A stretch of DNA of 64,000 nucleotides from a virus. Where the stretch lies: positions 25,020-89,019 of IMG/VR virus record IMGVR_UViG_3300032323_000739; one strand, 5' to 3'. A program made the position numbers and the translations under genes. The notes under the pieces are model-generated. The model had not been told where the DNA came from. It saw only the letters and a program-made list of their open reading frames with translations, and did not search any database. Shown here in pieces: positions 1 to 64,000 of this stretch (the first letter of the stretch is position 1; every line of letters starts with the position of its first letter).

Positions 1-2
1 AT

Positions 3-2150
3 GATACTAGTATAGGTGTTAATCAACTTAAAATTTGGGACGGCAGTAACTGGGGTGCCGCAGGTGGTCTTAAAAAAGGATCAAATGAACCTGATGTAAG
101 TTCTAGTGTTGTCGGTGACTTATGGGTTAATACTGATACACAACAATTATATTTGTTCACTGGCTCAGGCTGGATTCTAGTTGGACCAAGATTTAGTTCT
201 GGGTCTAGAACAGGAGCAGAACCAGAAGTTATCATAGACACGTTAAATACTCCGCAAAACGTTGTAAGCCAATATGTAGAAGGCGAACGTGTGATGATTA
301 TTAGCAAAACTGATTTTATACCTAAATCAGTTATACCTGGGTTTACAGAAATTAAAGCAGGTACTAATCTTAATAATCTATACAGCACTTATTACGGAAC
401 AGCAGATAAAACTACTAAGTTAGTGGTTTCGGGATACCCAAATGGATTAGATGCTAATAGTTTTGTAAGAAAAGACATAGAACAAAACACACAAGGTGCA
501 TTAAATGTTCGTAATGCAGGTGGTGTTAGCGTAGGCACTGATGCACAATTTACAATGAATCTGGACGGAGCAACTGGTGTAATTCGCCATAAGACTTCCG
601 GAGCCAGTATTGATATTCGTGTTAACAATAACAACAGTGTATCTACAGTTATTCGAGTTGATGCTAACGAACGTGTTGGTATTAGAAAATTAAATCCTCA
701 AGAAGCATTAGATGTTACTGGTAATATTTTAGCCAGCGGTACAATTAAAACAACTGATACAACAGAATCTACAACTAGCGGCACTGGTAGTGCTGTGTTT
801 GCCGGCGGAGTAGGCATTGCAAAAAATTTAAATGTTGGCGGTAATTTAATTGTAAGCAGTAACTTGCTTCCTGATGAACAAAATGGTGCAGATATAGGCA
901 CTGTAGATTTGCGATTTGAAAACATTTATGCTTCGACAATAGATGTAGCAAATGAATTTGTTGGTGATTTACGAGGAAACGTTATTGGTAATATTACCGG
1001 TAATGCACAAGGATCCGCTAGTAAATTGGCAAGTTCTACAATCTTTGAATTAACCGGTGACGTTACTAGTAGTGCTGTTGAGTTTGACGGACAAGTTGGT
1101 ACACCTACAGTAGCCACATTAACAGCATCTGGCGACGGTACAACAGCCACACTTACTTTTGCAACACAGACTATTCCTCCTTATCCGGTTGGATCTACTA
1201 TTGTTGTTTCTAGTATTGTGCCAACAGGATATCGCGGAACATTTATTGTTACAGGTGCTACAGCAAATAGCGTTAGTTACGCAAACACTACTACAGGTGC
1301 GCAAACTACAGCAGGACAAGTGGCACCATTGGCTCCTGTAGGAAATAGAAAAACATTCTTTACTAGACTTAGTGAAACTTTTATTTCAAGTAAACCCGCT
1401 GTAACTGAAATAGCAGAAAACGATCAATTATTGCTAAGTCGCGGCGCAGAAGGTTTAAAAAGAATTTCAAAATCAGATTTCTTTAATGCTATTCCAGGTA
1501 TGCCAGTTGGCGCAGTTATGCCTTACGCTGGACCAGTTGCTCCGGGTGGTTGGTTAGTGTGTGACGGTAGCGAAGTTAAAACTGCTGACTATGAAACATT
1601 GTTTAGTGTTATAGGCTATACCTACGGTGATCCAGCAACATTATTAGGTCTAGGAACATTTAAATTACCTGACTTACGTGGTCGATTTGCTCTAGGTCTT
1701 GATAACATGACTAGTGGAATCACAGTACCGCAAGGTCCGGGAAGCGGACCGGGCTGGGATCCAAATAACCAAATTACTACGGGCGGTGGACCTGCTAATC
1801 GAGTAACAGATGTACAAGCCGACATTGATTATGCTAATCCGTTCTCAGCAAGAATTGGTGGCGGAGATGAGGACAGAACATTGGCTGTTAATAATCTTCC
1901 AGATCACGAACACGATTTAAGAGGCAATGCAGGCAATCCTTATTATGCTTATAGAAATAATTCCGGAACGCCTCCAGATACAGATGCTATTTCGGGTACG
2001 GGTAATCCACCAGAAGATTCGGGTCTAGGACAATATCTAGGAACCAGTGGCGGCATTTTAACAAGCCCACCGGGCACATTCAGTCAAGCAGCCTTGAATG
2101 TTATGAACCCGTATTTGGCTATGAATTATATTATCTATACCGGAGCATAA
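3..2150 (+). CDS. Tail fibre protein with C-terminal phage tail-collar domain (5'-truncated)
   Basis: Frame is open from nt 3 (DTSIGVNQLKIWDGSNW...GDLWVNTDTQQLYLFTGSG), so the real start lies upstream of the window. Gly/Thr-rich fibre; collar motif PVGAVMPYAG..APGGWLVCDG...LFSVIG..YG...FKLPDLRGRF; terminal NVMNPYLAMNYII. Confidence 0.85.
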   Translation, partial: DTSIGVNQLKIWDGSNWGAAGGLKKGSNEPDVSSSVVGDLWVNTDTQQLYLFTGSGWILVGPRFSSGSRTGAEPEVIIDTLNTPQNVVSQYVEGERVMIISKTDFIPKSVIPGFTEIKAGTNLNNLYSTYYGTADKTTKLVVSGYPNGLDANSFVRKDIEQNTQGALNVRNAGGVSVGTDAQFTMNLDGATGVIRHKTSGASIDIRVNNNNSVSTVIRVDANERVGIRKLNPQEALDVTGNILASGTIKTTDTTESTTSGTGSAVFAGGVGIAKNLNVGGNLIVSSNLLPDEQNGADIGTVDLRFENIYASTIDVANEFVGDLRGNVIGNITGNAQGSASKLASSTIFELTGDVTSSAVEFDGQVGTPTVATLTASGDGTTATLTFATQTIPPYPVGSTIVVSSIVPTGYRGTFIVTGATANSVSYANTTTGAQTTAGQVAPLAPVGNRKTFFTRLSETFISSKPAVTEIAENDQLLLSRGAEGLKRISKSDFFNAIPGMPVGAVMPYAGPVAPGGWLVCDGSEVKTADYETLFSVIGYTYGDPATLLGLGTFKLPDLRGRFALGLDNMTSGITVPQGPGSGPGWDPNNQITTGGGPANRVTDVQADIDYANPFSARIGGGDEDRTLAVNNLPDHEHDLRGNAGNPYYAYRNNSGTPPDTDAISGTGNPPEDSGLGQYLGTSGGILTSPPGTFSQAALNVMNPYLAMNYIIYTGA

Positions 2151-2156
2151 ACAGTC

Positions 2157-4010
2157 ATGACGTACACTATTAATAAAACAGATGGTAATGAATTAACTAA
2201 AATACCTGACGGTACGTTTGACACTAACAGCACTAGTATTACGCTGATAGGTAAAAACGTAACCAGTTTTGGTGAAGCACTTAACGAAAATTTTGTTAAG
2301 TTACTGGAAAATTTTTCCAGTGCTACGGCGCCAGAAAATCCAATTAGGGGTCAAATTTGGTTTGACACTACTAACAATAGACTAAACGTATATGACGGCA
2401 CATCATTTCGAGCCAGTGGTGGACCACAAGTTGGTCCACGTGCTCCGACAAATTTAGTTACTGGTGACTTGTGGATTAACAACGATACAAATCAACTTTA
2501 TTTTTATGACGGTACTGATTTAGTATTAGCCGGACCGATATGGGCCAACGCTCAAGGCGAAACTGGGTTTAAAGTAGTTACCGTAATAGATACCTTTGGT
2601 GTTAGTCATACTATTGCACAACTACGTGTTAAGAGTGTAATAATTGGTATCTTTAGTAAAGATGCGTTTGTACCTCGATCAGATTTTTTAAATGATGTAG
2701 CAGGTATAAATCCTGTAGGCATAGGATTTTCTGCAGCCAATATTGCAGGAATTAAATTTGATGTTACTGTTACACGCAGTGAAAATATTTTATTAGACGA
2801 CGGAACACCAAAGTCGGGTAGTGAGTTAGTGTTTACTAACGAAGAAGCAGTATTCACAGAAAAAGTAACAATACAAAATGACATTGGTTTAGTAATTGGC
2901 GGTGCAGAACAAGTACAACAAAAAGTCGTCGATGATGAATTTATAATTGAAAATCAAATTACTAACAAACCAATTAAACTTAAAGTAAAGTCGTTGGCTA
3001 CTACATTTACCGGACTTAGTGTTTTACCTATTGCACCAAATCAAGCATATATAGGTATTTCTAAAGATGTACCTACAGCCGCGTTAGATGTCAACGGTGA
3101 TGTTAAAGTTTCCGGTAATTTAATTATTGAGGGATCCACTACAACAATAAATTCGACAACATTAACAGTTGATGATAAAAATATTGTTTTAGGTGATACC
3201 GCAAGTCCTACAGATGTTGGTGCAGACGGTGGCGGCATTACCTTAAGAGGTACAGTAAATAAGACTATAACCTATAGCAATGCTAGTCAAAGTTGGGACT
3301 TGTCTGAAAATCTTAAATTAGCATCTACAAAAACAATTAGTATTGGTTCTAGCGAAGTGCTATCGGATAATGCATTAGGTACTTCTATAACATCATCAAG
3401 CCTTGAAATTGTTGGTGTACTTGAAAGTTTACAAATAAAAGGTACAGCAACTTCAGGATTAAATTTTTTAGACGGAACTATTAGTTTAGCATCCGGCGAC
3501 ATAGGTATTAATCCAGCAGGAAGTTTAAATCTAAATAGCAAGAAAATTATTAATCTTTCTAACCCACGCTCAGGTGTTGCAGGCCTACAAGATGCCGCAA
3601 CTAGAACGTATGTGGATGATGCTGTGTTTGCCCGCCCACTATCTATGAGTATGGATATTACAGGATTGGCTAATAATGCTGCCATTGCCGCAATATTAGA
3701 TCAAGTGGCTCCGTTTTACGATCCGACTTCGTCACCGGATGGTTCAGCAATCGACGGAACAATCCTATATTTGCACACTACTACTGTTTCTGTATCAAAC
3801 GGTACTACAACAATTACTGGTGCAAATATAACTAAAACTTACGATAACGCACTAAGTATAGACGGATCTAGCACTGTTCCTGTTTTAACAGATGTCAATT
3901 TTAGCCCAATAGCGGGCCCTACAGCAACAGTTACAGTAGCACGTCAAAATAAAAGATTTATCATGGGCAGAAACGTGCCCGGACAGTGGGGTTTTGACGG
4001 TGATATCTAA
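2157..4010 (+). CDS. Tail fibre/baseplate-associated virion protein
   Basis: N-terminal module MTYTINKTDG...LIGKN...GE..NENF..LLENF...GQIWFD shared with 4053..5564; beta-rich, Thr/Ser/Gly-rich. Confidence 0.7.
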   Translation: MTYTINKTDGNELTKIPDGTFDTNSTSITLIGKNVTSFGEALNENFVKLLENFSSATAPENPIRGQIWFDTTNNRLNVYDGTSFRASGGPQVGPRAPTNLVTGDLWINNDTNQLYFYDGTDLVLAGPIWANAQGETGFKVVTVIDTFGVSHTIAQLRVKSVIIGIFSKDAFVPRSDFLNDVAGINPVGIGFSAANIAGIKFDVTVTRSENILLDDGTPKSGSELVFTNEEAVFTEKVTIQNDIGLVIGGAEQVQQKVVDDEFIIENQITNKPIKLKVKSLATTFTGLSVLPIAPNQAYIGISKDVPTAALDVNGDVKVSGNLIIEGSTTTINSTTLTVDDKNIVLGDTASPTDVGADGGGITLRGTVNKTITYSNASQSWDLSENLKLASTKTISIGSSEVLSDNALGTSITSSSLEIVGVLESLQIKGTATSGLNFLDGTISLASGDIGINPAGSLNLNSKKIINLSNPRSGVAGLQDAATRTYVDDAVFARPLSMSMDITGLANNAAIAAILDQVAPFYDPTSSPDGSAIDGTILYLHTTTVSVSNGTTTITGANITKTYDNALSIDGSSTVPVLTDVNFSPIAGPTATVTVARQNKRFIMGRNVPGQWGFDGDI

Positions 4011-4025
4011 AATACAGCAGAGCGA

Positions 4026-4031
4026 TAAATA
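4026..4031 (+). promoter_or_regulatory. Putative late-promoter box TAAATA
   Basis: GATAAATA in the intergenic gap before a structural gene; resembles the T4 late consensus TATAAATA. Confidence 0.45.
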
Positions 4032-4052
4032 CAGCATACTAGGGGTGAACTT

Positions 4053-5564
4053 ATGTCATACGTAATTAATAAATTTAATGGAACAGCGATTACAACCATA
4101 GAAGATGGTACAGTAGATCAAACGCTAGACATTAAACTTATCGGTAAAAACTATGCTGGATACGGTGAAATCCAGAACGAAAATTTCTTGCATATGTTGG
4201 AAAATTTTGCCAACAATGCTCCTCCCCCTAATGCTATTGCAGGGCAGATTTGGTTTGATTCAACCACTAAAAAATTAAAGTTTTTTACAGGTGATACCCC
4301 AGGTGGTGTTAAATTATTTAAAACAGCAGGCGGTGTTGAATATAGCGCCAACGAACCCTCTAGTGCTACAGAAGGCGATTTATGGTTAGATACTTCTGTA
4401 AACCAACTTAAAGTTAGAATTGCCGGAAGTCAGTGGTTATCAGTTGGTCCACAAAGTGCAGGAACAGGTACAACACAGTTAGTATCTCGTCAAGTTAAAG
4501 CCACTGACGATAGTTTAAAATCTATTATTGCTGCCACAGTTAACAATGAAGTTGTTTATGTAATCTCTAAAGATTTTGACTTTACTTTAAAAACAGGTGA
4601 CTTAGCCAACAATGGCTTAGATGGTTCGGGATTTACTTTAATTAAGAAAGGTATTACATTAGCCTACAGCGACTCTAATGGTAAATCTACACAGAGTCAC
4701 AGATTCTGGGGTACAGCATCTGCGGCTACAGGACTTGTTGATAGTTTAGGAAACTTTGTACCGGCCAGTGCCTTTGTGCAAAGCGGTAGTTCAACATTTA
4801 CAGCCATAGTTCGTTTTGCAGATGTAGGTTATACAGTAGGCGACAGCAACGACCTAGCAGTGTTTATTGAATCAGGTGTTGAACCAATAATTCAAAATAC
4901 ATCAGGACCTAAAATTATATTCCGAGTACAAGACGGCGCTACTACTCAAAACGTAGTTTCTATTAATGCTAATCGACTTGAGCCAGGATCAGATAACACG
5001 TATAGTCTGGGTACTTCTAGTAAAAAATGGAGTAACGTCTACGCTACAACTTTTACAGGTACTGCTACTCAAGCAGATACATTGTTAGTAGGAAGCTCAT
5101 ACAGAGTAGCATCAACAGCAGCCACAGCAGACACTATTGCGTGTCGTGATGCCGCAGGTAATATGACAGCCGCGGTATTTAACGGTACTGCAACATCAGC
5201 ACGTTACGCTGACCTAGCAGAAAAATATTTGGCAGATGCTGAATATGAGCCAGGTACAGTTGTTGCTGTTGGCGGCGAAGCAGAAGTTACAGCAGTAAAA
5301 TTTGGTGACCGCGCTATCGGTGTTGTTTCTACTGCACCTGCTTATATGATGAACAGCGAATTAGAAGGTGGCACTTATGTAGCTCTAAAAGGTCGTGTAC
5401 CATGTAAAGTAGTTGGTACAGTTCGTAAAGGTGATCGGTTAGTAGCATCAAACAACGGATGTGCAATAGCAGCCAGTTTCCATCAGCATCCTGATGTTTT
5501 TGGAATTGCTTTAGAAAATAACAGCGAAACTGGTGTCAAAACAGTAGAAGTTTTAGTGTTATAA
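4053..5564 (+). CDS. Tail fibre protein with C-terminal intramolecular chaperone/autocleavage domain (peptidase G2-like)
   Basis: Same N-terminal module as the previous gene; C-terminal ARYADLAEKY..D..YEPGTVV...IGVVST.PA...VALKGRVPCKV.G...KGD.LV pattern. Confidence 0.7.
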   Translation: MSYVINKFNGTAITTIEDGTVDQTLDIKLIGKNYAGYGEIQNENFLHMLENFANNAPPPNAIAGQIWFDSTTKKLKFFTGDTPGGVKLFKTAGGVEYSANEPSSATEGDLWLDTSVNQLKVRIAGSQWLSVGPQSAGTGTTQLVSRQVKATDDSLKSIIAATVNNEVVYVISKDFDFTLKTGDLANNGLDGSGFTLIKKGITLAYSDSNGKSTQSHRFWGTASAATGLVDSLGNFVPASAFVQSGSSTFTAIVRFADVGYTVGDSNDLAVFIESGVEPIIQNTSGPKIIFRVQDGATTQNVVSINANRLEPGSDNTYSLGTSSKKWSNVYATTFTGTATQADTLLVGSSYRVASTAATADTIACRDAAGNMTAAVFNGTATSARYADLAEKYLADAEYEPGTVVAVGGEAEVTAVKFGDRAIGVVSTAPAYMMNSELEGGTYVALKGRVPCKVVGTVRKGDRLVASNNGCAIAASFHQHPDVFGIALENNSETGVKTVEVLVL

Positions 5565-5567
5565 AGA

Positions 5568-5573
5568 TAAGTA
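5568..5573 (+). promoter_or_regulatory. Putative late-promoter box TAAGTA
   Basis: GATAAGTA in the intergenic gap, followed by an AAGGA SD and the ATG at 5598. Confidence 0.4.
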
Positions 5574-5597
5574 ACATACACGGATAAAGGAAAGATT

Positions 5598-6506
5598 ATG
5601 GCAGTCGGTGATTTAATTACAGCAACGAGATATAATAATTTACAAAGTCGTATTAACGTTATTATGGGCGTGGGCTCGGGTAATAGCGGATACGGACAAA
5701 CTTTAGTTAGCGGACAAGTTATTGCAGGTAGTAACGTAGACTTAACTCGCGTATTGAACTTGCGTACAGACATGCTGAAAGCACGCCAACATCAAACCGG
5801 CGGTAACGAAGGACCTAGCCCAGGCACTGGAGCATTTCCGTTGGTTACAACTGCTGATCAAATTACAGATGCTTTTGCCGCAAACCTTGAAAGCCAAATG
5901 ACTACTATTGAAAACAATAAATTAGCATTAGGACTAGTAGCAGGTAACTTTACCGATGTAACAGATGCATTAACTAGCCAACGTACTGCTAGTTGGAATG
6001 GTCTATTAACACACAATCTTACAGTGGCATTTGGCAGCGATAATAATGCTCGTTATTTCTTTAACAGCGGCGGTGATATTCGTTTCCGTGTTACACTAAC
6101 AGGCGGTACTAGCGACACAGGTGCTAACCAAATTTATACAGATTGGTTAAACATGTTTAACACCATGGGTACTATCATTATGAATCATAATACTACTAGT
6201 AGAACTGGTACAGCAGGAACAACACAAAATATTGGTTTTTATGGTTTGACTGGTACTAACCAAGAAATTTTCCGTCGTGTAGGTTCGGGCAACTACGCTT
6301 CAAACACATACATTATTAATGCACGTAAGGATACTTCAGGTAACGTATTTTTTAACATCCAATTCAACGATAACAAAGGCGGTAATCCAAACTTTGACGA
6401 AGCCGTAACAGGTACGTTGACAAGCCGTGTGGATCATCGTCGTGCTACGGGCTCAAACGTATCAGTAGCCGCACCAACTTTGACAACAACTACAGCAATT
6501 ACCTAA
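5598..6506 (+). CDS. Putative virion structural protein
   Basis: Thr/Gly/Asn-rich; codirectional with the fibre genes; SD AAGGA. Confidence 0.55.
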   Translation: MAVGDLITATRYNNLQSRINVIMGVGSGNSGYGQTLVSGQVIAGSNVDLTRVLNLRTDMLKARQHQTGGNEGPSPGTGAFPLVTTADQITDAFAANLESQMTTIENNKLALGLVAGNFTDVTDALTSQRTASWNGLLTHNLTVAFGSDNNARYFFNSGGDIRFRVTLTGGTSDTGANQIYTDWLNMFNTMGTIIMNHNTTSRTGTAGTTQNIGFYGLTGTNQEIFRRVGSGNYASNTYIINARKDTSGNVFFNIQFNDNKGGNPNFDEAVTGTLTSRVDHRRATGSNVSVAAPTLTTTTAIT

Positions 6507-6514
6507 TAAATTTC

Positions 6515-6543
6515 TTGACACTAGTCTCCTAGTACTATATAAT
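6515..6543 (+). promoter_or_regulatory. sigma70-type promoter
   Basis: Perfect TTGACA (6515-6520), 17 nt spacer, TATAAT (6538-6543). Confidence 0.85.
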
Positions 6544-6571
6544 ATACTAATATAGTCCTAGGAGATTTTTT
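6525..6571 (+). terminator. Hairpin plus U-tract overlapping the promoter and the SD of the next gene
   Basis: 16-bp arms 6525-6540 / 6550-6565 with one mismatch, followed by TTTTTT (6566-6571). Confidence 0.6.
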
Positions 6572-6919
6572 ATGGATGAACGATTATCCAAAGCATTAGA
6601 ATTTGCCAATTATTCGGTGACGCTGGCCAATCAACGTCGAGCTCTAAAAGAAAAATATCTAGCAGATGTTATCCACTATCATAACGGAGGATGCTTTGCT
6701 ATTACAAAAGAATTAATTAATTTTGTCAAATTACAAATCGATACAGGTAATGACACTGGTGTTGTTCTCATTGACGACAACGATATTCCAGTAGAAATTG
6801 CCAATATGGACGAATTTTTTGATACGATTCTTAACAAATATTTTACAGCCAGTAATGAATATTATACTGAGTATCAAAAACTGCGTAAAAATCGCACAGT
6901 GGAAGGTTTAACACAATGA
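6572..6919 (+). CDS. Hypothetical protein, first gene of the enzyme cluster
   Basis: 115 aa; SD AGGAG; ATGA overlap with the next gene. Confidence 0.7.
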   Translation: MDERLSKALEFANYSVTLANQRRALKEKYLADVIHYHNGGCFAITKELINFVKLQIDTGNDTGVVLIDDNDIPVEIANMDEFFDTILNKYFTASNEYYTEYQKLRKNRTVEGLTQ

Positions 6920-7797
6920 CCCGTGGCTGTTTAATCTATGCCTTTAACAACGAAGAAATAGATTATATCACTATTGCTCGAGAAGCCGCACGTCGAGTTA
7001 AACTTTACTTAGAGGTGCCCGTTTGCTTGATTACAGATTCTGTGGAACAAGCACAAAAGGTAGATCCCGACAACAAATATTTTGATACAATTATTGATGT
7101 TTGGAAAGACACCCAACTAAAACCTACAGCAGAATTATTAAACACTAGAAATGTTCGTCAATATTCAGACGGCAGTGTTACACAAAAGAAAGCCAATTTT
7201 AAAAATAGTCTCCGAACAAAAACTTATGAATTAACACCTTATGATGAAACATTAGTAATAGACAGTGATTACTTTTTAGCCAATGGTTTGTTAAAAAATT
7301 GTTGGGATCAAGAGAAAGATTTTTTAATTTATAAAGAAGGGTATGACATATCTGGATATAGAATCCACCCGGAGTTTGATCGTGTTAGCGACTATACAGT
7401 AGATTTTTATTGGGCTACAGCGTTCTGGTTTAGAAAATCATCAATGACTAAAACTTTTTTTAATCTAGTAGATCACATCCGTGACAACTGGGATTACTAT
7501 AAGTTAGTTTATCAATTTGCCAGTCATATGTACCGTAATGATCACGCCTTTAGTATTGCAATTCATATTATGAACGGTTATACAGGCTTGCCTTGGGAAG
7601 GAAAAATGCCAGGTCGTATGCTTTATACACTAGACAAAGATGTACTAGTAGATATGGATGATCGAGGATTTAGAGTATTATTAGAAAAACAAAACAGACA
7701 TGGTGAGTATACTTTAACAAAAACTCAGGATGTTAGTATACATCTTATGAATAAGTTTAGCATACACAGAGTTCTCAAGGAGATTGCTGATGTCTAA
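6916..7797 (+). CDS. GT-A fold glycosyltransferase-like protein
   Basis: TPYDETLVIDSDY (DxD motif); RNDHAFSIA; paralog of the next gene. Confidence 0.65.
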   Translation: MTRGCLIYAFNNEEIDYITIAREAARRVKLYLEVPVCLITDSVEQAQKVDPDNKYFDTIIDVWKDTQLKPTAELLNTRNVRQYSDGSVTQKKANFKNSLRTKTYELTPYDETLVIDSDYFLANGLLKNCWDQEKDFLIYKEGYDISGYRIHPEFDRVSDYTVDFYWATAFWFRKSSMTKTFFNLVDHIRDNWDYYKLVYQFASHMYRNDHAFSIAIHIMNGYTGLPWEGKMPGRMLYTLDKDVLVDMDDRGFRVLLEKQNRHGEYTLTKTQDVSIHLMNKFSIHRVLKEIADV

Positions 7798-8638
7798 AGG
7801 TTTTATTGTATTAGCACAAAATACAGACACAATAGACTATGTTCGACAGGCTTATGCTCTTGCGTTAAGCATTAAACATAGTCAGCAGACAATAAACAAT
7901 ATATCTATCATTACTAATGATATTATACCCGAACAATATAAATTTGTGTTTGATCAAATTATTAAAATCCCATGGGGTGATTCTAGCGCCAACAGTAGAT
8001 TTAAAGTAGAAAATCGTTGGAAAATATATCATGCTAGTCCATATGATCAGACCATTGTGCTTGATACTGATATGTTAGTGTTGGATGATATTTCTAGTTA
8101 CTGGTCTACCTTTGAAAATTATGAAGTTTATTATACAAGTAAAGTCTTAGATTATCGAAACAAAATTATTTCCAGTAATTATTATAGAAAAGCGTTTACT
8201 GCTAATAACCTACCAAATTTTTACTCTGGGTTACACTATTTTAAAAAATCTGAGTTTGCCAAAGAATTCTATAGTTGGGTAGAGTTAATTACAAACAACT
8301 GGGAATTATTTTATGGCAAATATGTCAGCGAACATTATCCAGAAAGGCCCAGTATGGATATTAGTGCGGCCTTAGCAGGAAAAATTATGCAAGTGACAGA
8401 AAAGATTACTAATTCTAAATACGACCCTGTAACCTTTACACACATGAAAAGTCGAATACAAGGTTGGGCTGACCCAGGGGATAGTTGGATGAATAGTGTT
8501 GCTGTATATTTTGATCACGAGTGCCAGTTAAAAATTGGTAATTTTCAACAGCAGGGAGTGTTCCATTACACTGAAAAAGAGTTTCTTACTGATGTAATAA
8601 TTAACAAATTGGAGTCAGCATGCCTGGCAATGAATTAA
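7790..8638 (+). CDS. GT-A fold glycosyltransferase-like protein
   Basis: SPYDQTIVLDTDML (DxD motif); start taken at MSKG after SD AAGGAG. Confidence 0.65.
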   Translation: MSKGFIVLAQNTDTIDYVRQAYALALSIKHSQQTINNISIITNDIIPEQYKFVFDQIIKIPWGDSSANSRFKVENRWKIYHASPYDQTIVLDTDMLVLDDISSYWSTFENYEVYYTSKVLDYRNKIISSNYYRKAFTANNLPNFYSGLHYFKKSEFAKEFYSWVELITNNWELFYGKYVSEHYPERPSMDISAALAGKIMQVTEKITNSKYDPVTFTHMKSRIQGWADPGDSWMNSVAVYFDHECQLKIGNFQQQGVFHYTEKEFLTDVIINKLESACLAMN

Positions 8639-9231
8639 CTCAAGAAGAATTAGATGCTATACTAGCACAGTCGGCATGGAAACCAGCAGACCCGCTAGTG
8701 TATTTTAATCCGGATACCGGAGAACTTCGTATGATTACTGGAGAGCAACAGGGCGATGATCCGTATTTTATACGTGTTAATCCTGCTGAGATTGACGATC
8801 TTGTAAAAAACAAAACATCCCCTGCAGACTATCGTGTAGTTATGGATTTTAAAACTAATGAATATATTCTACAAAATATTTTAGATGGAGACATTCGTAG
8901 TTTTAATTGGAATGAAGAAGTATATCAACTACCTAAACACGGAGAGGGTAGTATTACATTAGTTCAAAATATTAAAGATAAAACTTGGACTCTTAAAATA
9001 ACAGACAACGTTAGAGACTCGCTGTCTAAACAGGCAGTACACGCTAAAAGCAGTCTTGCTTTTTACGCTACTAAGCGGGATGATGTTAACGTGTTATATG
9101 GGATATTAAAGTTTAGGATGATAGATATTACTACTACAGGTGAATTTACTATAAAAGATAGTTCTGCAGAACAGGAATGCAGTGTATTTTGCCGTAGAGT
9201 ATTTGATAGTTATAGGCATGTAGAACAATGA
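8620..9231 (+). CDS. Hypothetical protein
   Basis: 203 aa ORF, overlapping both neighbours. Confidence 0.6.
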   Translation: MPGNELTQEELDAILAQSAWKPADPLVYFNPDTGELRMITGEQQGDDPYFIRVNPAEIDDLVKNKTSPADYRVVMDFKTNEYILQNILDGDIRSFNWNEEVYQLPKHGEGSITLVQNIKDKTWTLKITDNVRDSLSKQAVHAKSSLAFYATKRDDVNVLYGILKFRMIDITTTGEFTIKDSSAEQECSVFCRRVFDSYRHVEQ

Positions 9232-10124
9232 AAATAAGAATAGCAGAACAAGATATCATTTATCTCAGTTACGATGAACCCAATGCTGAGAAGAATTATG
9301 CAGATTTATTACACAAAGTACCTTGGGCTAAACGTGTACATGGAGTTAAAGGCAGCGATGCCGCACACAAAGCCTGTGCCGCATTAAGCGACACAGAATA
9401 TTTTGTCACAGTTGACGGTGACAATGTTATTGATTCTGAATTTATTAACGTAGAAATCGATTTAGATGAATTAGGGCTTGATGAAAGTTATGTATTCAGT
9501 TGGTGCGGTAAAGTTAACGTTAACGGATTAATGTATGGCAACGGCGGCCTTAAGTTATGGACTCGTAAATTTGTTAACAACATGCGTACACATGAAAATT
9601 CTGACCCTGCTGATACTAAAGGTCTAGTAGAATTTTGTTTTGATGACAAATATTATCAATTCAATACTAATTATTCTACTAGCGTTATTAATGGCAGTGC
9701 TTTCCAAGCCTTCCGTGCAGGATTTCGAGAAGGCGTAAAGATGAGTTTAAATCAAGGAGCCAAAGTTAGTAACATTAAAGACGTGTGGTGGCAAAATTAT
9801 CAACGTCTTTTAATCTGGTCTACGGTTGGCAGTGATGTGGAATATGGAGATTGGGCTATATATGGTGCTCGAGAAGGTTGCTACTTGACTAATTGTACAG
9901 ACTGGGACTATGCCAATGTTCGTGATTTTGAATACCTTACAGAACAGTGGAAAGAAAAATACAGTAAAATTACTGAGGAAATGTTACCATATGAAATTAC
10001 AGGACTTGGTGTAACACTAAAAGAAGAATTAGGTTTAGAAATAGCAGACCTAGATAAACATGGCAGTAAATTTTTTAGAACAGTATATCAAAATACTCCA
10101 AGAATAATTGGAAGAAAACTATGA
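9228..10124 (+). CDS. Glycosyltransferase-like protein (GT-A, DxD)
   Basis: SYDEPNAE...AKRVHGVKG..AAH...FVTVDGDN; paralog of 20699..21394. Confidence 0.55.
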   Translation: MKIRIAEQDIIYLSYDEPNAEKNYADLLHKVPWAKRVHGVKGSDAAHKACAALSDTEYFVTVDGDNVIDSEFINVEIDLDELGLDESYVFSWCGKVNVNGLMYGNGGLKLWTRKFVNNMRTHENSDPADTKGLVEFCFDDKYYQFNTNYSTSVINGSAFQAFRAGFREGVKMSLNQGAKVSNIKDVWWQNYQRLLIWSTVGSDVEYGDWAIYGAREGCYLTNCTDWDYANVRDFEYLTEQWKEKYSKITEEMLPYEITGLGVTLKEELGLEIADLDKHGSKFFRTVYQNTPRIIGRKL

Positions 10125-11536
10125 TCACTAGCAAGTTAGAATATTGGCCTAAGATTAAAGATCAACTAGATCAAGTAGGACCTGGATTTTGTTTGGCAAA
10201 ATGGAATCAAGTAACAATTCATCTAGCCACAGGTCATACACATAGTTGTCATCATCCTAACACACATAAGATTCCTCTGCAAGAAATTGCCGCGGACCCT
10301 AGTGCATTACATAATACTCTATTCAAGAAACAACAACGCCAACGTATGTTAGACGGTGAACGTCCAGAAGAATGTAGTTATTGCTGGAATGTTGAGGATA
10401 ATGTTAAAGAAGCACATATATTCAGTGACCGTGTACAAAAAAGTGCAGAATCTTGGAGTCAGAATTTTGAAGAAGTGCTGGCTGCTGGCGCAGAAAATTT
10501 TAATCCTACCTATGTTGAAGTTAGTTTTAGTAATGTTTGCAATTTTAAATGTTCGTATTGTTCACCAGAAGTATCTAGCAAATGGATGGAGGAGATAGAA
10601 CAATATGGGGCTTATCCAACTAGCAACAAATTTAATAATATCGAATGGTTAAAAAGCATTGACAAAATGCCTATACCTAACAAAGACTATAATCCTTATG
10701 TTAATGCGTTTTGGCACTGGTGGCCCGAGTTATATAAGACTCTAAAAGTGTTCCGTATTACTGGCGGCGAACCTTTATTAAGCAAAGATACGTTTAAAGT
10801 TTTAGATCATATCATAGAAAACCCTCGTCCTGAACTTGAACTAATGATTAACAGTAATCTCTGCATACCGGATGAATTGTTTAATAAGTTTGTAGAAAAG
10901 ATGAAACGTATTCAAGGCGAAGGCATGATCAAAGACTTTACCTTGTTTACTAGTTGCGAAGCACACGGCGAGCGAGCAGAATATATTCGCAACGGTTTAA
11001 ATTATAACAAATGGTTAGATAATTGTTATACGTACTTGGACAAAGTACCAAATGGTCGTTTAGGTATAATGAGCACCTATAATATTTTAAGTGTTACAAG
11101 TTACATGCCATTTATGAAAGACTTGTTAACACTAAACAAAACCTTTAATCATTATAAGGATAGAGTACATCCATTAATTTTTGATATTCCATACTTACGT
11201 TATCCAGAACATCTTAGTATGACTATCCTTACACCTGATTATCTTAAACAAGTCGAAGAACAAGTAACGTTTATGTATCAGAACCGTCAAACAGCAGATT
11301 GGCAACCTCTTGCTGGCAACGGTTTTTATGATTGGGAATGTAAAAAGTTAGAACGTGTTTATCATTTGCTAGAAAGCACTTTCAAAGTTGGCGAGCATCT
11401 ACAACCAAGCACTGTAAATAAACGCAAAGATTTTGTACGTTTTGTTGACGAGCATGACCGTCGTCGTGGTACAAATTTCTTACAAACCTTTCCAGAAATG
11501 GAAGAGTTCTACAACCTATGCAAGTCTTTAACATGA
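10121..11536 (+). CDS. Radical SAM protein with N-terminal Cys-rich twitch-like domain
   Basis: CNFKCSYC; ITGGEP; N-terminal FCLAKW...HSCHH...CSYC. Confidence 0.9.
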   Translation: MITSKLEYWPKIKDQLDQVGPGFCLAKWNQVTIHLATGHTHSCHHPNTHKIPLQEIAADPSALHNTLFKKQQRQRMLDGERPEECSYCWNVEDNVKEAHIFSDRVQKSAESWSQNFEEVLAAGAENFNPTYVEVSFSNVCNFKCSYCSPEVSSKWMEEIEQYGAYPTSNKFNNIEWLKSIDKMPIPNKDYNPYVNAFWHWWPELYKTLKVFRITGGEPLLSKDTFKVLDHIIENPRPELELMINSNLCIPDELFNKFVEKMKRIQGEGMIKDFTLFTSCEAHGERAEYIRNGLNYNKWLDNCYTYLDKVPNGRLGIMSTYNILSVTSYMPFMKDLLTLNKTFNHYKDRVHPLIFDIPYLRYPEHLSMTILTPDYLKQVEEQVTFMYQNRQTADWQPLAGNGFYDWECKKLERVYHLLESTFKVGEHLQPSTVNKRKDFVRFVDEHDRRRGTNFLQTFPEMEEFYNLCKSLT

Positions 11537-11964
11537 AATATATTAGTCATAGAGGAAATTTAAAAGGTCCTGAACCTGAATTAGAAAATGAGCCAGGGTA
11601 CATTCAGGACGCTTTAGATGCTGGATTTGATGTAGAAGTTGATGTTTGGTATGTAGATGAAAAATTTATGCTAGGGCATGACGCACCTATATATGATGTA
11701 ACCAAAAACTTTTTATTAGATAGTAGACTTTGGTGTCATGCTAAAACTCCCGAAGCATTAACAGCCATGTTAACAGCCGGAATTCATTGCTTTTGGCATG
11801 AAAATGATGAAAGAACTTTAACTAGTCAGGGATTTATATGGACATATCCACACAAAAAATTAGTTGATCGTTCAGTAGTTGTAATTTTAGACAAGGAATT
11901 AAATCATGAGTATGTCTCACGAGCAGTTGCAGTCTGCGGTGACTACGTTCAATCCTGGCGCTAA
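11533..11964 (+). CDS. Short PLC-like/GDPD-family phosphodiesterase
   Basis: ISHRGN...EN...GFDVEVDVW...LGHD...WCHAK. Confidence 0.7.
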   Translation: MKYISHRGNLKGPEPELENEPGYIQDALDAGFDVEVDVWYVDEKFMLGHDAPIYDVTKNFLLDSRLWCHAKTPEALTAMLTAGIHCFWHENDERTLTSQGFIWTYPHKKLVDRSVVVILDKELNHEYVSRAVAVCGDYVQSWR

Positions 11965-12715
11965 TAAAATTGCTATCTGTTTTAGTGGACAAATTCGCAC
12001 ATGGCGTCGATGCATAGACACATGGATTCATCTTTTAGAACATAATGGTTCTAGAGATAACATAGATGTTTTTTGTCATTTTTGGGATTTTAATACGGTA
12101 CCAAACTCTGTGCCAGATCATCCTAAAGTATCTGCCAAGGTGGATACTGAAGAAATAAAAGAACTAATAGACATTTTAAAACCTAAAAAATATATAATTG
12201 ATTTTGCGCGAGAGTTCCCACTGTTTGATAAAAATCAAGCAATTACACACGGACCGTTTGTTAGTCAATTTTACGGAATCATGAAAGCGGCAAATTTAAA
12301 ACGTCAGTATGAGATTGAAAATCGCATGATGTATAAAGGTGTAGTACGTGCAAGGTATGACGCATACTATACTCACAATGTAACTGAGTTTTATAAAAAT
12401 ATTGCTCCTAATACTATGCACGGGTTTCATATGGGATGGAATCCTGATAACTTTAGAGGGCGTATGGGAGATATTTTTTGGATTGCAGACAGTGACACTT
12501 ATGATCTTATAGCAGACTACTATATCAATCTAGGCTACATGAATAAGAAATGGTTCACTGCTGATCAAACAGATGCCACTCCGGAATGGGTATTTTTTCA
12601 TTACATTAAAAAGAATAATATCGATATACAAAATAATCATTGGGATATTAAACTAATGAGAGAAAACGCAGAACTTAGTTTTGCCAAGAAGGAGGGCGGC
12701 TTTGAAGTCTGGTAA
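11906..12715 (+). CDS. Putative glycan-modifying protein (glycosyltransferase-like)
   Basis: KIAICFSGQIRT...DVFCHFW...VVRARYD, a pattern typical of polysaccharide loci; paralog of the next gene. Confidence 0.5.
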   Translation: MSMSHEQLQSAVTTFNPGANKIAICFSGQIRTWRRCIDTWIHLLEHNGSRDNIDVFCHFWDFNTVPNSVPDHPKVSAKVDTEEIKELIDILKPKKYIIDFAREFPLFDKNQAITHGPFVSQFYGIMKAANLKRQYEIENRMMYKGVVRARYDAYYTHNVTEFYKNIAPNTMHGFHMGWNPDNFRGRMGDIFWIADSDTYDLIADYYINLGYMNKKWFTADQTDATPEWVFFHYIKKNNIDIQNNHWDIKLMRENAELSFAKKEGGFEVW

Positions 12716-13436
12716 GATTGCTATCTGTATTAGCGGAATGCTACGAACAGGAATTCAAGCGTATCCTGTGTTTCGTAATTTTTTTGATTCTCTTGGCGAG
12801 TATGATATTTTTTATCATACCTGGAAGTTAGACTCATCAATATCTAATTTGTTAAAAACAACTTACAAACCTACAAGATTTTTAGAAGAAGATCCGCTTA
12901 ATAATACTAAAGAAAGTTCGTTTGGTAGTATGTTATACAGTATAATGATGGCCAATGAACTTAAAAAACAATATGAGATTGAAAATAATTTCAGATATGA
13001 TCTTGTAATTAAAACAAGGTTTGATCTTGTTTTTCCTAAGACTATTAAATTTCCTGTTGATGAAAATATATGGCCTAGAACAATTTATAGTGTAAACGGA
13101 AATTGTGGTATAAATCATACTGATTATGAAAATCACGGTATTAGTGATGTAATATTTTGGGGAGATAGCCAAAGTATGGACCTGGCAACTAATATTTACA
13201 GGCATTATAAGTACACTACCTTAGTTAAAGACATGTATTTGAGGGACGGCTGGAAAATGGATGTAAAAGATTACTATCTAAGTCCAGGTACTATGATTTA
13301 TCAACGCACAGTTAAACAAAATATAGCACATGTTAGATTGCCGTCTATTGGAGAAGTTCCGTGGAGGGACGATGTTGCTGAGTTAGATCCAGTTAAAGAT
13401 TACGATAAAATAAGAGAGAGATATGCAAAAGGTTAA
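12702..13436 (+). CDS. Putative glycan-modifying protein (glycosyltransferase-like)
   Basis: KIAICISGMLRT...DIFYHTW...YDLVIKTRFD; TTG start at 12702 chosen from the GGAGG SD. Confidence 0.5.
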   Translation: MKSGKIAICISGMLRTGIQAYPVFRNFFDSLGEYDIFYHTWKLDSSISNLLKTTYKPTRFLEEDPLNNTKESSFGSMLYSIMMANELKKQYEIENNFRYDLVIKTRFDLVFPKTIKFPVDENIWPRTIYSVNGNCGINHTDYENHGISDVIFWGDSQSMDLATNIYRHYKYTTLVKDMYLRDGWKMDVKDYYLSPGTMIYQRTVKQNIAHVRLPSIGEVPWRDDVAELDPVKDYDKIRERYAKG

Positions 13437-14241
13437 GACATTATTAGTAGATGGCGATAGTTGGACATACGGCAGTGAAATACGCGATCCCAAGTTGCCA
13501 GAAGAAGTAAAAGATTGGGACCCACCGAATGATGAATATCGATTACCGCGTATTTGGCCAACAAAGTTGGGAGAAATGTTAGGTGCTGACGAAGTGTTTA
13601 ACATCAGTTATCCTGCATCTAGCAATGATGGAATAGTGCGAAGAACAGTAGGATGGATTACTCAAGAATATCTAAGCAAAGGTCGCGATACTAGCGATCT
13701 ATTTGTAGTCATAGGATTTACTAGTCCAGAACGAAAAGATTTTTATTATCGTGACATTGACGACAAATATAAACACTTTTGGTACACACTTTGGCCAATG
13801 TGGAAACATCGTTATCCACAAGAGGAATTAAACAGATTTGCCGACATTTATGCTTCTTATATGTGGAACCCTGAAGAGTATACACATAGATATCTAAATC
13901 AAGTATTCTATTTGCAAACATTGTTTAATCATTACGGCATAAAACATTTATTTTTCCAAGCCTTTTATCAGCGTAATGATATGCATATACGTCAGTGGAC
14001 AGATGATCCATATAACAAACACTACAACGGACAACCAGATCAAATGGTTTGGGACATGATTGATCCTACACGATTTATGCATAAGGATGACAAGATTCAT
14101 AGTTTTCATAACTATATTTTAGATAAAGATACCAGCGAAGGAAAACGAAATAGTATTCTTAACATGCATCCTAGTGAATTAGGACATACATGGTGGGCCG
14201 AACACATTTATGAATACGGCAAAGGAAAAAAATTATGGTAA
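13423..14241 (+). CDS. SGNH/GDSL-family hydrolase or acyltransferase
   Basis: VDGDSWTYG, SSN, C-terminal HPSELGH. Confidence 0.7.
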   Translation: MQKVKTLLVDGDSWTYGSEIRDPKLPEEVKDWDPPNDEYRLPRIWPTKLGEMLGADEVFNISYPASSNDGIVRRTVGWITQEYLSKGRDTSDLFVVIGFTSPERKDFYYRDIDDKYKHFWYTLWPMWKHRYPQEELNRFADIYASYMWNPEEYTHRYLNQVFYLQTLFNHYGIKHLFFQAFYQRNDMHIRQWTDDPYNKHYNGQPDQMVWDMIDPTRFMHKDDKIHSFHNYILDKDTSEGKRNSILNMHPSELGHTWWAEHIYEYGKGKKLW

Positions 14242-15008
14242 AAGAAATTGTAGTTTGCGGGGATAGTTTTGGCTGCGGTTCGGGCATCCCCTTAGAATCT
14301 TGTTTTGAAGCATCTTTTGGTGGACAAGTCGCAGATCATTTTAATGTTCCTTTGAATGTGTATGCTAGATCGGGGTGTTGTAATTATGTGATATATCTGC
14401 AAGTTAAACAAGTAATTGAGGATTATCGTGCTAAAGAAAAACCATTTGTGTTAATATCAACAACTAATCACAGTCGATTTACATTTCCTGTTGATACAAC
14501 TTTAGGATATGTTAACTATACATTGGCTGATGTTGACTACGATAGTTATACTCCTTATTCTGAACATACAGGCCCAGGTCGTAGACCCAAGCCTATAGAA
14601 AATTTTAATAAACCTAAATTAATTAGTGAAACTGTTAGTAACATTTTATATTTTTTAGAACAAAATCCTGGAAATTTAGCACCGTTGTTTTACAGTATTA
14701 AAAGAAAAATAAAAACTGTTGAGCTTTATTTTAGAGATTTGTACGATGACGAAATTAAACAAGTTAATGATACTGGTTTAATATTATTAATGCACAACGA
14801 ATTAAAAGAGGCCGGAATTCCGCATTTAATAATGACACCTAGTGAACACAGAGATCGTTTTATAGATAAAGAAAATTTCTTTTATAATAATTGGGGATAC
14901 TATAGTCAAAAATATCCAGACTTGTACGGTAGCGGACATTGCACTGAAGTCGGTCACATGGAAGTAGCCAAAAAAATAATTAAACGAATAGAAGGAACGA
15001 GTTTGTGA
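14235..15008 (+). CDS. SGNH/GDSL-family protein
   Basis: CGDSFG, GCCN, GHCTEVGH. Confidence 0.65.
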   Translation: MVKEIVVCGDSFGCGSGIPLESCFEASFGGQVADHFNVPLNVYARSGCCNYVIYLQVKQVIEDYRAKEKPFVLISTTNHSRFTFPVDTTLGYVNYTLADVDYDSYTPYSEHTGPGRRPKPIENFNKPKLISETVSNILYFLEQNPGNLAPLFYSIKRKIKTVELYFRDLYDDEIKQVNDTGLILLMHNELKEAGIPHLIMTPSEHRDRFIDKENFFYNNWGYYSQKYPDLYGSGHCTEVGHMEVAKKIIKRIEGTSL

Positions 15009-15691
15009 AATTAGTGTATGCTAACGGTGATAGTTGGACGCATGGTGACGAATTATCTGCGTTCGATGACATAGATCAAACTTCTGTTCGATATTATAAT
15101 TCTTGGCCGTGGAAATTATCTCAAATTTTAGACATTCCGGTATGTGTTAATGATGCACAAGGTGGCACAGGTAATTTACGTATTTTTCGTAGAACTAACG
15201 AATTTATATATAGATGGATTGGTTCAGGAAAATCTGTCAGTGATTTATTAGTAGTAGTAGGATGGTCTACGCCCGAGCGTACAGAAATTGGTGAAGGAAA
15301 AGGAATATATCCAATACAGATTCAGGGTCCTTTGTATTTTACAGATTTACCACGTGATGATGTTTCTTTAGAAAACTATCATAAAGCATATTACGAAATA
15401 TATTCAGACAGTTACGGAGAAAACTTAACAGCACTATATATGATGAATTTAAGAATGTTGTGCCAGGGATTAGGAATAAAATATTTTGATTTTGTTGCTA
15501 TAGGTAATCAACCTCAGCATTGGCAAGACTATATGAAATCAAAGTGGAATATAGAATTAACAAATATGTATATGAAAAGTACCTGGAGTGCTGAAGTTTA
15601 TAATAATAAATGGAGTAAACATAAGCACGGACATCCTACTAAAGAAACTCATGAACTATGGGCTAACATTTTAGCCAAGGAAATACAATGA
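15005..15691 (+). CDS. SGNH/GDSL-family protein
   Basis: NGDSWTHG, GTGN, GHPTKETH; GTG start. Confidence 0.65.
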   Translation: MKLVYANGDSWTHGDELSAFDDIDQTSVRYYNSWPWKLSQILDIPVCVNDAQGGTGNLRIFRRTNEFIYRWIGSGKSVSDLLVVVGWSTPERTEIGEGKGIYPIQIQGPLYFTDLPRDDVSLENYHKAYYEIYSDSYGENLTALYMMNLRMLCQGLGIKYFDFVAIGNQPQHWQDYMKSKWNIELTNMYMKSTWSAEVYNNKWSKHKHGHPTKETHELWANILAKEIQ

Positions 15692-16410
15692 ACATAATAA
15701 TTGGACTATGCGGCCAAGGAAACCGATTTAAACAAGTAGGTTACGAATTGCCTAAATATCTTATTACGTATCATGGAGCACCAATGATTTATCATAGTGT
15801 AGAAACTATAGGTATTAGAGGTAGAATACATTTTGTAGTAAGGAAAGAACATTTAGAACAATTTAATTTTTTAGAAAAAATGTTGTTAGGGTTAGGAGAC
15901 GAAATCATAACCATAAATGGTAACACACAAGGTGCCGCAGAAAGTTTATTATATACTAAGCCTTATATCAAAGATTTAAATGCTCCTATGCTTAGTGTAA
16001 ATGGTGACCAATTTATGGATTGGAAATCTTATCAATTTCAAGATGAAATACAACGGAATCCTGAAACAAGTTATATTGTAACTTACAACGAAACTAGCCC
16101 TAAATGCAGTTATGTTCGAGAGGATCAAGATCGTGTTGTTGAAGTAAGAGAGAAACAAGTTATTAGTAACGACGCAACTACGGGGTATTATCATTGGGCT
16201 CACACACATGATTTTTTTCAAGATGCTGAACAAATGATTAAAGAAGGACACAAAGAAAACGGAGAGTTTTATGTTGCTCCAGTTTATAATTATACTATTG
16301 CTAGAGGAAAAACAGTAAAAAAGTTTTCTATAAGTAATAAAGAGTTTTATCCAGTAGGCACTCCCGACGATTTAACAAAATTTCAAAGACTAAGCACAAG
16401 GTTTGATTAA
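15688..16410 (+). CDS. Sugar-phosphate nucleotidyltransferase (NTP_transferase family)
   Basis: GLCGQGNRF...LPKYL, TQGAAES, VNGDQ, EVREK, NGEFYVAP, VGTPDDL. Confidence 0.85.
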   Translation: MNIIIGLCGQGNRFKQVGYELPKYLITYHGAPMIYHSVETIGIRGRIHFVVRKEHLEQFNFLEKMLLGLGDEIITINGNTQGAAESLLYTKPYIKDLNAPMLSVNGDQFMDWKSYQFQDEIQRNPETSYIVTYNETSPKCSYVREDQDRVVEVREKQVISNDATTGYYHWAHTHDFFQDAEQMIKEGHKENGEFYVAPVYNYTIARGKTVKKFSISNKEFYPVGTPDDLTKFQRLSTRFD

Positions 16411-16745
16411 TGAAAAAAGCACACATTGATAACTTTATTAAAGGATGGTTCGTTGGAAATTTTGAACCTAGCCTACTTAAAGAAAATTTTGAAGTTGGTT
16501 TCCATCAGCACAAAGCAGGCGATTTTCATCAAGATCATTTTCATAAACACAGTACTGAAATTAACTTAGTAGTAGAGGGCAAAGTCAAAATAAACGGAGA
16601 AGTATTTAGGGCAGGTGACATCTTTGTTTTGGAGCCTTACGAAATTAGCCAATGCGAATATCTTACAGATGTTAAATTAGTTGTAGTACGGAATCTAAGC
16701 GACCCTAATGATAAGTTTGAAGTCCAAATAGTTGACAAAAAATAA
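16410..16745 (+). CDS. Small cupin protein (possible isomerase/epimerase)
   Basis: HQDHFHKHSTEINLVVEG...GDIFVLEP cupin motifs. Confidence 0.7.
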   Translation: MKKAHIDNFIKGWFVGNFEPSLLKENFEVGFHQHKAGDFHQDHFHKHSTEINLVVEGKVKINGEVFRAGDIFVLEPYEISQCEYLTDVKLVVVRNLSDPNDKFEVQIVDKK

Positions 16746-16760
16746 AAAATACTTTACAAT
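16732..16760 (+). promoter_or_regulatory. sigma70-type promoter for the RLP-kinase-cyclase-SDR unit
   Basis: TTGACA (16732-16737), 17 nt spacer, TACAAT (16755-16760); AAGGA SD; ATG at 16777. Confidence 0.75.
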
Positions 16761-16776
16761 AACAGAAAGGAAAAGT

Positions 16777-18009
16777 ATGAAATTTTTTCGAGAACTAACT
16801 CAAACAGAAAAAGATCGTTGTGTTATTGCAACATATTATATTGAAACGTATTCTGACATAGGAGATTTACGCGATGCCGCTTGGAATCTTGCTATAGGTC
16901 AAAGTGTTGGAAATCCAAAAATACGAAATCAGTGGGAAACTGATGAATTGTTTGAAAGGTCATCCTGTGTGATTTATCACAATGAATCAGAATTAACAGG
17001 CAAGCATAGTGGCACAATTAAGATTGGATTTCCTAAAATAAACTCCGATTGGCAAGGGGATGGCATCAGTCATCTTATGTGTCAATTAATGGGCGGCCAG
17101 ATGGATATTAATGTGTTTAAAGCCTGCAGATTAAAACACATTGAGTTTCCTAAAGATGTCGAACAGCAATTTTTAGGACCTCGACAAGGTATTACGGGTA
17201 TTAGAAAATTTGTTAATCGCTATGACAAACCTCTGTCAGGAGCCATTGTAAAACCTAAAACTGGCATTAGTCCTGCTACTCTAGCAGACATGGTTAAAGA
17301 ATTAATAGACGGCGGTGTAGATTTTATCAAGGAAGACGAGATATTGTCTAACCCTAGTTTTTGTCGTTTAGAGGATCGTGTTGAATTAATTTCTAACATT
17401 GTTAATAATTGCGGTCGTGGAGTTATCTATTGCTTCTGTATTAATGGCGATCATCATACTATTCTTGACCGTGCTAAGTTTGTAGCCAACAATGGCGGTA
17501 ACGGTATTCACATTAATTTCTGGAGCGGTCTAGGAGTTTATAATTCAATACGCAGATTAGATTTTCCATTGTTTATTCATTACCAGAAGAGTGGTGATAA
17601 GATTCTTACAGACAAACGCAACCCGTTTGGTATTGATTGGTCAGTACTGTGTGACCTTGCTGGACTATGCGGTGTAGATACTATTCATGCGGGCATGTGG
17701 GGAGGCTATTTAAGTGACAACGAAGATGAACTTAAATACACCATGGAAACTCTGCATAAACGAAATGTTCTTCCTGCACTAAGTTGTGGCATGCATCCTG
17801 GGATTGTTAATCCAACAGCAGAAAAATTTGGTACTGATTTTCTTGCTAACTGCGGCGGCGCTATACACGGGCACCCAGACGGTACTCTAGCCGGAGCATT
17901 AGCCATGCGTCAGGCCATTGACAAAACTCCTGGAAAAGAGTTTTTGACAGCAATAGAAAAATGGGGCTATGTAGGCGGTTCCTTACCCGAGTGGGTATTA
18001 GATTTTTAA
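16777..18009 (+). CDS. RuBisCO-like protein (form IV, RLP)
   Basis: IVKPKTG, GVDFIKEDE, DTIHAG, LSCGMHPG, GGAIHGHPDG; lacks several carboxylase residues. Confidence 0.9.
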   Translation: MKFFRELTQTEKDRCVIATYYIETYSDIGDLRDAAWNLAIGQSVGNPKIRNQWETDELFERSSCVIYHNESELTGKHSGTIKIGFPKINSDWQGDGISHLMCQLMGGQMDINVFKACRLKHIEFPKDVEQQFLGPRQGITGIRKFVNRYDKPLSGAIVKPKTGISPATLADMVKELIDGGVDFIKEDEILSNPSFCRLEDRVELISNIVNNCGRGVIYCFCINGDHHTILDRAKFVANNGGNGIHINFWSGLGVYNSIRRLDFPLFIHYQKSGDKILTDKRNPFGIDWSVLCDLAGLCGVDTIHAGMWGGYLSDNEDELKYTMETLHKRNVLPALSCGMHPGIVNPTAEKFGTDFLANCGGAIHGHPDGTLAGALAMRQAIDKTPGKEFLTAIEKWGYVGGSLPEWVLDF

Positions 18010-18010
18010 T

Positions 18011-18970
18011 ATGGATATAATTGAACTAAAAGGCGGTAGTTTAAATTCAACTTGTTTATATGTTGACGGTGATCGCAAATTTGTAAGAAAAACTATTTCG
18101 ACTACTGCCGATAGAGAATACGGCTATGTACGTTGGTACAGTCAATTAAAAAAATTACAAAGATTTAATCAGATAATTCCCCAGCACGTTCCTCGAGTTC
18201 TGGATGCTGGTGTGTGTGATAAAGGTGCATATTTTGACATTGAATATATTGATGCTAAAGATATTAAAACACTGTTTAAAGAAAATTTACTAGATGCCCA
18301 CCAGACTGAAAAAATGCATCAACAGTTGTGGCAAGCGTTTGATACTTTACATCAACACACTTATCAACCAAACATTAGTAGTTTAAAACTTTATTTTCAG
18401 GAAGAAGTTTTACAAAAAATTAATGATGCTAGACAGTTTTCAGAGTTTGAAAACTTTTATCAAATGGATGTCTATGTACATTGGGGAGAAACATTTAGTG
18501 GTATTAAACATAAATTAGAACAATTATCTAAGTTGTTTGATCAAGTTATAACTACAGAAAGTTACGTACACGGAAATCCAACGCTAGAAAATATTCTTTA
18601 CAGCGAAGAAACAGGTATAGTGTTTATTGACTTATATGAAGAAGGTATTGTAGACAGCAAGTTTATGGACTATAGTCAGATACTACAATGTAGTAGCAGT
18701 TACTACGGTATTCTTAATGACAGTGTGATACGTGTAAAAGGAAACGTTACAGGATTCGACACTAAGTTTCCAAAAAATTTATTGTACTTCGATAAACTGT
18801 TTAATGAAGAATTAGAGCGTAGATTTACAAATCAGGAATATTTGTTGATAAGATTATTTGAAGCCACACAGTTTTTTCGTATGTTGCCGTTTAAATGTCA
18901 CGCTGGAAACATAGAAGCGGCAAAGTTTTTTTATGCTCATGCTTGCGCTCTCGTAAATAAACTATTATGA
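18011..18970 (+). CDS. APH/choline-kinase-like phosphotransferase
   Basis: LKGGSL, VRK, HGNPTLENIL, VFIDL. Confidence 0.65.
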   Translation: MDIIELKGGSLNSTCLYVDGDRKFVRKTISTTADREYGYVRWYSQLKKLQRFNQIIPQHVPRVLDAGVCDKGAYFDIEYIDAKDIKTLFKENLLDAHQTEKMHQQLWQAFDTLHQHTYQPNISSLKLYFQEEVLQKINDARQFSEFENFYQMDVYVHWGETFSGIKHKLEQLSKLFDQVITTESYVHGNPTLENILYSEETGIVFIDLYEEGIVDSKFMDYSQILQCSSSYYGILNDSVIRVKGNVTGFDTKFPKNLLYFDKLFNEELERRFTNQEYLLIRLFEATQFFRMLPFKCHAGNIEAAKFFYAHACALVNKLL

Positions 18971-20028
18971 CATGGCGTGTAAAGACTACCCTTCCTGTAG
19001 AGTTTGATATAGTCAAAGTACCTAATGCATTGGATTGGGACATAATTCCCGGTCAGCGTAGAATAGCCGTGGTTGATGAAACAGTCTATGCTTTGTACAA
19101 AGACAAAATTCCCGCTGGCACAGAGATTTTTACAGTACGCAGTACAGAATCTGAAAAAGATTGGAAAAACGCCGAACGTGTTTTACAGTTTTTTCAAGAT
19201 ATAAAATTACTACGGAGAGAAACGGTTATTGCTGTAGGCGGTGGAGTTCTTTTAGACTTAGTAGGATTTTGTTGCAGTATATATCGTAGAGGTGTTCCTT
19301 ATGTTAGAATACCAACTACACTATTGGCTATTGTTGATGCTAGTGTAGGTGCAAAAACAAGCATTAATCATTTTGGGTTTAGAAATAGAATTGGTAGTTT
19401 TTATCCACCGACATTGACATTAATTGATAAGTCTTTTATTAAAACACAAGATCACAGAGAAATATCAAACGGCATGGCAGAAATTTTAAAGTTAGCCATA
19501 GTTCTTGATTATCAATTATTTGAATTAATTGAACTTAATCCGCAGGAATTACTAAGACTTAAATTTCAAAATTATGTGTTAGCAGATAAAATAATTGATC
19601 GTGCAATTTCGGGTATGACTGAAGAACTGAATGATAATCTTTGGGAACGAGACTTACAGCGTCCTGTAGATTTTGGACATACATTTAGTCCTATGGTTGA
19701 AATGAAAAATGTTCCTAATTTGTTACATGGTGAAGCAGTAATGTTAGATTGTCTTTTAAGTGCTTGTATTAGTAATTTAAGAGGATATATCAGCAACGAT
19801 CATTTACACCGTATTTTTAAAACTGTTCGCAGTTGTGACTTGCCTACAGAACACAAAGATTTTTATAATGTTGACCTGCTGTGGGCAGGTTTACAAGATG
19901 TAATGAACCATCGCAATGGTAATCAATATATACCTGTTCCTATAAGTATTGGCCGTTGCGAAATTATCAATGACGTAACACGCAGTGAAATAGAACAGGC
20001 CTGCGACCGAATGAGAAGTATGCAATGA
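18967..20028 (+). CDS. Sedoheptulose-7-phosphate cyclase, 2-epi-5-epi-valiolone synthase (EEVS) type
   Basis: DHQS-family GGGVLLD and PTTLLAIVDASVGAKT; EEVS fingerprint MTEEL.DNLWE..L.RPVDFGHTFSP, LLHGEAV, NHRNG. Confidence 0.85.
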   Translation: MTWRVKTTLPVEFDIVKVPNALDWDIIPGQRRIAVVDETVYALYKDKIPAGTEIFTVRSTESEKDWKNAERVLQFFQDIKLLRRETVIAVGGGVLLDLVGFCCSIYRRGVPYVRIPTTLLAIVDASVGAKTSINHFGFRNRIGSFYPPTLTLIDKSFIKTQDHREISNGMAEILKLAIVLDYQLFELIELNPQELLRLKFQNYVLADKIIDRAISGMTEELNDNLWERDLQRPVDFGHTFSPMVEMKNVPNLLHGEAVMLDCLLSACISNLRGYISNDHLHRIFKTVRSCDLPTEHKDFYNVDLLWAGLQDVMNHRNGNQYIPVPISIGRCEIINDVTRSEIEQACDRMRSMQ

Positions 20029-20699
20029 AAACAGTATTAATTACAGGTTCTAGTCGAGGGCTAGGTAAAGCACTGACAGAAACATTTTTACAAAATGGAT
20101 GGAAAGTTGTTGGAGTTAGTAGAACAGATTTAAAGAGTTATGACAACTATACACACATAGTTGCTGATGTGGCTAATATTGGCCAAGTCCATACTGCATT
20201 TGATCTACTTAAAAAAACTAAAACTAAAATTGATGTGTTAATAAACAATACGGCTGCTTTTCATATGGGCGACTTTGCAGATTCAAAATATTTTGATATT
20301 GCGAATGTTATTGATACTAATGTAAAAGGCACAATGTATGTGACTAATCAAGCGTTAACAATAATGGAGCCAGGTTCAAAAGTTGTTTTTGTTAACAGTG
20401 TAGCAGGACTAAGAGAAATTCAACATCAGAGCATTTACTGTGCCAGCAAGGCTGCTTTAAAAAGTTTTGCCGGAGTGTTAGGCCAAGAACTTAGACAGAG
20501 GGGTATAAAAGTATCTAGTATACATCCAGGCGGCATTAACACAACCTTATGGAATGAAAATAATCCATATCCTTGCGGTGATGTTACTAACGCTTTAGAT
20601 CCACACCATCTTTCAGAAATGATCTATCGCATCTCGTCTGATACTAGTAATACTGAATACAAAACTATAACAATGTTTCCTGAAGTGGAGTGGCACTAA
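20025..20699 (+). CDS. Short-chain dehydrogenase/reductase
   Basis: TGSSRGLG, LINNTA, NS, YCASK, HPGGINT. Confidence 0.9.
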   Translation: MKTVLITGSSRGLGKALTETFLQNGWKVVGVSRTDLKSYDNYTHIVADVANIGQVHTAFDLLKKTKTKIDVLINNTAAFHMGDFADSKYFDIANVIDTNVKGTMYVTNQALTIMEPGSKVVFVNSVAGLREIQHQSIYCASKAALKSFAGVLGQELRQRGIKVSSIHPGGINTTLWNENNPYPCGDVTNALDPHHLSEMIYRISSDTSNTEYKTITMFPEVEWH

Positions 20700-21394
20700 T
20701 GTACGACATAGTGTTTATCAGTTACGGTGAGCCTAATGCAGAAGCCAATTGGGAACGATTAAAAAATAGATATCCCTTGGCTAAACGTGTTACCAATGTG
20801 GCAGGAATTCATCAAGCACATATTGCCGCGGCTAAAAAAGCCTTTACTAAAATGGTTTGGGTAGTGGATGGCGATGCAGAGGTATTACCTACATTTAATT
20901 TTGACTACGAAGTTAGCGAATGGGATTTAGATGTAGTACATGTATGGCGCAGTCGTAATCCTATAAATGATTTAGAATACGGGTACGGCGGAGTAAAACT
21001 ATTGCCACGTAAGTTAACGCTGGATATGGATATTTCTAAACCAGACATGACTACCAGTATTAGTACAAAATTTAAAGCAATGGCTGAAGTTAGTAATATT
21101 ACTGCTTTTAACACTGATCCGTTTAATACTTGGAAGAGTGCGTTTCGCGAGTGCGTTAAGTTAGCCAGTAAAGTTATAGATGGACAAGTTGACACTGAAA
21201 CTGAGCATAGGTTATTAGAGTGGTGTACCCCACACGTAGATAGATTGCACGGTAACTGGGCGTTTCTTGGCGCAGAGGATGGCAAAATGTACGGCATGCA
21301 AAAGGCCGGAGATTTAAAAGCACTAGGTAAAATAAATGATTTTGAATGGCTACGACAATTCTTTTCAAGATATCCCGTTCCACCAAATAGTTAA
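20699..21394 (+). CDS. Glycosyltransferase-like protein (GT-A, DxD)
   Basis: SYGEPNAE...WVVDGDA...YGYGGVKL...AFRECVKL; paralog of 9228..10124. Confidence 0.55.
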   Translation: MYDIVFISYGEPNAEANWERLKNRYPLAKRVTNVAGIHQAHIAAAKKAFTKMVWVVDGDAEVLPTFNFDYEVSEWDLDVVHVWRSRNPINDLEYGYGGVKLLPRKLTLDMDISKPDMTTSISTKFKAMAEVSNITAFNTDPFNTWKSAFRECVKLASKVIDGQVDTETEHRLLEWCTPHVDRLHGNWAFLGAEDGKMYGMQKAGDLKALGKINDFEWLRQFFSRYPVPPNS

Positions 21395-22334
21395 ATTTGG
21401 TCAACGCACTATGCTTGAACGACCTTTGTTCAACGTAAGTTGGATACTAGGTCGTTTTTGTAATTATAATTGTAGTTACTGCTGGCCCTATGCTAGAAGT
21501 GATAAATTGGATCATCTAGATTATGAAACTTATACAAACACCGTTGACGAAATAAAACGTCAGGCACGTGAACAAGGCTTCACTGATTTTCATTGGAGTT
21601 TTAGTGGCGGCGAACCTACAGCATATAAACGATTATTAGATTTAGTTAAACATTTAGACGATGGAGTAAAATCTCCTTATCAAAGTATCCACATGACTAC
21701 TAATCTTAGTCCAGGAAGTAAGTGGTGGGGCACCTGGTGTAAAAATACTGAGATGCTACAACGCAGAAGTTTAACAGCCAGTTTCCATACAGAATTTGCA
21801 CGTGAACAAGAATTTGGAGACAAATGTCTACAATTAAATTACGAAGGTGTTCATGTAACAGTAAATCAGGTAATGGTTCCAGAATTGTTCTGGGACACCT
21901 ATGCACGATGCGAACGTCTATACAAACGAGGTATAAATGTAACACTAAAACCTCAAAGCGATCCTACGGCTAGTTTTGTAGTCAGTGGTTACGATGACAA
22001 AATGTTAGAGGTTATGCAAACAGGATTTCCGCAATTATCGAGTGGCGAGCAGTTGTATCAGGTAGCATTATTTGACGAGTTAGGGCACGAATATTTGTTT
22101 GATCAAGCCGAAAGATTTAACGCATTTGGTTTTAACAAATTTCAAAATTGGACTTGCAATGCTGGCTATCAAAGTGTTATAATAAGAAGCAACGAAGTTA
22201 AACGTAGTTATAGTTGTCACGATGAATCATTAGGAACTTTGATAAGCGGATTTAAATTATTTGACAGTCCTAAAAAATGTATAACTCCAACTTGTGTTAG
22301 TTCGGCAGATAGTAAAATACCAAAAATAAAATGA
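21336..22334 (+). CDS. Radical SAM protein with C-terminal Cys cluster
   Basis: CNYNCSYC, SGGEPT, WTCNAG...C...C....C. Confidence 0.9.
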   Translation: MILNGYDNSFQDIPFHQIVKFGQRTMLERPLFNVSWILGRFCNYNCSYCWPYARSDKLDHLDYETYTNTVDEIKRQAREQGFTDFHWSFSGGEPTAYKRLLDLVKHLDDGVKSPYQSIHMTTNLSPGSKWWGTWCKNTEMLQRRSLTASFHTEFAREQEFGDKCLQLNYEGVHVTVNQVMVPELFWDTYARCERLYKRGINVTLKPQSDPTASFVVSGYDDKMLEVMQTGFPQLSSGEQLYQVALFDELGHEYLFDQAERFNAFGFNKFQNWTCNAGYQSVIIRSNEVKRSYSCHDESLGTLISGFKLFDSPKKCITPTCVSSADSKIPKIK

Positions 22335-23002
22335 AAAGATTAATAGCGTTCGGAGATTCCATGACCTATGGTGTAGGATTAGAAGATTGCTGGCCGGATA
22401 CCGAGAAACCTAGTAAGCACTGTTGGCCCGAAATAATTGCGTCGACACTTGGAAGAAAATGCATTAACAAATCAGTGCCAGGGTCTAGTAACAAACGAAT
22501 ATGGTATTCTATATCTAAGTTTAAATTCCGTTCAGACGATTTGGTATTAATTTTATGGACATATCCTGATAGAACTGCGGTTATTCGAACTCCCTTTAAT
22601 ATAACAAATTTATTGCCTAGTCAAGTAGGCAATAGTTATGGAGAAGTAGAAATAATGGCACGTAGTTATTATGAAAATCTTCATGCTTTCTATGATTCTG
22701 ATGTCGCAAGCAAACTTTATATAAGAGATGCTACTAGAAAAATAAAAGATCTGGGACTAGAGTTTTATCAGATGATTGCTGAGCCTCGAGATAAGTTTTT
22801 ATTTGAAAATATAGAACATATTTCGCTATTCATGAGTAACTATGAAAGAAATTATAATAAAGCCCTAGACGACAATCATGCCGGACCCGACGGTCACAAA
22901 GCATTTGCTCGAGATTTTTTAAAATATATAAATGTTGATACAGATTTAGTTGCTCCTAAACCTTTAAGTTTTTTTGAAAAGATTAAAAAAAGATGCAGAT
23001 AG
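22331..23002 (+). CDS. SGNH/GDSL-family protein
   Basis: FGDSMTYG, GSSN, DDNHAGPDGH. Confidence 0.7.
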   Translation: MKRLIAFGDSMTYGVGLEDCWPDTEKPSKHCWPEIIASTLGRKCINKSVPGSSNKRIWYSISKFKFRSDDLVLILWTYPDRTAVIRTPFNITNLLPSQVGNSYGEVEIMARSYYENLHAFYDSDVASKLYIRDATRKIKDLGLEFYQMIAEPRDKFLFENIEHISLFMSNYERNYNKALDDNHAGPDGHKAFARDFLKYINVDTDLVAPKPLSFFEKIKKRCR

Positions 23003-23583
23003 ATACAGAACATTTACACCACTGGATGAGAGCAATTCGATCTAGCAAAGATCCTATACGTACCATGGATGCTTTTTGGAGAGGCCAAATTCTTAGTAAA
23101 GAATGGTTAATAGACAATATTAAACCGTTTGTCAATCAAGAAGTGTCTATAGACATACATGGCGGGTGGGTAGGAGTGTTATCTAGTATGTTGTTTCAAT
23201 CTGGCTTATCTATTAAACATATTCGTAGTATCGACATAGATCCAGACTGCAAGGATATAGCATCTAATATGAATCAGATAGAACTAGAACAAGGAAGATT
23301 TAGAGCTGTCACAGCAGATATGTGTACTATTCGCAGTGATGCAGATATTATAATTAATACTAGTTGTGAACACATTACACAAGATCAATACGACACTTGG
23401 TCAATAGGACATCCTAACAACAGTCTATTGGTATTACAGAGCAACAACTACAGCATTCCTGAACACGTTAGGCCTGCTCAAGATTTAGAAGAATTTAAAT
23501 CTCAATGTGATGTAAATGTATTATGGGCAGGAGAATTAGAACTACCCCTGTACAAGCGATTTATGATTATAGGAACTAGATGA
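22993..23583 (+). CDS. Class I SAM-dependent methyltransferase-like protein
   Basis: DIHGGWVG, SIDIDP, TADM, INTSCEH. Confidence 0.65.
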   Translation: MQIDTEHLHHWMRAIRSSKDPIRTMDAFWRGQILSKEWLIDNIKPFVNQEVSIDIHGGWVGVLSSMLFQSGLSIKHIRSIDIDPDCKDIASNMNQIELEQGRFRAVTADMCTIRSDADIIINTSCEHITQDQYDTWSIGHPNNSLLVLQSNNYSIPEHVRPAQDLEEFKSQCDVNVLWAGELELPLYKRFMIIGTR

Positions 23584-24449
23584 TGAACAAACATTTTATT
23601 GAAATAGCACAATTTTACATGACTAATGTTTGTAATCTTACCTGTAATAATTGCTGTACTTTCAATAATAGAAGATTTTCGGGACACTATAAATTTAACG
23701 ATTATCGAGATCATTATATTGAGTGGTCAAAAAAAGTTGATTTAGATTTTATGAGTATCCTAGGTGGAGAACCGTATGCTAATCCAGATTTACCAAATTG
23801 GATAGATGGTCTCAGATCCTGCTGGCCAGATAACAAAAATTTTAGTATTTGTACAAACGGATCTTATCTCTCTACCTTCAAAGAATTGTCAAGAGATGCA
23901 ATAAAAAAGGGATTATGGTTAGAAATAAATGTTCACGATCCTAATCAATATGATGATATTAAAAACAATTTGTTAGAAATTATCAGTGTCTTTAATTATG
24001 AAGAAAAAGTTATACCTGATAAATTTCATGTAGATCATCTTGAATACTATGCTGACGGTATAAAAATAGCTCAAATAGTCAAATATTATAATTTTTTTAA
24101 TTCAGCAACTACAGAGATTAAAAATAGAGTAACGTATTTTCATAATAGTAATCCAGAAATTGCTCACAGTGCTTGTTCAGCATTTGATTGTCATTATTTT
24201 GTAAGAGGCGAACTTTATAAATGTTTTTTAACAGCAGTGGGAAGAGATTTAAATCAGCAATTTTTGATAGAGGATCGTGCTAAAACTCTTCTAGAAAACT
24301 ATCAGGCCTGCTCACCGTGGTCTTCGGACGAACAAATTAAACAATTTATGAACAATATTAAAACCCCAATATCTCAATGTAGTCTTTGTCCAGAAAAATT
24401 AAATTTACAGCCTATATGGCCTTTAGAAAAGACCAAAATTAAATTGTAG
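23580..24449 (+). CDS. Radical SAM protein
   Basis: CNLTCNNC, LGGEP, TNG, C-terminal Cys residues. Confidence 0.85.
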   Translation: MMNKHFIEIAQFYMTNVCNLTCNNCCTFNNRRFSGHYKFNDYRDHYIEWSKKVDLDFMSILGGEPYANPDLPNWIDGLRSCWPDNKNFSICTNGSYLSTFKELSRDAIKKGLWLEINVHDPNQYDDIKNNLLEIISVFNYEEKVIPDKFHVDHLEYYADGIKIAQIVKYYNFFNSATTEIKNRVTYFHNSNPEIAHSACSAFDCHYFVRGELYKCFLTAVGRDLNQQFLIEDRAKTLLENYQACSPWSSDEQIKQFMNNIKTPISQCSLCPEKLNLQPIWPLEKTKIKL

Positions 24450-24482
24450 TCAAAACAACCTATGTAGAATGATAGGTTTGTT

Positions 24483-24488
24483 TAAATA
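24483..24488 (+). promoter_or_regulatory. Putative late-promoter box TAAATA
   Basis: Intergenic; follows an imperfect hairpin and precedes the AAGGA SD of 24510. Confidence 0.4.
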
Positions 24489-24509
24489 TCATGAACCAAG
24501 GAATATTCT

Positions 24510-25433
24510 ATGAAAATTTTAATGACCGGAACCAGTGGATTTATCGGATCACATCTTAAACCACTGATTGAAAAAAATCATACTTTTTACTCTCTTAAAA
24601 GCGATTTGTTAGATTTTGAAGCAGTAACCAAAGAAGTATTAGATTTTAAACCAGATGTCATAGTACACCTTGGTGCTCGTACAGAAGTTGAAAAAAGTTT
24701 TTATGAGCAAATAACATTTAGTCAAATTAATTATGTTGGTAGCGTCAACTTAATCGAAGCGGCTAGCAAAGTAGAGAATTTTAAAAATTTTGTTTTTGCC
24801 AGTACCATGGAAGTGTATGGCTGGCAACCTATTAGCGACGAAATTAAAGATAACGGTCAACCTTTAAATCATGTTGCGTTTGATGAAAATACCGAACCTC
24901 ACCCTAATGCTCCCTATGCTGTAGCCAAATACGGTGTAGAAAAATATCTTGAATATATGCATCGTAGTTGCGGCTTTCCTTTTAGTGCCATTCGTCAGAC
25001 TAATAGTTATGGTCGTAAAGATAATGATTTCTTTGTTGTAGAACAAATTATTACACAGATGTTAAAAAATCCTAATGAGGTAAATTTTGGTTATGCCGAG
25101 CCTTTTCGCAATTTTATTTTTATTGATGATTTACTTGCCGCTTGGATGACATTAATAGAAGATCCTAACATCGGTAAAACAGGAAAAATTTTTACAGTAG
25201 GACCAGACAATCCTATCAAGATAAAAGATCTAGCCAGCATTATTGCTAAGAAACTAAACTGGAACGGTGCAATTAACTGGAATAAAAAACCTAAGCGTCA
25301 GGGAGAAATTTACTGGTTAAACAGCAACCATAATCTTTTAACTAAACACACTGGGTGGACTCCTAAGGTTAGTTTAAATGACGGCATTGATCGAACTATA
25401 GAAATTTGGAGAAACATTTTACATGTTAAATGA
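24510..25433 (+). CDS. NAD-dependent NDP-sugar epimerase/dehydratase
   Basis: TGTSGFIG, HLGA, ASTMEVYG, PYAVAK, R..N.YG, RNFIFIDD. Confidence 0.9.
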   Translation: MKILMTGTSGFIGSHLKPLIEKNHTFYSLKSDLLDFEAVTKEVLDFKPDVIVHLGARTEVEKSFYEQITFSQINYVGSVNLIEAASKVENFKNFVFASTMEVYGWQPISDEIKDNGQPLNHVAFDENTEPHPNAPYAVAKYGVEKYLEYMHRSCGFPFSAIRQTNSYGRKDNDFFVVEQIITQMLKNPNEVNFGYAEPFRNFIFIDDLLAAWMTLIEDPNIGKTGKIFTVGPDNPIKIKDLASIIAKKLNWNGAINWNKKPKRQGEIYWLNSNHNLLTKHTGWTPKVSLNDGIDRTIEIWRNILHVK

Positions 25434-26547
25434 ACTGCAAACTCATTGGGACAACAAAGTTGTTAATTACAATTTAGAAAAGTATAACTGGCCTGCGTGG
25501 GCGTTAAGTGTCATACAAGAAGTTGCACCACAAGTAAAAGAACTTGAAACAATGCATGAAGTTCTTACTCCCGTTGAGATTGTGCGGGTAAGTCAGCATG
25601 TGCAAAATTCATGCAGTCGTAAAGATTTTATGGAACGATTTGATGAATTTGCCGCAGGCATAGTTCCACAACGAATTGCTGGTAAACGTTACATGATTCA
25701 ACGTCAAGGCACTCTTCGTGTGGTAATTCCCAATCAAGAAAGCGTAGGACGTAGACTGGCGTTTCATCAAGGTATTTTTGTAGGAAATGGTCGCGGTTGT
25801 CGTACTATCTGGACCCCATTTACAGAAGCCAAAGGTACTAATACTATGTGGATGTTAGACTTAGATATTAGTCGAGAAATTACAAAACGTGTGCTTGCTG
25901 AAAAGTGGAGTCTTGAAAAGTTTGAAGAAGAAAGTCTAAAACATGCCTGGCCTGTTACACTGGAACCCGGCCAAAGCCACTTGTTCTTTCAAGAACATAT
26001 ACATGGCAATAAAAATAACACAGAGGGATATACTCGTGTTAGTATGGACATGCGTATTCTTATTGAAGGCGAAGAGTGGGGTCGTAGACTTCCTGGCGGA
26101 TTTATGCGACTGCCAGGCGACTATGAAGTTGCAGACACAATGGACTATACTGGTAAAAGTTTTATTACCTATGCTGGTTGGAATAGTAAGTTTAGTAAAG
26201 ATATTCCATTACCGATGCAACGTGCAATTATAGAGCCATACTGTCAAAAGAATAAGATTGCTTATACAAGTTACGAGTTTGAAAATGAACACATGGACTG
26301 GCAACCTGGACTAGAATACTACATTAAAGAACGTCCAGACGGTATTGTACTGTGCAGTATGTACTGTCTAACAGACGACGTGCAACGACGTAGCGAATTA
26401 CTGCAACTGGCATTAGATCTAGGTGTAGAACTACACTTTGCCAACGAACTAGTAAGTTTAAAGTCAAAGAAAGATTTAGAAAAAATCGAAACCTATCTAA
26501 ACTTTGCTGTACCTAAAAAAGGTCCGCATGTGTGGGAAGAACAATAA
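25423..26547 (+). CDS. Fe/2OG oxygenase (StrG-like) with HxG motif, fused to a C-terminal carbohydrate-cluster domain; candidate halogenase
   Basis: AFHQGIF...IWTPFT...HIHGN...TRVSMDMR. C-terminal IPLPMQR..I..YC...DGIVLCS...LHFANE resembles (from memory) LIC12192/TIGR04323 proteins. Confidence 0.65.
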   Translation: MLNELQTHWDNKVVNYNLEKYNWPAWALSVIQEVAPQVKELETMHEVLTPVEIVRVSQHVQNSCSRKDFMERFDEFAAGIVPQRIAGKRYMIQRQGTLRVVIPNQESVGRRLAFHQGIFVGNGRGCRTIWTPFTEAKGTNTMWMLDLDISREITKRVLAEKWSLEKFEEESLKHAWPVTLEPGQSHLFFQEHIHGNKNNTEGYTRVSMDMRILIEGEEWGRRLPGGFMRLPGDYEVADTMDYTGKSFITYAGWNSKFSKDIPLPMQRAIIEPYCQKNKIAYTSYEFENEHMDWQPGLEYYIKERPDGIVLCSMYCLTDDVQRRSELLQLALDLGVELHFANELVSLKSKKDLEKIETYLNFAVPKKGPHVWEEQ

Positions 26548-27053
26548 TGAATAGAGGGCATATTACGCCATTTTGGAGTATGAGTGATATTAAAGCAGTG
26601 TTATTCACTCCACCTGCAAACGTTTACAACGGTTTTAAATTGATGGATTATCAAGAGGATGTTTATAAAAATATTGATATTTCTATCAACATACACAAAA
26701 CTCTTCCAGATTTTATTAGCAAGGAAATTCTTGAACAAGAGTTTAGTTGGCTAAAAGAAAAAATGTATGCTGTACATCGAATGACTCCGGGTACCGGACT
26801 GCCCGAACACTCTGATAGGTATGAATATTATTCTAAAACTAATAACATTGATGACATTAATCAAATAGAGCGGATAATTGTATTTTTAGAAGATAAAAAA
26901 ATAGGTCACGAGTTTGTTTTAGAAAATTACAAATTTGAGGATTGGAAAGCCGGGGACTGGGTAAGTTGGGTCGGTGGAGCGAATCATGCCGCATACAACG
27001 AAGGTGCGGAAGATCGATATACTATGCAGATTACCGGTATTAAAAAAAGTTAG
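26547..27053 (+). CDS. Small Fe/2OG-type oxygenase (DSBH fold)
   Basis: LPEHSD...HAAYN...RYTMQITG. Confidence 0.65.
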   Translation: MNRGHITPFWSMSDIKAVLFTPPANVYNGFKLMDYQEDVYKNIDISINIHKTLPDFISKEILEQEFSWLKEKMYAVHRMTPGTGLPEHSDRYEYYSKTNNIDDINQIERIIVFLEDKKIGHEFVLENYKFEDWKAGDWVSWVGGANHAAYNEGAEDRYTMQITGIKKS

Positions 27054-28350
27054 AGTTTTTCTTAAGAGATTCTAAATTTTTAAAATTGTGTTCTATAATT
27101 GGTGTCATTTCACTATAGAGTACTTTTAAATCTTCTATTGATTTTGAACTTAGATAGTCAATAACTTTAAATATTTTTATTAATCGCTGTTCGTGATTTT
27201 CTTCTTGGTCATAACTTTCGTCCCAAAAATCACTAAAAGTTTTAAATCCTAGTTTTTTAGCATATTCTAAAGAATAAGGCGGAGCCATTAGTATAAAAGG
27301 TCTAAATGATTTAACTGCATTTAGAGTTTTTTCACTTAACATTCCTGTGGGCTGTGCAAATTTAGTTTCACTGACAACTGCACAAAAACAACTTTGATAT
27401 ACTGATATAGGTAATTCGTTTATGCTAGGACACTCTTGTCTATGAAATACATAATCCATTACTATTGGTCCTTGATTTTGTAACTCCTCGACGCCATTTT
27501 TTATTTTTTTATAAAGTTCTGGGTAGATATTTTGCCAGCGATCGATATCAAACCACAGATTGCTGTTTATTTCTTCAAATGAAACATTGTGTTGCCAAGA
27601 ATATTTTGTTTCTAAATTTTTTATATAACTGATTAATAAATGGCGGTATCCTGTGTATCTCCAGGCACCTGACCAAAATTTGTATTTTATTTTTGAGCAA
27701 TCTGGTATATTAGAATCGGGATTATATGTATAAGTGGTAGTAGAATCAGTACTGTGTTTTAATAATGAGGTTTTAAAAATATCTCGATTTTTAATTTCAA
27801 ACGAATATTTTTCTTTAAAATATTTCTCAACGTTATAGTCAAAGGTATTGACTCTTACCTTTGTTAATCCATTTTTTAACACAAATTTTTTAACACTATC
27901 TAGCTCAAAACAATGTAAATTTTCAATATTTTTTATAGTAGATTCGAAACCATTTATGATATAAACTGAATTTATTATTGGGTTATTATAAGCATCGGTG
28001 TCTTTTAAACTAAACGTATTTTTTTCGCCGATATCAAAAAACAAATTTTCGTAGAAGAAGATGTCCAATCCGTGTTCATTTATATAAGTTACAACATCGT
28101 TAGGTAAAATTAAATTTTCTATTTGAGAAATTTGACCAATGCCTGTATAAACCATAAAAGGCGTTGGATAGTTGTATAGGTAAGTATCTTTGTAGTAGTC
28201 ATCAAAATAATCAAAAAACGAATAATCATTACAAATTTCTTCTTGATTTACAATCTCTCCCGTTTTTAAAATAATAGAAGGCGACTGTATTTTTAAGTCT
28301 TGATATACAACACAAAAATAATAAGGACTTTCAACATCAAAATTTTTCAT
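27040..28350 (-). CDS. Glycosyltransferase-like protein, paralog family X (1 of 4)
   Basis: C-terminal CFCAVVSET...SEKT..A....RPFI...SLEY...GFKTF..FWDESYD; resembles GT-B donor-binding domains. Confidence 0.5.
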   Translation of the reverse strand: MKNFDVESPYYFCVVYQDLKIQSPSIILKTGEIVNQEEICNDYSFFDYFDDYYKDTYLYNYPTPFMVYTGIGQISQIENLILPNDVVTYINEHGLDIFFYENLFFDIGEKNTFSLKDTDAYNNPIINSVYIINGFESTIKNIENLHCFELDSVKKFVLKNGLTKVRVNTFDYNVEKYFKEKYSFEIKNRDIFKTSLLKHSTDSTTTYTYNPDSNIPDCSKIKYKFWSGAWRYTGYRHLLISYIKNLETKYSWQHNVSFEEINSNLWFDIDRWQNIYPELYKKIKNGVEELQNQGPIVMDYVFHRQECPSINELPISVYQSCFCAVVSETKFAQPTGMLSEKTLNAVKSFRPFILMAPPYSLEYAKKLGFKTFSDFWDESYDQEENHEQRLIKIFKVIDYLSSKSIEDLKVLYSEMTPIIEHNFKNLESLKKNSNFF

Positions 28351-29651
28351 AATATAACTGCATTGTTTTTAAACGTAGAAAGATTTTTTAAATTATGTTC
28401 TAAAACTGGTTTAATTTTATCATATAATTCTTTGAGATCCTCGATGCTATAACTATCGATATGGTCAATGAGTTTTAAAATTTTTTCCATGCGGCGTGAG
28501 TGATTAATCTCTGTATCATAACTTTCGTCCCAGACCTCGCCAAAAGTTTTAAAACCCATTAGTTTTAAATATTCTAAAGTGCGTGGAGGAGCAACTAACA
28601 CAAAAGGTCGCATAGCTCTAATTGCGTTTATTGTTTTTTCACTGAACAATCCAGTATCCTGAGTAAACCGAGATTCTGTAACTACTGCACAAAAACATTG
28701 AGCATAAAATTCAATAGGTAATGGATGGGTCCAGTCGGGACTTTTAACACTCGGTTTACTGATTTGTTCAGATGATAAATTTACAATCTCGCCGGGTATA
28801 TCAATGCTAAACGGACCTTTTTGATTTAAATATTTGTTGCCGTTTACTAGTTCATTTTTTTTAAAATCTAACTCAAACCACAATGCTGATAAAAACTCCT
28901 CGGTAGACACGTTATAATTCCAACTAATTAAAGAAGATCGCTGACAAAGATATGCGGCAATTATATTTCTAAATGACGTGTACCTCCAATTTGCAGACCA
29001 AAATTTATACTTGATTTCATCACTGCTAAAATTGGTTCGTATAGGATCAGTATTTTCATTAAACAACGATTGGATAAAAATATCTTTACAAAAAATTTTA
29101 AATTCTTTATATTGATTTGAAAATTTTTCTCTACAATAATAATCGCATGTAAAGACAGAAACATTTGTTAATTTATTTTTAATAACAAACTCTTTAATCG
29201 ATTCAAATTCATAACAGAATAATATTTCACTGTTATCTTTTTCTGAAAAAACTTCTTTAGCAGATTTATTACCTCGATGATAATTGACCGGATCAATGTA
29301 AAATCGGTCATCGGAGTTATTAGTAAATGATAATATTTCGTACAGATATATTTCTAAACCTGTTTGATTAAGTTTTTCAATAACTTTGCTATCTAGTTCT
29401 AACGATTCTAACTGCGGTATATTGCCTATACCTGTGTATATCATGTGTGGCTTTGATATTTTTTCTATAAAGGTACCAGTATATAAATCTTGATAATAAT
29501 CAAAAAAAGTATATTTTTCTGATTGTTGATCGGATCTAAATATCTCTCCGTTTTGAAGAATTAAAATAGGGTCAGAGAACAACTTTTGATACAAAACACA
29601 AAAGTAATGATCGTTTCGAGTATCAAAAGTTTTTCCCGACAATGGTCTCAT
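28347..29651 (-). CDS. Glycosyltransferase-like protein, paralog family X (2 of 4)
   Basis: KFWSANWRY; CFCAVVTES...SEKTINAI...RPF...GFKTF...WDESYD. Confidence 0.5.
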   Translation of the reverse strand: MRPLSGKTFDTRNDHYFCVLYQKLFSDPILILQNGEIFRSDQQSEKYTFFDYYQDLYTGTFIEKISKPHMIYTGIGNIPQLESLELDSKVIEKLNQTGLEIYLYEILSFTNNSDDRFYIDPVNYHRGNKSAKEVFSEKDNSEILFCYEFESIKEFVIKNKLTNVSVFTCDYYCREKFSNQYKEFKIFCKDIFIQSLFNENTDPIRTNFSSDEIKYKFWSANWRYTSFRNIIAAYLCQRSSLISWNYNVSTEEFLSALWFELDFKKNELVNGNKYLNQKGPFSIDIPGEIVNLSSEQISKPSVKSPDWTHPLPIEFYAQCFCAVVTESRFTQDTGLFSEKTINAIRAMRPFVLVAPPRTLEYLKLMGFKTFGEVWDESYDTEINHSRRMEKILKLIDHIDSYSIEDLKELYDKIKPVLEHNLKNLSTFKNNAVIL

Positions 29652-30640
29652 TTATGATCCCTAGCAATGTCGAGGGTTACGCAATGAAATCCGCCACCTA
29701 AGGTCCTTTGTTGTCGTCCAGGTAGCATAGCACACTCTATTTTATATTTGGCCAATTCTTTTCTTAGAGGTTCTTGTACATTGGGCAGTGCTACTAGATT
29801 AGGATTAATACTAAACAAATTTACATTCATCCACTTACTAGCATTACAATAACCGGGATAATGACCTACATCGACAGCATCATCGACAAAAATGGCATCC
29901 CAACTTTGTAAAGGTTTAGGCAATTGATCTTTGCTCTTAATTCGACTCCCGTTTAACAGCATTAGTCCTTCTCTTAACAATGCTATAGTACTGTCTATGT
30001 GCATATAACTGTAAACACCTTCAACTAGCCATACTTTTTTTGACGGTCCTACTAATTCTTGTAGATACTCTGCACCTTTCTTATTAGCACTGTTACTGAC
30101 TAGATAATATAAGTTATCGTTATCTTTTAAAACATTTGCCGCATCAAAGCAAGGTTCTATTTCTGTTAGTGCTAAAATGTCTTTGTCTCCTAGACACTTT
30201 TCATTATATAACGCATCGGATTTTTCCGCCGCTGCCTGTATGTAACGTACTCCGTTTTTAGCAAATCTTTGAAAATGTGCGTCCATACTACGCCACTCTC
30301 CTTCTCTCGCTCTTAGGGGTTGTGGAGTTGCTAATATTAAATCGTCGTAGACTATGACATTATCGCGAGGACAATAGTTATAATAGTTTGGTTCAAAATT
30401 AGAATCGGGTCTAAGAACCTCAACACCTTCCCCTTTTAAAAATTTACAAAATTCTTCTAAATCTTCGTTGGCTTCGTCTATAACTTGTTGCGGATATCTA
30501 CCCTGAGGAATTTTACTTTCGTCTGTGTAGTCAGCATAGTTTACGCATCTTAGACTTTTATCTAGAGATGGTATTTTAGCATCGTCGGCAATGCCAACGA
30601 TTACAGTTTTTAAAGGATCCCATTCGTTTTTACTTAACAT
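29648..30640 (-). CDS. Amidinotransferase (StrB1/AGAT family)
   Basis: NEWDPLK.VIVG, CPRD, FDAAN, HIDST, GGGFHCVTLD (Asp-His-Cys triad). Confidence 0.9.
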   Translation of the reverse strand: MLSKNEWDPLKTVIVGIADDAKIPSLDKSLRCVNYADYTDESKIPQGRYPQQVIDEANEDLEEFCKFLKGEGVEVLRPDSNFEPNYYNYCPRDNVIVYDDLILATPQPLRAREGEWRSMDAHFQRFAKNGVRYIQAAAEKSDALYNEKCLGDKDILALTEIEPCFDAANVLKDNDNLYYLVSNSANKKGAEYLQELVGPSKKVWLVEGVYSYMHIDSTIALLREGLMLLNGSRIKSKDQLPKPLQSWDAIFVDDAVDVGHYPGYCNASKWMNVNLFSINPNLVALPNVQEPLRKELAKYKIECAMLPGRQQRTLGGGFHCVTLDIARDHK

Positions 30641-30643
30641 AAT

Positions 30644-31357
30644 TTACTCACTGTGTTTATAAAGTTCAAAATCTTTTTCGTATAATTTAAAAAATTCTTT
30701 TGAATTTTTTACATAATTATCAAATAAAGTTTTACAGAATACACTATAATTTGGTAATTTTTTTTCACTACTATTATAGTGTGGAAGTCTTACATCTATT
30801 CCTAAAAAATTTTGTATTTTTTGTTCAAGGGTATTATCCATTTTAAAAGTTTGAATATTTTTATCTTTACAAGGAATTAAAAAAAGATACTGCGGGGCAG
30901 TGTGTTCTTCAAAAATAAACTTTTTTTGTTTTACTTCTTCTGCTATCTGCTCCAGCGATAATACCATATCTCTAGGTACAGGAATTCCGAACATAGGATT
31001 TTCTTCTGTACATTCAGGACCAATGAATCTATACATATACTCGTTTAAGCCCGCTGACCAGCGAGATAGTGGATCTCTGACTACTGCAAAAATTTTATAA
31101 TCATCCTGTAATTCAAAATTTAAATCGTCTGATATTAATGTAAATCCAGCAGATTTTAAAGCGGCAGTGAGACTTCGACTTGCACACTTATCTATGTGCA
31201 TGAATATAGTCTTTATCTGATGATTTACCATACATCCAGTAAACCCTGGTGCATGAATAAGATCTCGATATTTTTGAAATGTCATGGCAGATGATGCACA
31301 ATAGTTATTGTACAAATCTATAGAATAATCAATGACTGCAGGGGATTGTGTTAACAT
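30644..31357 (-). CDS. Sulfotransferase (Sulfotransfer_2-like)
   Basis: FMHIDKCASRSL, VVRDPLSRW.A, EHTAPQ, LYEKDFELY. Confidence 0.75.
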   Translation of the reverse strand: MLTQSPAVIDYSIDLYNNYCASSAMTFQKYRDLIHAPGFTGCMVNHQIKTIFMHIDKCASRSLTAALKSAGFTLISDDLNFELQDDYKIFAVVRDPLSRWSAGLNEYMYRFIGPECTEENPMFGIPVPRDMVLSLEQIAEEVKQKKFIFEEHTAPQYLFLIPCKDKNIQTFKMDNTLEQKIQNFLGIDVRLPHYNSSEKKLPNYSVFCKTLFDNYVKNSKEFFKLYEKDFELYKHSE

Positions 31358-31585
31358 TTAATCTTTTTCGGTTACTATAATTGCTACTCGATCGGCGGCC
31401 CATACTAGCCGACCGTAGCAGGCGATGTTCCATTTAGTTTCACCGTGTTCTTGCGTACATTCTGTAAACGTTTCTCCAAAGATTCTAACATCCGACGCAA
31501 AATGCTCTTGGCCGTTTTCAAACACTCGCCACACTAATTTAGAACCGTTGTGTTTGGTATTGAATCGGACGTGATACTTGTTCAT
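31358..31585 (-). CDS. Hypothetical protein
   Basis: 75 aa, translationally coupled to its neighbours. Confidence 0.55.
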   Translation of the reverse strand: MNKYHVRFNTKHNGSKLVWRVFENGQEHFASDVRIFGETFTECTQEHGETKWNIACYGRLVWAADRVAIIVTEKD

Positions 31586-32418
31586 TTAAGTCCCATCTCT
31601 TTTCTTATCTTAGTGGCACTTATTGAATGTATAGCATCATCAAAAGTTTCTTGTTCAATTCGATAGCCTACATCTCTACCATAGGTAATGTTTACAATGT
31701 TAGGCACAACTTGTATTTCGTATTGTCCCTGATACAGAGGATCTAGATCTCTGCGTATGTAACTTTTGACTTGTTCTATAGCAAACGGGTTTGACCCTTG
31801 CCAACCTTGACAATCACGTATTTGTATCACAACTTGCCCTGTTTTGGCAATGGCACGTTCAAATAACGCACGATGTCCAGCATGCCACGGCTGCCATCGT
31901 CCTAACATTTGTACTGTTTCTTTTTGCCAGTCGAACGTAGGTCTACGACGATTGCTAAGGATATGTTCTCCGATAAATTCAGACCACTTCTCTGCATTCT
32001 GTTCTGTAATGCGGAAGTCGTAGACATCTGGTGCTACAAACATTTTATTTGTATCTTCATATCGACCAGCATCTATAGTGTCTACCCAGATAGTCCAGTC
32101 TGCTTTAAAATTATGTCGCATTTCGGGCAAAGGTGCTACAAAATCAACAATGACAAAATCTGCAGAACTTCGATCTGCTAATTCCCTCATTCTATGACTT
32201 TGACGTATACGTCCTTCTTGACTAAAGTCCCAGTCATTATACTTCTTGCGGACATCATCGGCATTAAACCATTCTACAGTAGCGTAACTCTGGTGAGCCA
32301 TTTCTCGATCACTGTGAAACATACCGCTATGGTTTTCTAACCATTTTTTTAATTCTTGAGCAAGCATGGTTTTGCCTGCGCCGGGTAACCCCATTATTAA
32401 TATACGCTTTGCTGTCAT
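31582..32418 (-). CDS. Adenylylsulfate kinase-like domain fused to an HxGH nucleotidyltransferase domain
   Basis: GLPGAGKT, NADDVR...DFS.EGR; C-terminal GRWQPWHAGH...SISATKIR. Confidence 0.75.
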   Translation of the reverse strand: MTAKRILIMGLPGAGKTMLAQELKKWLENHSGMFHSDREMAHQSYATVEWFNADDVRKKYNDWDFSQEGRIRQSHRMRELADRSSADFVIVDFVAPLPEMRHNFKADWTIWVDTIDAGRYEDTNKMFVAPDVYDFRITEQNAEKWSEFIGEHILSNRRRPTFDWQKETVQMLGRWQPWHAGHRALFERAIAKTGQVVIQIRDCQGWQGSNPFAIEQVKSYIRRDLDPLYQGQYEIQVVPNIVNITYGRDVGYRIEQETFDDAIHSISATKIRKEMGLK

Positions 32419-33008
32419 TGAAACACCTTTTGTAAACTTATGTCTGGATAATCTTTATAACTCCATTTCTGCGGAGGCATATCCTTTACTTCTTTAAACT
32501 TTTTAAGACCTAGTTCTGCAGTTTCAGGAGTCATATAATAATGATAACCTAACTGTTCTATAATTTGTTCTGGCCACGGTCTTTCTCCAAATCTTCCATC
32601 GTAACTCATTTCTTTTAATTTTTTAAAGTCAGATAAATTGTCTAACAGAATCATTCCGCCTCTGCCAAGTTTAAGATGTTTTTTAAATTGAAAACTTAAA
32701 CACATTAAAGTACCTGGAATGTAACTGCCTTGCTTCCATAGCACTGCGGCGTCAATTATATTACTGTTGCCGATGTAATAATAATCTTGCCAGTCTTCGT
32801 TTCTAAATTTCCACTCTAAACCTAATTTCATAAAAGTCATTGGTATAGAAAGATACGTTTGCCTTGGGCAACTAACCTGATTTGTTTCAGTTAATCTTAA
32901 ACTTAGTTCTACTGCATGTGTACAGCAGTCAACACTGACAGCATATTTGCTGCCAAAAAAGTCAGCAATAGTATTTTCAAATTCTGATATAGTATTCCAG
33001 TCAGCCAT
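32415..33008 (-). CDS. Compact DegT/DnrJ/EryC1/StrS-family PLP aminotransferase
   Basis: FE..IA.F.G..YAVSVDCCTHA, IIDAA, SFQFKKHL..GRGGMI; 197 aa from the ATG at 33008. Confidence 0.75.
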   Translation of the reverse strand: MADWNTISEFENTIADFFGSKYAVSVDCCTHAVELSLRLTETNQVSCPRQTYLSIPMTFMKLGLEWKFRNEDWQDYYYIGNSNIIDAAVLWKQGSYIPGTLMCLSFQFKKHLKLGRGGMILLDNLSDFKKLKEMSYDGRFGERPWPEQIIEQLGYHYYMTPETAELGLKKFKEVKDMPPQKWSYKDYPDISLQKVFQ

Positions 33009-33598
33009 TATAATCTCGGATCCCAAGTAGGAAATTCGCACTCCCATTTAGGGAATTTTTTCAGTTGTTCAAAGTATATATCTAAATTTAGGCCCCACAC
33101 TGACTGATTCCATCCCCTGTAAAATACATCTTTGGCTTTGTAAAATGTGCCTTGCTCTACATGTTTAGGAAACCAGATATTATGACTAATTCTACTAGTA
33201 CCTACACTGTTAGCATTACTAGTGCCGTAGAATTTTTTATCTGTTCCGGCCCAGGCAATAGCCGCAGGCATAAAGAATTGACTGGCTACACACTGATGTT
33301 TAAACACAAATCCTCGAACATTGTGCATAGGCTTATGACTGCGATCAGTAAAGCACACAGTCCTTGCTAGTAATCGATAACTGCCGGGACCCATAACATC
33401 ATCAAAACTATGGCAACAAACTCCTCCGATAATTTCTCCGTTGTATTCTAATAACCAGCCGGCCCACTCTCGTTCGTTTTTAAAACAATCAAACATAGTT
33501 TTTTGACTGATATTATTTTCAAAACCTCTGCGAGCACACTCGGCATAAAATTCTGTTAAATCTAAATCTTCAGTAAATGGTATTAATCGATATGTCAT
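33008..33598 (-). CDS. GNAT-like protein
   Basis: WLLEYNGEIIGGVCCHSF...YRLLART pattern. Confidence 0.4.
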   Translation of the reverse strand: MTYRLIPFTEDLDLTEFYAECARRGFENNISQKTMFDCFKNEREWAGWLLEYNGEIIGGVCCHSFDDVMGPGSYRLLARTVCFTDRSHKPMHNVRGFVFKHQCVASQFFMPAAIAWAGTDKKFYGTSNANSVGTSRISHNIWFPKHVEQGTFYKAKDVFYRGWNQSVWGLNLDIYFEQLKKFPKWECEFPTWDPRL

Positions 33599-34899
33599 GT
33601 GCTTTCCTGCCAGTGTGAATTGCGTGACAAACAACGATTTGTAATTTTATTTCTAGCATCTGATATTTCAGTTTTACTATGTAAAAAATTGCTAATCATA
33701 AAATAATTTAAAATAGTGCTAGTGTGTATAAATGCATTATCTAACTTTGAAACTATTAAATCAATTTTTGATAAAAGATCAATATTATGAAACTCTACTT
33801 CTAAATTTTTAAAATGGTCCCAGTTGTTTAATATTTTTTCATTTAATCCTTGATACTTTTGAGACTCGCACTGAGCACTATCTAAGTGCGGTTCAATACC
33901 GATATTTCTTTCTTTTGCCCAGGAGTTAGCGAACTCTTGATAATTTTTTCCGTCCCATGTTTGATATAAAGATTTTTTAAATTCTATATTATTAGGATTT
34001 AAATCATAAAAAATTATTTTCTTAGCATTACTGGTAAGTGCCATGCTTTCACCTAAAAGTCCGTTAGCCGGACTGATTACTACATCTGCTTGTATGTGCG
34101 GAGCATGACAGTCCCAGTGCCACACATTTAAATAATTAAATTCTAAAGCCTTTTTAATAATAGCAATAATCATTATTTGACTTTCATCAAGATCATCTGT
34201 AATTGTTAAAGATTTAAGTGCTGGTTCAAATAATTCTGGACGTATTTTAGGATAAAAATGGCCACGTGCCGGCAAGCGATATCTATCTTTATCAAACCCT
34301 AAGTCGTCAACTAAATCTTCTATAGAAATAAATTTTAAATTATTTTCTGGATATCTCCAGTCTTCGTCAAAGTTAACAACTGTATAGCCTTGGTTTAGTG
34401 CCTCCTCCATAACGGCTGCTCCAAAGTCCATGACTCTTTCTGTTTTTTCTTCTGCCAAATACACACTAAGTGGAGCATGTCCGCAGTTCATGTCGCCGTG
34501 CCCTCGAACAAATCTGGATCCATAATCTTCGTAAGAAGAAAAATTTAATCCTTTAGGAAATGCGCGAGTATTAATAATAAAACATTGATCGTGTAAGTGG
34601 GGAGTGGTGTCCTCGGGGTACCAAATAATATGCCCCATAACTCCGATATTATCAGTTAAACTATGTATTTTATTCCACAAGTGATCTCTGTTAATAATCA
34701 CATCGCCTGCAGTTTCCACAAACAGCCAGTCGGCCTGATCTAAATAATCATTAATTTGTTCATAACTATTCACTGTAACTACTGGATAGTTGCCTTCGCT
34801 AAGTTGATACTGTCCTGCCTCTGTAATCTGTAACATCTTAGCATCTAGCCAAGGATGATTAGTAGAGATCTGTACTGTAATAAAAATAACCCGATTCAT
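33595..34899 (-). CDS. Hypothetical protein; C-terminal half weakly SAM-binding-fold-like
   Basis: 434 aa; SPANGLLG...IIFYDLNPNNIEF. Confidence 0.45.
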   Translation of the reverse strand: MNRVIFITVQISTNHPWLDAKMLQITEAGQYQLSEGNYPVVTVNSYEQINDYLDQADWLFVETAGDVIINRDHLWNKIHSLTDNIGVMGHIIWYPEDTTPHLHDQCFIINTRAFPKGLNFSSYEDYGSRFVRGHGDMNCGHAPLSVYLAEEKTERVMDFGAAVMEEALNQGYTVVNFDEDWRYPENNLKFISIEDLVDDLGFDKDRYRLPARGHFYPKIRPELFEPALKSLTITDDLDESQIMIIAIIKKALEFNYLNVWHWDCHAPHIQADVVISPANGLLGESMALTSNAKKIIFYDLNPNNIEFKKSLYQTWDGKNYQEFANSWAKERNIGIEPHLDSAQCESQKYQGLNEKILNNWDHFKNLEVEFHNIDLLSKIDLIVSKLDNAFIHTSTILNYFMISNFLHSKTEISDARNKITNRCLSRNSHWQEST

Positions 34900-35539
34900 C
34901 TTGTTTTTCCAATGCTTGTTTCATCATGTCTTTCCATTCTGGCGTACTGTCATGATGATGTACTATTAAATGATAACGATCTTCCGTGCTACGATTTTCT
35001 ATACTATGTTCATAACTGAGATTCATAGCATAGGCATCTCCAGGTTTAAAATCAACCTTAGATCCGTCTGTCCACTGCCAAACACAATTAGGATGATTAG
35101 TGAGGGCAATATTTACAGCATCCGGTATAGAGTAAGGACTGTCCCGATGTTGACTAATAAACCCACCTGCTTTTAACAACATAAATCTTACTCTGCCTAA
35201 TTGTTGACTAGGAAAGACATTTTTTAACCAATTTACTGTTACTGGGCATTGCTCTGCAATTTCAGTCCATGTAAAATCTTTAGCAGCCTCGCGTGGACTA
35301 GCGTATCCGTAGGCATCCCAACTCATAGGACGATCTAACCCTAATCCGTATATAGGTAAACTAAACCAATCGTGGTGGTCGTATCCGTCATCTTTTCTAT
35401 ATCTAATAAATTGATCTTTTAACGACTGTGCTTCGGCAGCCATGGCTTCGTGTGGGATTTCCAAATCTAATTTTAAACATTTGGCAGAAGTGTATAGATA
35501 TTCTCTTGCACCTTCTGTATATTCTTTACTAAAATTCAT
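34859..35539 (-). CDS. Asp/Asn beta-hydroxylase-like Fe/2OG oxygenase
   Basis: GRVRFMLL..GG.I.QHRD...HSIEN...RYHLIVH. Confidence 0.8.
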   Translation of the reverse strand: MNFSKEYTEGAREYLYTSAKCLKLDLEIPHEAMAAEAQSLKDQFIRYRKDDGYDHHDWFSLPIYGLGLDRPMSWDAYGYASPREAAKDFTWTEIAEQCPVTVNWLKNVFPSQQLGRVRFMLLKAGGFISQHRDSPYSIPDAVNIALTNHPNCVWQWTDGSKVDFKPGDAYAMNLSYEHSIENRSTEDRYHLIVHHHDSTPEWKDMMKQALEKQDESGYFYYSTDLY

Positions 35540-35543
35540 AATG

Positions 35544-35584
35544 TACTTATTTTATTTTAGCACCATGGAAATAAAAAGTAAATA
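35544..35584. promoter_or_regulatory. Divergent pair of TAA(A/G)TA boxes
   Basis: Minus-strand TAAGTA 35549-35544, 4 nt before ATG 35539; plus-strand TAAATA 35579-35584, 6 nt before ATG 35591. Confidence 0.55.
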
Positions 35585-35590
35585 CCCAGT

Positions 35591-36676
35591 ATGTTTAAAT
35601 TTGACGAACTTCAAACCATTCATTTAGAAATAACCAATAACTGTCAAGCCAGTTGCCCTATGTGTGCTAGAAACTATCACGGCGGTCAGCCCAATCCATT
35701 GTTAAAAATTAATAATTGGACACTAAAAGATTTCCAAGATATTTTTACAGACGAAGTGATCGCACAAGTTAAAGGCATCTACTTTTGTGGAAACTTTGGA
35801 GATCCGTTATTAAACAACGATTTTTTAGACATGATAAAATGGATAGTACCAAAAAGTCCTAATCTTGTTATTAATGTACATACCAACGGTGGTGCTCGTA
35901 AAACTGAATGGTGGGAAGAATTAGCTCGTAGCCTACCACAGAATCACATGATAAATTTTGGCATCGATGGATTGGAGGATACACATCATTTATATCGAGT
36001 CGGAACAACCTATGAAAATGTTATACGTAATGCTAAAGCATTTATAGATGCAGGCGGTCGTGCTGAGTGGGTTTTCTTAAAATTTAAACATAACGAACAT
36101 CAGGAAGAAGAAGCGCGTCGACGTGCTAAAGATTTAGGCTTTGAAATTTTTACATTAAAAAATTCCAGTAGATTTTTAGGAGAACCTAGATATAGAGTTA
36201 TTGACAAGGAAGGTAATATTACACATTATATTGAACCTCCTAATGATAACAAGATGCATTTTATTAGCAAAGAAATGATAGATAACTATCGAGAAACTAT
36301 CATGCCTCTTGAAATTAGTTGTAAGGTACAACGTGATAGAGAAATTTATATAGATGCTTTTAAGATGGTCATGCCCTGCTGTTGGTTAGCCAGCGCACCT
36401 TATACACAATATGATTATGATAATGTTAATGCGCATATACGATCTGAAATTAAACGACAGTATCACGACTTAGTTGATGCATTAGGCGGACCACAAGCAT
36501 TAGATGCTGTTAACGTTGGTATAAAAGCAGTTATAGATTCTAAACCATGGCAGACAGTGTGGGAAGAATATTGGACAAATAAGAAAATGATCATGTGTGC
36601 TCGTATATGTGGTCAAACACCTACGATTTCAAAACCAACAGATCAATTTTTAGAAAGAAAGAAATTAAACTCTTAA
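35591..36676 (+). CDS. Radical SAM protein with C-terminal SPASM/twitch-like Cys motifs
   Basis: CQASCPMC, CGNFGDP, TNGG, IDG, PCCW, C...C. Confidence 0.9.
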   Translation: MFKFDELQTIHLEITNNCQASCPMCARNYHGGQPNPLLKINNWTLKDFQDIFTDEVIAQVKGIYFCGNFGDPLLNNDFLDMIKWIVPKSPNLVINVHTNGGARKTEWWEELARSLPQNHMINFGIDGLEDTHHLYRVGTTYENVIRNAKAFIDAGGRAEWVFLKFKHNEHQEEEARRRAKDLGFEIFTLKNSSRFLGEPRYRVIDKEGNITHYIEPPNDNKMHFISKEMIDNYRETIMPLEISCKVQRDREIYIDAFKMVMPCCWLASAPYTQYDYDNVNAHIRSEIKRQYHDLVDALGGPQALDAVNVGIKAVIDSKPWQTVWEEYWTNKKMIMCARICGQTPTISKPTDQFLERKKLNS

Positions 36677-37336
36677 AATTTCGTAGTGCATTCCTGTTTG
36701 AGAAATTAAATTTTTAAAATTTTCTAAAACAGTTTCGTCTTTGTAAGAAATCATTATTTCTCTGTCGTTGATCCAACGAAAGCCAGTAATATCGCCTTGC
36801 TTTATAGCATAATTTATAAATGTACTCATGTTCACATTTATAATGTGTTTAAAATCAAAATCTCCACCTAACATTTTTATATGAACTGGGTTTTCTTTAA
36901 TGTCTGGTAAAGGAACACGAATATTTAAATGAATTCTATCTCGACTACCAAAGTTAACTGCTACATGCCTAGGCCCGGTATCCATTAGCCAAACTTCACC
37001 GTTGACAGGAAGATGATACATTTTATTTTCATCTAAGTCGATGAGATAGCAATACGGATTAGTAGTAATCGCTAAGTGTAACCGATCATCCGGGTCGCTG
37101 TGCGCCATGTAACATTCTTCCGGACGAAGTCTCATTAATCTGGCTTCTCCTACGTTATCCAAATTGGCTAATAGATCTCCTAACGGAGTTCCAACGAACT
37201 CGGGCTTTGTGACATACGGACCGTTAAACACAGTTCCTCTGGTTTCGTTAAGGGCTAATCTTTTATCAAATTCCAAAGACAGAACTTGATCAATAATAGA
37301 TTGGATAGGAAATTTTTTGTTAGTCTGGTGTAGCAT
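36665..37336 (-). CDS. Asp/Asn beta-hydroxylase-like Fe/2OG oxygenase
   Basis: ARLMRL...YMAHSD...RLH...HVAVN...RIHL. Confidence 0.75.
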   Translation of the reverse strand: MLHQTNKKFPIQSIIDQVLSLEFDKRLALNETRGTVFNGPYVTKPEFVGTPLGDLLANLDNVGEARLMRLRPEECYMAHSDPDDRLHLAITTNPYCYLIDLDENKMYHLPVNGEVWLMDTGPRHVAVNFGSRDRIHLNIRVPLPDIKENPVHIKMLGGDFDFKHIINVNMSTFINYAIKQGDITGFRWINDREIMISYKDETVLENFKNLISQTGMHYEILRV

Positions 37337-37348
37337 TTAAATACTTAT
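37337..37348. promoter_or_regulatory. 12-bp bidirectional element with overlapping TAAATA (+) and TAAGTA (-)
   Basis: TTAAATACTTAT is the whole gap between divergent ATGs; each box lies 5 nt from its ATG. Confidence 0.55.
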
Positions 37349-38149
37349 ATGATTAGAGACACTCTAAAGGCACTTTATGAAGCAACGCCTTACACTAGCA
37401 TATTACACGATATTAACGGAGTGGCCGTTCCTTTGGCACCCGATTGGCGTAATATTGGTATTAGCGTAAGTGGTGGTGCCGACAGTGCTCTATTAGCATT
37501 TTTAATTTCTAAATTAATTAGTGAAAATAACTTTGAATCTAAAGTACACATAATTAGTAATGTGCGTATGTGGAAGTTACGCCCGTGGCAAAAATACAAT
37601 AGTTTAGATGTTTTTAGATGGCTACAACAACGCTTTCCAAGCATTGAATATATTAGACATGAAAACTTTATTCCACCAGACTTTGAGTGGGGATCTAAAG
37701 GTCCAACAATTATAGATGAATACGGTGAACTAAAAAGTGGCGACACTATCGAAATTCGAGCTCATGCAGAATATATAGCACACACAGAAAACCTTGATGC
37801 TTATTTTAATGCAGTAACTCACAATCCTCATGAGCCGTTAAATGGCGCAATGCCGACTAGAGACATTGCACCAGTACTAGAAAATTTAACTAAAATGATA
37901 ACAGTACACATGGGTCGAGTTAGTTGTCATCCTTTTCGATTTGTAGAAAAAGATTGGATATATCAACAATACAAACATTTTAATATATTAGATTTGTATT
38001 ATATAACACGCAGTTGTGAAGGTGATACTAATGTGTATCCGGAAGTGTTTAATGGATTAAACTATGAAACTTATACACCAGGGCAATATGTTCCTACTTG
38101 TGAACAATGTTTTTGGTGTCTAGAACGTAGTTGGGCGGAAAAGCAATAA
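37349..38149 (+). CDS. QueC-like PP-loop ATP pyrophosphatase
   Basis: SVSGGADS; HPF..VEK; TRSCE...CEQCFWCLER Zn-site pattern. Confidence 0.7.
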   Translation: MIRDTLKALYEATPYTSILHDINGVAVPLAPDWRNIGISVSGGADSALLAFLISKLISENNFESKVHIISNVRMWKLRPWQKYNSLDVFRWLQQRFPSIEYIRHENFIPPDFEWGSKGPTIIDEYGELKSGDTIEIRAHAEYIAHTENLDAYFNAVTHNPHEPLNGAMPTRDIAPVLENLTKMITVHMGRVSCHPFRFVEKDWIYQQYKHFNILDLYYITRSCEGDTNVYPEVFNGLNYETYTPGQYVPTCEQCFWCLERSWAEKQ

Positions 38150-38481
38150 TGGACATATACCACGTTTGGGCTGACAAAGCAGGGGACATTAGTGACCTCG
38201 ATTGGGTTAATAATATGCGTTCTTTTTTAGATCATCTTGTTAGCGAAGGCAAGATGGTAAGTTATAGAATTACTAGATGTAAGATGGGTTTCCGTAGCAT
38301 GGATATTCCTGAGTGGCATATTATGATGGAATTTAATAATATGGCACAGTTAGAAACAGCATTTCAACGTGTGGCTCCCTTAGAAGGGGAGTTAGAAGAT
38401 AAACATAAAAGTTTTAATCAATTTGTGGCAGGAAACATACAGCATGCCTATTACAGAGATTGGCCAGATGGACAAAATTAA
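38149..38481 (+). CDS. Small dimeric alpha-beta-barrel-like protein (DUF6614-like)
   Basis: YHVWAD...YRITRCKMGF...EWHIMMEF; family recognised from memory. Confidence 0.5.
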   Translation: MDIYHVWADKAGDISDLDWVNNMRSFLDHLVSEGKMVSYRITRCKMGFRSMDIPEWHIMMEFNNMAQLETAFQRVAPLEGELEDKHKSFNQFVAGNIQHAYYRDWPDGQN

Positions 38482-39637
38482 ATTAAATAGTTGGGACGAA
38501 TTGCAACCACTTGAAGTAGTGGCTGTGGGCAGTGTGTATGATCCTAGTTTTTTTGACGGTGTAAAAAATTCACGCATATCTTCGGTGCTAAAGAAAATTA
38601 TGCACGAAACTATAGAAGATATCGAATACTTCAAAACACAGATGAAAAGTCATGGTATACAAGTACTGCAAGCCACTCCTAAAGAGTTGGGTTACAAAGA
38701 CAGCATACTTGATTATGTTGATGTTAACGGTAAGATGGGATTTGCCAGTGCTCGTCCTAACCTAGTTAAGAAAAACATGATTCCAACTAGTCCTCTGCAG
38801 ATTCGAGATGACAGTATAGTGATGGGCAATAAACTGTTGATTACTGATAGAACATTTGAAGTAGAAGGATATGTTAATAAGTTTATTGAATGGTTTGGCG
38901 AAGATCAAATAGATCTTAGCATATACAATGGTCGTATGGAGTTTCAACGCAGTGAATATAATTTACGTGCCGCCGCCAAGGATCGTGGTTTACCGGAAGA
39001 TTATTTTTTAACAAATCCTGATCCTGATGTTTCTAGTCTTATGGGATTTTGTAGTCCTAATTTAACAAGAATTGGAACCACTTGCCTAGTAGATTTATGG
39101 CAGAGTGCAGACATATTAAAGTTCTTAAATGAAAAGTATCCGGCATTCAACTACAAAGATGTTTGTATAGGGGGACACCTTGACGGAATTTTTACAGTAG
39201 TTAAGGAAGGTGTAGTTATAGCAGGACCTTGGTTTAAAGGTAATGAGCATTTATTTCCTGGCTGGGAAATCATTTATTTTAACGATCCAAATTGGAACCA
39301 TGTTAAAGAGTGGTGGAAGTTACGTGATAAGAACAGAGGAAGTTGGTGGGTGCCAGGTGAGGAAAGTAATGACCAATTTACTGAATTTGTAGAAAGTTTT
39401 TTACCTAATTGGACAGGATACTGTGAAGAAACAATATTTGATCTAAACTGTTTAATAGTTGACGACCGACATGTAGTAGTAAACAGCGACAACCCCGAAT
39501 TATTAAAACTGTTAGAATCAAAAGGTATTACTCCTATAGTATGTCCTTTACGTAATCGATTCTTTTGGGACGGTGGTTGGCATTGTCTAACATTAGACAT
39601 TAAACGACAAGGAGGGCAACGTGACTACGGAGTATGA
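38468..39637 (+). CDS. Second, divergent amidinotransferase
   Basis: NSWDELQPLE.V.VG, IRDD, GHLDG, FDLN, DGGWHCLTLD. Confidence 0.8.
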   Translation: MDKIKLNSWDELQPLEVVAVGSVYDPSFFDGVKNSRISSVLKKIMHETIEDIEYFKTQMKSHGIQVLQATPKELGYKDSILDYVDVNGKMGFASARPNLVKKNMIPTSPLQIRDDSIVMGNKLLITDRTFEVEGYVNKFIEWFGEDQIDLSIYNGRMEFQRSEYNLRAAAKDRGLPEDYFLTNPDPDVSSLMGFCSPNLTRIGTTCLVDLWQSADILKFLNEKYPAFNYKDVCIGGHLDGIFTVVKEGVVIAGPWFKGNEHLFPGWEIIYFNDPNWNHVKEWWKLRDKNRGSWWVPGEESNDQFTEFVESFLPNWTGYCEETIFDLNCLIVDDRHVVVNSDNPELLKLLESKGITPIVCPLRNRFFWDGGWHCLTLDIKRQGGQRDYGV

Positions 39638-40118
39638 ACAATATTTAAAAGACTGGGTAGAAACAACTTTATCTGTTCCACACGAATTATTAAACAGTCT
39701 ACCTATATGTCCGTTTGCACGTCAGGCTGTTTTAAATAATCAAGTTGAATTTATAAAAACTAACGATTATAAAACTGATATTGCTAAAAAATTTGAATCT
39801 TGGAATGATAACGTACACGCTGTAGTGTTTGTTTGTGATGACGATACAGATCCTCAAATATTTGTAGAGGATGTAAAAGTTTTAAATCAAAAATTTATGC
39901 TAGAAAATTTTGTATTACTAGAAGATCATACAAAAATTCCAGAACCATTTCACGGTATAAATTTTAACAATGGACGTTACAATATTATAATAGCCCAGAG
40001 ATTAGAAAACATCAATGAAGCCAGCAGATATCTTTGTAGAGAAGGATATTATGTAAATTGGAACGATCAGCAATACAATGATGTTGTACGCTGGAGATTT
40101 GAATCAACCCGGGCCTAG
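39621..40118 (+). CDS. Hypothetical protein (DUF1415-like)
   Basis: W....L......LPICPFAR; LEDH. Confidence 0.45.
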   Translation: MTTEYEQYLKDWVETTLSVPHELLNSLPICPFARQAVLNNQVEFIKTNDYKTDIAKKFESWNDNVHAVVFVCDDDTDPQIFVEDVKVLNQKFMLENFVLLEDHTKIPEPFHGINFNNGRYNIIIAQRLENINEASRYLCREGYYVNWNDQQYNDVVRWRFESTRA

Positions 40119-40526
40119 TTCTTCGTAGCCGTCGAACAAAGTTTTATATTCTGCAACTTGTCCAAGATAAAGATATTTATAGCCTAATTTTTTATAGTAG
40201 GCGCATTCGTGTTCTAAACTACGTATACCCAATCTTAATTCTGGCTCGTGATAGTTCCAAGCAAACTGAATACTTTCGGCACTAATGCCATCTTTTAGTC
40301 CACGTGTAAGGCTCCATGCAGATGGAACATTGTTAGCATAAAATGTAAAAACTGTAGCACCTGGTTGTTCAAAGTCCTGCGGAAATAGCGGCATAACACT
40401 TTCAAACTTTCTGTATCTACAATAATCGATATAAATTGTTTGAAAATAATCTCGATAGCCTATACTAATATCACAAGGATACTCTTTATAATTTGTTTGG
40501 TGTAAATTTATTCTACAGAATTTCAT
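40104..40526 (-). CDS. GNAT protein resembling the C-terminal domain of arginyl/aspartyl-tRNA-protein transferase
   Basis: QFAWNY..PELRLGIRSL.HE......GYKYLYLG...YK. Confidence 0.55.
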   Translation of the reverse strand: MKFCRINLHQTNYKEYPCDISIGYRDYFQTIYIDYCRYRKFESVMPLFPQDFEQPGATVFTFYANNVPSAWSLTRGLKDGISAESIQFAWNYHEPELRLGIRSLEHECAYYKKLGYKYLYLGQVAEYKTLFDGYEELGPG

Positions 40527-41457
40527 CTTTAAATTTAGTGGCTTTAATATCAGTACCGCAATGACAAGTTTCTTTAGGACACACAACTGGATCTAAAATA
40601 TCATCTATATTTACAGTACTCCAGTGCCCTAACTTAGCAACACCGCAAGTAGCCAACGATAAATTACCTTGGCTATCTAAAACCATAACTTCTCTACCAG
40701 CATAACAGTTCCAGCCTTTAAATTTATTTAGGCTTTGTTTCATTATCATGTCGGCATCTAATGATTGTAAACTGTTATCGTCCCACGTTACAGTAGAACC
40801 TAAATCAGATAGCCAAGTATAACGTTGTTGTACTTCTTTTATTTTATTTTCTGTAAATGTGTATATTGGAGTTGTAGAGTTTAAGAATAAGTTTTCTTCT
40901 TCAGTAAATCGCCCTTGATAGTTAGCACCACTCCAGTTATCCACAGGTTTAAGTATAGTTAATTTAATATTTTCAACAGATCTAAGTTCCTTCCACCAAG
41001 CCATGGCCTTAGGCCAATACTTAGGATCCATCATTACATATACTACAGTAAAACTTTTTTCAGCCAATATTTTAATTTTTTCTAAATCTAACTCATGCTT
41101 ATAAGGGTGTAAAGTTACACACCAATTATCGATCAAATCGGCAACTTCGGTATAAAATCGTGTAGATCTAGAAAGATTACTATCTACTACAGTTTTAATT
41201 CCCTTTGTTTTTAAAAGACGTGCAATTTCTACAAACTGAGGATGTACAGTAGGTTCTCCTCCAGTAATAGTCATTACTATTTTACGATCTTTAAACAAAT
41301 CTAAAAATTTTTCAAAATCTTTTAAATTTAAGGTTTCGTTAGATCCTGTATGTAGTTCCTTAGGGCAATACTCACACGCATAGGTACAGGCAGTAGTAAT
41401 CTGCCAAATAATTTTTAAAGTTGACGGATTGTTGGCTTGTATTTTTATTGGTATCAT
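40513..41457 (-). CDS. Radical SAM protein with C-terminal Cys cluster
   Basis: CTYACEYC, TGGEPT, FKGWNCYAG...C...CPKETCHCGTD. Confidence 0.9.
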   Translation of the reverse strand: MIPIKIQANNPSTLKIIWQITTACTYACEYCPKELHTGSNETLNLKDFEKFLDLFKDRKIVMTITGGEPTVHPQFVEIARLLKTKGIKTVVDSNLSRSTRFYTEVADLIDNWCVTLHPYKHELDLEKIKILAEKSFTVVYVMMDPKYWPKAMAWWKELRSVENIKLTILKPVDNWSGANYQGRFTEEENLFLNSTTPIYTFTENKIKEVQQRYTWLSDLGSTVTWDDNSLQSLDADMIMKQSLNKFKGWNCYAGREVMVLDSQGNLSLATCGVAKLGHWSTVNIDDILDPVVCPKETCHCGTDIKATKFKDEIL

Positions 41458-42839
41458 AACAAGTGTGCTAGATCAGGAAACACAGATTTACTGTCTGTTC
41501 CTCGAATCTTGTCTAAGTTGCGAATATACTCTTGAAAGTCTGGTAGTAGATGTGTGTGATCCTGCGCTTCTACAAACTTCAAGATAGCCTCGTAGCGTTT
41601 CCAGCCATAGGGATTTACCTGCCAGAAATTGTCGTCTTGTCGATAGTTGTTCCATAACCAATCCTTAAACTCCATGAATTGTTCTCGCACCTGTTGTTTA
41701 TCTTCTTGAGGCAATATCCTAGCACTTAAGAATGTAGGAATGTATAATAGGTGCATATTAATTATACCACCGCCTGATTCAAACTCGTCAAATTTAAATT
41801 TATTAATTTTTTTATAACCTTGCTCTAACTTCCAGCGAGCAAAATTAGTTACATTTTTAATGTTCAATGCCTGCACCGCACAGGCAATACTAGTATGTAT
41901 ATGATCGGGCGTGTTGTCGAGCAATCTTAAACTTCTTTCAATATCGGACCATTCTGCTGGATATCGAATATAGTAGTTGCGTTGATTGTAATCGTCGATA
42001 CTAAATGCATATCGAACCTGTTTAAACTCTGTCCAGATATCAATCATGTGTTGATCAATTAATACTCCATTACTATTGTATCTTAGACTAATTTGTTTGC
42101 TATAACCCCTACGTATGATTTCTTCTAAGAACCGTTTGTGTTCTTTGATCATTAAAGGCTCGCCGCCTGCAAAGTACAACTGACGTATGTTTGGAATTTG
42201 TTCGTATACTTGTTCCCAAAACTCTGGTTTTTCGTACCAGTAGTTATTAAATTCGTTAACACCCCATTCGACTTGTTTTAAGATTATTGGGCTTTTTGTA
42301 ATTTTAACTAATTGTTCATGATCTTGCACCCACCGACTGCTATCGTGTGGACTGCACATTACACATTTAAGATTACAAGTATGTCCTAATCGTAAATCCC
42401 AATAAGGCACTACAGGAGGCACAGTTCCATCTTCGTTAGTTTCTTTTACAAGTTTTTCAAAGTCTAGACCTTCTTCCATCCATTCATAACTTTCCCACAT
42501 ACGCTTACTGAATACACCGTTTGATTCTTCTTCAAAACATTTAGTGCAACTAGCAGGCACATTACCGCTCAGCATAGTTTTTCTTACGTTTTGCATGTAC
42601 TCGTTATTAAATGCATCTAATGGCAAATCTCGACCAAAGTTTGCTGATTCGCCATCGACCTTCTTAACTAACCCTACAGTATGATCACCAGTTTGTGCTC
42701 CGCTGGCATTAGTAACACAACAGAGTCTGGCATCACCGTTTGGACGAGTAGCCAAGTGTATCCACGGTAACGGACAGAAAGTTTTTGATCCAGTTTTGGA
42801 TTCAATTTTATTAACTATTTGAATTATTTTTTCATTCAT
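41454..42839 (-). CDS. Radical SAM protein with N-terminal twitch-like domain
   Basis: FCPLPW...LCC...CTKC; CNLKCVMC; AGGEP. Confidence 0.9.
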   Translation of the reverse strand: MNEKIIQIVNKIESKTGSKTFCPLPWIHLATRPNGDARLCCVTNASGAQTGDHTVGLVKKVDGESANFGRDLPLDAFNNEYMQNVRKTMLSGNVPASCTKCFEEESNGVFSKRMWESYEWMEEGLDFEKLVKETNEDGTVPPVVPYWDLRLGHTCNLKCVMCSPHDSSRWVQDHEQLVKITKSPIILKQVEWGVNEFNNYWYEKPEFWEQVYEQIPNIRQLYFAGGEPLMIKEHKRFLEEIIRRGYSKQISLRYNSNGVLIDQHMIDIWTEFKQVRYAFSIDDYNQRNYYIRYPAEWSDIERSLRLLDNTPDHIHTSIACAVQALNIKNVTNFARWKLEQGYKKINKFKFDEFESGGGIINMHLLYIPTFLSARILPQEDKQQVREQFMEFKDWLWNNYRQDDNFWQVNPYGWKRYEAILKFVEAQDHTHLLPDFQEYIRNLDKIRGTDSKSVFPDLAHLL

Positions 42840-42840
42840 G

Positions 42841-42901
42841 TTGATTACTTATCAAGTACATGCTATAATATACACGAACCTTGACAAAAGGTCAATAAAT
42901 A
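42841..42901. promoter_or_regulatory. Divergent control region with sigma70-like and TAA(A/G)TA elements on both strands
   Basis: Plus: TTGATT-17-TATAAT with TGn (42841-42869) and TAAATA 42896-42901. Minus: TTGACC-17-TATATT (42895-42867) and TAAGTA 42851-42846. Confidence 0.55.
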
Positions 42902-42907
42902 TCCAAC

Positions 42908-43762
42908 ATGATAGTTAAAATAGCACCTGAATATTCCGCCGAATACTTACAAGTAGAACGCCCTCGACCCCTTTCGGATAGACGTATAGAATCTTCTATA
43001 CAAACTATTCTTCACGGCGGTTGGGACAAAGATATTACAGATCAAGTATATTTTGATTTTAAACAAGAATGTCAGTCTTGGATTTTTGGATCAAAATTAA
43101 ATAACCTGCAAGGTATAGATTCTTTTGCTAGAACAGATATTATTATGGGCTGTACACAATTTATTGATACAGTTTACATGAAAGGCCCAGTACAAACTTT
43201 ATGGGGTGATTACAGATATCATGAAAGGTTAGGATATTCTTTCTTTAGAGATGTAGGGGCTCTAATACCTGATATTCCTTTAATTATAGCCATGCCATTT
43301 CCTCAAATAGGTGCTCCACATTTAGACATGGAAGAAATATTGAATGAATGTGCTAGTAAAAATATTGACATACATATAGATGGTGCATGGGTAACTTGTT
43401 GCAGAGACATTAATTTTAACTTTGATCATCCACAAATAAAATCTGTAGGTATTAGTTTAAGTAAAGGTTTAGGTCTAGGATGGAACAGAATTGGATTACG
43501 TTGGAGCAAAAGTTTCAAATCAGATGCTATAAACATAATGAATGATTTCAATATGAACTGCAGAGCGTTGGCAAAAATAGGCCTACATTTCTTAAAAGAG
43601 TTTCCTAGCGACTACTTGTGGAATACCCACGGAGAAAGATATTATAAGGTGTGTAATGATTTTAATTTAACACCGACAAAGAGTATCTATCTTGCACAGC
43701 GCAACGGAGAACCTGTAGGTGTAGCACCTTTAATAAGATATTTGGAAGAAAATGATCAGTAA
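42908..43762 (+). CDS. Compact fold-type I PLP-dependent enzyme
   Basis: IHIDGAW, SLSKGLG...RIG. Confidence 0.65.
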   Translation: MIVKIAPEYSAEYLQVERPRPLSDRRIESSIQTILHGGWDKDITDQVYFDFKQECQSWIFGSKLNNLQGIDSFARTDIIMGCTQFIDTVYMKGPVQTLWGDYRYHERLGYSFFRDVGALIPDIPLIIAMPFPQIGAPHLDMEEILNECASKNIDIHIDGAWVTCCRDINFNFDHPQIKSVGISLSKGLGLGWNRIGLRWSKSFKSDAINIMNDFNMNCRALAKIGLHFLKEFPSDYLWNTHGERYYKVCNDFNLTPTKSIYLAQRNGEPVGVAPLIRYLEENDQ

Positions 43763-45011
43763 AACATTCTGCCTGCATCCTTTTACAGGACTTGCTACAA
43801 GAGAAGATGGTGCTATACAGGCCTGTTGTCGTAGTCATCCTATTGGGTGGATTCAAGAGCAGACTCTTGAAGAAATATGGAACGGCGATACTATGAGACG
43901 TATTCGTCAGCAAGTGCTAAACAATGAATGGCCTAAAGAGTGTCATGCTTGCCAACTAGCAGAATCTAATGGTGTGGAAAGTCTACGTTTACGTCATATA
44001 GAACCACGCATACCGGAAAGTCGTGTAACATTATATCCTAATGCATTAAGTAAACTAGAAGAAAATTATACAATGCCTTTTGATATTCCTACCATGGAAA
44101 TTAAACTGAATAATCTTTGTAATCTTAAATGTCGTATGTGCCATCCTATGGATAGTACAAGTTGGAATGATTGGCAAGAAGTAGAGGAGTTTTACGTTAA
44201 AGAAAATAATTTTATGGTCAAAGCCATTAAAGATCTTAACCTAGTTAACAAACCATACTTAGACAAGTTTGAAGATAACCCCAATTGGTGGTCTAGTTTT
44301 GAAAAATTATTACCTTATTTCCGTCGTGTAGAGTTTGCTGGGGGAGAACCTTTAATGGACCCACAGCATTATCGTATTTTAGATATGCTCAAACCATACG
44401 GACATCAGATAGAAATCAAATATGCTACTAATGGAACTACGTTAGGTATTAAAGGTGGAAGGACTATTCATGATTATTGGCCTTATTTTAAATCTATAGC
44501 AGTTAACGTCAGCATCGACGGTATTGGTGATGCATATAACTATATTCGAGGCAATGGTAATTATAGTGATGTAATTAGTAACATAAAAGAAATACAAAAA
44601 ATACCCAATGTAAGACGCATCGTAGGAGCCGTAGCCGTACAAGTTAGTAATGTTCTTATACTTGATAAAATGTTAGAAGAATTTTTAGATAGAGTGGGTA
44701 TTATTTTTTACACTAACATGGTTAATTATCCTAACGTATTAAGTGCTCAAGTAATGCCACAGCCTTTAAAAGTTTTAGCCAGTCAGCGTTTAGAAGTAAT
44801 TAAAGATTCTATAAAAGATTTTGCTATGATTAAACAAAATCCTATGCTGTTAGATCTAACTATGGGTCAGATACAAGGAGTACAGAATTATCTACGTGCC
44901 AAAGATCAAACTAAAAAATGGCAGGACTGCATCGAATTTAATCGTCGACTTGATGCTACTAGAAGTCAGAGTTTTTTAGAAGTAACGCCGGAATTTAAAA
45001 ATTATGTATAA
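43752..45011 (+). CDS. Radical SAM protein with N-terminal twitch-like domain
   Basis: FCLHPF...ACC...CHAC; CNLKCRMC; AGGEP. Confidence 0.9.
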   Translation: MISKTFCLHPFTGLATREDGAIQACCRSHPIGWIQEQTLEEIWNGDTMRRIRQQVLNNEWPKECHACQLAESNGVESLRLRHIEPRIPESRVTLYPNALSKLEENYTMPFDIPTMEIKLNNLCNLKCRMCHPMDSTSWNDWQEVEEFYVKENNFMVKAIKDLNLVNKPYLDKFEDNPNWWSSFEKLLPYFRRVEFAGGEPLMDPQHYRILDMLKPYGHQIEIKYATNGTTLGIKGGRTIHDYWPYFKSIAVNVSIDGIGDAYNYIRGNGNYSDVISNIKEIQKIPNVRRIVGAVAVQVSNVLILDKMLEEFLDRVGIIFYTNMVNYPNVLSAQVMPQPLKVLASQRLEVIKDSIKDFAMIKQNPMLLDLTMGQIQGVQNYLRAKDQTKKWQDCIEFNRRLDATRSQSFLEVTPEFKNYV

Positions 45012-45894
45012 GATTACCAGTCGTTGGCCGCATCAAAATAAAATTAAAGTTGAGTGGAATCTTGGTAAGCGATGTAATTATGACTGTGCTTATTGTCCTG
45101 CTGAAATACATGATAACCGTAGCTCACACACCGACATAGAAATTTTAAAATCTACAGTAGATAGATTGATTAAACTAGGAGATGTACGTATTAGTTTTAC
45201 AGGTGGCGAACCTACAGTACATCCGCATATAAGCGAACTAATTGACTATTGTAAACACGTTGGAGTCAGTTGGGTAAGCGTGACAACTAACGGTACAAGA
45301 AAGCCCGAATGGTATATTAATCAAAAAACCGATCACTGGGTTTTTAGTTTACATTTCACAGAAGGTGACTGGCATAGAGTAGTACATACAGTTAAAAGTT
45401 TTCATATGTTAAAGCACCTTACCCCGGTGATGGTTAATGTTATGGCACACCACGACTACATGATACAGGCTAAAGCCGCTGTAACAATTTTTAAAGAAGC
45501 AAACGTACCATATGCTGTGCGTAGAATACGCTGGACTGAGGGTGATAGAGATTTGTTTGACGACATGCGTTACCATCCAGATGATTTACAATGGATTAAA
45601 GACAATTCTGCTACAGTAGAATCGAACTGTGTGATTGATAATAACACATTAATACACGCCAACGATGTTATTAAATTACATTTAAATCAATTTAAAGATT
45701 GGCAGTGCAGTGCAGGCATTGAAAGTTTAATGATTAATTGGGATGGTGAAGTACATCGTGCTACTTGTAGGGTAGGAGGAAGCCTTGGAAATATCTATCT
45801 AAATACTTTTACAGTACCAGCAGAGCCTGTTGTATGCGATCGAAATTTTTGTACCTGTGCCGCAGATATACCGTTAACTAAGGTAAAGATATGA
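45004..45894 (+). CDS. Radical SAM protein with C-terminal Cys cluster
   Basis: CNYDCAYC, TGGEPT, WQCSAG...C...CDRNFCTCAAD. Confidence 0.9.
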   Translation: MYKITSRWPHQNKIKVEWNLGKRCNYDCAYCPAEIHDNRSSHTDIEILKSTVDRLIKLGDVRISFTGGEPTVHPHISELIDYCKHVGVSWVSVTTNGTRKPEWYINQKTDHWVFSLHFTEGDWHRVVHTVKSFHMLKHLTPVMVNVMAHHDYMIQAKAAVTIFKEANVPYAVRRIRWTEGDRDLFDDMRYHPDDLQWIKDNSATVESNCVIDNNTLIHANDVIKLHLNQFKDWQCSAGIESLMINWDGEVHRATCRVGGSLGNIYLNTFTVPAEPVVCDRNFCTCAADIPLTKVKI

Positions 45895-46388
45895 TATATG
45901 TCGGAAACTTTGCTAGTTGGATTGACCCTAGCATAATTGATAGAATATTAACAACTCCGGGCGAACGTCGACCTAAAACACAGGCAGGAGAGTATGAATT
46001 AGCCACTGCAAAAAAATGGCAGGCTTCTGGTATTGATATGTCTAAGATAGGTTGGGAATTTTACTACAATGAACATATAGGAAGAGATCATATCGATTTA
46101 CCAATGAATATTAATGGTAAAAAATACAAGTGGTGGTTTAGTAAACTCAATCCGGGCGACATGTTGCCCATGCACGTGGATCATTTTGAATCTGCAGAGA
46201 ATGTACAACGATACTGGATGGCTTGCCAGGATCATCAGCCAGGGCATGTGTTCGCATATGAAGGTCAATTTTTAGAAAATTACAAAGCAGGGGACATGTT
46301 TGAACTAGCACCTGCAAATGTAGAACACGGAGCAGCCAATCTAGGAACAGTTCCTAAAATTAGTTTACAAATTTTATTGTTTGATTAA
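45891..46388 (+). CDS. Small Fe/2OG-type oxygenase
   Basis: LPMHVD...HGAAN...KISLQI; paralog of 26547..27053. Confidence 0.65.
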   Translation: MIYVGNFASWIDPSIIDRILTTPGERRPKTQAGEYELATAKKWQASGIDMSKIGWEFYYNEHIGRDHIDLPMNINGKKYKWWFSKLNPGDMLPMHVDHFESAENVQRYWMACQDHQPGHVFAYEGQFLENYKAGDMFELAPANVEHGAANLGTVPKISLQILLFD

Positions 46389-47164
46389 TAGTTTTCTAGG
46401 TGTGCAACACCAATGCGTTCTCTAAATTCGTCGGTGAATGCGCCATCAATTCTTATACTATAACTTTGTACATCAGACCGCCCACCAGCATGCCAATCTA
46501 AATCGTTAAAAAACACTGCACGACAGTCTACAGATATACGGTTATCTGCTTCAGGATCGTATATATAAAACGGTTTATCAGCATTTGGACGCAAATGAAT
46601 AAATTCATGTCTATGCGGATAGTAGTCGTGTTCGCCTTCTAGTAAATCTCGATGTATGGGCATTAAGCAGTCGTGTTCTGCTTTAAAAATTATAATGCGA
46701 CCTATGGTTTTGAAAACTTTGTTCTGTATTGACTGCTCAATCCATTCTTTAACTTTAGGAAAATGATTTACGGCATCGGCAGTCCATTCCTTTTCTTCAA
46801 ATCTCGATTCCCAACCGCCCGCTTCTGTTTTAAGGAAAATAAATTGATAAGGGTCGTATGCACCCAACGCAAGTTTTAAAAACAACATAAACTTATCGCG
46901 ATTATTATATTCTCCTATTTCTATACCTAATCGTTTAATTTCGTGATCTGCAGGCAGTGCATGATATTCTTCTAATGCTTGATAAAGTGGCTTGAACTCC
47001 CAACGATATTGTTCAGCAGCCGCAGGCTTAACCATATTACCTTCTTTTTTGTAATCAGCCATAACAATACCCTTACAGATTTCGTAATGCAGTTTGGTAA
47101 ATCCTTCTATATCGATAAAAGAATCTAGGTTAATGTAAGGTTGAGAATTTATTCCGCGGATCAT
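46385..47164 (-). CDS. Fe/2OG-type oxygenase
   Basis: GRIIIF...PIHRD...FN..DWHAG...YSIRIDG. Confidence 0.6.
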   Translation of the reverse strand: MIRGINSQPYINLDSFIDIEGFTKLHYEICKGIVMADYKKEGNMVKPAAAEQYRWEFKPLYQALEEYHALPADHEIKRLGIEIGEYNNRDKFMLFLKLALGAYDPYQFIFLKTEAGGWESRFEEKEWTADAVNHFPKVKEWIEQSIQNKVFKTIGRIIIFKAEHDCLMPIHRDLLEGEHDYYPHRHEFIHLRPNADKPFYIYDPEADNRISVDCRAVFFNDLDWHAGGRSDVQSYSIRIDGAFTDEFRERIGVAHLENY

Positions 47165-47172
47165 AGGCTCAA

Positions 47173-47178
47173 TAAATA
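47173..47178 (+). promoter_or_regulatory. Putative late-promoter box TAAATA
   Basis: AATAAATA in the divergent gap 47165-47206. Confidence 0.4.
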
Positions 47179-47206
47179 TAGCATACTTTAATTTATCAAC
47201 AAAACA

Positions 47207-47902
47207 ATGACAGATATATCAAATTGGAACTTATATTGGAACTTAGAAGGAGACGAATTGGTACGAGCCAATTTAGTCTATAGTGCCTATGTTAGCCCTG
47301 ACAAAAAACACTTTTGTCAGTGGTTTGCTAGAGATATAAGATATCATCGAGACCCCGACGAAAACGCTCTCTGGACAACTGAATTGTTAAAAGACAGATT
47401 TGACAAAGAAATTGAATTTCATGCTAGGGCTCGTCGACATATGACCACCCTACCAATAGTTGATATTGACGAGCAAGAACTTAAAATCATTTATGAATGG
47501 CCAGGTGACGATTTTTTAATGCAAAGTATAAATGCAGGAAGTAGAGAAAAATTATTACCTGACTGGCAGGATCAAATGGCGTTGTTAATTCATAAAATGA
47601 AAAAATCACATATTACTAAATTAAGTTTACATCCAAATAGTTGGACTGTAATTAACAACGATACCTTAGTTCCTTTTAATTGGTTTTTTAGTTATGATTC
47701 TGAAAGAGACACAGATAGTTTTAAAAAGTTATCAATACAAATTAGTCCAGGAAGAATGGAAAAATTAGAACCAATATTTGAAAGATTAAACATAAAAGAG
47801 GATCAGTTTTATCCTGTTGAAACACTTCAACTAGCGGCTCTTGAAAGTTTTCGTGCAAATTATGATGATGCATTTATTAATAGGATTTTAACTTTATTAT
47901 GA
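47207..47902 (+). CDS. Degenerate kinase-fold-like protein
   Basis: FDKEIEF, IIYEW, KLSLHPNSW and FNWFF occupy the positions of kinase motifs, but the catalytic Asp residues are missing. Confidence 0.35.
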   Translation: MTDISNWNLYWNLEGDELVRANLVYSAYVSPDKKHFCQWFARDIRYHRDPDENALWTTELLKDRFDKEIEFHARARRHMTTLPIVDIDEQELKIIYEWPGDDFLMQSINAGSREKLLPDWQDQMALLIHKMKKSHITKLSLHPNSWTVINNDTLVPFNWFFSYDSERDTDSFKKLSIQISPGRMEKLEPIFERLNIKEDQFYPVETLQLAALESFRANYDDAFINRILTLL

Positions 47903-48591
47903 CTATTGCATATCTTCCTATTGAAATTGATGTTCAATTACCTGACGAACAAAAAATTATTAATTATGTAAAAAAATATCAATTGCCTACTATGACACAT
48001 TTAAATGGTCCTAGATTTGATCCGTGGATTGGCGCCCCAGTGATGGGTCGTGCAAAGACTGAAGACTGGTACAATCCAGATAAATTTAAAGAAGTATTTT
48101 GTAATAGATTAGTGCCAAACACGGCTCCGGTTGAATATGCTAATAATATAGATAAAGAATTTCCAGAATTAATCTATATGATTAATCAATTACCAATGAA
48201 AGAAATATCAGTAGTTATGATGTTAATGCAGACTACTCAAGTAACAGCACACACTGATAATCAACCCGACGATGTTATTTTAGATCCTGCTTGGGTTAGT
48301 AGAGATACTGAACCAAGAAGATATAATATACAGTTAACAAAACACGGAGTTTCGAGTTTCTTTGTATCCGAAACTAAAACTAGTGAAAAAATATATCCGT
48401 CGATAACAAAAGAAATGCCTTGTTTTTTAAGTTGTGAACAGCATCATTATCATGGCGCCGATTTTGTTGTTGAAGAAAAAATAATGATGTGTGTGTTAGG
48501 TATTGTTGACAAAGAAAGACACCTAAACAATATTAAAAAGAACTTGGAAAAACATCGTGAGCGAGCTATAATATTTCCGGACCCACAATGA
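47899..48591 (+). CDS. Fe/2OG-type oxygenase
   Basis: VTAHTD...EPRRYNI...HGAD...KI. Confidence 0.55.
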   Translation: MTIAYLPIEIDVQLPDEQKIINYVKKYQLPTMTHLNGPRFDPWIGAPVMGRAKTEDWYNPDKFKEVFCNRLVPNTAPVEYANNIDKEFPELIYMINQLPMKEISVVMMLMQTTQVTAHTDNQPDDVILDPAWVSRDTEPRRYNIQLTKHGVSSFFVSETKTSEKIYPSITKEMPCFLSCEQHHYHGADFVVEEKIMMCVLGIVDKERHLNNIKKNLEKHRERAIIFPDPQ

Positions 48592-49637
48592 CATTTTACA
48601 CAGGTAAATTTTTTGAAGTTCAAATAGAAAATAGCAGTATTTGTAACGCTGCCTGCCCTCAGTGTGTTAGAGAAATAACACCTGATGATAAAAGTTGGCT
48701 TCAAGAAACATATTTAGAAACTGACTTTTTTGATTTAATTCCTGACTATGTTTATCAAGAATCGAAAATAATTTTCTTTTGTGGTAACATAGGCGATCCG
48801 TGTGCGGCACCAAACTTTTTAGATGTGTGTAGATTAATTAGAAAAAAGAATCCAGACATAATAATAAAAATTAGCACCAACGGCGGCCTTCGTAGCCCCA
48901 AGTTTTGGAAAGAACTTGCAGAAATAGTAGGCGATCGTAGCGAAGTTATTTTTGCTATAGACGGGCTGGAAGATACTAATCACATATACCGAGTTAATGT
49001 GCGTTGGTCTAATGTTATATCTAATGTACAGGCCTTTGTAGAGGGCGGTGGAAAACCATACTGGCAGTATATAACTTTTAAACACAACCAGCATCAGGTA
49101 GAAGAAGCAAGGGCGTTATCTGAAAAATTAGGATTTCAAAAATTTATAGTTAAACCAAGTCATAGGTTTGCATTAGACGAAGTGCTAGGACGTTCTCGTT
49201 CGGTAGAACCGCCTAGTAATGAATCATTAACACATAAAGTAATTTTACATCGGACTCCTAAAACTCTTAAAGGTATAATGACCGACTCTAATAACAGTTA
49301 TATCGATTGTTATGTACTAAAGAATCAAAGTGTTTATATTGATCATCTAGGCCGAGTATTTCCTTGCTGTTTTTTAGCAGCCGGAGTATATGCTCGACGC
49401 GGCGCAGATATTCGAGACGGTTGGGAAAAGATTTGGAAAGAACACAAAGATAAAATTGATTTAAGAAAAACAGCGTGGCATTCTATAATAGAAGGTAATT
49501 TTTTTACTGATATTAAATCAACATGGGATAAAAACTATGATCATGGCCGCTTGTTTACATGTGCTACAACTTGTTCTTCGTTTGACGATAGGTTAAACGA
49601 TCCTAACGAATTTAATAAAATGATAGAAAATGTCTAA
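48588..49637 (+). CDS. Radical SAM protein with C-terminal SPASM/twitch-like Cys motifs
   Basis: CNAACPQC, CGNIGDP, TNGG, PCCF, CATTC; paralog of 35591..36676. Confidence 0.9.
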   Translation: MTFYTGKFFEVQIENSSICNAACPQCVREITPDDKSWLQETYLETDFFDLIPDYVYQESKIIFFCGNIGDPCAAPNFLDVCRLIRKKNPDIIIKISTNGGLRSPKFWKELAEIVGDRSEVIFAIDGLEDTNHIYRVNVRWSNVISNVQAFVEGGGKPYWQYITFKHNQHQVEEARALSEKLGFQKFIVKPSHRFALDEVLGRSRSVEPPSNESLTHKVILHRTPKTLKGIMTDSNNSYIDCYVLKNQSVYIDHLGRVFPCCFLAAGVYARRGADIRDGWEKIWKEHKDKIDLRKTAWHSIIEGNFFTDIKSTWDKNYDHGRLFTCATTCSSFDDRLNDPNEFNKMIENV

Positions 49638-50976
49638 TAACTTTGAAAATAACTACGAACCTTCTGCATACGATAATTTTATAGTCTATCAACGATTGAA
49701 ACCAAATCAGGAAGACATTATTACATTAGATGGTAAATCTTATCCCTTAACTAACGAATTTTATTTTAAAGGATACTACGATTGGCTTTTAAAAGATTCA
49801 ATGGTTGATCATGATCAAAAACCAATTATGTTTTATAACGGATACGGAAGAATACATCAATTGGAACATTATAAAATTGATGCTTCAACAGTAGAATTTT
49901 TAAATGAAACTGGACTAAATGTATATCTTAATGAAATTTTAATTTTTACTAAAGATAGAAATAAGTTTATACCTACTCCTAAGTTTAATGAGCCGATGCC
50001 ATCATATATGGAACGTGCCTATCATGACAATGAACAATTTTTTGATTCTTCTACAGTAGAAGAAATATTTTGTTATGAATTTGAATCTTTAGAGCTTTTT
50101 GCAAAAAATAACGGATTAACTAATATTAATGTTTTTACTTGTCATTATAATATACGGAATTTTTTTCAACACAAGTATCCTTCTATAAAATTGTTTTGTA
50201 GAAATAGTTTTATATCAGCAGTGGCAGAGTATTCTGGATCATTTAATATTCAAACTCAAATAACTGAAGACTTATCTCAACAAATTGAAAAAAAATTCTT
50301 TTGTGCTAACTGGAGATATGCACCCTATCGGCATATAGTTGCTGCCTATCTCTCTGAAAAATCTTCAGTTATGAGTTGGTTCTATAAAAATACTCCAGAA
50401 GTATTCTTAAAAAATACTTGGTTTAATATGGATCAATGGCCTGACCATTTAAAAACTTCTCTAATTAGTGGAGCAAACACATTAAGTGAGTTATCTCCTA
50501 TGATGTTAGATAAAAAAGTAAACGGCGCAGTATGGCTTGACGGAGAAAAAGATCATTTAAAATATCCTCAAGGAGTTAACAGTTCCCATATTGAAGATTA
50601 TTTAGAAAACTTTTATAAAAAAACCTTTTGTATGATGATTGGAGAAACTAGATATTCCATAACTAGTCCTACACTAAGCGAAAAAGTATTGATGCCACTT
50701 AATGGATTTAAACCTTTTATTCTTATTAGTGCTCCTAGATCGTTAGAATATTTACAAAATCTTGGATTTAAAACTTTTAATCGTTGGTGGGATGAAAGTT
50801 ATGATCTTATAGACGATCACGAAGAACGAATTAAACGTATATTAGAAGTAATAGATTATATTAATAATTTTACCATAGAAGAACTTCGTTTAATGTATAA
50901 AGAAATGCAGGATGTACTGAACCATAATTATAAAATGGTTCGTCAAATACGTCATGATCAGCCTGTATTAGTTTAA
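49630..50976 (+). CDS. Glycosyltransferase-like protein, paralog family X (3 of 4)
   Basis: FFCANWRY; FCMMIGET...SEKV...KPFI...GFKTF..WWDESYD. Confidence 0.5.
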   Translation: MSNNFENNYEPSAYDNFIVYQRLKPNQEDIITLDGKSYPLTNEFYFKGYYDWLLKDSMVDHDQKPIMFYNGYGRIHQLEHYKIDASTVEFLNETGLNVYLNEILIFTKDRNKFIPTPKFNEPMPSYMERAYHDNEQFFDSSTVEEIFCYEFESLELFAKNNGLTNINVFTCHYNIRNFFQHKYPSIKLFCRNSFISAVAEYSGSFNIQTQITEDLSQQIEKKFFCANWRYAPYRHIVAAYLSEKSSVMSWFYKNTPEVFLKNTWFNMDQWPDHLKTSLISGANTLSELSPMMLDKKVNGAVWLDGEKDHLKYPQGVNSSHIEDYLENFYKKTFCMMIGETRYSITSPTLSEKVLMPLNGFKPFILISAPRSLEYLQNLGFKTFNRWWDESYDLIDDHEERIKRILEVIDYINNFTIEELRLMYKEMQDVLNHNYKMVRQIRHDQPVLV

Positions 50977-51001
50977 TTAAAAACACAATATTTCAAATTG
51001 A

Positions 51002-51007
51002 TAAGTA
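51002..51007 (+). promoter_or_regulatory. Putative late-promoter box TAAGTA
   Basis: GATAAGTA in the intergenic gap before 51041. Confidence 0.4.
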
Positions 51008-51040
51008 TAAAAAAGAATTTTAAATTTTACAAAAGAGAAT

Positions 51041-52249
51041 ATGTCTAAATCTTTATGGTGCCCCTTTGCTTTTAGATCAATATCTGCTAAAACAGATGGA
51101 ACACTAACAACCTGCTGTAACGGGTTACCGGTTATTTCTCAAAAGACCGGAAAGCCTATGACTAAACAAACTCATACCTTACAAGAAGCATTTTACAGTG
51201 AGGAGTTTGATAGTATACGTAATAATTTATTAAACAATGTTCGAGACAGTAATTGTGTTCGTTGCTGGGAGATTGAGGACATGGGGGCCGAAAGTCCAAG
51301 ATTGTCAGAAATACGATGGTTTAACGATCAAGTAAAAAGCGGAAATGTTAGAGACTTAGAAGTACTTGATATTGGTCTAGGAAATCAATGTAATCTTAAA
51401 TGTAGAACGTGTGGACCAATTGACAGCAGTCATTGGGTTAGGGAGGCGTATGATTTAGATCTTCCTGATAACACTATTTCTTTTAAAGATTATCAGAAAA
51501 AAACAATCTTCTTAGAACCTACAGATTCTAAATTTTTTAAAAATCTTAAAGAAGATATATTGCCTAAAATTCACGAAGTTCACTTTTTTGGGGGTGAACC
51601 TATGATGATGAAAACAACTTGGGATATAATTCGCGAATGTGTAGATAAAAAATATGCAGAGCGTATGGAACTTAGTTTTAATACAAATTGTACATTTTGG
51701 GATTTAGAAAAAGTTAAACTATTTGATGATTTTAATAGAATAGGTATAGCATTAAGTATTGACGGTCTTGGAAAACGATTTGAATACATGCGGAATCCAG
51801 CCAAATGGGACAACGTCTACACTAATATATTAAAAATAGTAGAGTGGAAAAACCAACGTCCAGACAGTCGAGGATTAATTATGGCATATACTACTAGTGC
51901 GTACAATGTTTGGTATATTCCTGAAGCAATAGAATTTGCAGAAACACATGGCCTTGACTTTTATTTAAATCCAGTTTTTAATCCAAATTTATTTGCTCTT
52001 CAAAATATTCCTAGTGATATAAAAAAAATAATAAAAGAAAAATTGGACAGCAGTGTTCGACCAAACTCTCAAGCATACGATGAAGTTAAAAAACTTACAG
52101 AATATTTGGTTCCTTCAGAACCAAATGAGTTAAGTTGGGAAATGTTTTTAAAAGAAATAAAAATGCGTGACGAATATCGTAATGAAAGTTTTGCAGAAAC
52201 TTTTCCAGAGTATTATCAACTATTAGTAGATCATGGTCAAAGAATTTGA
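51041..52249 (+). CDS. Radical SAM protein with N-terminal twitch-like domain
   Basis: WCPFAF...TCC...CVRC; CNLKCRTC; FGGEP. Confidence 0.9.
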   Translation: MSKSLWCPFAFRSISAKTDGTLTTCCNGLPVISQKTGKPMTKQTHTLQEAFYSEEFDSIRNNLLNNVRDSNCVRCWEIEDMGAESPRLSEIRWFNDQVKSGNVRDLEVLDIGLGNQCNLKCRTCGPIDSSHWVREAYDLDLPDNTISFKDYQKKTIFLEPTDSKFFKNLKEDILPKIHEVHFFGGEPMMMKTTWDIIRECVDKKYAERMELSFNTNCTFWDLEKVKLFDDFNRIGIALSIDGLGKRFEYMRNPAKWDNVYTNILKIVEWKNQRPDSRGLIMAYTTSAYNVWYIPEAIEFAETHGLDFYLNPVFNPNLFALQNIPSDIKKIIKEKLDSSVRPNSQAYDEVKKLTEYLVPSEPNELSWEMFLKEIKMRDEYRNESFAETFPEYYQLLVDHGQRI

Positions 52250-53567
52250 AGAAGATCTTTATTTTTTCTGTGTGTTGTATGAAAATTTAAATCCAGATTC
52301 TATAGAATCTCGTCGACTAATTCTTGAAAACAGCAACGTTTTAAACTATAACGATACAAGATCAAGTTATACTTTTTTTGACTATTACAATGATCATTAT
52401 TGTAATTCTTTTTTAGAAAAATTAAAAATACCGCATCTAATTTATACTGGTTTAGGGTCTATTAAACAATTTGAAACTTTAAACTATGATACTGATACAA
52501 TTGAGCGATTAAATTCAATTGGCCTTCAAATATATCTGTATGAAACTTTAATTTTAGACACAGGTACAAAGAAAAAGTTTTATATGACAGAAAATAAAAC
52601 TTACCCAGGGAATTACATTAACTATCAGATTCAAGATGAATCTTATTATTCTTTTGAGTTAGAAAGTATTAACAATTTTGTTCTAAGAAATAATTTAAAA
52701 AATGTTACAGTTTTTACCTGCGAGGATAATACAAGTAACAAATTTAATAATTATAGTTTTAAAGTAGAGTCTAAAGAAATATTTTTTATTGGTTTGCTAA
52801 AAGAAAGCCAGAGTCGGACTAACGGTTATGAAATAGACTTAACTGTTTTACAAGAGTTTCAGCCAGATTCTATAACTCATAAATTTTGGTCTGGTGCTTG
52901 GAGATATGATACTCATAGACATTTTATTTCTTGCTTTTTAGCAAATAAATCTGCAAAAATCTCTTGGGCATATACTACACCTTTAGAAGAAACACAAAAA
53001 AAGTCTTGGTTTGATTTAAGTAAATGGAAACACACTGAACTAGATATTTTTAATAAATTAAAAACAGGCGATAGCCACTTAGTTAAAAATGCTCCAATAT
53101 GTTTAGATATTCCAATGGAAGCCACCTCGGTTGATTTTGATCAACTATGGACCACTCCGCATAGTGAGGAATTATTTTATCCAAACAGTAATCCTCTACC
53201 CTATAACGAATATTTGTCTTGTTTTTGTGCTGTAGTTACAGAAAGTAATTTTGCACATCCTTTTGCAACATTTACAGAAAAAACAATTAACGCTATTAAA
53301 GCCGGTCGTCCTTTTATTCTTGTTAGTAGTCCAGGCACGCTTGCCTATTTAAAAAAATATGGATTTAAAACCTTTGATGAATTCTGGGATGAAAGTTACG
53401 ATAAAGAAAATAACCACGAACAACGGTTAATAAAAATATTAAAATTAATTGACTACATTGATAGTTTTACTGTAGACGAACTTAAATCTGTCTACAGTAA
53501 AATGTTACCTATCTTAAAACATAACTTTAATTTGCTATTGGAAATTAAACAGCCATTTCTGCTTTAA
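52233..53567 (+). CDS. Glycosyltransferase-like protein, paralog family X (4 of 4)
   Basis: KFWSGAWRY; CFCAVVTES...TEKTINAI...RPFI...GFKTF..FWDESYD. Confidence 0.5.
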   Translation: MVKEFEEDLYFFCVLYENLNPDSIESRRLILENSNVLNYNDTRSSYTFFDYYNDHYCNSFLEKLKIPHLIYTGLGSIKQFETLNYDTDTIERLNSIGLQIYLYETLILDTGTKKKFYMTENKTYPGNYINYQIQDESYYSFELESINNFVLRNNLKNVTVFTCEDNTSNKFNNYSFKVESKEIFFIGLLKESQSRTNGYEIDLTVLQEFQPDSITHKFWSGAWRYDTHRHFISCFLANKSAKISWAYTTPLEETQKKSWFDLSKWKHTELDIFNKLKTGDSHLVKNAPICLDIPMEATSVDFDQLWTTPHSEELFYPNSNPLPYNEYLSCFCAVVTESNFAHPFATFTEKTINAIKAGRPFILVSSPGTLAYLKKYGFKTFDEFWDESYDKENNHEQRLIKILKLIDYIDSFTVDELKSVYSKMLPILKHNFNLLLEIKQPFLL

Positions 53568-54387
53568 TTGTTGGATGAGGATCATATCCTTCTAATACAA
53601 AATCTTCTAGAACATACTCACCTAGTTTTTTATCTACAGTAACAAACAGTGTAGGTAAAGTTCTTTCTTCTCTGCTTAATTGTTCTTTTACAGCGTCTAC
53701 ATGATTTTTGTATATGTGGCAGTCGCCACCAGTCCATATAAATTCACCTACTTTAAGTCCGCACTCGCGAGCAATAATGTGAGTAAGTAAACTATAACTG
53801 GCTATGTTAAAAGGTACACCTAAAAACATATCGCAACTACGCTGATACATCTGACAACTTAGATATCCGTCAGTTACGTCAAATTGGCTTAATACGTGAC
53901 ATGGCGGTAGTGCCATCTGATCTAACTCGCCCGGATTCCATGCTGTCAAGATGTGTCTGCGTCCTGAAGGATCACGCTTAATACCTTCGATCAATCTTTC
54001 AATCTGATCGATATAGTTACCAAGTCTTGGACCCCATTGTCTCCATTGCACTCCGTAAACGCGGCCTAAGTCTCCTTCAAACACTGCATTTGGTTTCCAA
54101 TATTCTGCTTCTGCATTAGCAGTCCAGATAGTTTTCTTTTCTGGATCCCTAGTGCCGTGTAGAATTTCTGCAAGTCTACGTTCGTCGCCACTGCCTTCTA
54201 AAAACCAAAGTAGTTCAGAAACTACTGCCCGCCAGGCAAGTTTTTTAGTAGTAACAGCAGGAAAGCCTTGACGAAGATCAAATCGCATTTGATAACCAAA
54301 TACGGATATTGTACCTACGCCTGTACGATCAGTCTTGTGTTTTCCGTTTTGGAGTATGTGTTCGAGTGCTTGATGATATTGTTTCAT
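53545..54387 (-). CDS. thyA: Thymidylate synthase
   Basis: DRTGVGT, ELLWFL, ALPPCH, YQRSCDMFLGVPFNIASY, HIY.NH. Confidence 0.97.
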   Translation of the reverse strand: MKQYHQALEHILQNGKHKTDRTGVGTISVFGYQMRFDLRQGFPAVTTKKLAWRAVVSELLWFLEGSGDERRLAEILHGTRDPEKKTIWTANAEAEYWKPNAVFEGDLGRVYGVQWRQWGPRLGNYIDQIERLIEGIKRDPSGRRHILTAWNPGELDQMALPPCHVLSQFDVTDGYLSCQMYQRSCDMFLGVPFNIASYSLLTHIIARECGLKVGEFIWTGGDCHIYKNHVDAVKEQLSREERTLPTLFVTVDKKLGEYVLEDFVLEGYDPHPTIKAEMAV

Positions 54388-54862
54388 TTGTATATTCTTC
54401 TACTATGCAGGAACCTAAATTTACTGTGTTGCTTAATTTCATTCCTTGTGTAAATTCTTCAACATTAATGTATGTATCGTGAAGATATTCACCTTTAATT
54501 CTAGTGACATATATTTTGTCTAGTATAGGTCTACTCTGAAGGAGTAAATTTGGACCTCCTATAACAAATATTTTTTTTCTTCGATTATTACTTTTAAGTG
54601 CTTTTAATGCTTCTACTACATCTCCACGCACTTGTTCTACATCATCTCTGTCGAAAAAGTTATTAGTAAAAACTACATTGAATCTTCCAGGTAGAGGTTT
54701 TGGCATATCGGGACTATCCCAAGTACGCTTTCCCATAACAACAATTTGATCCTGAGTCATAGTTTTAAACCATGTCATATCTTCTTTGTTATGAGGCCAC
54801 GACAGTTGTCCTTTAAATCCCATACCCCCTACTTCGTCTACTGCGAATAGTGCCGCTATCAT
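54329..54862 (-). CDS. folA: Dihydrofolate reductase
   Basis: GMG..G.L.W....EDM..FK, VVMGKRTW, PLPGR.NVV, VIGG; adjacent to thyA. Confidence 0.92.
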   Translation of the reverse strand: MIAALFAVDEVGGMGFKGQLSWPHNKEDMTWFKTMTQDQIVVMGKRTWDSPDMPKPLPGRFNVVFTNNFFDRDDVEQVRGDVVEALKALKSNNRRKKIFVIGGPNLLLQSRPILDKIYVTRIKGEYLHDTYINVEEFTQGMKLSNTVNLGSCIVEEYTNETISSSTRTHTPKRKTQD

Positions 54863-55191
54863 TCTTCTTTCTTTTTACGTTTCTTTTTTAGGAATGAAGC
54901 AGTCTGCTTCATCACGTCTTTTTTAACACGGTCAACGTCTAGTCGGAAATCGATATGCTCAATTTCTTCATCATAGTTTGACAGTAGTTCTTGTAAATGC
55001 TCTTCCAGATTATCAGCACCATGAGCTCTAGCATGAGAAGCAATATTAATATCCCAAACTCTACCACCTTTAAAAATTATCCTCATACTGTGAAGATAAT
55101 TTAATGGCACAGCCTTTACATTAATTTCACCAAACACCTCAGGCCATTGTGCTACCACATCTTTCGGTAGCCCTTTGCCTTTTGGTGTCAC
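54859..55191 (-). CDS. Hypothetical protein
   Basis: 110 aa; GTG start; basic C-terminus. Confidence 0.6.
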   Translation of the reverse strand: MTPKGKGLPKDVVAQWPEVFGEINVKAVPLNYLHSMRIIFKGGRVWDINIASHARAHGADNLEEHLQELLSNYDEEIEHIDFRLDVDRVKKDVMKQTASFLKKKRKKKEE

Positions 55192-55808
55192 TCTGCTTTA
55201 ACCGTTGTTTTCTTTTTAGTTGGTGCTAATTCTTCTGCCTGGGCACGAAGTTTAGCGGCTTCTTTGTATAACGCATCTGCTTGGCTACGTAATTGACGAG
55301 CAATATCTTCATCCTTTAACGGTTGATCAGACTTAGTTTCAAATGCAGGTTGCTCAACTGGTTCGCTCTTAGGAGCGGCTACTTCGTCTACACGACCTAC
55401 TTCTTGAATTTTAGTGCTGTTGCCTAGTGCTAGATCATTAACACTGATACCTTGCTGTTCTGCAATTAATTGATTTAACTGATCTAATTTAATTGTAGCC
55501 TGCATACTCGGTGTCATAATAACATCAGATGTTTTTACTTTTGTCAATTTACCTTGCTGATGCAAGAAAGTTAGCATAACTTCTCCACTAGGAAAACGTT
55601 CACGGGACATTGCTTCGGCAAACTCGTAACTATTTTGCCCCGCATTACTTTCCACTAAACGAATTATTGCATCGTGTTGTTCGTCATTTAATGCTTCTGT
55701 TTGAACTACTAGTGCAGAATCGCTTTCACCGGGCAGTGTTCGATATGCTACTAGAACTTTACGTCCTGTAGTGGACAATCTGCCTACATGTTTTAAATTA
55801 TCAGACAT
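55188..55808 (-). CDS. Hypothetical protein
   Basis: 206 aa; C-terminal coiled coil. Confidence 0.65.
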   Translation of the reverse strand: MSDNLKHVGRLSTTGRKVLVAYRTLPGESDSALVVQTEALNDEQHDAIIRLVESNAGQNSYEFAEAMSRERFPSGEVMLTFLHQQGKLTKVKTSDVIMTPSMQATIKLDQLNQLIAEQQGISVNDLALGNSTKIQEVGRVDEVAAPKSEPVEQPAFETKSDQPLKDEDIARQLRSQADALYKEAAKLRAQAEELAPTKKKTTVKAE

Positions 55809-56037
55809 TTTCTTTTTGACCTCCCTGTTTACTCACAGCGTCTAAGAAACCTGATAGTTTGTTATATACAGTTCCAATGGCTTGCATTTCAGCAGGTTTA
55901 AATGCACCACGTTGTGCGGCTACATCAATAATTGCCTTTAGTGCGCCAAGGTCTTGTACTGTGAGATCATAATTAGGTGTTTCTTGTGCAGGAGCCTGTG
56001 TTTGCTCTGCTACTGGTTGATTTAGTTCTTCTGCCAT
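55801..56037 (-). CDS. Hypothetical protein
   Basis: 78 aa; SD AAGGAG. Confidence 0.65.
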   Translation of the reverse strand: MAEELNQPVAEQTQAPAQETPNYDLTVQDLGALKAIIDVAAQRGAFKPAEMQAIGTVYNKLSGFLDAVSKQGGQKENV

Positions 56038-56080
56038 GTCTTACTCCTTCTGATATAATAAGGCACTATTATATATCAGT

Positions 56081-56365
56081 TTAATTTGCAGAGTACTTTA
56101 AATGTGGACAAGCGATTAAAAAGAAACTGGCTTCTTTTGGTTCTTCAAAACCAATTTTAAGTTTGATTTGGTATTGTCCGTTATCCAAAACAAGACTTTC
56201 TCGTACATAAAATCTGTGTCTTAGATTAGTAACGATCCAATCGTGAATAGATTTTATCAAATTATATTTGAGGTCTATATACACATAATGAAAATGGGGA
56301 GGCGGATCTTCAACCTCCCTACAATCCAAAACGTTCAGCGGATTTATTTTATCTACTAGGCTCAC
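56081..56365 (-). CDS. Hypothetical protein
   Basis: 94 aa; GTGA overlap with the upstream gene. Confidence 0.55.
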   Translation of the reverse strand: MSLVDKINPLNVLDCREVEDPPPHFHYVYIDLKYNLIKSIHDWIVTNLRHRFYVRESLVLDNGQYQIKLKIGFEEPKEASFFLIACPHLKYSAN

Positions 56366-57534
56366 GACTTTTTAGGTGCTTCGTAGTACGCATACTGTCC
56401 CCAGGGTGGAACAATACTTTCATTTCCGTGAATAACAAAGATTGTATCGCAATAATCTTCGTCACCCCAACTATCCCAAGGATAACCGTCTGTGAACATG
56501 ATGAACTTTTTAGGAACGATGTCATGCTCCTTCATGTATTCCCAATTACACATGAAGTCTGTACCACCACCGCCCATTAGTTCGTATTCGTTGATGGCAT
56601 CTGCACTGTAACCGTCAAAGTCTTGTTCGTTGTAAACACGAGTGTCAAAACACCAAACTTTAAGATTAAAGTCTTTAAACTCGTCCATGATTCCTTTAAT
56701 TTCGCCTAGGAAATCTGAACCCATAACGTCTGTAATAGAACCACTCATGTCAAGACTAACACAGATATCAATGGTAGTATCAAAGTTAGTGCCAGGTAGA
56801 ATAGCACCAGTCATTTGGCCTTTACGGCTAGGACGACTAAAACTAAAATCGTTTTTAATGGTACTTTGGATTTGCTGACGCAATAGTTCACGCCAGTTCA
56901 TCTTAGGCTCAGTCATTTCCTTAATCATACGAGCAATTTCGCCAGGAACATTACCTGCACCTGCGGCCTGTGCGGCCTGAATCATTGCTTCTTTGATTTC
57001 GTCACGAATCTTTTTAAGTTCGTCTTTGCTGTATTTTGGTTGACCATCTTTGCCACCGCCATCGCCGTCCAAATGTTCGTCTAAAAGTTCGCCAAGTTGT
57101 TTTAGTTGTTCTTCGTCGTACTTTGAATAAATTTCGTCATACACTTGTTCAGCACTCCACCCGTAATACTTAGGATCATGGAAAAACTTTACAGGAGGAT
57201 CTTCGCCGATACGCTCACGCTTCAAAAGACCGTTTACGCAGTAATCACAGGCAATGTTAAAAATTTGAGGATCTCGGCTTTCACGACGACTCATGTGATC
57301 ATAAACACAGTGTAAAATTTCGTGTGCTACAACAAACTCTACTTGCCGCGGATTAAGATTTTCAAAGAACTCTCGATTGTAATAAAAATTACGGAAATCG
57401 GTTGCGGCAGTAGGAAGCCAATCGCTGGCATCTACTAATTTCATTCTGGTAGCCATGTTGCCAAAAAACGGATGACGTAGCAACAGCCCTACACGAGCAA
57501 TAACAATTTTATCAACGATTGGATCTTGGTACAT
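56362..57534 (-). CDS. Metallopeptidase-like (HEXXH) plus VWA-domain protein (DUF2201-like)
   Basis: TAATD, AHEILH, NIACD; MIDAS motif DMSGS; GGGGTDF; FTDG. Confidence 0.85.
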   Translation of the reverse strand: MYQDPIVDKIVIARVGLLLRHPFFGNMATRMKLVDASDWLPTAATDFRNFYYNREFFENLNPRQVEFVVAHEILHCVYDHMSRRESRDPQIFNIACDYCVNGLLKRERIGEDPPVKFFHDPKYYGWSAEQVYDEIYSKYDEEQLKQLGELLDEHLDGDGGGKDGQPKYSKDELKKIRDEIKEAMIQAAQAAGAGNVPGEIARMIKEMTEPKMNWRELLRQQIQSTIKNDFSFSRPSRKGQMTGAILPGTNFDTTIDICVSLDMSGSITDVMGSDFLGEIKGIMDEFKDFNLKVWCFDTRVYNEQDFDGYSADAINEYELMGGGGTDFMCNWEYMKEHDIVPKKFIMFTDGYPWDSWGDEDYCDTIFVIHGNESIVPPWGQYAYYEAPKKS

Positions 57535-57558
57535 ATCTGCTCCTTAACTTATGTATAT

Positions 57559-57587
57559 ATTATATGCTCTCTCAACGATTTTGTCAA
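57559..57587 (-). promoter_or_regulatory. sigma70-type promoter
   Basis: TTGACA-17-TATAAT on the minus strand; SD AAGGAG before ATG 57534. Confidence 0.85.
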
Positions 57588-57613
57588 GAGAAAGGCGCAT
57601 CTCTGCGCCTTTT
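57586..57613 (-). terminator. Intrinsic terminator after the MoxR gene
   Basis: AAAGGCGCA-GAGA-TGCGCCTTT hairpin followed by a pyrimidine run. Confidence 0.7.
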
Positions 57614-57618
57614 GAATC

Positions 57619-58713
57619 TTAGTTCTTGTGCTGAGCAGCCGCAATGTACTTGCCAAATTTGTCGTGAAACTCGTCAAAGCAGTCAATTTCGTCTGGATCC
57701 AACGGAAGTTGATATTGGGTAAGAGCAAGTTTGGTGCCCATAACTACCAATTCAGTTTCAAAATTGTCCATCATAAAACGGAAGAAATGATTAACTTTTT
57801 CGTTAAACTTCTTATCGTTTTTGTCAGATGAGTCTTTAAGCTCGTAGCACAGAGATACAGTTAGTGAGTACATGGCTGAGATCTCTTTGGTATCCATCTT
57901 TTTAACTTTACCTGCTAGGATGTCCTCAGGTTTTGGCATCTTACTGGCAATCTTGCGATGAGCCATAAACTTAACAGCCAATCCTTCGCCGACGGCACCG
58001 GACACTAGATCCATAAGAACTGTTTCGTCAGTATCGTCGTCTTCTAGCAGTTCAGATACAAAACTCCAAGAACGGGGAGTAGCAAAACTACGACTTGCAG
58101 ATTTTGGATCAAAGTCGTACAAATCTTTTTTGGCAAACGTGCAGTAACCAACTACGTCTCTGTGAACACGATTATCGGTAGCCCATTGTGACCAGTCGTC
58201 AAAGTCCACACGCATTTCCAAATGTAGGAAACGATTAGCCAACGGAGCAGGCATACGATATGTTACACCTTTATCTGCTTCTCTGTTACCAGCGGCAACG
58301 ATTAGAACATTATCTGGCAGATGATACTGACCCACACGACGATTCAAAATAAGTTGATAAGCCGCCGCTTGTACACTGGGTGCGGCACTGTTCATTTCGT
58401 CAAGGAACAAAATGACATTTGGAAATTGACTAGCAAATTCGTTGTTGGGCAGTTCGGAAGGAGCACCCCAAACCATAGTACCTGAGTTGCTGTCAAAATA
58501 AGGAATACCCTTAATATCAGTAGGTTCCCAAAGACTCAAACGAATGTCAATTACATGAGCCGACATTTCTGCACCAATTTGGTGAATAATATCAGACTTG
58601 CCAATTCCTGGGGGACCCCAAAGGAAAATTGGACGCTGTTTCTTAAATGCCTTACGGATAGCGTTTTTAGCACCATTAGGACTGACTTGACGATTGATAA
58701 TTTCTGCTGCCAT
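57619..58713 (-). CDS. MoxR-like AAA+ ATPase
   Basis: WGPPGIGKS, LFLDEMN, AAGNR, PLANRF, TPRSW. Confidence 0.9.
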   Translation of the reverse strand: MAAEIINRQVSPNGAKNAIRKAFKKQRPIFLWGPPGIGKSDIIHQIGAEMSAHVIDIRLSLWEPTDIKGIPYFDSNSGTMVWGAPSELPNNEFASQFPNVILFLDEMNSAAPSVQAAAYQLILNRRVGQYHLPDNVLIVAAGNREADKGVTYRMPAPLANRFLHLEMRVDFDDWSQWATDNRVHRDVVGYCTFAKKDLYDFDPKSASRSFATPRSWSFVSELLEDDDTDETVLMDLVSGAVGEGLAVKFMAHRKIASKMPKPEDILAGKVKKMDTKEISAMYSLTVSLCYELKDSSDKNDKKFNEKVNHFFRFMMDNFETELVVMGTKLALTQYQLPLDPDEIDCFDEFHDKFGKYIAAAQHKN

Positions 58714-58753
58714 TATTGCTCCTTAAAAGTTGAATCAGTTTCGCAGTATCATT

Positions 58754-58782
58754 AGTATAGTTTCGCTCCTATACTTTGTCAA
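58754..58782 (-). promoter_or_regulatory. sigma70-type promoter
   Basis: TTGACA-17-TATACT on the minus strand upstream of the MoxR gene. Confidence 0.8.
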
Positions 58783-58826
58783 CTTCAGATTGTATGTTTG
58801 GCTAAATGTGGGTTTTTAACAACAGT

Positions 58827-59216
58827 TTATTCTTCGTTTTGAGCTTTTCGTTTCATGGCTTTTATCAAACCATATCTGTGAACATCGCCTGCAAATAAGT
58901 GAAGTTCGAAATTTTTACGTTCGCTGAGAACTGTTATAGATTCTTCACTAAGATGATACGGACAATCGATAAACTTGTCCAAAAACAGTATAACTTCTGG
59001 TTTTAGATCTAAACTTAAAGGAAATGGAACTTCGTAGACTCTTAAGTCCAAATTATTTTTAACAAAGTCTAACCCTTCGTCAGTAAGGCGCAACCCGCCT
59101 TCTTTTTTAAGTCTAGTATTTTTCCACCACTTACGAAGATGTATTTTTACATTTTCTTCAGTAACAGATTGTTCGGCAGATTTTAAGAAAATTCGTGTAT
59201 ATGTTTCTTGGTTCAT
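58827..59216 (-). CDS. Hypothetical protein
   Basis: 129 aa; GGLRLTDEG. Confidence 0.6.
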   Translation of the reverse strand: MNQETYTRIFLKSAEQSVTEENVKIHLRKWWKNTRLKKEGGLRLTDEGLDFVKNNLDLRVYEVPFPLSLDLKPEVILFLDKFIDCPYHLSEESITVLSERKNFELHLFAGDVHRYGLIKAMKRKAQNEE

Positions 59217-59497
59217 TTCACTTCTTCACCTTGCGTCAATTTTACAACCGCAAAGTCTTTAGTATTGAACATGGTGTTTAGTTTTTTTGCCAAGTTGTGT
59301 GCATGGCCAGGATTGGAGAAACTTACTTTTTTATACTTACTGCCAGCATAGCCGCCTAGGCTATTTTGACTTTTTAAGTTAAAAGGACGACCTTTAAAGA
59401 ACACAGCCCAAATGGCCTCTGCTTCTAATATTTGATCGCTTTTAAATGTTTTTTTGTTTATGTTTTCTAGTACTACATTTGGTTTTGGACGGCTCAT
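59213..59497 (-). CDS. Hypothetical basic protein
   Basis: MSRPKP...YKKVSFSNPGHA.NLAKKLN; TAAATA box on the minus strand at 59529-59524. Confidence 0.65.
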   Translation of the reverse strand: MSRPKPNVVLENINKKTFKSDQILEAEAIWAVFFKGRPFNLKSQNSLGGYAGSKYKKVSFSNPGHAHNLAKKLNTMFNTKDFAVVKLTQGEEVK

Positions 59498-59540
59498 ATA
59501 CACATATCTCCAATATATGCGTATATTTAGCCCAACTAGG

Positions 59541-59786
59541 TTAGTTTTTGTCCCAACTACCGCCGTCCATTTTTACCTGTACTTCTGGTTCATTACTAGA
59601 GGTTTTTTGTATTAAACCTTCGTAATTACCTGCTAGTCGTGTCATTACTAAGGCTAATGTGTGACTAAGATTTTTAGCAGTAACAATGTCTAGTTTAATC
59701 TCTCGCTGGTTGCTATTTTCGGCACCTTTGACTTGATTAATAAATTGTTGTATAGCAGTGGTATTAATTAAATTATTTTGAGACAT
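59541..59786 (-). CDS. Hypothetical protein
   Basis: 81 aa. Confidence 0.6.
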   Translation of the reverse strand: MSQNNLINTTAIQQFINQVKGAENSNQREIKLDIVTAKNLSHTLALVMTRLAGNYEGLIQKTSSNEPEVQVKMDGGSWDKN

Positions 59787-60246
59787 TGGATAACCTCTGT
59801 TTCATTTCTAACTCTGTTCTAAATGGTCCTTCATATACATTTCTTTCAATAGTAATTAATTTAGGACAAAAACTTTTTACCCACCCTTTATTAAACTTAA
59901 TAATATAGTATCCTGCACAATAAACTGATTTTGATTTTCCGCTTTTTGTAAATAACGGAAGATTGCGTCTTACATCAAACATTGGATTGTGTGGTTCGCT
60001 ACTTGCTGGATAACTGTGTACTTCTTTTTCGATGTTTTGTTTAACTTCAAACGATTTGGTTACAAAGAAATCTTTTCCAAAAGTTTCAAATAGTTTTTTC
60101 TTATTGTCGAACGTAGTAATTTTATCTTTACTACTAAAGACATATTTTTTTTGTTCAGTGACTTTAAGAATTCCAACTTTATTTCCGTGATCTTCGACGA
60201 TCCAGAATTTACCATCTACAATGGGTTTAGCATGTAATTCATTCAT
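59773..60246 (-). CDS. Hypothetical protein
   Basis: 157 aa; ATGA coupling to the upstream nuclease gene. Confidence 0.6.
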   Translation of the reverse strand: MNELHAKPIVDGKFWIVEDHGNKVGILKVTEQKKYVFSSKDKITTFDNKKKLFETFGKDFFVTKSFEVKQNIEKEVHSYPASSEPHNPMFDVRRNLPLFTKSGKSKSVYCAGYYIIKFNKGWVKSFCPKLITIERNVYEGPFRTELEMKQRLSNVSK

Positions 60247-61211
60247 TTATGATACCTCGCATTTAATGGTTCGGCATATTGTTGTGCCTGTTCAGAAATT
60301 TTCTTAAGATCATATAGTTGGCAAAATTTAAGTAAACGAATACCAACTTGACTAACACTTTTTTCTTTATCAATATTTTCTTTAATAGTGCCAAATATTT
60401 TTTCTTTAATATCGTCTGGTTGTTGTGTAAGGTCAATCAATCTACGATTACGTTCGTAATCCTCTAGTACACGATGTTCTTCGCCATTATGATCGACCCA
60501 ACGTTGTAGCATGAGATTGTTCCATGCAAATCCTTTATTTTGTCTATCTCGAAACGCTTCTTCTAATTTGTTTTTACGAACTTTTGGATATGCAGAAAAT
60601 ACGTTGTCACTGCTGTCTCCACGAATACATTTTTCAAACAATAGCCACTGCGGATCTGGAATAGCCTTAGGCTCTTTAGTTTTAGTATCTAAAACACGAT
60701 TTCCTTTTTTATCAAAAATACCTTCATGTGTAATGTGATGTTCCATTACACCATTATACTGGCTTACATTAGGTGCAATAAGTTGAACAAAGTCGCTGTC
60801 AGTACTGATAATAACGTGCTTTGAGTCAGGATGACTTTGAATCCAGCCAGCAATTAAGTCATCGGCTTCTAATTGAGGATTCTGTAGTACAGTACAGTTA
60901 GTCTTTTCTGCAATAAAATCTTTGAACATGTCAAAACTTTCCCAGAACAATTGATCCTCTTCTTGTTCTTTAGGCGTCAGAGCCGCACGAGCATCACTGC
61001 GATTTCGTTTATACGGTTCGTAGTAATCCTTACGCCAACTACGACCTTCAAGACAAAATACTACGTGACTACCTTCAAAGTCCTGCCATGCTTTTTTGAT
61101 ACTGTTTAGTGTGATATGAAATGCCATGCCAAGTTTAATATCAGCATCGCCCTTAATTACATGTCTAGCACGGAAAAATGTGTTAGCAGTATCAACTAGA
61201 ATATATGTCAT
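60243..61211 (-). CDS. rnh: T4 RNase H-like 5'-3' exonuclease/flap nuclease
   Basis: ILVDTAN, WRK..Y..YK.NR, LEADDLI, ISTDSDFVQL, RGDSSDNV. Confidence 0.9.
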   Translation of the reverse strand: MTYILVDTANTFFRARHVIKGDADIKLGMAFHITLNSIKKAWQDFEGSHVVFCLEGRSWRKDYYEPYKRNRSDARAALTPKEQEEDQLFWESFDMFKDFIAEKTNCTVLQNPQLEADDLIAGWIQSHPDSKHVIISTDSDFVQLIAPNVSQYNGVMEHHITHEGIFDKKGNRVLDTKTKEPKAIPDPQWLLFEKCIRGDSSDNVFSAYPKVRKNKLEEAFRDRQNKGFAWNNLMLQRWVDHNGEEHRVLEDYERNRRLIDLTQQPDDIKEKIFGTIKENIDKEKSVSQVGIRLLKFCQLYDLKKISEQAQQYAEPLNARYHK

Positions 61212-61639
61212 GAAACTTCCGATTTACCTTCAGCAATTTTCTTAACATTGATAAAACCGGCACCTCGGTCTGTCATATCAATGCCTTCTTCGCCGGCTAT
61301 GTCTCTACACAAAGTCCTAAACCAACGATCTACTATTTCTTCGTCTGGATCACCGTCAAAACCATAACCTTCTTGCTTTAATTGTAACACAAACTGATCG
61401 TTCCAGTCAAGTTCAAAAAACCCGTTACGTAGATTTTCTTTATTGACGTGAGTTTCTAGCACACCAACATAGGGTTCTCCTCGAGCAGTGGCACGCTCTT
61501 TTGGAGTCATTAATGCTTCTTCTGCCGCACGTTTAGCATCCTCTGCTATTTTTAATGCTTCTTCTGCCGCTTGTTTGGCTTCTTGTTTGGCTTGCTCCAA
61601 CTTATCAATACCAAATACTCGTTTAATAATGTTTTTCAT
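61208..61639 (-). CDS. Hypothetical protein
   Basis: 143 aa; N-terminal coiled coil; FFELDWN. Confidence 0.6.
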   Translation of the reverse strand: MKNIIKRVFGIDKLEQAKQEAKQAAEEALKIAEDAKRAAEEALMTPKERATARGEPYVGVLETHVNKENLRNGFFELDWNDQFVLQLKQEGYGFDGDPDEEIVDRWFRTLCRDIAGEEGIDMTDRGAGFINVKKIAEGKSEVS

Positions 61640-62499
61640 TATGTACCCCACTCATTTTTAAATAAAGGTACTTGTAAACGATCTGAATAACGTAAACCGT
61701 TTTTCATTGCGAATTCTGCCACTCGACGATTGTTTAGTGTATATACACTTTCAACACCGCCAACGGGCATCAAATAACAAGGACCTGTAAATCCTTCTGC
61801 ACGATAGATATCTAAAGTTTCTAATGCTTCTTCTGCGTCTTCTTCTGTAGCAATTACAAATTTAAGATATGTATATCCTACTTCCTGATAAGAACATACT
61901 ACGTCTGGCTTAATAGCATCTGCTCGACTTTCACCACTGCAACTAAGTTTAGCACTAACACTAAATGTTACTTCGTGAGTTTTAGGCATACCCAACGGAG
62001 GTTGTTGCCATGCAATTAAAAAGTCTTTAAAACTACAATGTAGTTCTTGAGTACCGTTAGTTTCAAATGTAATTTCTTTTAACCCACGCATGCGAGGGTC
62101 GCTAATTAATGCTTCGTACTCTCGTTGCCAACCTAGCAAAGGTTCGCCGCCTGTAATAACCAAATGTTCATCTTCCCAACGCTTGTTAGGCAGTACTGCT
62201 AATGTTTTGTCTATGATTTCATCAACAGTATAAAACGGACTTAGATGTTTAAAGGAGGGATGCCAACTGGCATAACTATCGCAACCTGTGCTAACTAATG
62301 GCAGCTCTTCGTAACTTTTATAGAGATGAACATTAGCGGCGATCGGTTCTACTTCTGTAGTGTTTGCACCTTTAGGCATACCAAACCCGGCACATTTAAA
62401 ATTACAGCCAAAAGTACGCATAAACACAGATGGGACGCCCATGTAGCGTCCTTCACCTTGAATACTGTAAAATAATTCAGCAAGTTTAATTTGACTCAT
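61639..62499 (-). CDS. queE: 7-carboxy-7-deazaguanine synthase (radical SAM)
   Basis: ELFYSIQGEG..MG.PSVF.R..GCNFKC...GCDS, ITGGEPLL, ETNGT, RLQV; folE nearby. Confidence 0.85.
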   Translation of the reverse strand: MSQIKLAELFYSIQGEGRYMGVPSVFMRTFGCNFKCAGFGMPKGANTTEVEPIAANVHLYKSYEELPLVSTGCDSYASWHPSFKHLSPFYTVDEIIDKTLAVLPNKRWEDEHLVITGGEPLLGWQREYEALISDPRMRGLKEITFETNGTQELHCSFKDFLIAWQQPPLGMPKTHEVTFSVSAKLSCSGESRADAIKPDVVCSYQEVGYTYLKFVIATEEDAEEALETLDIYRAEGFTGPCYLMPVGGVESVYTLNNRRVAEFAMKNGLRYSDRLQVPLFKNEWGT

Positions 62500-62774
62500 T
62501 GTTTTAATATTTCCATTGTTGCGATTTTAGCAATACGATCGCCAAAATCTTGATCATTGGTAATGATATAGGTTTGGTTAAAGTTTCTGTCTTTCTGACG
62601 ATCGTAATGTCTAAACTCAACAATTTTTCCACCTACAGCACTATAGACTTTAAAGTTTAACACAGGATCGCTTTCAACACAATCTTCTGAAGCTCGAATT
62701 TTTCCAATAGATACACATTCTAGCGTGTCTTCTTCTTGAAGCCAATTGCGTAATTTTCTTTTAAGCCAACTCAT
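62496..62774 (-). CDS. Hypothetical protein
   Basis: Coupled ORF in the minus-strand run. Confidence 0.55.
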   Translation of the reverse strand: MSWLKRKLRNWLQEEDTLECVSIGKIRASEDCVESDPVLNFKVYSAVGGKIVEFRHYDRQKDRNFNQTYIITNDQDFGDRIAKIATMEILKQ

Positions 62775-62986
62775 ACACGATCCTTTAACCAAGCGTCAAC
62801 TTGTGCCTCTGCTTCTTCTTGAGTAACTGCATAAGCATAAATCCAATAACAGTCATCTTTACCTTTAATGTCAAACGGCACAGTCCCGCCAAACATTATT
62901 CCGTTTTCTAAAAATCTTTTAACTTCGAATTTTTTTAGATTTTTAGCACGATTGATTAAATCGTTAGCCATATCTACAGAGTTCAT
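62771..62986 (-). CDS. Hypothetical protein
   Basis: 71 aa; SD GGAGG. Confidence 0.55.
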   Translation of the reverse strand: MNSVDMANDLINRAKNLKKFEVKRFLENGIMFGGTVPFDIKGKDDCYWIYAYAVTQEEAEAQVDAWLKDRV

Positions 62987-63474
62987 TCTTCCTCCTTAAA
63001 CTCTACACAGTTACCATCTTCATCTGCTACAACAATCTTTACTTGATTGCCGTCTTCGTCTTCAATAACAATAGGACCCCATATCCAACATTGATTGTCG
63101 TTTTGCAACCAACCTTGGTCTTCTAATGCATATGCGCCTTCATCTTCAACAAGTGATTCTAGTTCGGCACGTTCATCTTCGTCTAAGTCTTCGGGCCAAT
63201 CAAATTCTTCCCAACAACCGTCAAATGTTTCAATAAGTTCAACATCTTCGATATTTGGGCCAGGAAAGTTATATACATCGATGCTGTCTTTAGCACCATC
63301 GCCGCCCGGAACATAGTCAAATTCAAATTCAGGGGGTTTATCGTCAGAAGTAGTAACATACCAACTTCCTGAACGCCATCCTGTTCTATGAATAATTGTC
63401 AAACCGTCTTTGCTAAAATGCTCGTGTTCTTCAATAGATTTTTTGTAGTAATTTCGAATTTTCCAAGTAGCCAT
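62983..63474 (-). CDS. Acidic hypothetical protein
   Basis: 163 aa; Asp/Glu/Trp-rich. Confidence 0.6.
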   Translation of the reverse strand: MATWKIRNYYKKSIEEHEHFSKDGLTIIHRTGWRSGSWYVTTSDDKPPEFEFDYVPGGDGAKDSIDVYNFPGPNIEDVELIETFDGCWEEFDWPEDLDEDERAELESLVEDEGAYALEDQGWLQNDNQCWIWGPIVIEDEDGNQVKIVVADEDGNCVEFKEEE

Positions 63475-63659
63475 TATTTTGCCCTTCCACTAGTGCAACT
63501 ATCGTTCCAAAGTTCCTGAGCTTGCATTCTGTATTCGTACAATTCTTTTTCTGCTTTGTACTCTTCTTCTGTAAAACGGTGCCAGCCGATACAATCACCA
63601 GTGGGACTACGTCCGCACCCACAAGTACCTTTTTTCATATTTTCTACTTTCGGTGTCAT
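63474..63659 (-). CDS. Small CDGSH-like (3Cys-1His) iron-sulfur protein
   Basis: CGCGRSPTGDCIGWH; ATG at 63659 after an AAGGA SD, just past the folE stop. Confidence 0.55.
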   Translation of the reverse strand: MTPKVENMKKGTCGCGRSPTGDCIGWHRFTEEEYKAEKELYEYRMQAQELWNDSCTSGRAK

Positions 63660-63669
63660 GTATGTTTCC

Positions 63670-63999
63670 TTATCTTGGAGCAAAGTCTTGCTGTAGTTTA
63701 ATATTATCAAAGAATTCTTTCTTTGTACTTTGATCATCTTTGAACGCACCTTTTAGCACTGTAGTCTGTGTTAAACTAGAATGTGCCATAATACCACGAT
63801 TTTCACAGCAACCGTGTGTGGCCTGGATATAAACACCTACATCTTTAGCACCAGTGGCTTTGGCAATTTCTCTAGCAATATCATTAGCCAGTTCTTCTTG
63901 CAGTGTACCACGTCTAGCACACCACTGAGCAATACGAGTATACTTACTGAGACCGATTAATTTTTCTGCCGCAATAATACCAATATAAGCAACTCCAGC
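63670..63999 (-). CDS. folE: GTP cyclohydrolase I, C-terminal part (5'-truncated; absent from the ORF track)
   Basis: Manual translation: AGVAYIGIIAAEKLIGLSKYTRIAQWCARRGTLQEELANDIA...IQATHGCCENRGI...TTVLKGAF...FAPR*; stop at 63672-63670. Confidence 0.9.
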   Translation of the reverse strand, partial: AGVAYIGIIAAEKLIGLSKYTRIAQWCARRGTLQEELANDIAREIAKATGAKDVGVYIQATHGCCENRGIMAHSSLTQTTVLKGAFKDDQSTKKEFFDNIKLQQDFAPR

Positions 64000-64000
64000 A

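What the first reader, a model, noticed from the sequence alone, without database searches (positions are those of the whole stretch)
25423..26547. Fe/2OG enzyme with the halogenase-type H-Q-G motif beside an NDP-sugar epimerase
Seen: codons CAT CAA GGT (25765-25773) give AFHQGIF where the HxD/E iron ligand is expected; the distal His (HIHGN) and the 2OG-binding Arg (TRVSMD) remain. The six other Fe/2OG-type ORFs here all have HxD. Known: replacing the carboxylate with Gly/Ala opens a chloride site in Fe/2OG halogenases (SyrB2 HQA; WelO5 and BesD HxG). Inference: a phage radical halogenase acting on an NDP-sugar or cyclitol. It is also fused to a domain that I recall as a separate partner gene in sporadic carbohydrate clusters.
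Basis: partly seen in the sequence, partly recalled or inferred. Interest (0 to 1): 0.82.

Follow-up and report, generated by a model that had tools for sequence, protein, structure and literature searches.

The report
Phage iron oxygenase lacking its carboxylate ligand
A gene in an uncultured jumbo phage encodes an iron/2-oxoglutarate enzyme whose usual aspartate iron ligand is replaced by a conserved glycine, which is the hallmark of radical halogenases, so it is a good but unproven candidate for the first such enzyme from a virus acting on a sugar-type substrate.

Summary
ORF 25423-26547 (374 aa) has H115-Q116-G117 exactly where its family and the solved relative PtlH have the HxD iron ligands. 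The distal His194 and the 2OG-binding Arg205/Ser207 are kept.

The glycine is not a one-off:
- All 80 related viral loci keep HQG, using three synonymous Gly codons.
- 181 of 183 close proteins keep it.
- The wider family (NCBIfam TIGR04324) is HxD.
- All HxG forms fall in one sub-clade that also holds HxD forms, and the D/G state has switched several times (AU test p = 0.0002).
- No acidic residue is gained elsewhere.
- Gln190, four residues before the distal His, accompanies Gly117 in 30 of 31 non-redundant HxG sequences but only 3 of 71 HxD sequences.

The fold is PhyH-like. The C-terminal LIC12192 domain has a resolvase-like fold, and fusion to it is common in the family.

Halogenase function is plausible (about 0.45) but unproven. 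Human AspH is a natural HxG hydroxylase, so a halide-independent 2-His oxygenase is nearly as likely. The substrate is unknown. A translationally coupled NDP-hexose dehydratase-like SDR suggests a nucleotide sugar.

The parts
25423..26547 (+). Whole gene: 374-aa two-domain protein (Fe/2OG oxygenase domain plus LIC12192-type domain)
   Evidence: AF2 model has mean pLDDT 97 and pTM 0.92.
25423..26136 (+). N-terminal PhyH-like double-stranded beta-helix Fe(II)/2OG domain (residues 1-238)
   Evidence: TIGR04324 matches residues 31-212, E 9e-20. Structural matches: PtlH Z 14.5; CurA Hal Foldseek E 3e-9; SyrB2 1e-7.
25765..25773 (+). H115-Q116-G117: proximal His ligand, with Gly in place of the Asp/Glu ligand
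25990..25992 (+). Gln190, in the turn four residues before the distal His. It co-occurs with Gly117 across the family.
   Evidence: Codons are CAA 59 and CAG 21 in viral loci.
26002..26004 (+). His194, the distal iron ligand (invariant)
26035..26043 (+). Arg205-Val-Ser207, the 2OG C5-carboxylate binding motif (Arg invariant, Ser at least 90% conserved)
26155..26544 (+). C-terminal LIC12192/TIGR04323 domain with a serine-recombinase (resolvase) catalytic-domain fold
   Evidence: TIGR04323 E 2e-13. AF2 pLDDT 95. 4bqq Z 12.9, 3bvp Z 12.0. Foldseek gives the same family.
24510..25433 (+). Upstream extended SDR. Its best matches are dTDP-glucose 4,6-dehydratase and LegB. It overlaps the start of the gene by 11 nt.
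   Evidence: It lies directly upstream in 17 of 30 long related loci.
26532..27053 (+). Downstream small cupin-like ORF with HSD...H. It overlaps the gene's end.
   Evidence: It is present nearby in 17 of 30 long related loci, and directly downstream in those that share the window's gene order.

Best explanation
Shown:
- The protein is a catalytically equipped PhyH-fold Fe(II)/2-oxoglutarate enzyme of the uncharacterised 'sporadic carbohydrate cluster' family (TIGR04324).
- It is fused to its usual partner domain (TIGR04323, resolvase-like fold).
- It keeps both His ligands and the Arg/Ser that hold 2OG.
- The carboxylate ligand is replaced by Gly117, and no other acidic residue takes over.

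Inferred: the vacated iron site is filled by an exogenous anion, most likely chloride or bromide. Gln190, in the turn before the distal His, would donate a hydrogen bond to that anion. After 2OG decarboxylation the Fe(IV)=O would abstract a hydrogen atom and the substrate radical would rebound onto the halide, giving a C-halogen bond.

Inferred more weakly: the substrate is a nucleotide-activated deoxy-sugar or a related carbohydrate or cyclitol intermediate made by the translationally coupled SDR (24510) and the surrounding phage biosynthetic island. The C-terminal domain would help bind or present it.
For: - Ligand position: one search aligns the family's FH-x-D, distal H and R-x-S on the matching motifs of PtlH (2rdn, E 3e-8).
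- Conservation: HQG in 80 of 80 viral loci with three Gly codons and in 118 of the 120 closest protein clusters.
- Derived state: all 43 representatives in the sister clade, and the four basal rows of the query's own clade, have HxD. All 28 HxG rows sit in one sub-clade with SH-aLRT 94.
- No replacement carboxylate: the only acidic columns conserved in HxG rows (D209, E287, E342) are equally conserved in HxD rows.
- Gln190 occurs in 30 of 31 non-redundant HxG sequences against 3 of 71 HxD sequences.
- Gln190 is retained in some HxD revertants, so it sits beside the ligand site rather than in it.
- The fold is PhyH-like, the same superfamily as SyrB2, CytC3 and CurA Hal, which are Foldseek's top hits.
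- HXG/A is the motif the field uses to mine halogenases, with experimental successes (PMC11186838; PMC12871659; PMC8407142).
Against: - No halide-binding or product data exist.
- AspH is a natural HXG...H hydroxylase.
- D-to-G alone rarely gives halogenation in engineered enzymes.
- In this clade the D/G state has flipped at least 4-7 times. Such flips might be easier if the third ligand matters little.
- One HxG sequence has Glu at position 190 (P0340, a singleton). That would fit residue 190 acting as a metal ligand rather than a halide hydrogen-bond donor.
- VIA-align ranks the hydroxylase PtlH above all halogenases.
- To my knowledge, halogenated sugars and cyclitols are almost unknown in nature.
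- I could not read model coordinates, so the distance from Gln190 to the iron site is not measured.
Confidence: 0.45

Rival explanations
1. It is a halide-independent Fe/2OG oxygenase with a two-histidine iron site. The third position would be filled by water (as in AspH) or by the carboxamide oxygen of Gln190 (a relocated ligand). It would hydroxylate, desaturate, epimerise or otherwise oxidise the sugar-type substrate just as its HxD relatives do.
For: - AspH is a natural HXG...H hydroxylase, and its single-His variants are still active (PMC10947486).
- The D/G state switches repeatedly among otherwise similar sequences, suggesting the carboxylate is dispensable here.
- Position 190 changes from a small residue (S/N/A/T/P) in HxD forms to Gln when Gly117 is present. 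It is Glu in one sequence, and Gln and Glu are isosteric O-donors.
- Gln ligation of iron has a precedent in resting isopenicillin N synthase (from my own knowledge).
- The best structural match by Z-score is a hydroxylase.
Against: - AspH belongs to a different family (PF05118), and the query matches no Pfam family.
- Every other characterised natural HxG/A clade that I know of is a halogenase.
- Gln190 coexists with Asp117 in three lineages (P0131, P0317, P0334), so it need not occupy the ligand position.
- The Glu190 case is a single sequence on a 1.8-kb contig.
- A neutral amide would leave the site short of the negative charge that a carboxylate or halide supplies.
Confidence: 0.4
2. It is a non-catalytic or metal-free derivative: a substrate-binding or scaffold subunit that has lost full iron binding, retained for its partner domain.
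For: The loss of one of three metal ligands is what many pseudo-enzymes of this superfamily show.
Against: - H115, H194 and R205 are invariant, and S207, D209, G121 and G123 are at least 90% conserved across 81 diverse sequences, including all HxG rows.
- Strong purifying selection acts on Gly117 and Gln190 themselves.
- The AF2 model is very confident.
Confidence: 0.07
3. The HxG is a sequencing or assembly error, or a private mutation of this contig.
For: None was found.
Against: 80 of 80 independent viral contigs and 181 protein clusters carry it, with synonymous codon variation.
Confidence: 0.01

Closest known systems
NCBIfam TIGR04324 (sporadic carbohydrate cluster 2OG-Fe(II) oxygenase) with TIGR04323 (LIC12192 family partner)
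   Same: Both halves match these two models (E 9e-20 and 2e-13). The domain order and the ~370-aa fused architecture are shared with many family members. The context is carbohydrate-type.
   Different: Scores are below the curated cut-offs (71 against 150 bits; 51 against 55 bits). The family consensus is FH(T/S/N)DxWYGHG with Asp, whereas this clade has Gly117 plus Gln190. No member of either family has been characterised biochemically, as far as I could find (no paper holds the family name).
PhyH-superfamily carrier-dependent halogenases SyrB2, CytC3 and CurA Hal
   Same: Same fold class. They are Foldseek's top PDB hits (3nnj E 3e-9, 2fct 1e-7). The carboxylate ligand is replaced by a small residue (HxA/G), with the distal His and 2OG Arg retained.
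   Different: - Sequence similarity is insignificant (CytC3 E 1.5 with the family profile).
- There is no carrier protein or NRPS/PKS context.
- A resolvase-fold domain is fused instead.
- The neighbours are sugar enzymes.
Free-substrate halogenases WelO5, BesD, AdaV/AdeV and plant DAH
   Same: They share the HxG motif and act on free small molecules. AdaV acts on a nucleotide (dAMP), showing that sugar C-H bonds can be chlorinated (PMC11186838, PMC8407142). Each arose from HxD hydroxylase ancestors.
   Different: The lineages are unrelated at sequence level. WelO5 appears only far down the structural list (rank 45). No halogenated product is known for this system.
Human aspartate/asparagine beta-hydroxylase AspH
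   Same: It has a natural HXG...H two-histidine iron site (PMC10947486).
   Different: It belongs to a different family (PF05118) and hydroxylates a protein substrate. The window's own PF05118-type ORF (34859-35539) has HRD.
PtlH (1-deoxypentalenic acid 11-beta-hydroxylase, PDB 2rdn)
   Same: It is the closest solved relative by sequence profile (E 3e-8) and by VIA-align (Z 14.5, 214 residues, rmsd 3.6). The motif-by-motif alignment fixes the ligand positions.
   Different: PtlH has the full His-Asp-His triad, and Ala where this protein has Gln190. It has no C-terminal partner domain and acts on a terpenoid substrate.

Membership tests
Fe(II)/2OG oxygenase superfamily, PhyH-like branch | Double-stranded beta-helix fold | tested here: met
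   AF2 pLDDT 97. PtlH Z 14.5. Hundreds of PhyH-type chains match at Foldseek E < 1e-3.
Fe(II)/2OG oxygenase superfamily, PhyH-like branch | Proximal and distal His iron ligands | tested here: met
   H115 and H194 are invariant in 81 sequences and align on the PtlH motif histidines.
Fe(II)/2OG oxygenase superfamily, PhyH-like branch | Asp/Glu carboxylate ligand two residues after the proximal His | tested here: not met
   Gly117. No substitute acidic column exists.
Fe(II)/2OG oxygenase superfamily, PhyH-like branch | Arg (and Ser) binding the 2OG C5 carboxylate after the distal His | tested here: met
   R205 is invariant and S207 is at least 90% conserved. They align on the PtlH MRMSMD motif.
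NCBIfam TIGR04324 / TIGR04323 | Score at or above the curated cut-off | tested here: not met
   71.3 bits against a cut-off of 150, and 50.7 against 55. It is a clear relative but outside the curated boundaries.
Fe/2OG halogenases | Gly or Ala at the carboxylate-ligand position, conserved in the clade | tested here: met
Fe/2OG halogenases | Halide bound to iron; halide-dependent formation of a C-halogen product | not testable with these tools
   This needs enzyme assays or a structure. The available tools give no model coordinates and no chloride ligand.
Fe/2OG halogenases | Descent from, or specific similarity to, a characterised halogenase lineage | tested here: inconclusive
   Foldseek puts CurA Hal and SyrB2 first, but VIA-align puts hydroxylases first. 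By sequence profile, CytC3 scores only E 1.5.
AspH-type two-His hydroxylases (PF05118) | Match to the Asp_Arg_Hydrox family | tested here: not met
   The query has no Pfam hit at E <= 1.
Serine recombinase catalytic domain (C-terminal domain only) | Resolvase-like alpha/beta fold | tested here: met
   4bqq Z 12.9, 3bvp Z 12.0, 3guv Z 11.6. Foldseek gives the same family.
Serine recombinase catalytic domain (C-terminal domain only) | Catalytic Ser/Arg motif after strand 1, plus a DNA-binding domain | not tested
   By eye, the segment after strand 1 (YAGWNSKFSKD...QR) does not show the Y-x-R-V-S motif, and the protein ends without a further domain. No residue-level structural alignment was available.

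The most novel reading that the evidence does not exclude
A previously unrecognised, widespread clade of Fe/2OG radical halogenases, carried by uncultured jumbo phages and some marine bacteria, chlorinates or brominates a nucleotide-sugar or cyclitol intermediate. Natural orthologues toggle repeatedly between Asp (hydroxylase) and Gly+Gln190 (halogenase). This would be the first viral Fe/2OG halogenase and the first acting in carbohydrate biosynthesis. It would also be a natural experiment on what sets hydroxylation against halogenation.
Probability: 0.4. Interest if true: 0.85.

Novelty: new variant of a known kind. Interest (0 to 1): 0.66.

Why it matters
Fe/2OG halogenases are sought-after catalysts for selective C-H halogenation, and few independent lineages are known. 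None is viral and none acts on sugar nucleotides or cyclitols.

This clade offers more than 180 natural HxG sequences alongside natural HxD relatives in the same sub-clade (29-41% identical to this protein), plus a candidate second-sphere determinant (Gln190). That makes the question of what turns a hydroxylase into a halogenase directly testable with natural sequences.

If the enzyme instead proves to be a halide-independent two-His oxygenase, it would be a second natural example after AspH. That would be a caution for motif-based halogenase mining.

For phage biology, it is part of a very large phage-encoded carbohydrate/cyclitol tailoring island whose product is unknown.

Tried and rejected
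- Pfam gives no hit for the protein. PHROGs gives nothing meaningful.
- tblastn against 50,697 deposited phage genomes found no match.
- The search for related loci with the diverse alignment failed because there was no conserved 7-10-residue stretch.
- Viral-contig scans with the in-clade HxD proteins P0125 and P0128 found nothing.
- I looked for a compensating acidic residue specific to HxG sequences. There is none.
- I tested whether Glu191 could be that residue. It is not conserved among HxG rows (E, Q, G, D or A).
- The independent-contrast test for the Gly117-Gln190 coupling has only four supported contrasts. Gln190 goes the same way in 3.8 of 4, p = 0.125, which is not significant on its own.
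- Literature searches for the family name, for the PtlH ligand numbering and for the SyrB2 chloride-pocket residues returned nothing usable. My statements on PtlH H137/D139/H226 and on SyrB2 Ser231 lining the chloride pocket therefore rest on memory. The PtlH numbering is consistent with the alignment after a 3-residue offset.
- The predicted model's coordinates cannot be read, so the geometry of Gln190 relative to the iron site was not measured.
- NCBIfam found no family for the neighbouring unknown ORFs or for the neighbours of the bacterial HKD homologue.

Full report
**1. What is there**

The window lies in an IMG/VR virus record of 89 kb that CheckV rates 24% complete. Tail-fibre and virion genes sit at the window's left end. 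An AAA ATPase at 57622-58713 is 51.5% identical to that of the 287-kb Pseudomonas jumbo phage PA5oct. The window is therefore part of an uncultured jumbo phage.

ORF 25423..26547 (+) encodes 374 aa. Codons CAT CAA GGT at 25765-25773 give H115-Q116-G117. HIHGN gives His194, and TRVSMD gives Arg205 and Ser207. The ATG lies 11 nt inside the end of the preceding gene.

**2. Family and fold**

Pfam finds nothing. NCBIfam matches two models:
- TIGR04324, 'sporadic carbohydrate cluster 2OG-Fe(II) oxygenase', to residues 31-212 (E 9e-20).
- TIGR04323, 'LIC12192 family sporadic carbohydrate cluster protein', to residues 260-359 (E 2e-13).

Both scores are below the curated cut-offs.

AlphaFold2 with an 81-sequence alignment gives pLDDT 97 and pTM 0.92. 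Residues 1-238 are a PhyH-type double-stranded beta-helix:
- VIA-align ranks PtlH best (Z 14.5), followed by FtmOx1, MysH, GriE and others.
- Foldseek ranks the halogenases CurA Hal (E 3e-9) and SyrB2 (1e-7) among the top hits, alongside ThoJ, GriE, EctD and PtlH.

Modelled alone (pLDDT 95), the C-terminal domain has the fold of the serine-recombinase catalytic domain. The matches are phiC31-type 4bqq Z 12.9, TP901-1 3bvp Z 12.0 and 3guv Z 11.6, and Foldseek agrees. Its role is unknown.

**3. Is Gly117 at the ligand position?**

A profile of the family hits PtlH (2rdn) at E 3e-8. It aligns the family motifs as follows:
- 'FHtDew' on PtlH 'FHQDGF'.
- The distal 'HG' on PtlH 'CHKS'.
- 'TRvSfDfR' on 'MRMSMDTR'.

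With a 3-residue offset, the aligned PtlH residues are His137, Asp139 and His226, which I recall as its iron ligands. Gly117 therefore replaces the carboxylate ligand.

**4. Is it a one-off?**

It is not.
- Of the 120 closest protein clusters (81-100% identity), 118 read HQG, one reads HQC, and one did not match the search pattern.
- A scan of IMG/VR found 130 viral contigs with a 72-93% identical gene.
- In all 80 fetched loci the triplet is HQG, with Gly codons GGT 51, GGC 22 and GGA 7. This shows purifying selection on glycine.
- No deposited phage genome holds a homologue.

**5. Evolution of the motif**

I searched 1.84 billion 50%-identity representatives and aligned the results.
- The wider family has FH(T/S/N)DxWYGHG, that is HxD.
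- H115, H194 and R205 are invariant. S207, D209, G121 and G123 are at least 90% conserved.

On a tree built without the motif columns:
- All 28 HxG rows fall in one 34-row sub-clade (SH-aLRT 94).
- That sub-clade also holds six HxD rows.
- The 43-row sister clade and the four basal rows are all HxD.
- At least 7 changes of state are needed, 4 of them forced by strongly supported branches.
- Forcing the HxG rows into one clade is rejected (delta lnL 208, AU p = 0.00017).

The in-clade HxD forms are real populations. P0128 (HKD) has 12 members on 10 contigs, and it lies in a low-GC bacterial contig just after sufBCDS. An HTG form lies in a Planctomycetota MAG beside another PhyH dioxygenase and a GT2 glycosyltransferase.

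The Gly state is therefore derived. It has been gained and/or reverted several times, and it occurs in both bacteria and phages.

**6. A coupled residue**

The column most tied to the D/G state is 190, four residues before the distal His. Over 102 sequences made non-redundant at 70% identity:

| Motif state | Sequences | Residue at position 190 |
|---|---|---|
| HxG | 31 | Gln in 30; Glu in 1 (P0340, a singleton) |
| HxD | 71 | Gln in 3; Glu in 1; otherwise mostly S, N, A, T, P or G |

Further observations:
- Among in-clade HxD lineages, some keep Gln190 (P0131, P0317, P0334). Others have lost it (P0128 and its kin have Ser).
- Only four well-supported independent contrasts exist. Gln190 goes with Gly in 3.8 of 4 and never the other way, but this cannot reach significance.
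- No acidic column is specific to HxG sequences.

My reading, which is inference: residue 190 lies next to the third-ligand site. It is required when the carboxylate is absent and dispensable when it is present. It could hydrogen-bond an exogenous anion, or it could itself touch the metal.

From memory, the equivalent position in SyrB2 (Ser231, four residues before His235) lines the chloride pocket. I could not verify this in the library.

**7. Context**

- The upstream gene is an extended SDR. Its best matches are dTDP-glucose 4,6-dehydratase and LegB, far below the equivalog cut-offs.
- That SDR is directly upstream in 17 of 30 long related loci. The small HSD cupin at 26532 is nearby in 17 of 30.
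- The gene sits in a large island that includes:
  - a kinase;
  - a DHQ-synthase-type sugar-phosphate cyclase;
  - an SDR;
  - a GDSL hydrolase;
  - at least ten radical-SAM proteins;
  - a DegT-type fragment;
  - a P-loop kinase/nucleotidyltransferase;
  - an Asp/Arg-hydroxylase-type cupin.
- A carbohydrate or cyclitol substrate is therefore plausible but not shown.

**8. Mechanism and rivals**

The literature treats HXG/A as the halogenase signature. However, AspH is a natural HXG...H hydroxylase. Most D-to-G mutants of hydroxylases do not halogenate, and the landscape between the two activities is described as rugged.

| Reading | Probability |
|---|---|
| Halide-binding radical halogenase | about 0.45 |
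| Halide-independent two-His (or His2-Gln) oxygenase | about 0.40 |
| Inactive protein | about 0.07 |
| Sequencing or assembly artefact | about 0.01 |

- Points favouring the halogenase:
  - Gly117 and Gln190 are strictly conserved.
  - No replacement carboxylate exists.
  - Gln190 coexists with Asp117, which suggests a second-sphere position.
  - A lost negative charge is naturally replaced by an anion.
- Points favouring the oxygenase:
  - The AspH precedent.
  - The repeated D/G toggling.
  - The single Glu190 variant.
  - The rarity of halogenated carbohydrates.

**9. Verdict**

- The halogenase interpretation is a well-founded hypothesis but not a result.
- The fusion is a common architecture of the family, not a peculiarity of this gene.
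- The finding is a new variant (Gly117/Gln190) within an uncharacterised branch of a known superfamily.

Noticed in passing
window 6500-53600: A very large phage biosynthetic island. It holds at least ten radical-SAM proteins (e.g. 10121, 21336, 23580, 35591, 40513, 43752, 45004, 48588, 51041, 61639). It also holds a DHQ-synthase-type cyclase (18967), an APH/fructosamine-type kinase (18011), SDRs (20025, 24510), a GDSL hydrolase (22331), a DegT fragment (32415), a P-loop kinase/nucleotidyltransferase fusion (31582) and several cupins. The product is unknown.
   Followed up: partly
window 26155-26544: The LIC12192/TIGR04323 domain, a protein family of unknown function, is predicted with high confidence to have the serine-recombinase (resolvase) catalytic-domain fold. 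It sits in a carbohydrate-enzyme context with no DNA-binding domain.
   Followed up: partly
window 27040-29651 and 33595-34899 (minus strand): Three ORFs of 434-436 aa. The two adjacent ones (27040, 28347) are visibly paralogous. None has a Pfam or NCBIfam match. The adjacent pair recurs in 4 of 30 related loci.
   Followed up: no
protein P0340 (metagenomic, 379 aa, 1.8-kb contig): This is the only HxG family member with Glu instead of Gln at position 190 (HQG ... TEGNIHG). It is either a relocated carboxylate ligand or an error.
   Followed up: no
protein P0080 (84% identical to the query; cluster of 9 sequences): It reads HQC: cysteine at the ligand position instead of glycine.
   Followed up: no
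L082:9992-11230 (Planctomycetota MAG JBCDGE010000092): The bacterial HTG homologue has an in-frame stop inside its C-terminal domain (HFVN*DVV), where the 83% identical P0148 reads E. It may be a pseudogene or a sequencing error. It lies directly after a separate PhyH-family dioxygenase and next to a 1174-aa GT2 glycosyltransferase.
   Followed up: partly
window 53545-54387, 57619-58713 and 60243-61211 (minus strand): A thymidylate synthase, a MoxR/AAA ATPase (51.5% identical to that of jumbo phage PA5oct) and a 5'-3' exonuclease mark the start of the phage's replication/nucleotide module to the right of the island.
   Followed up: partly
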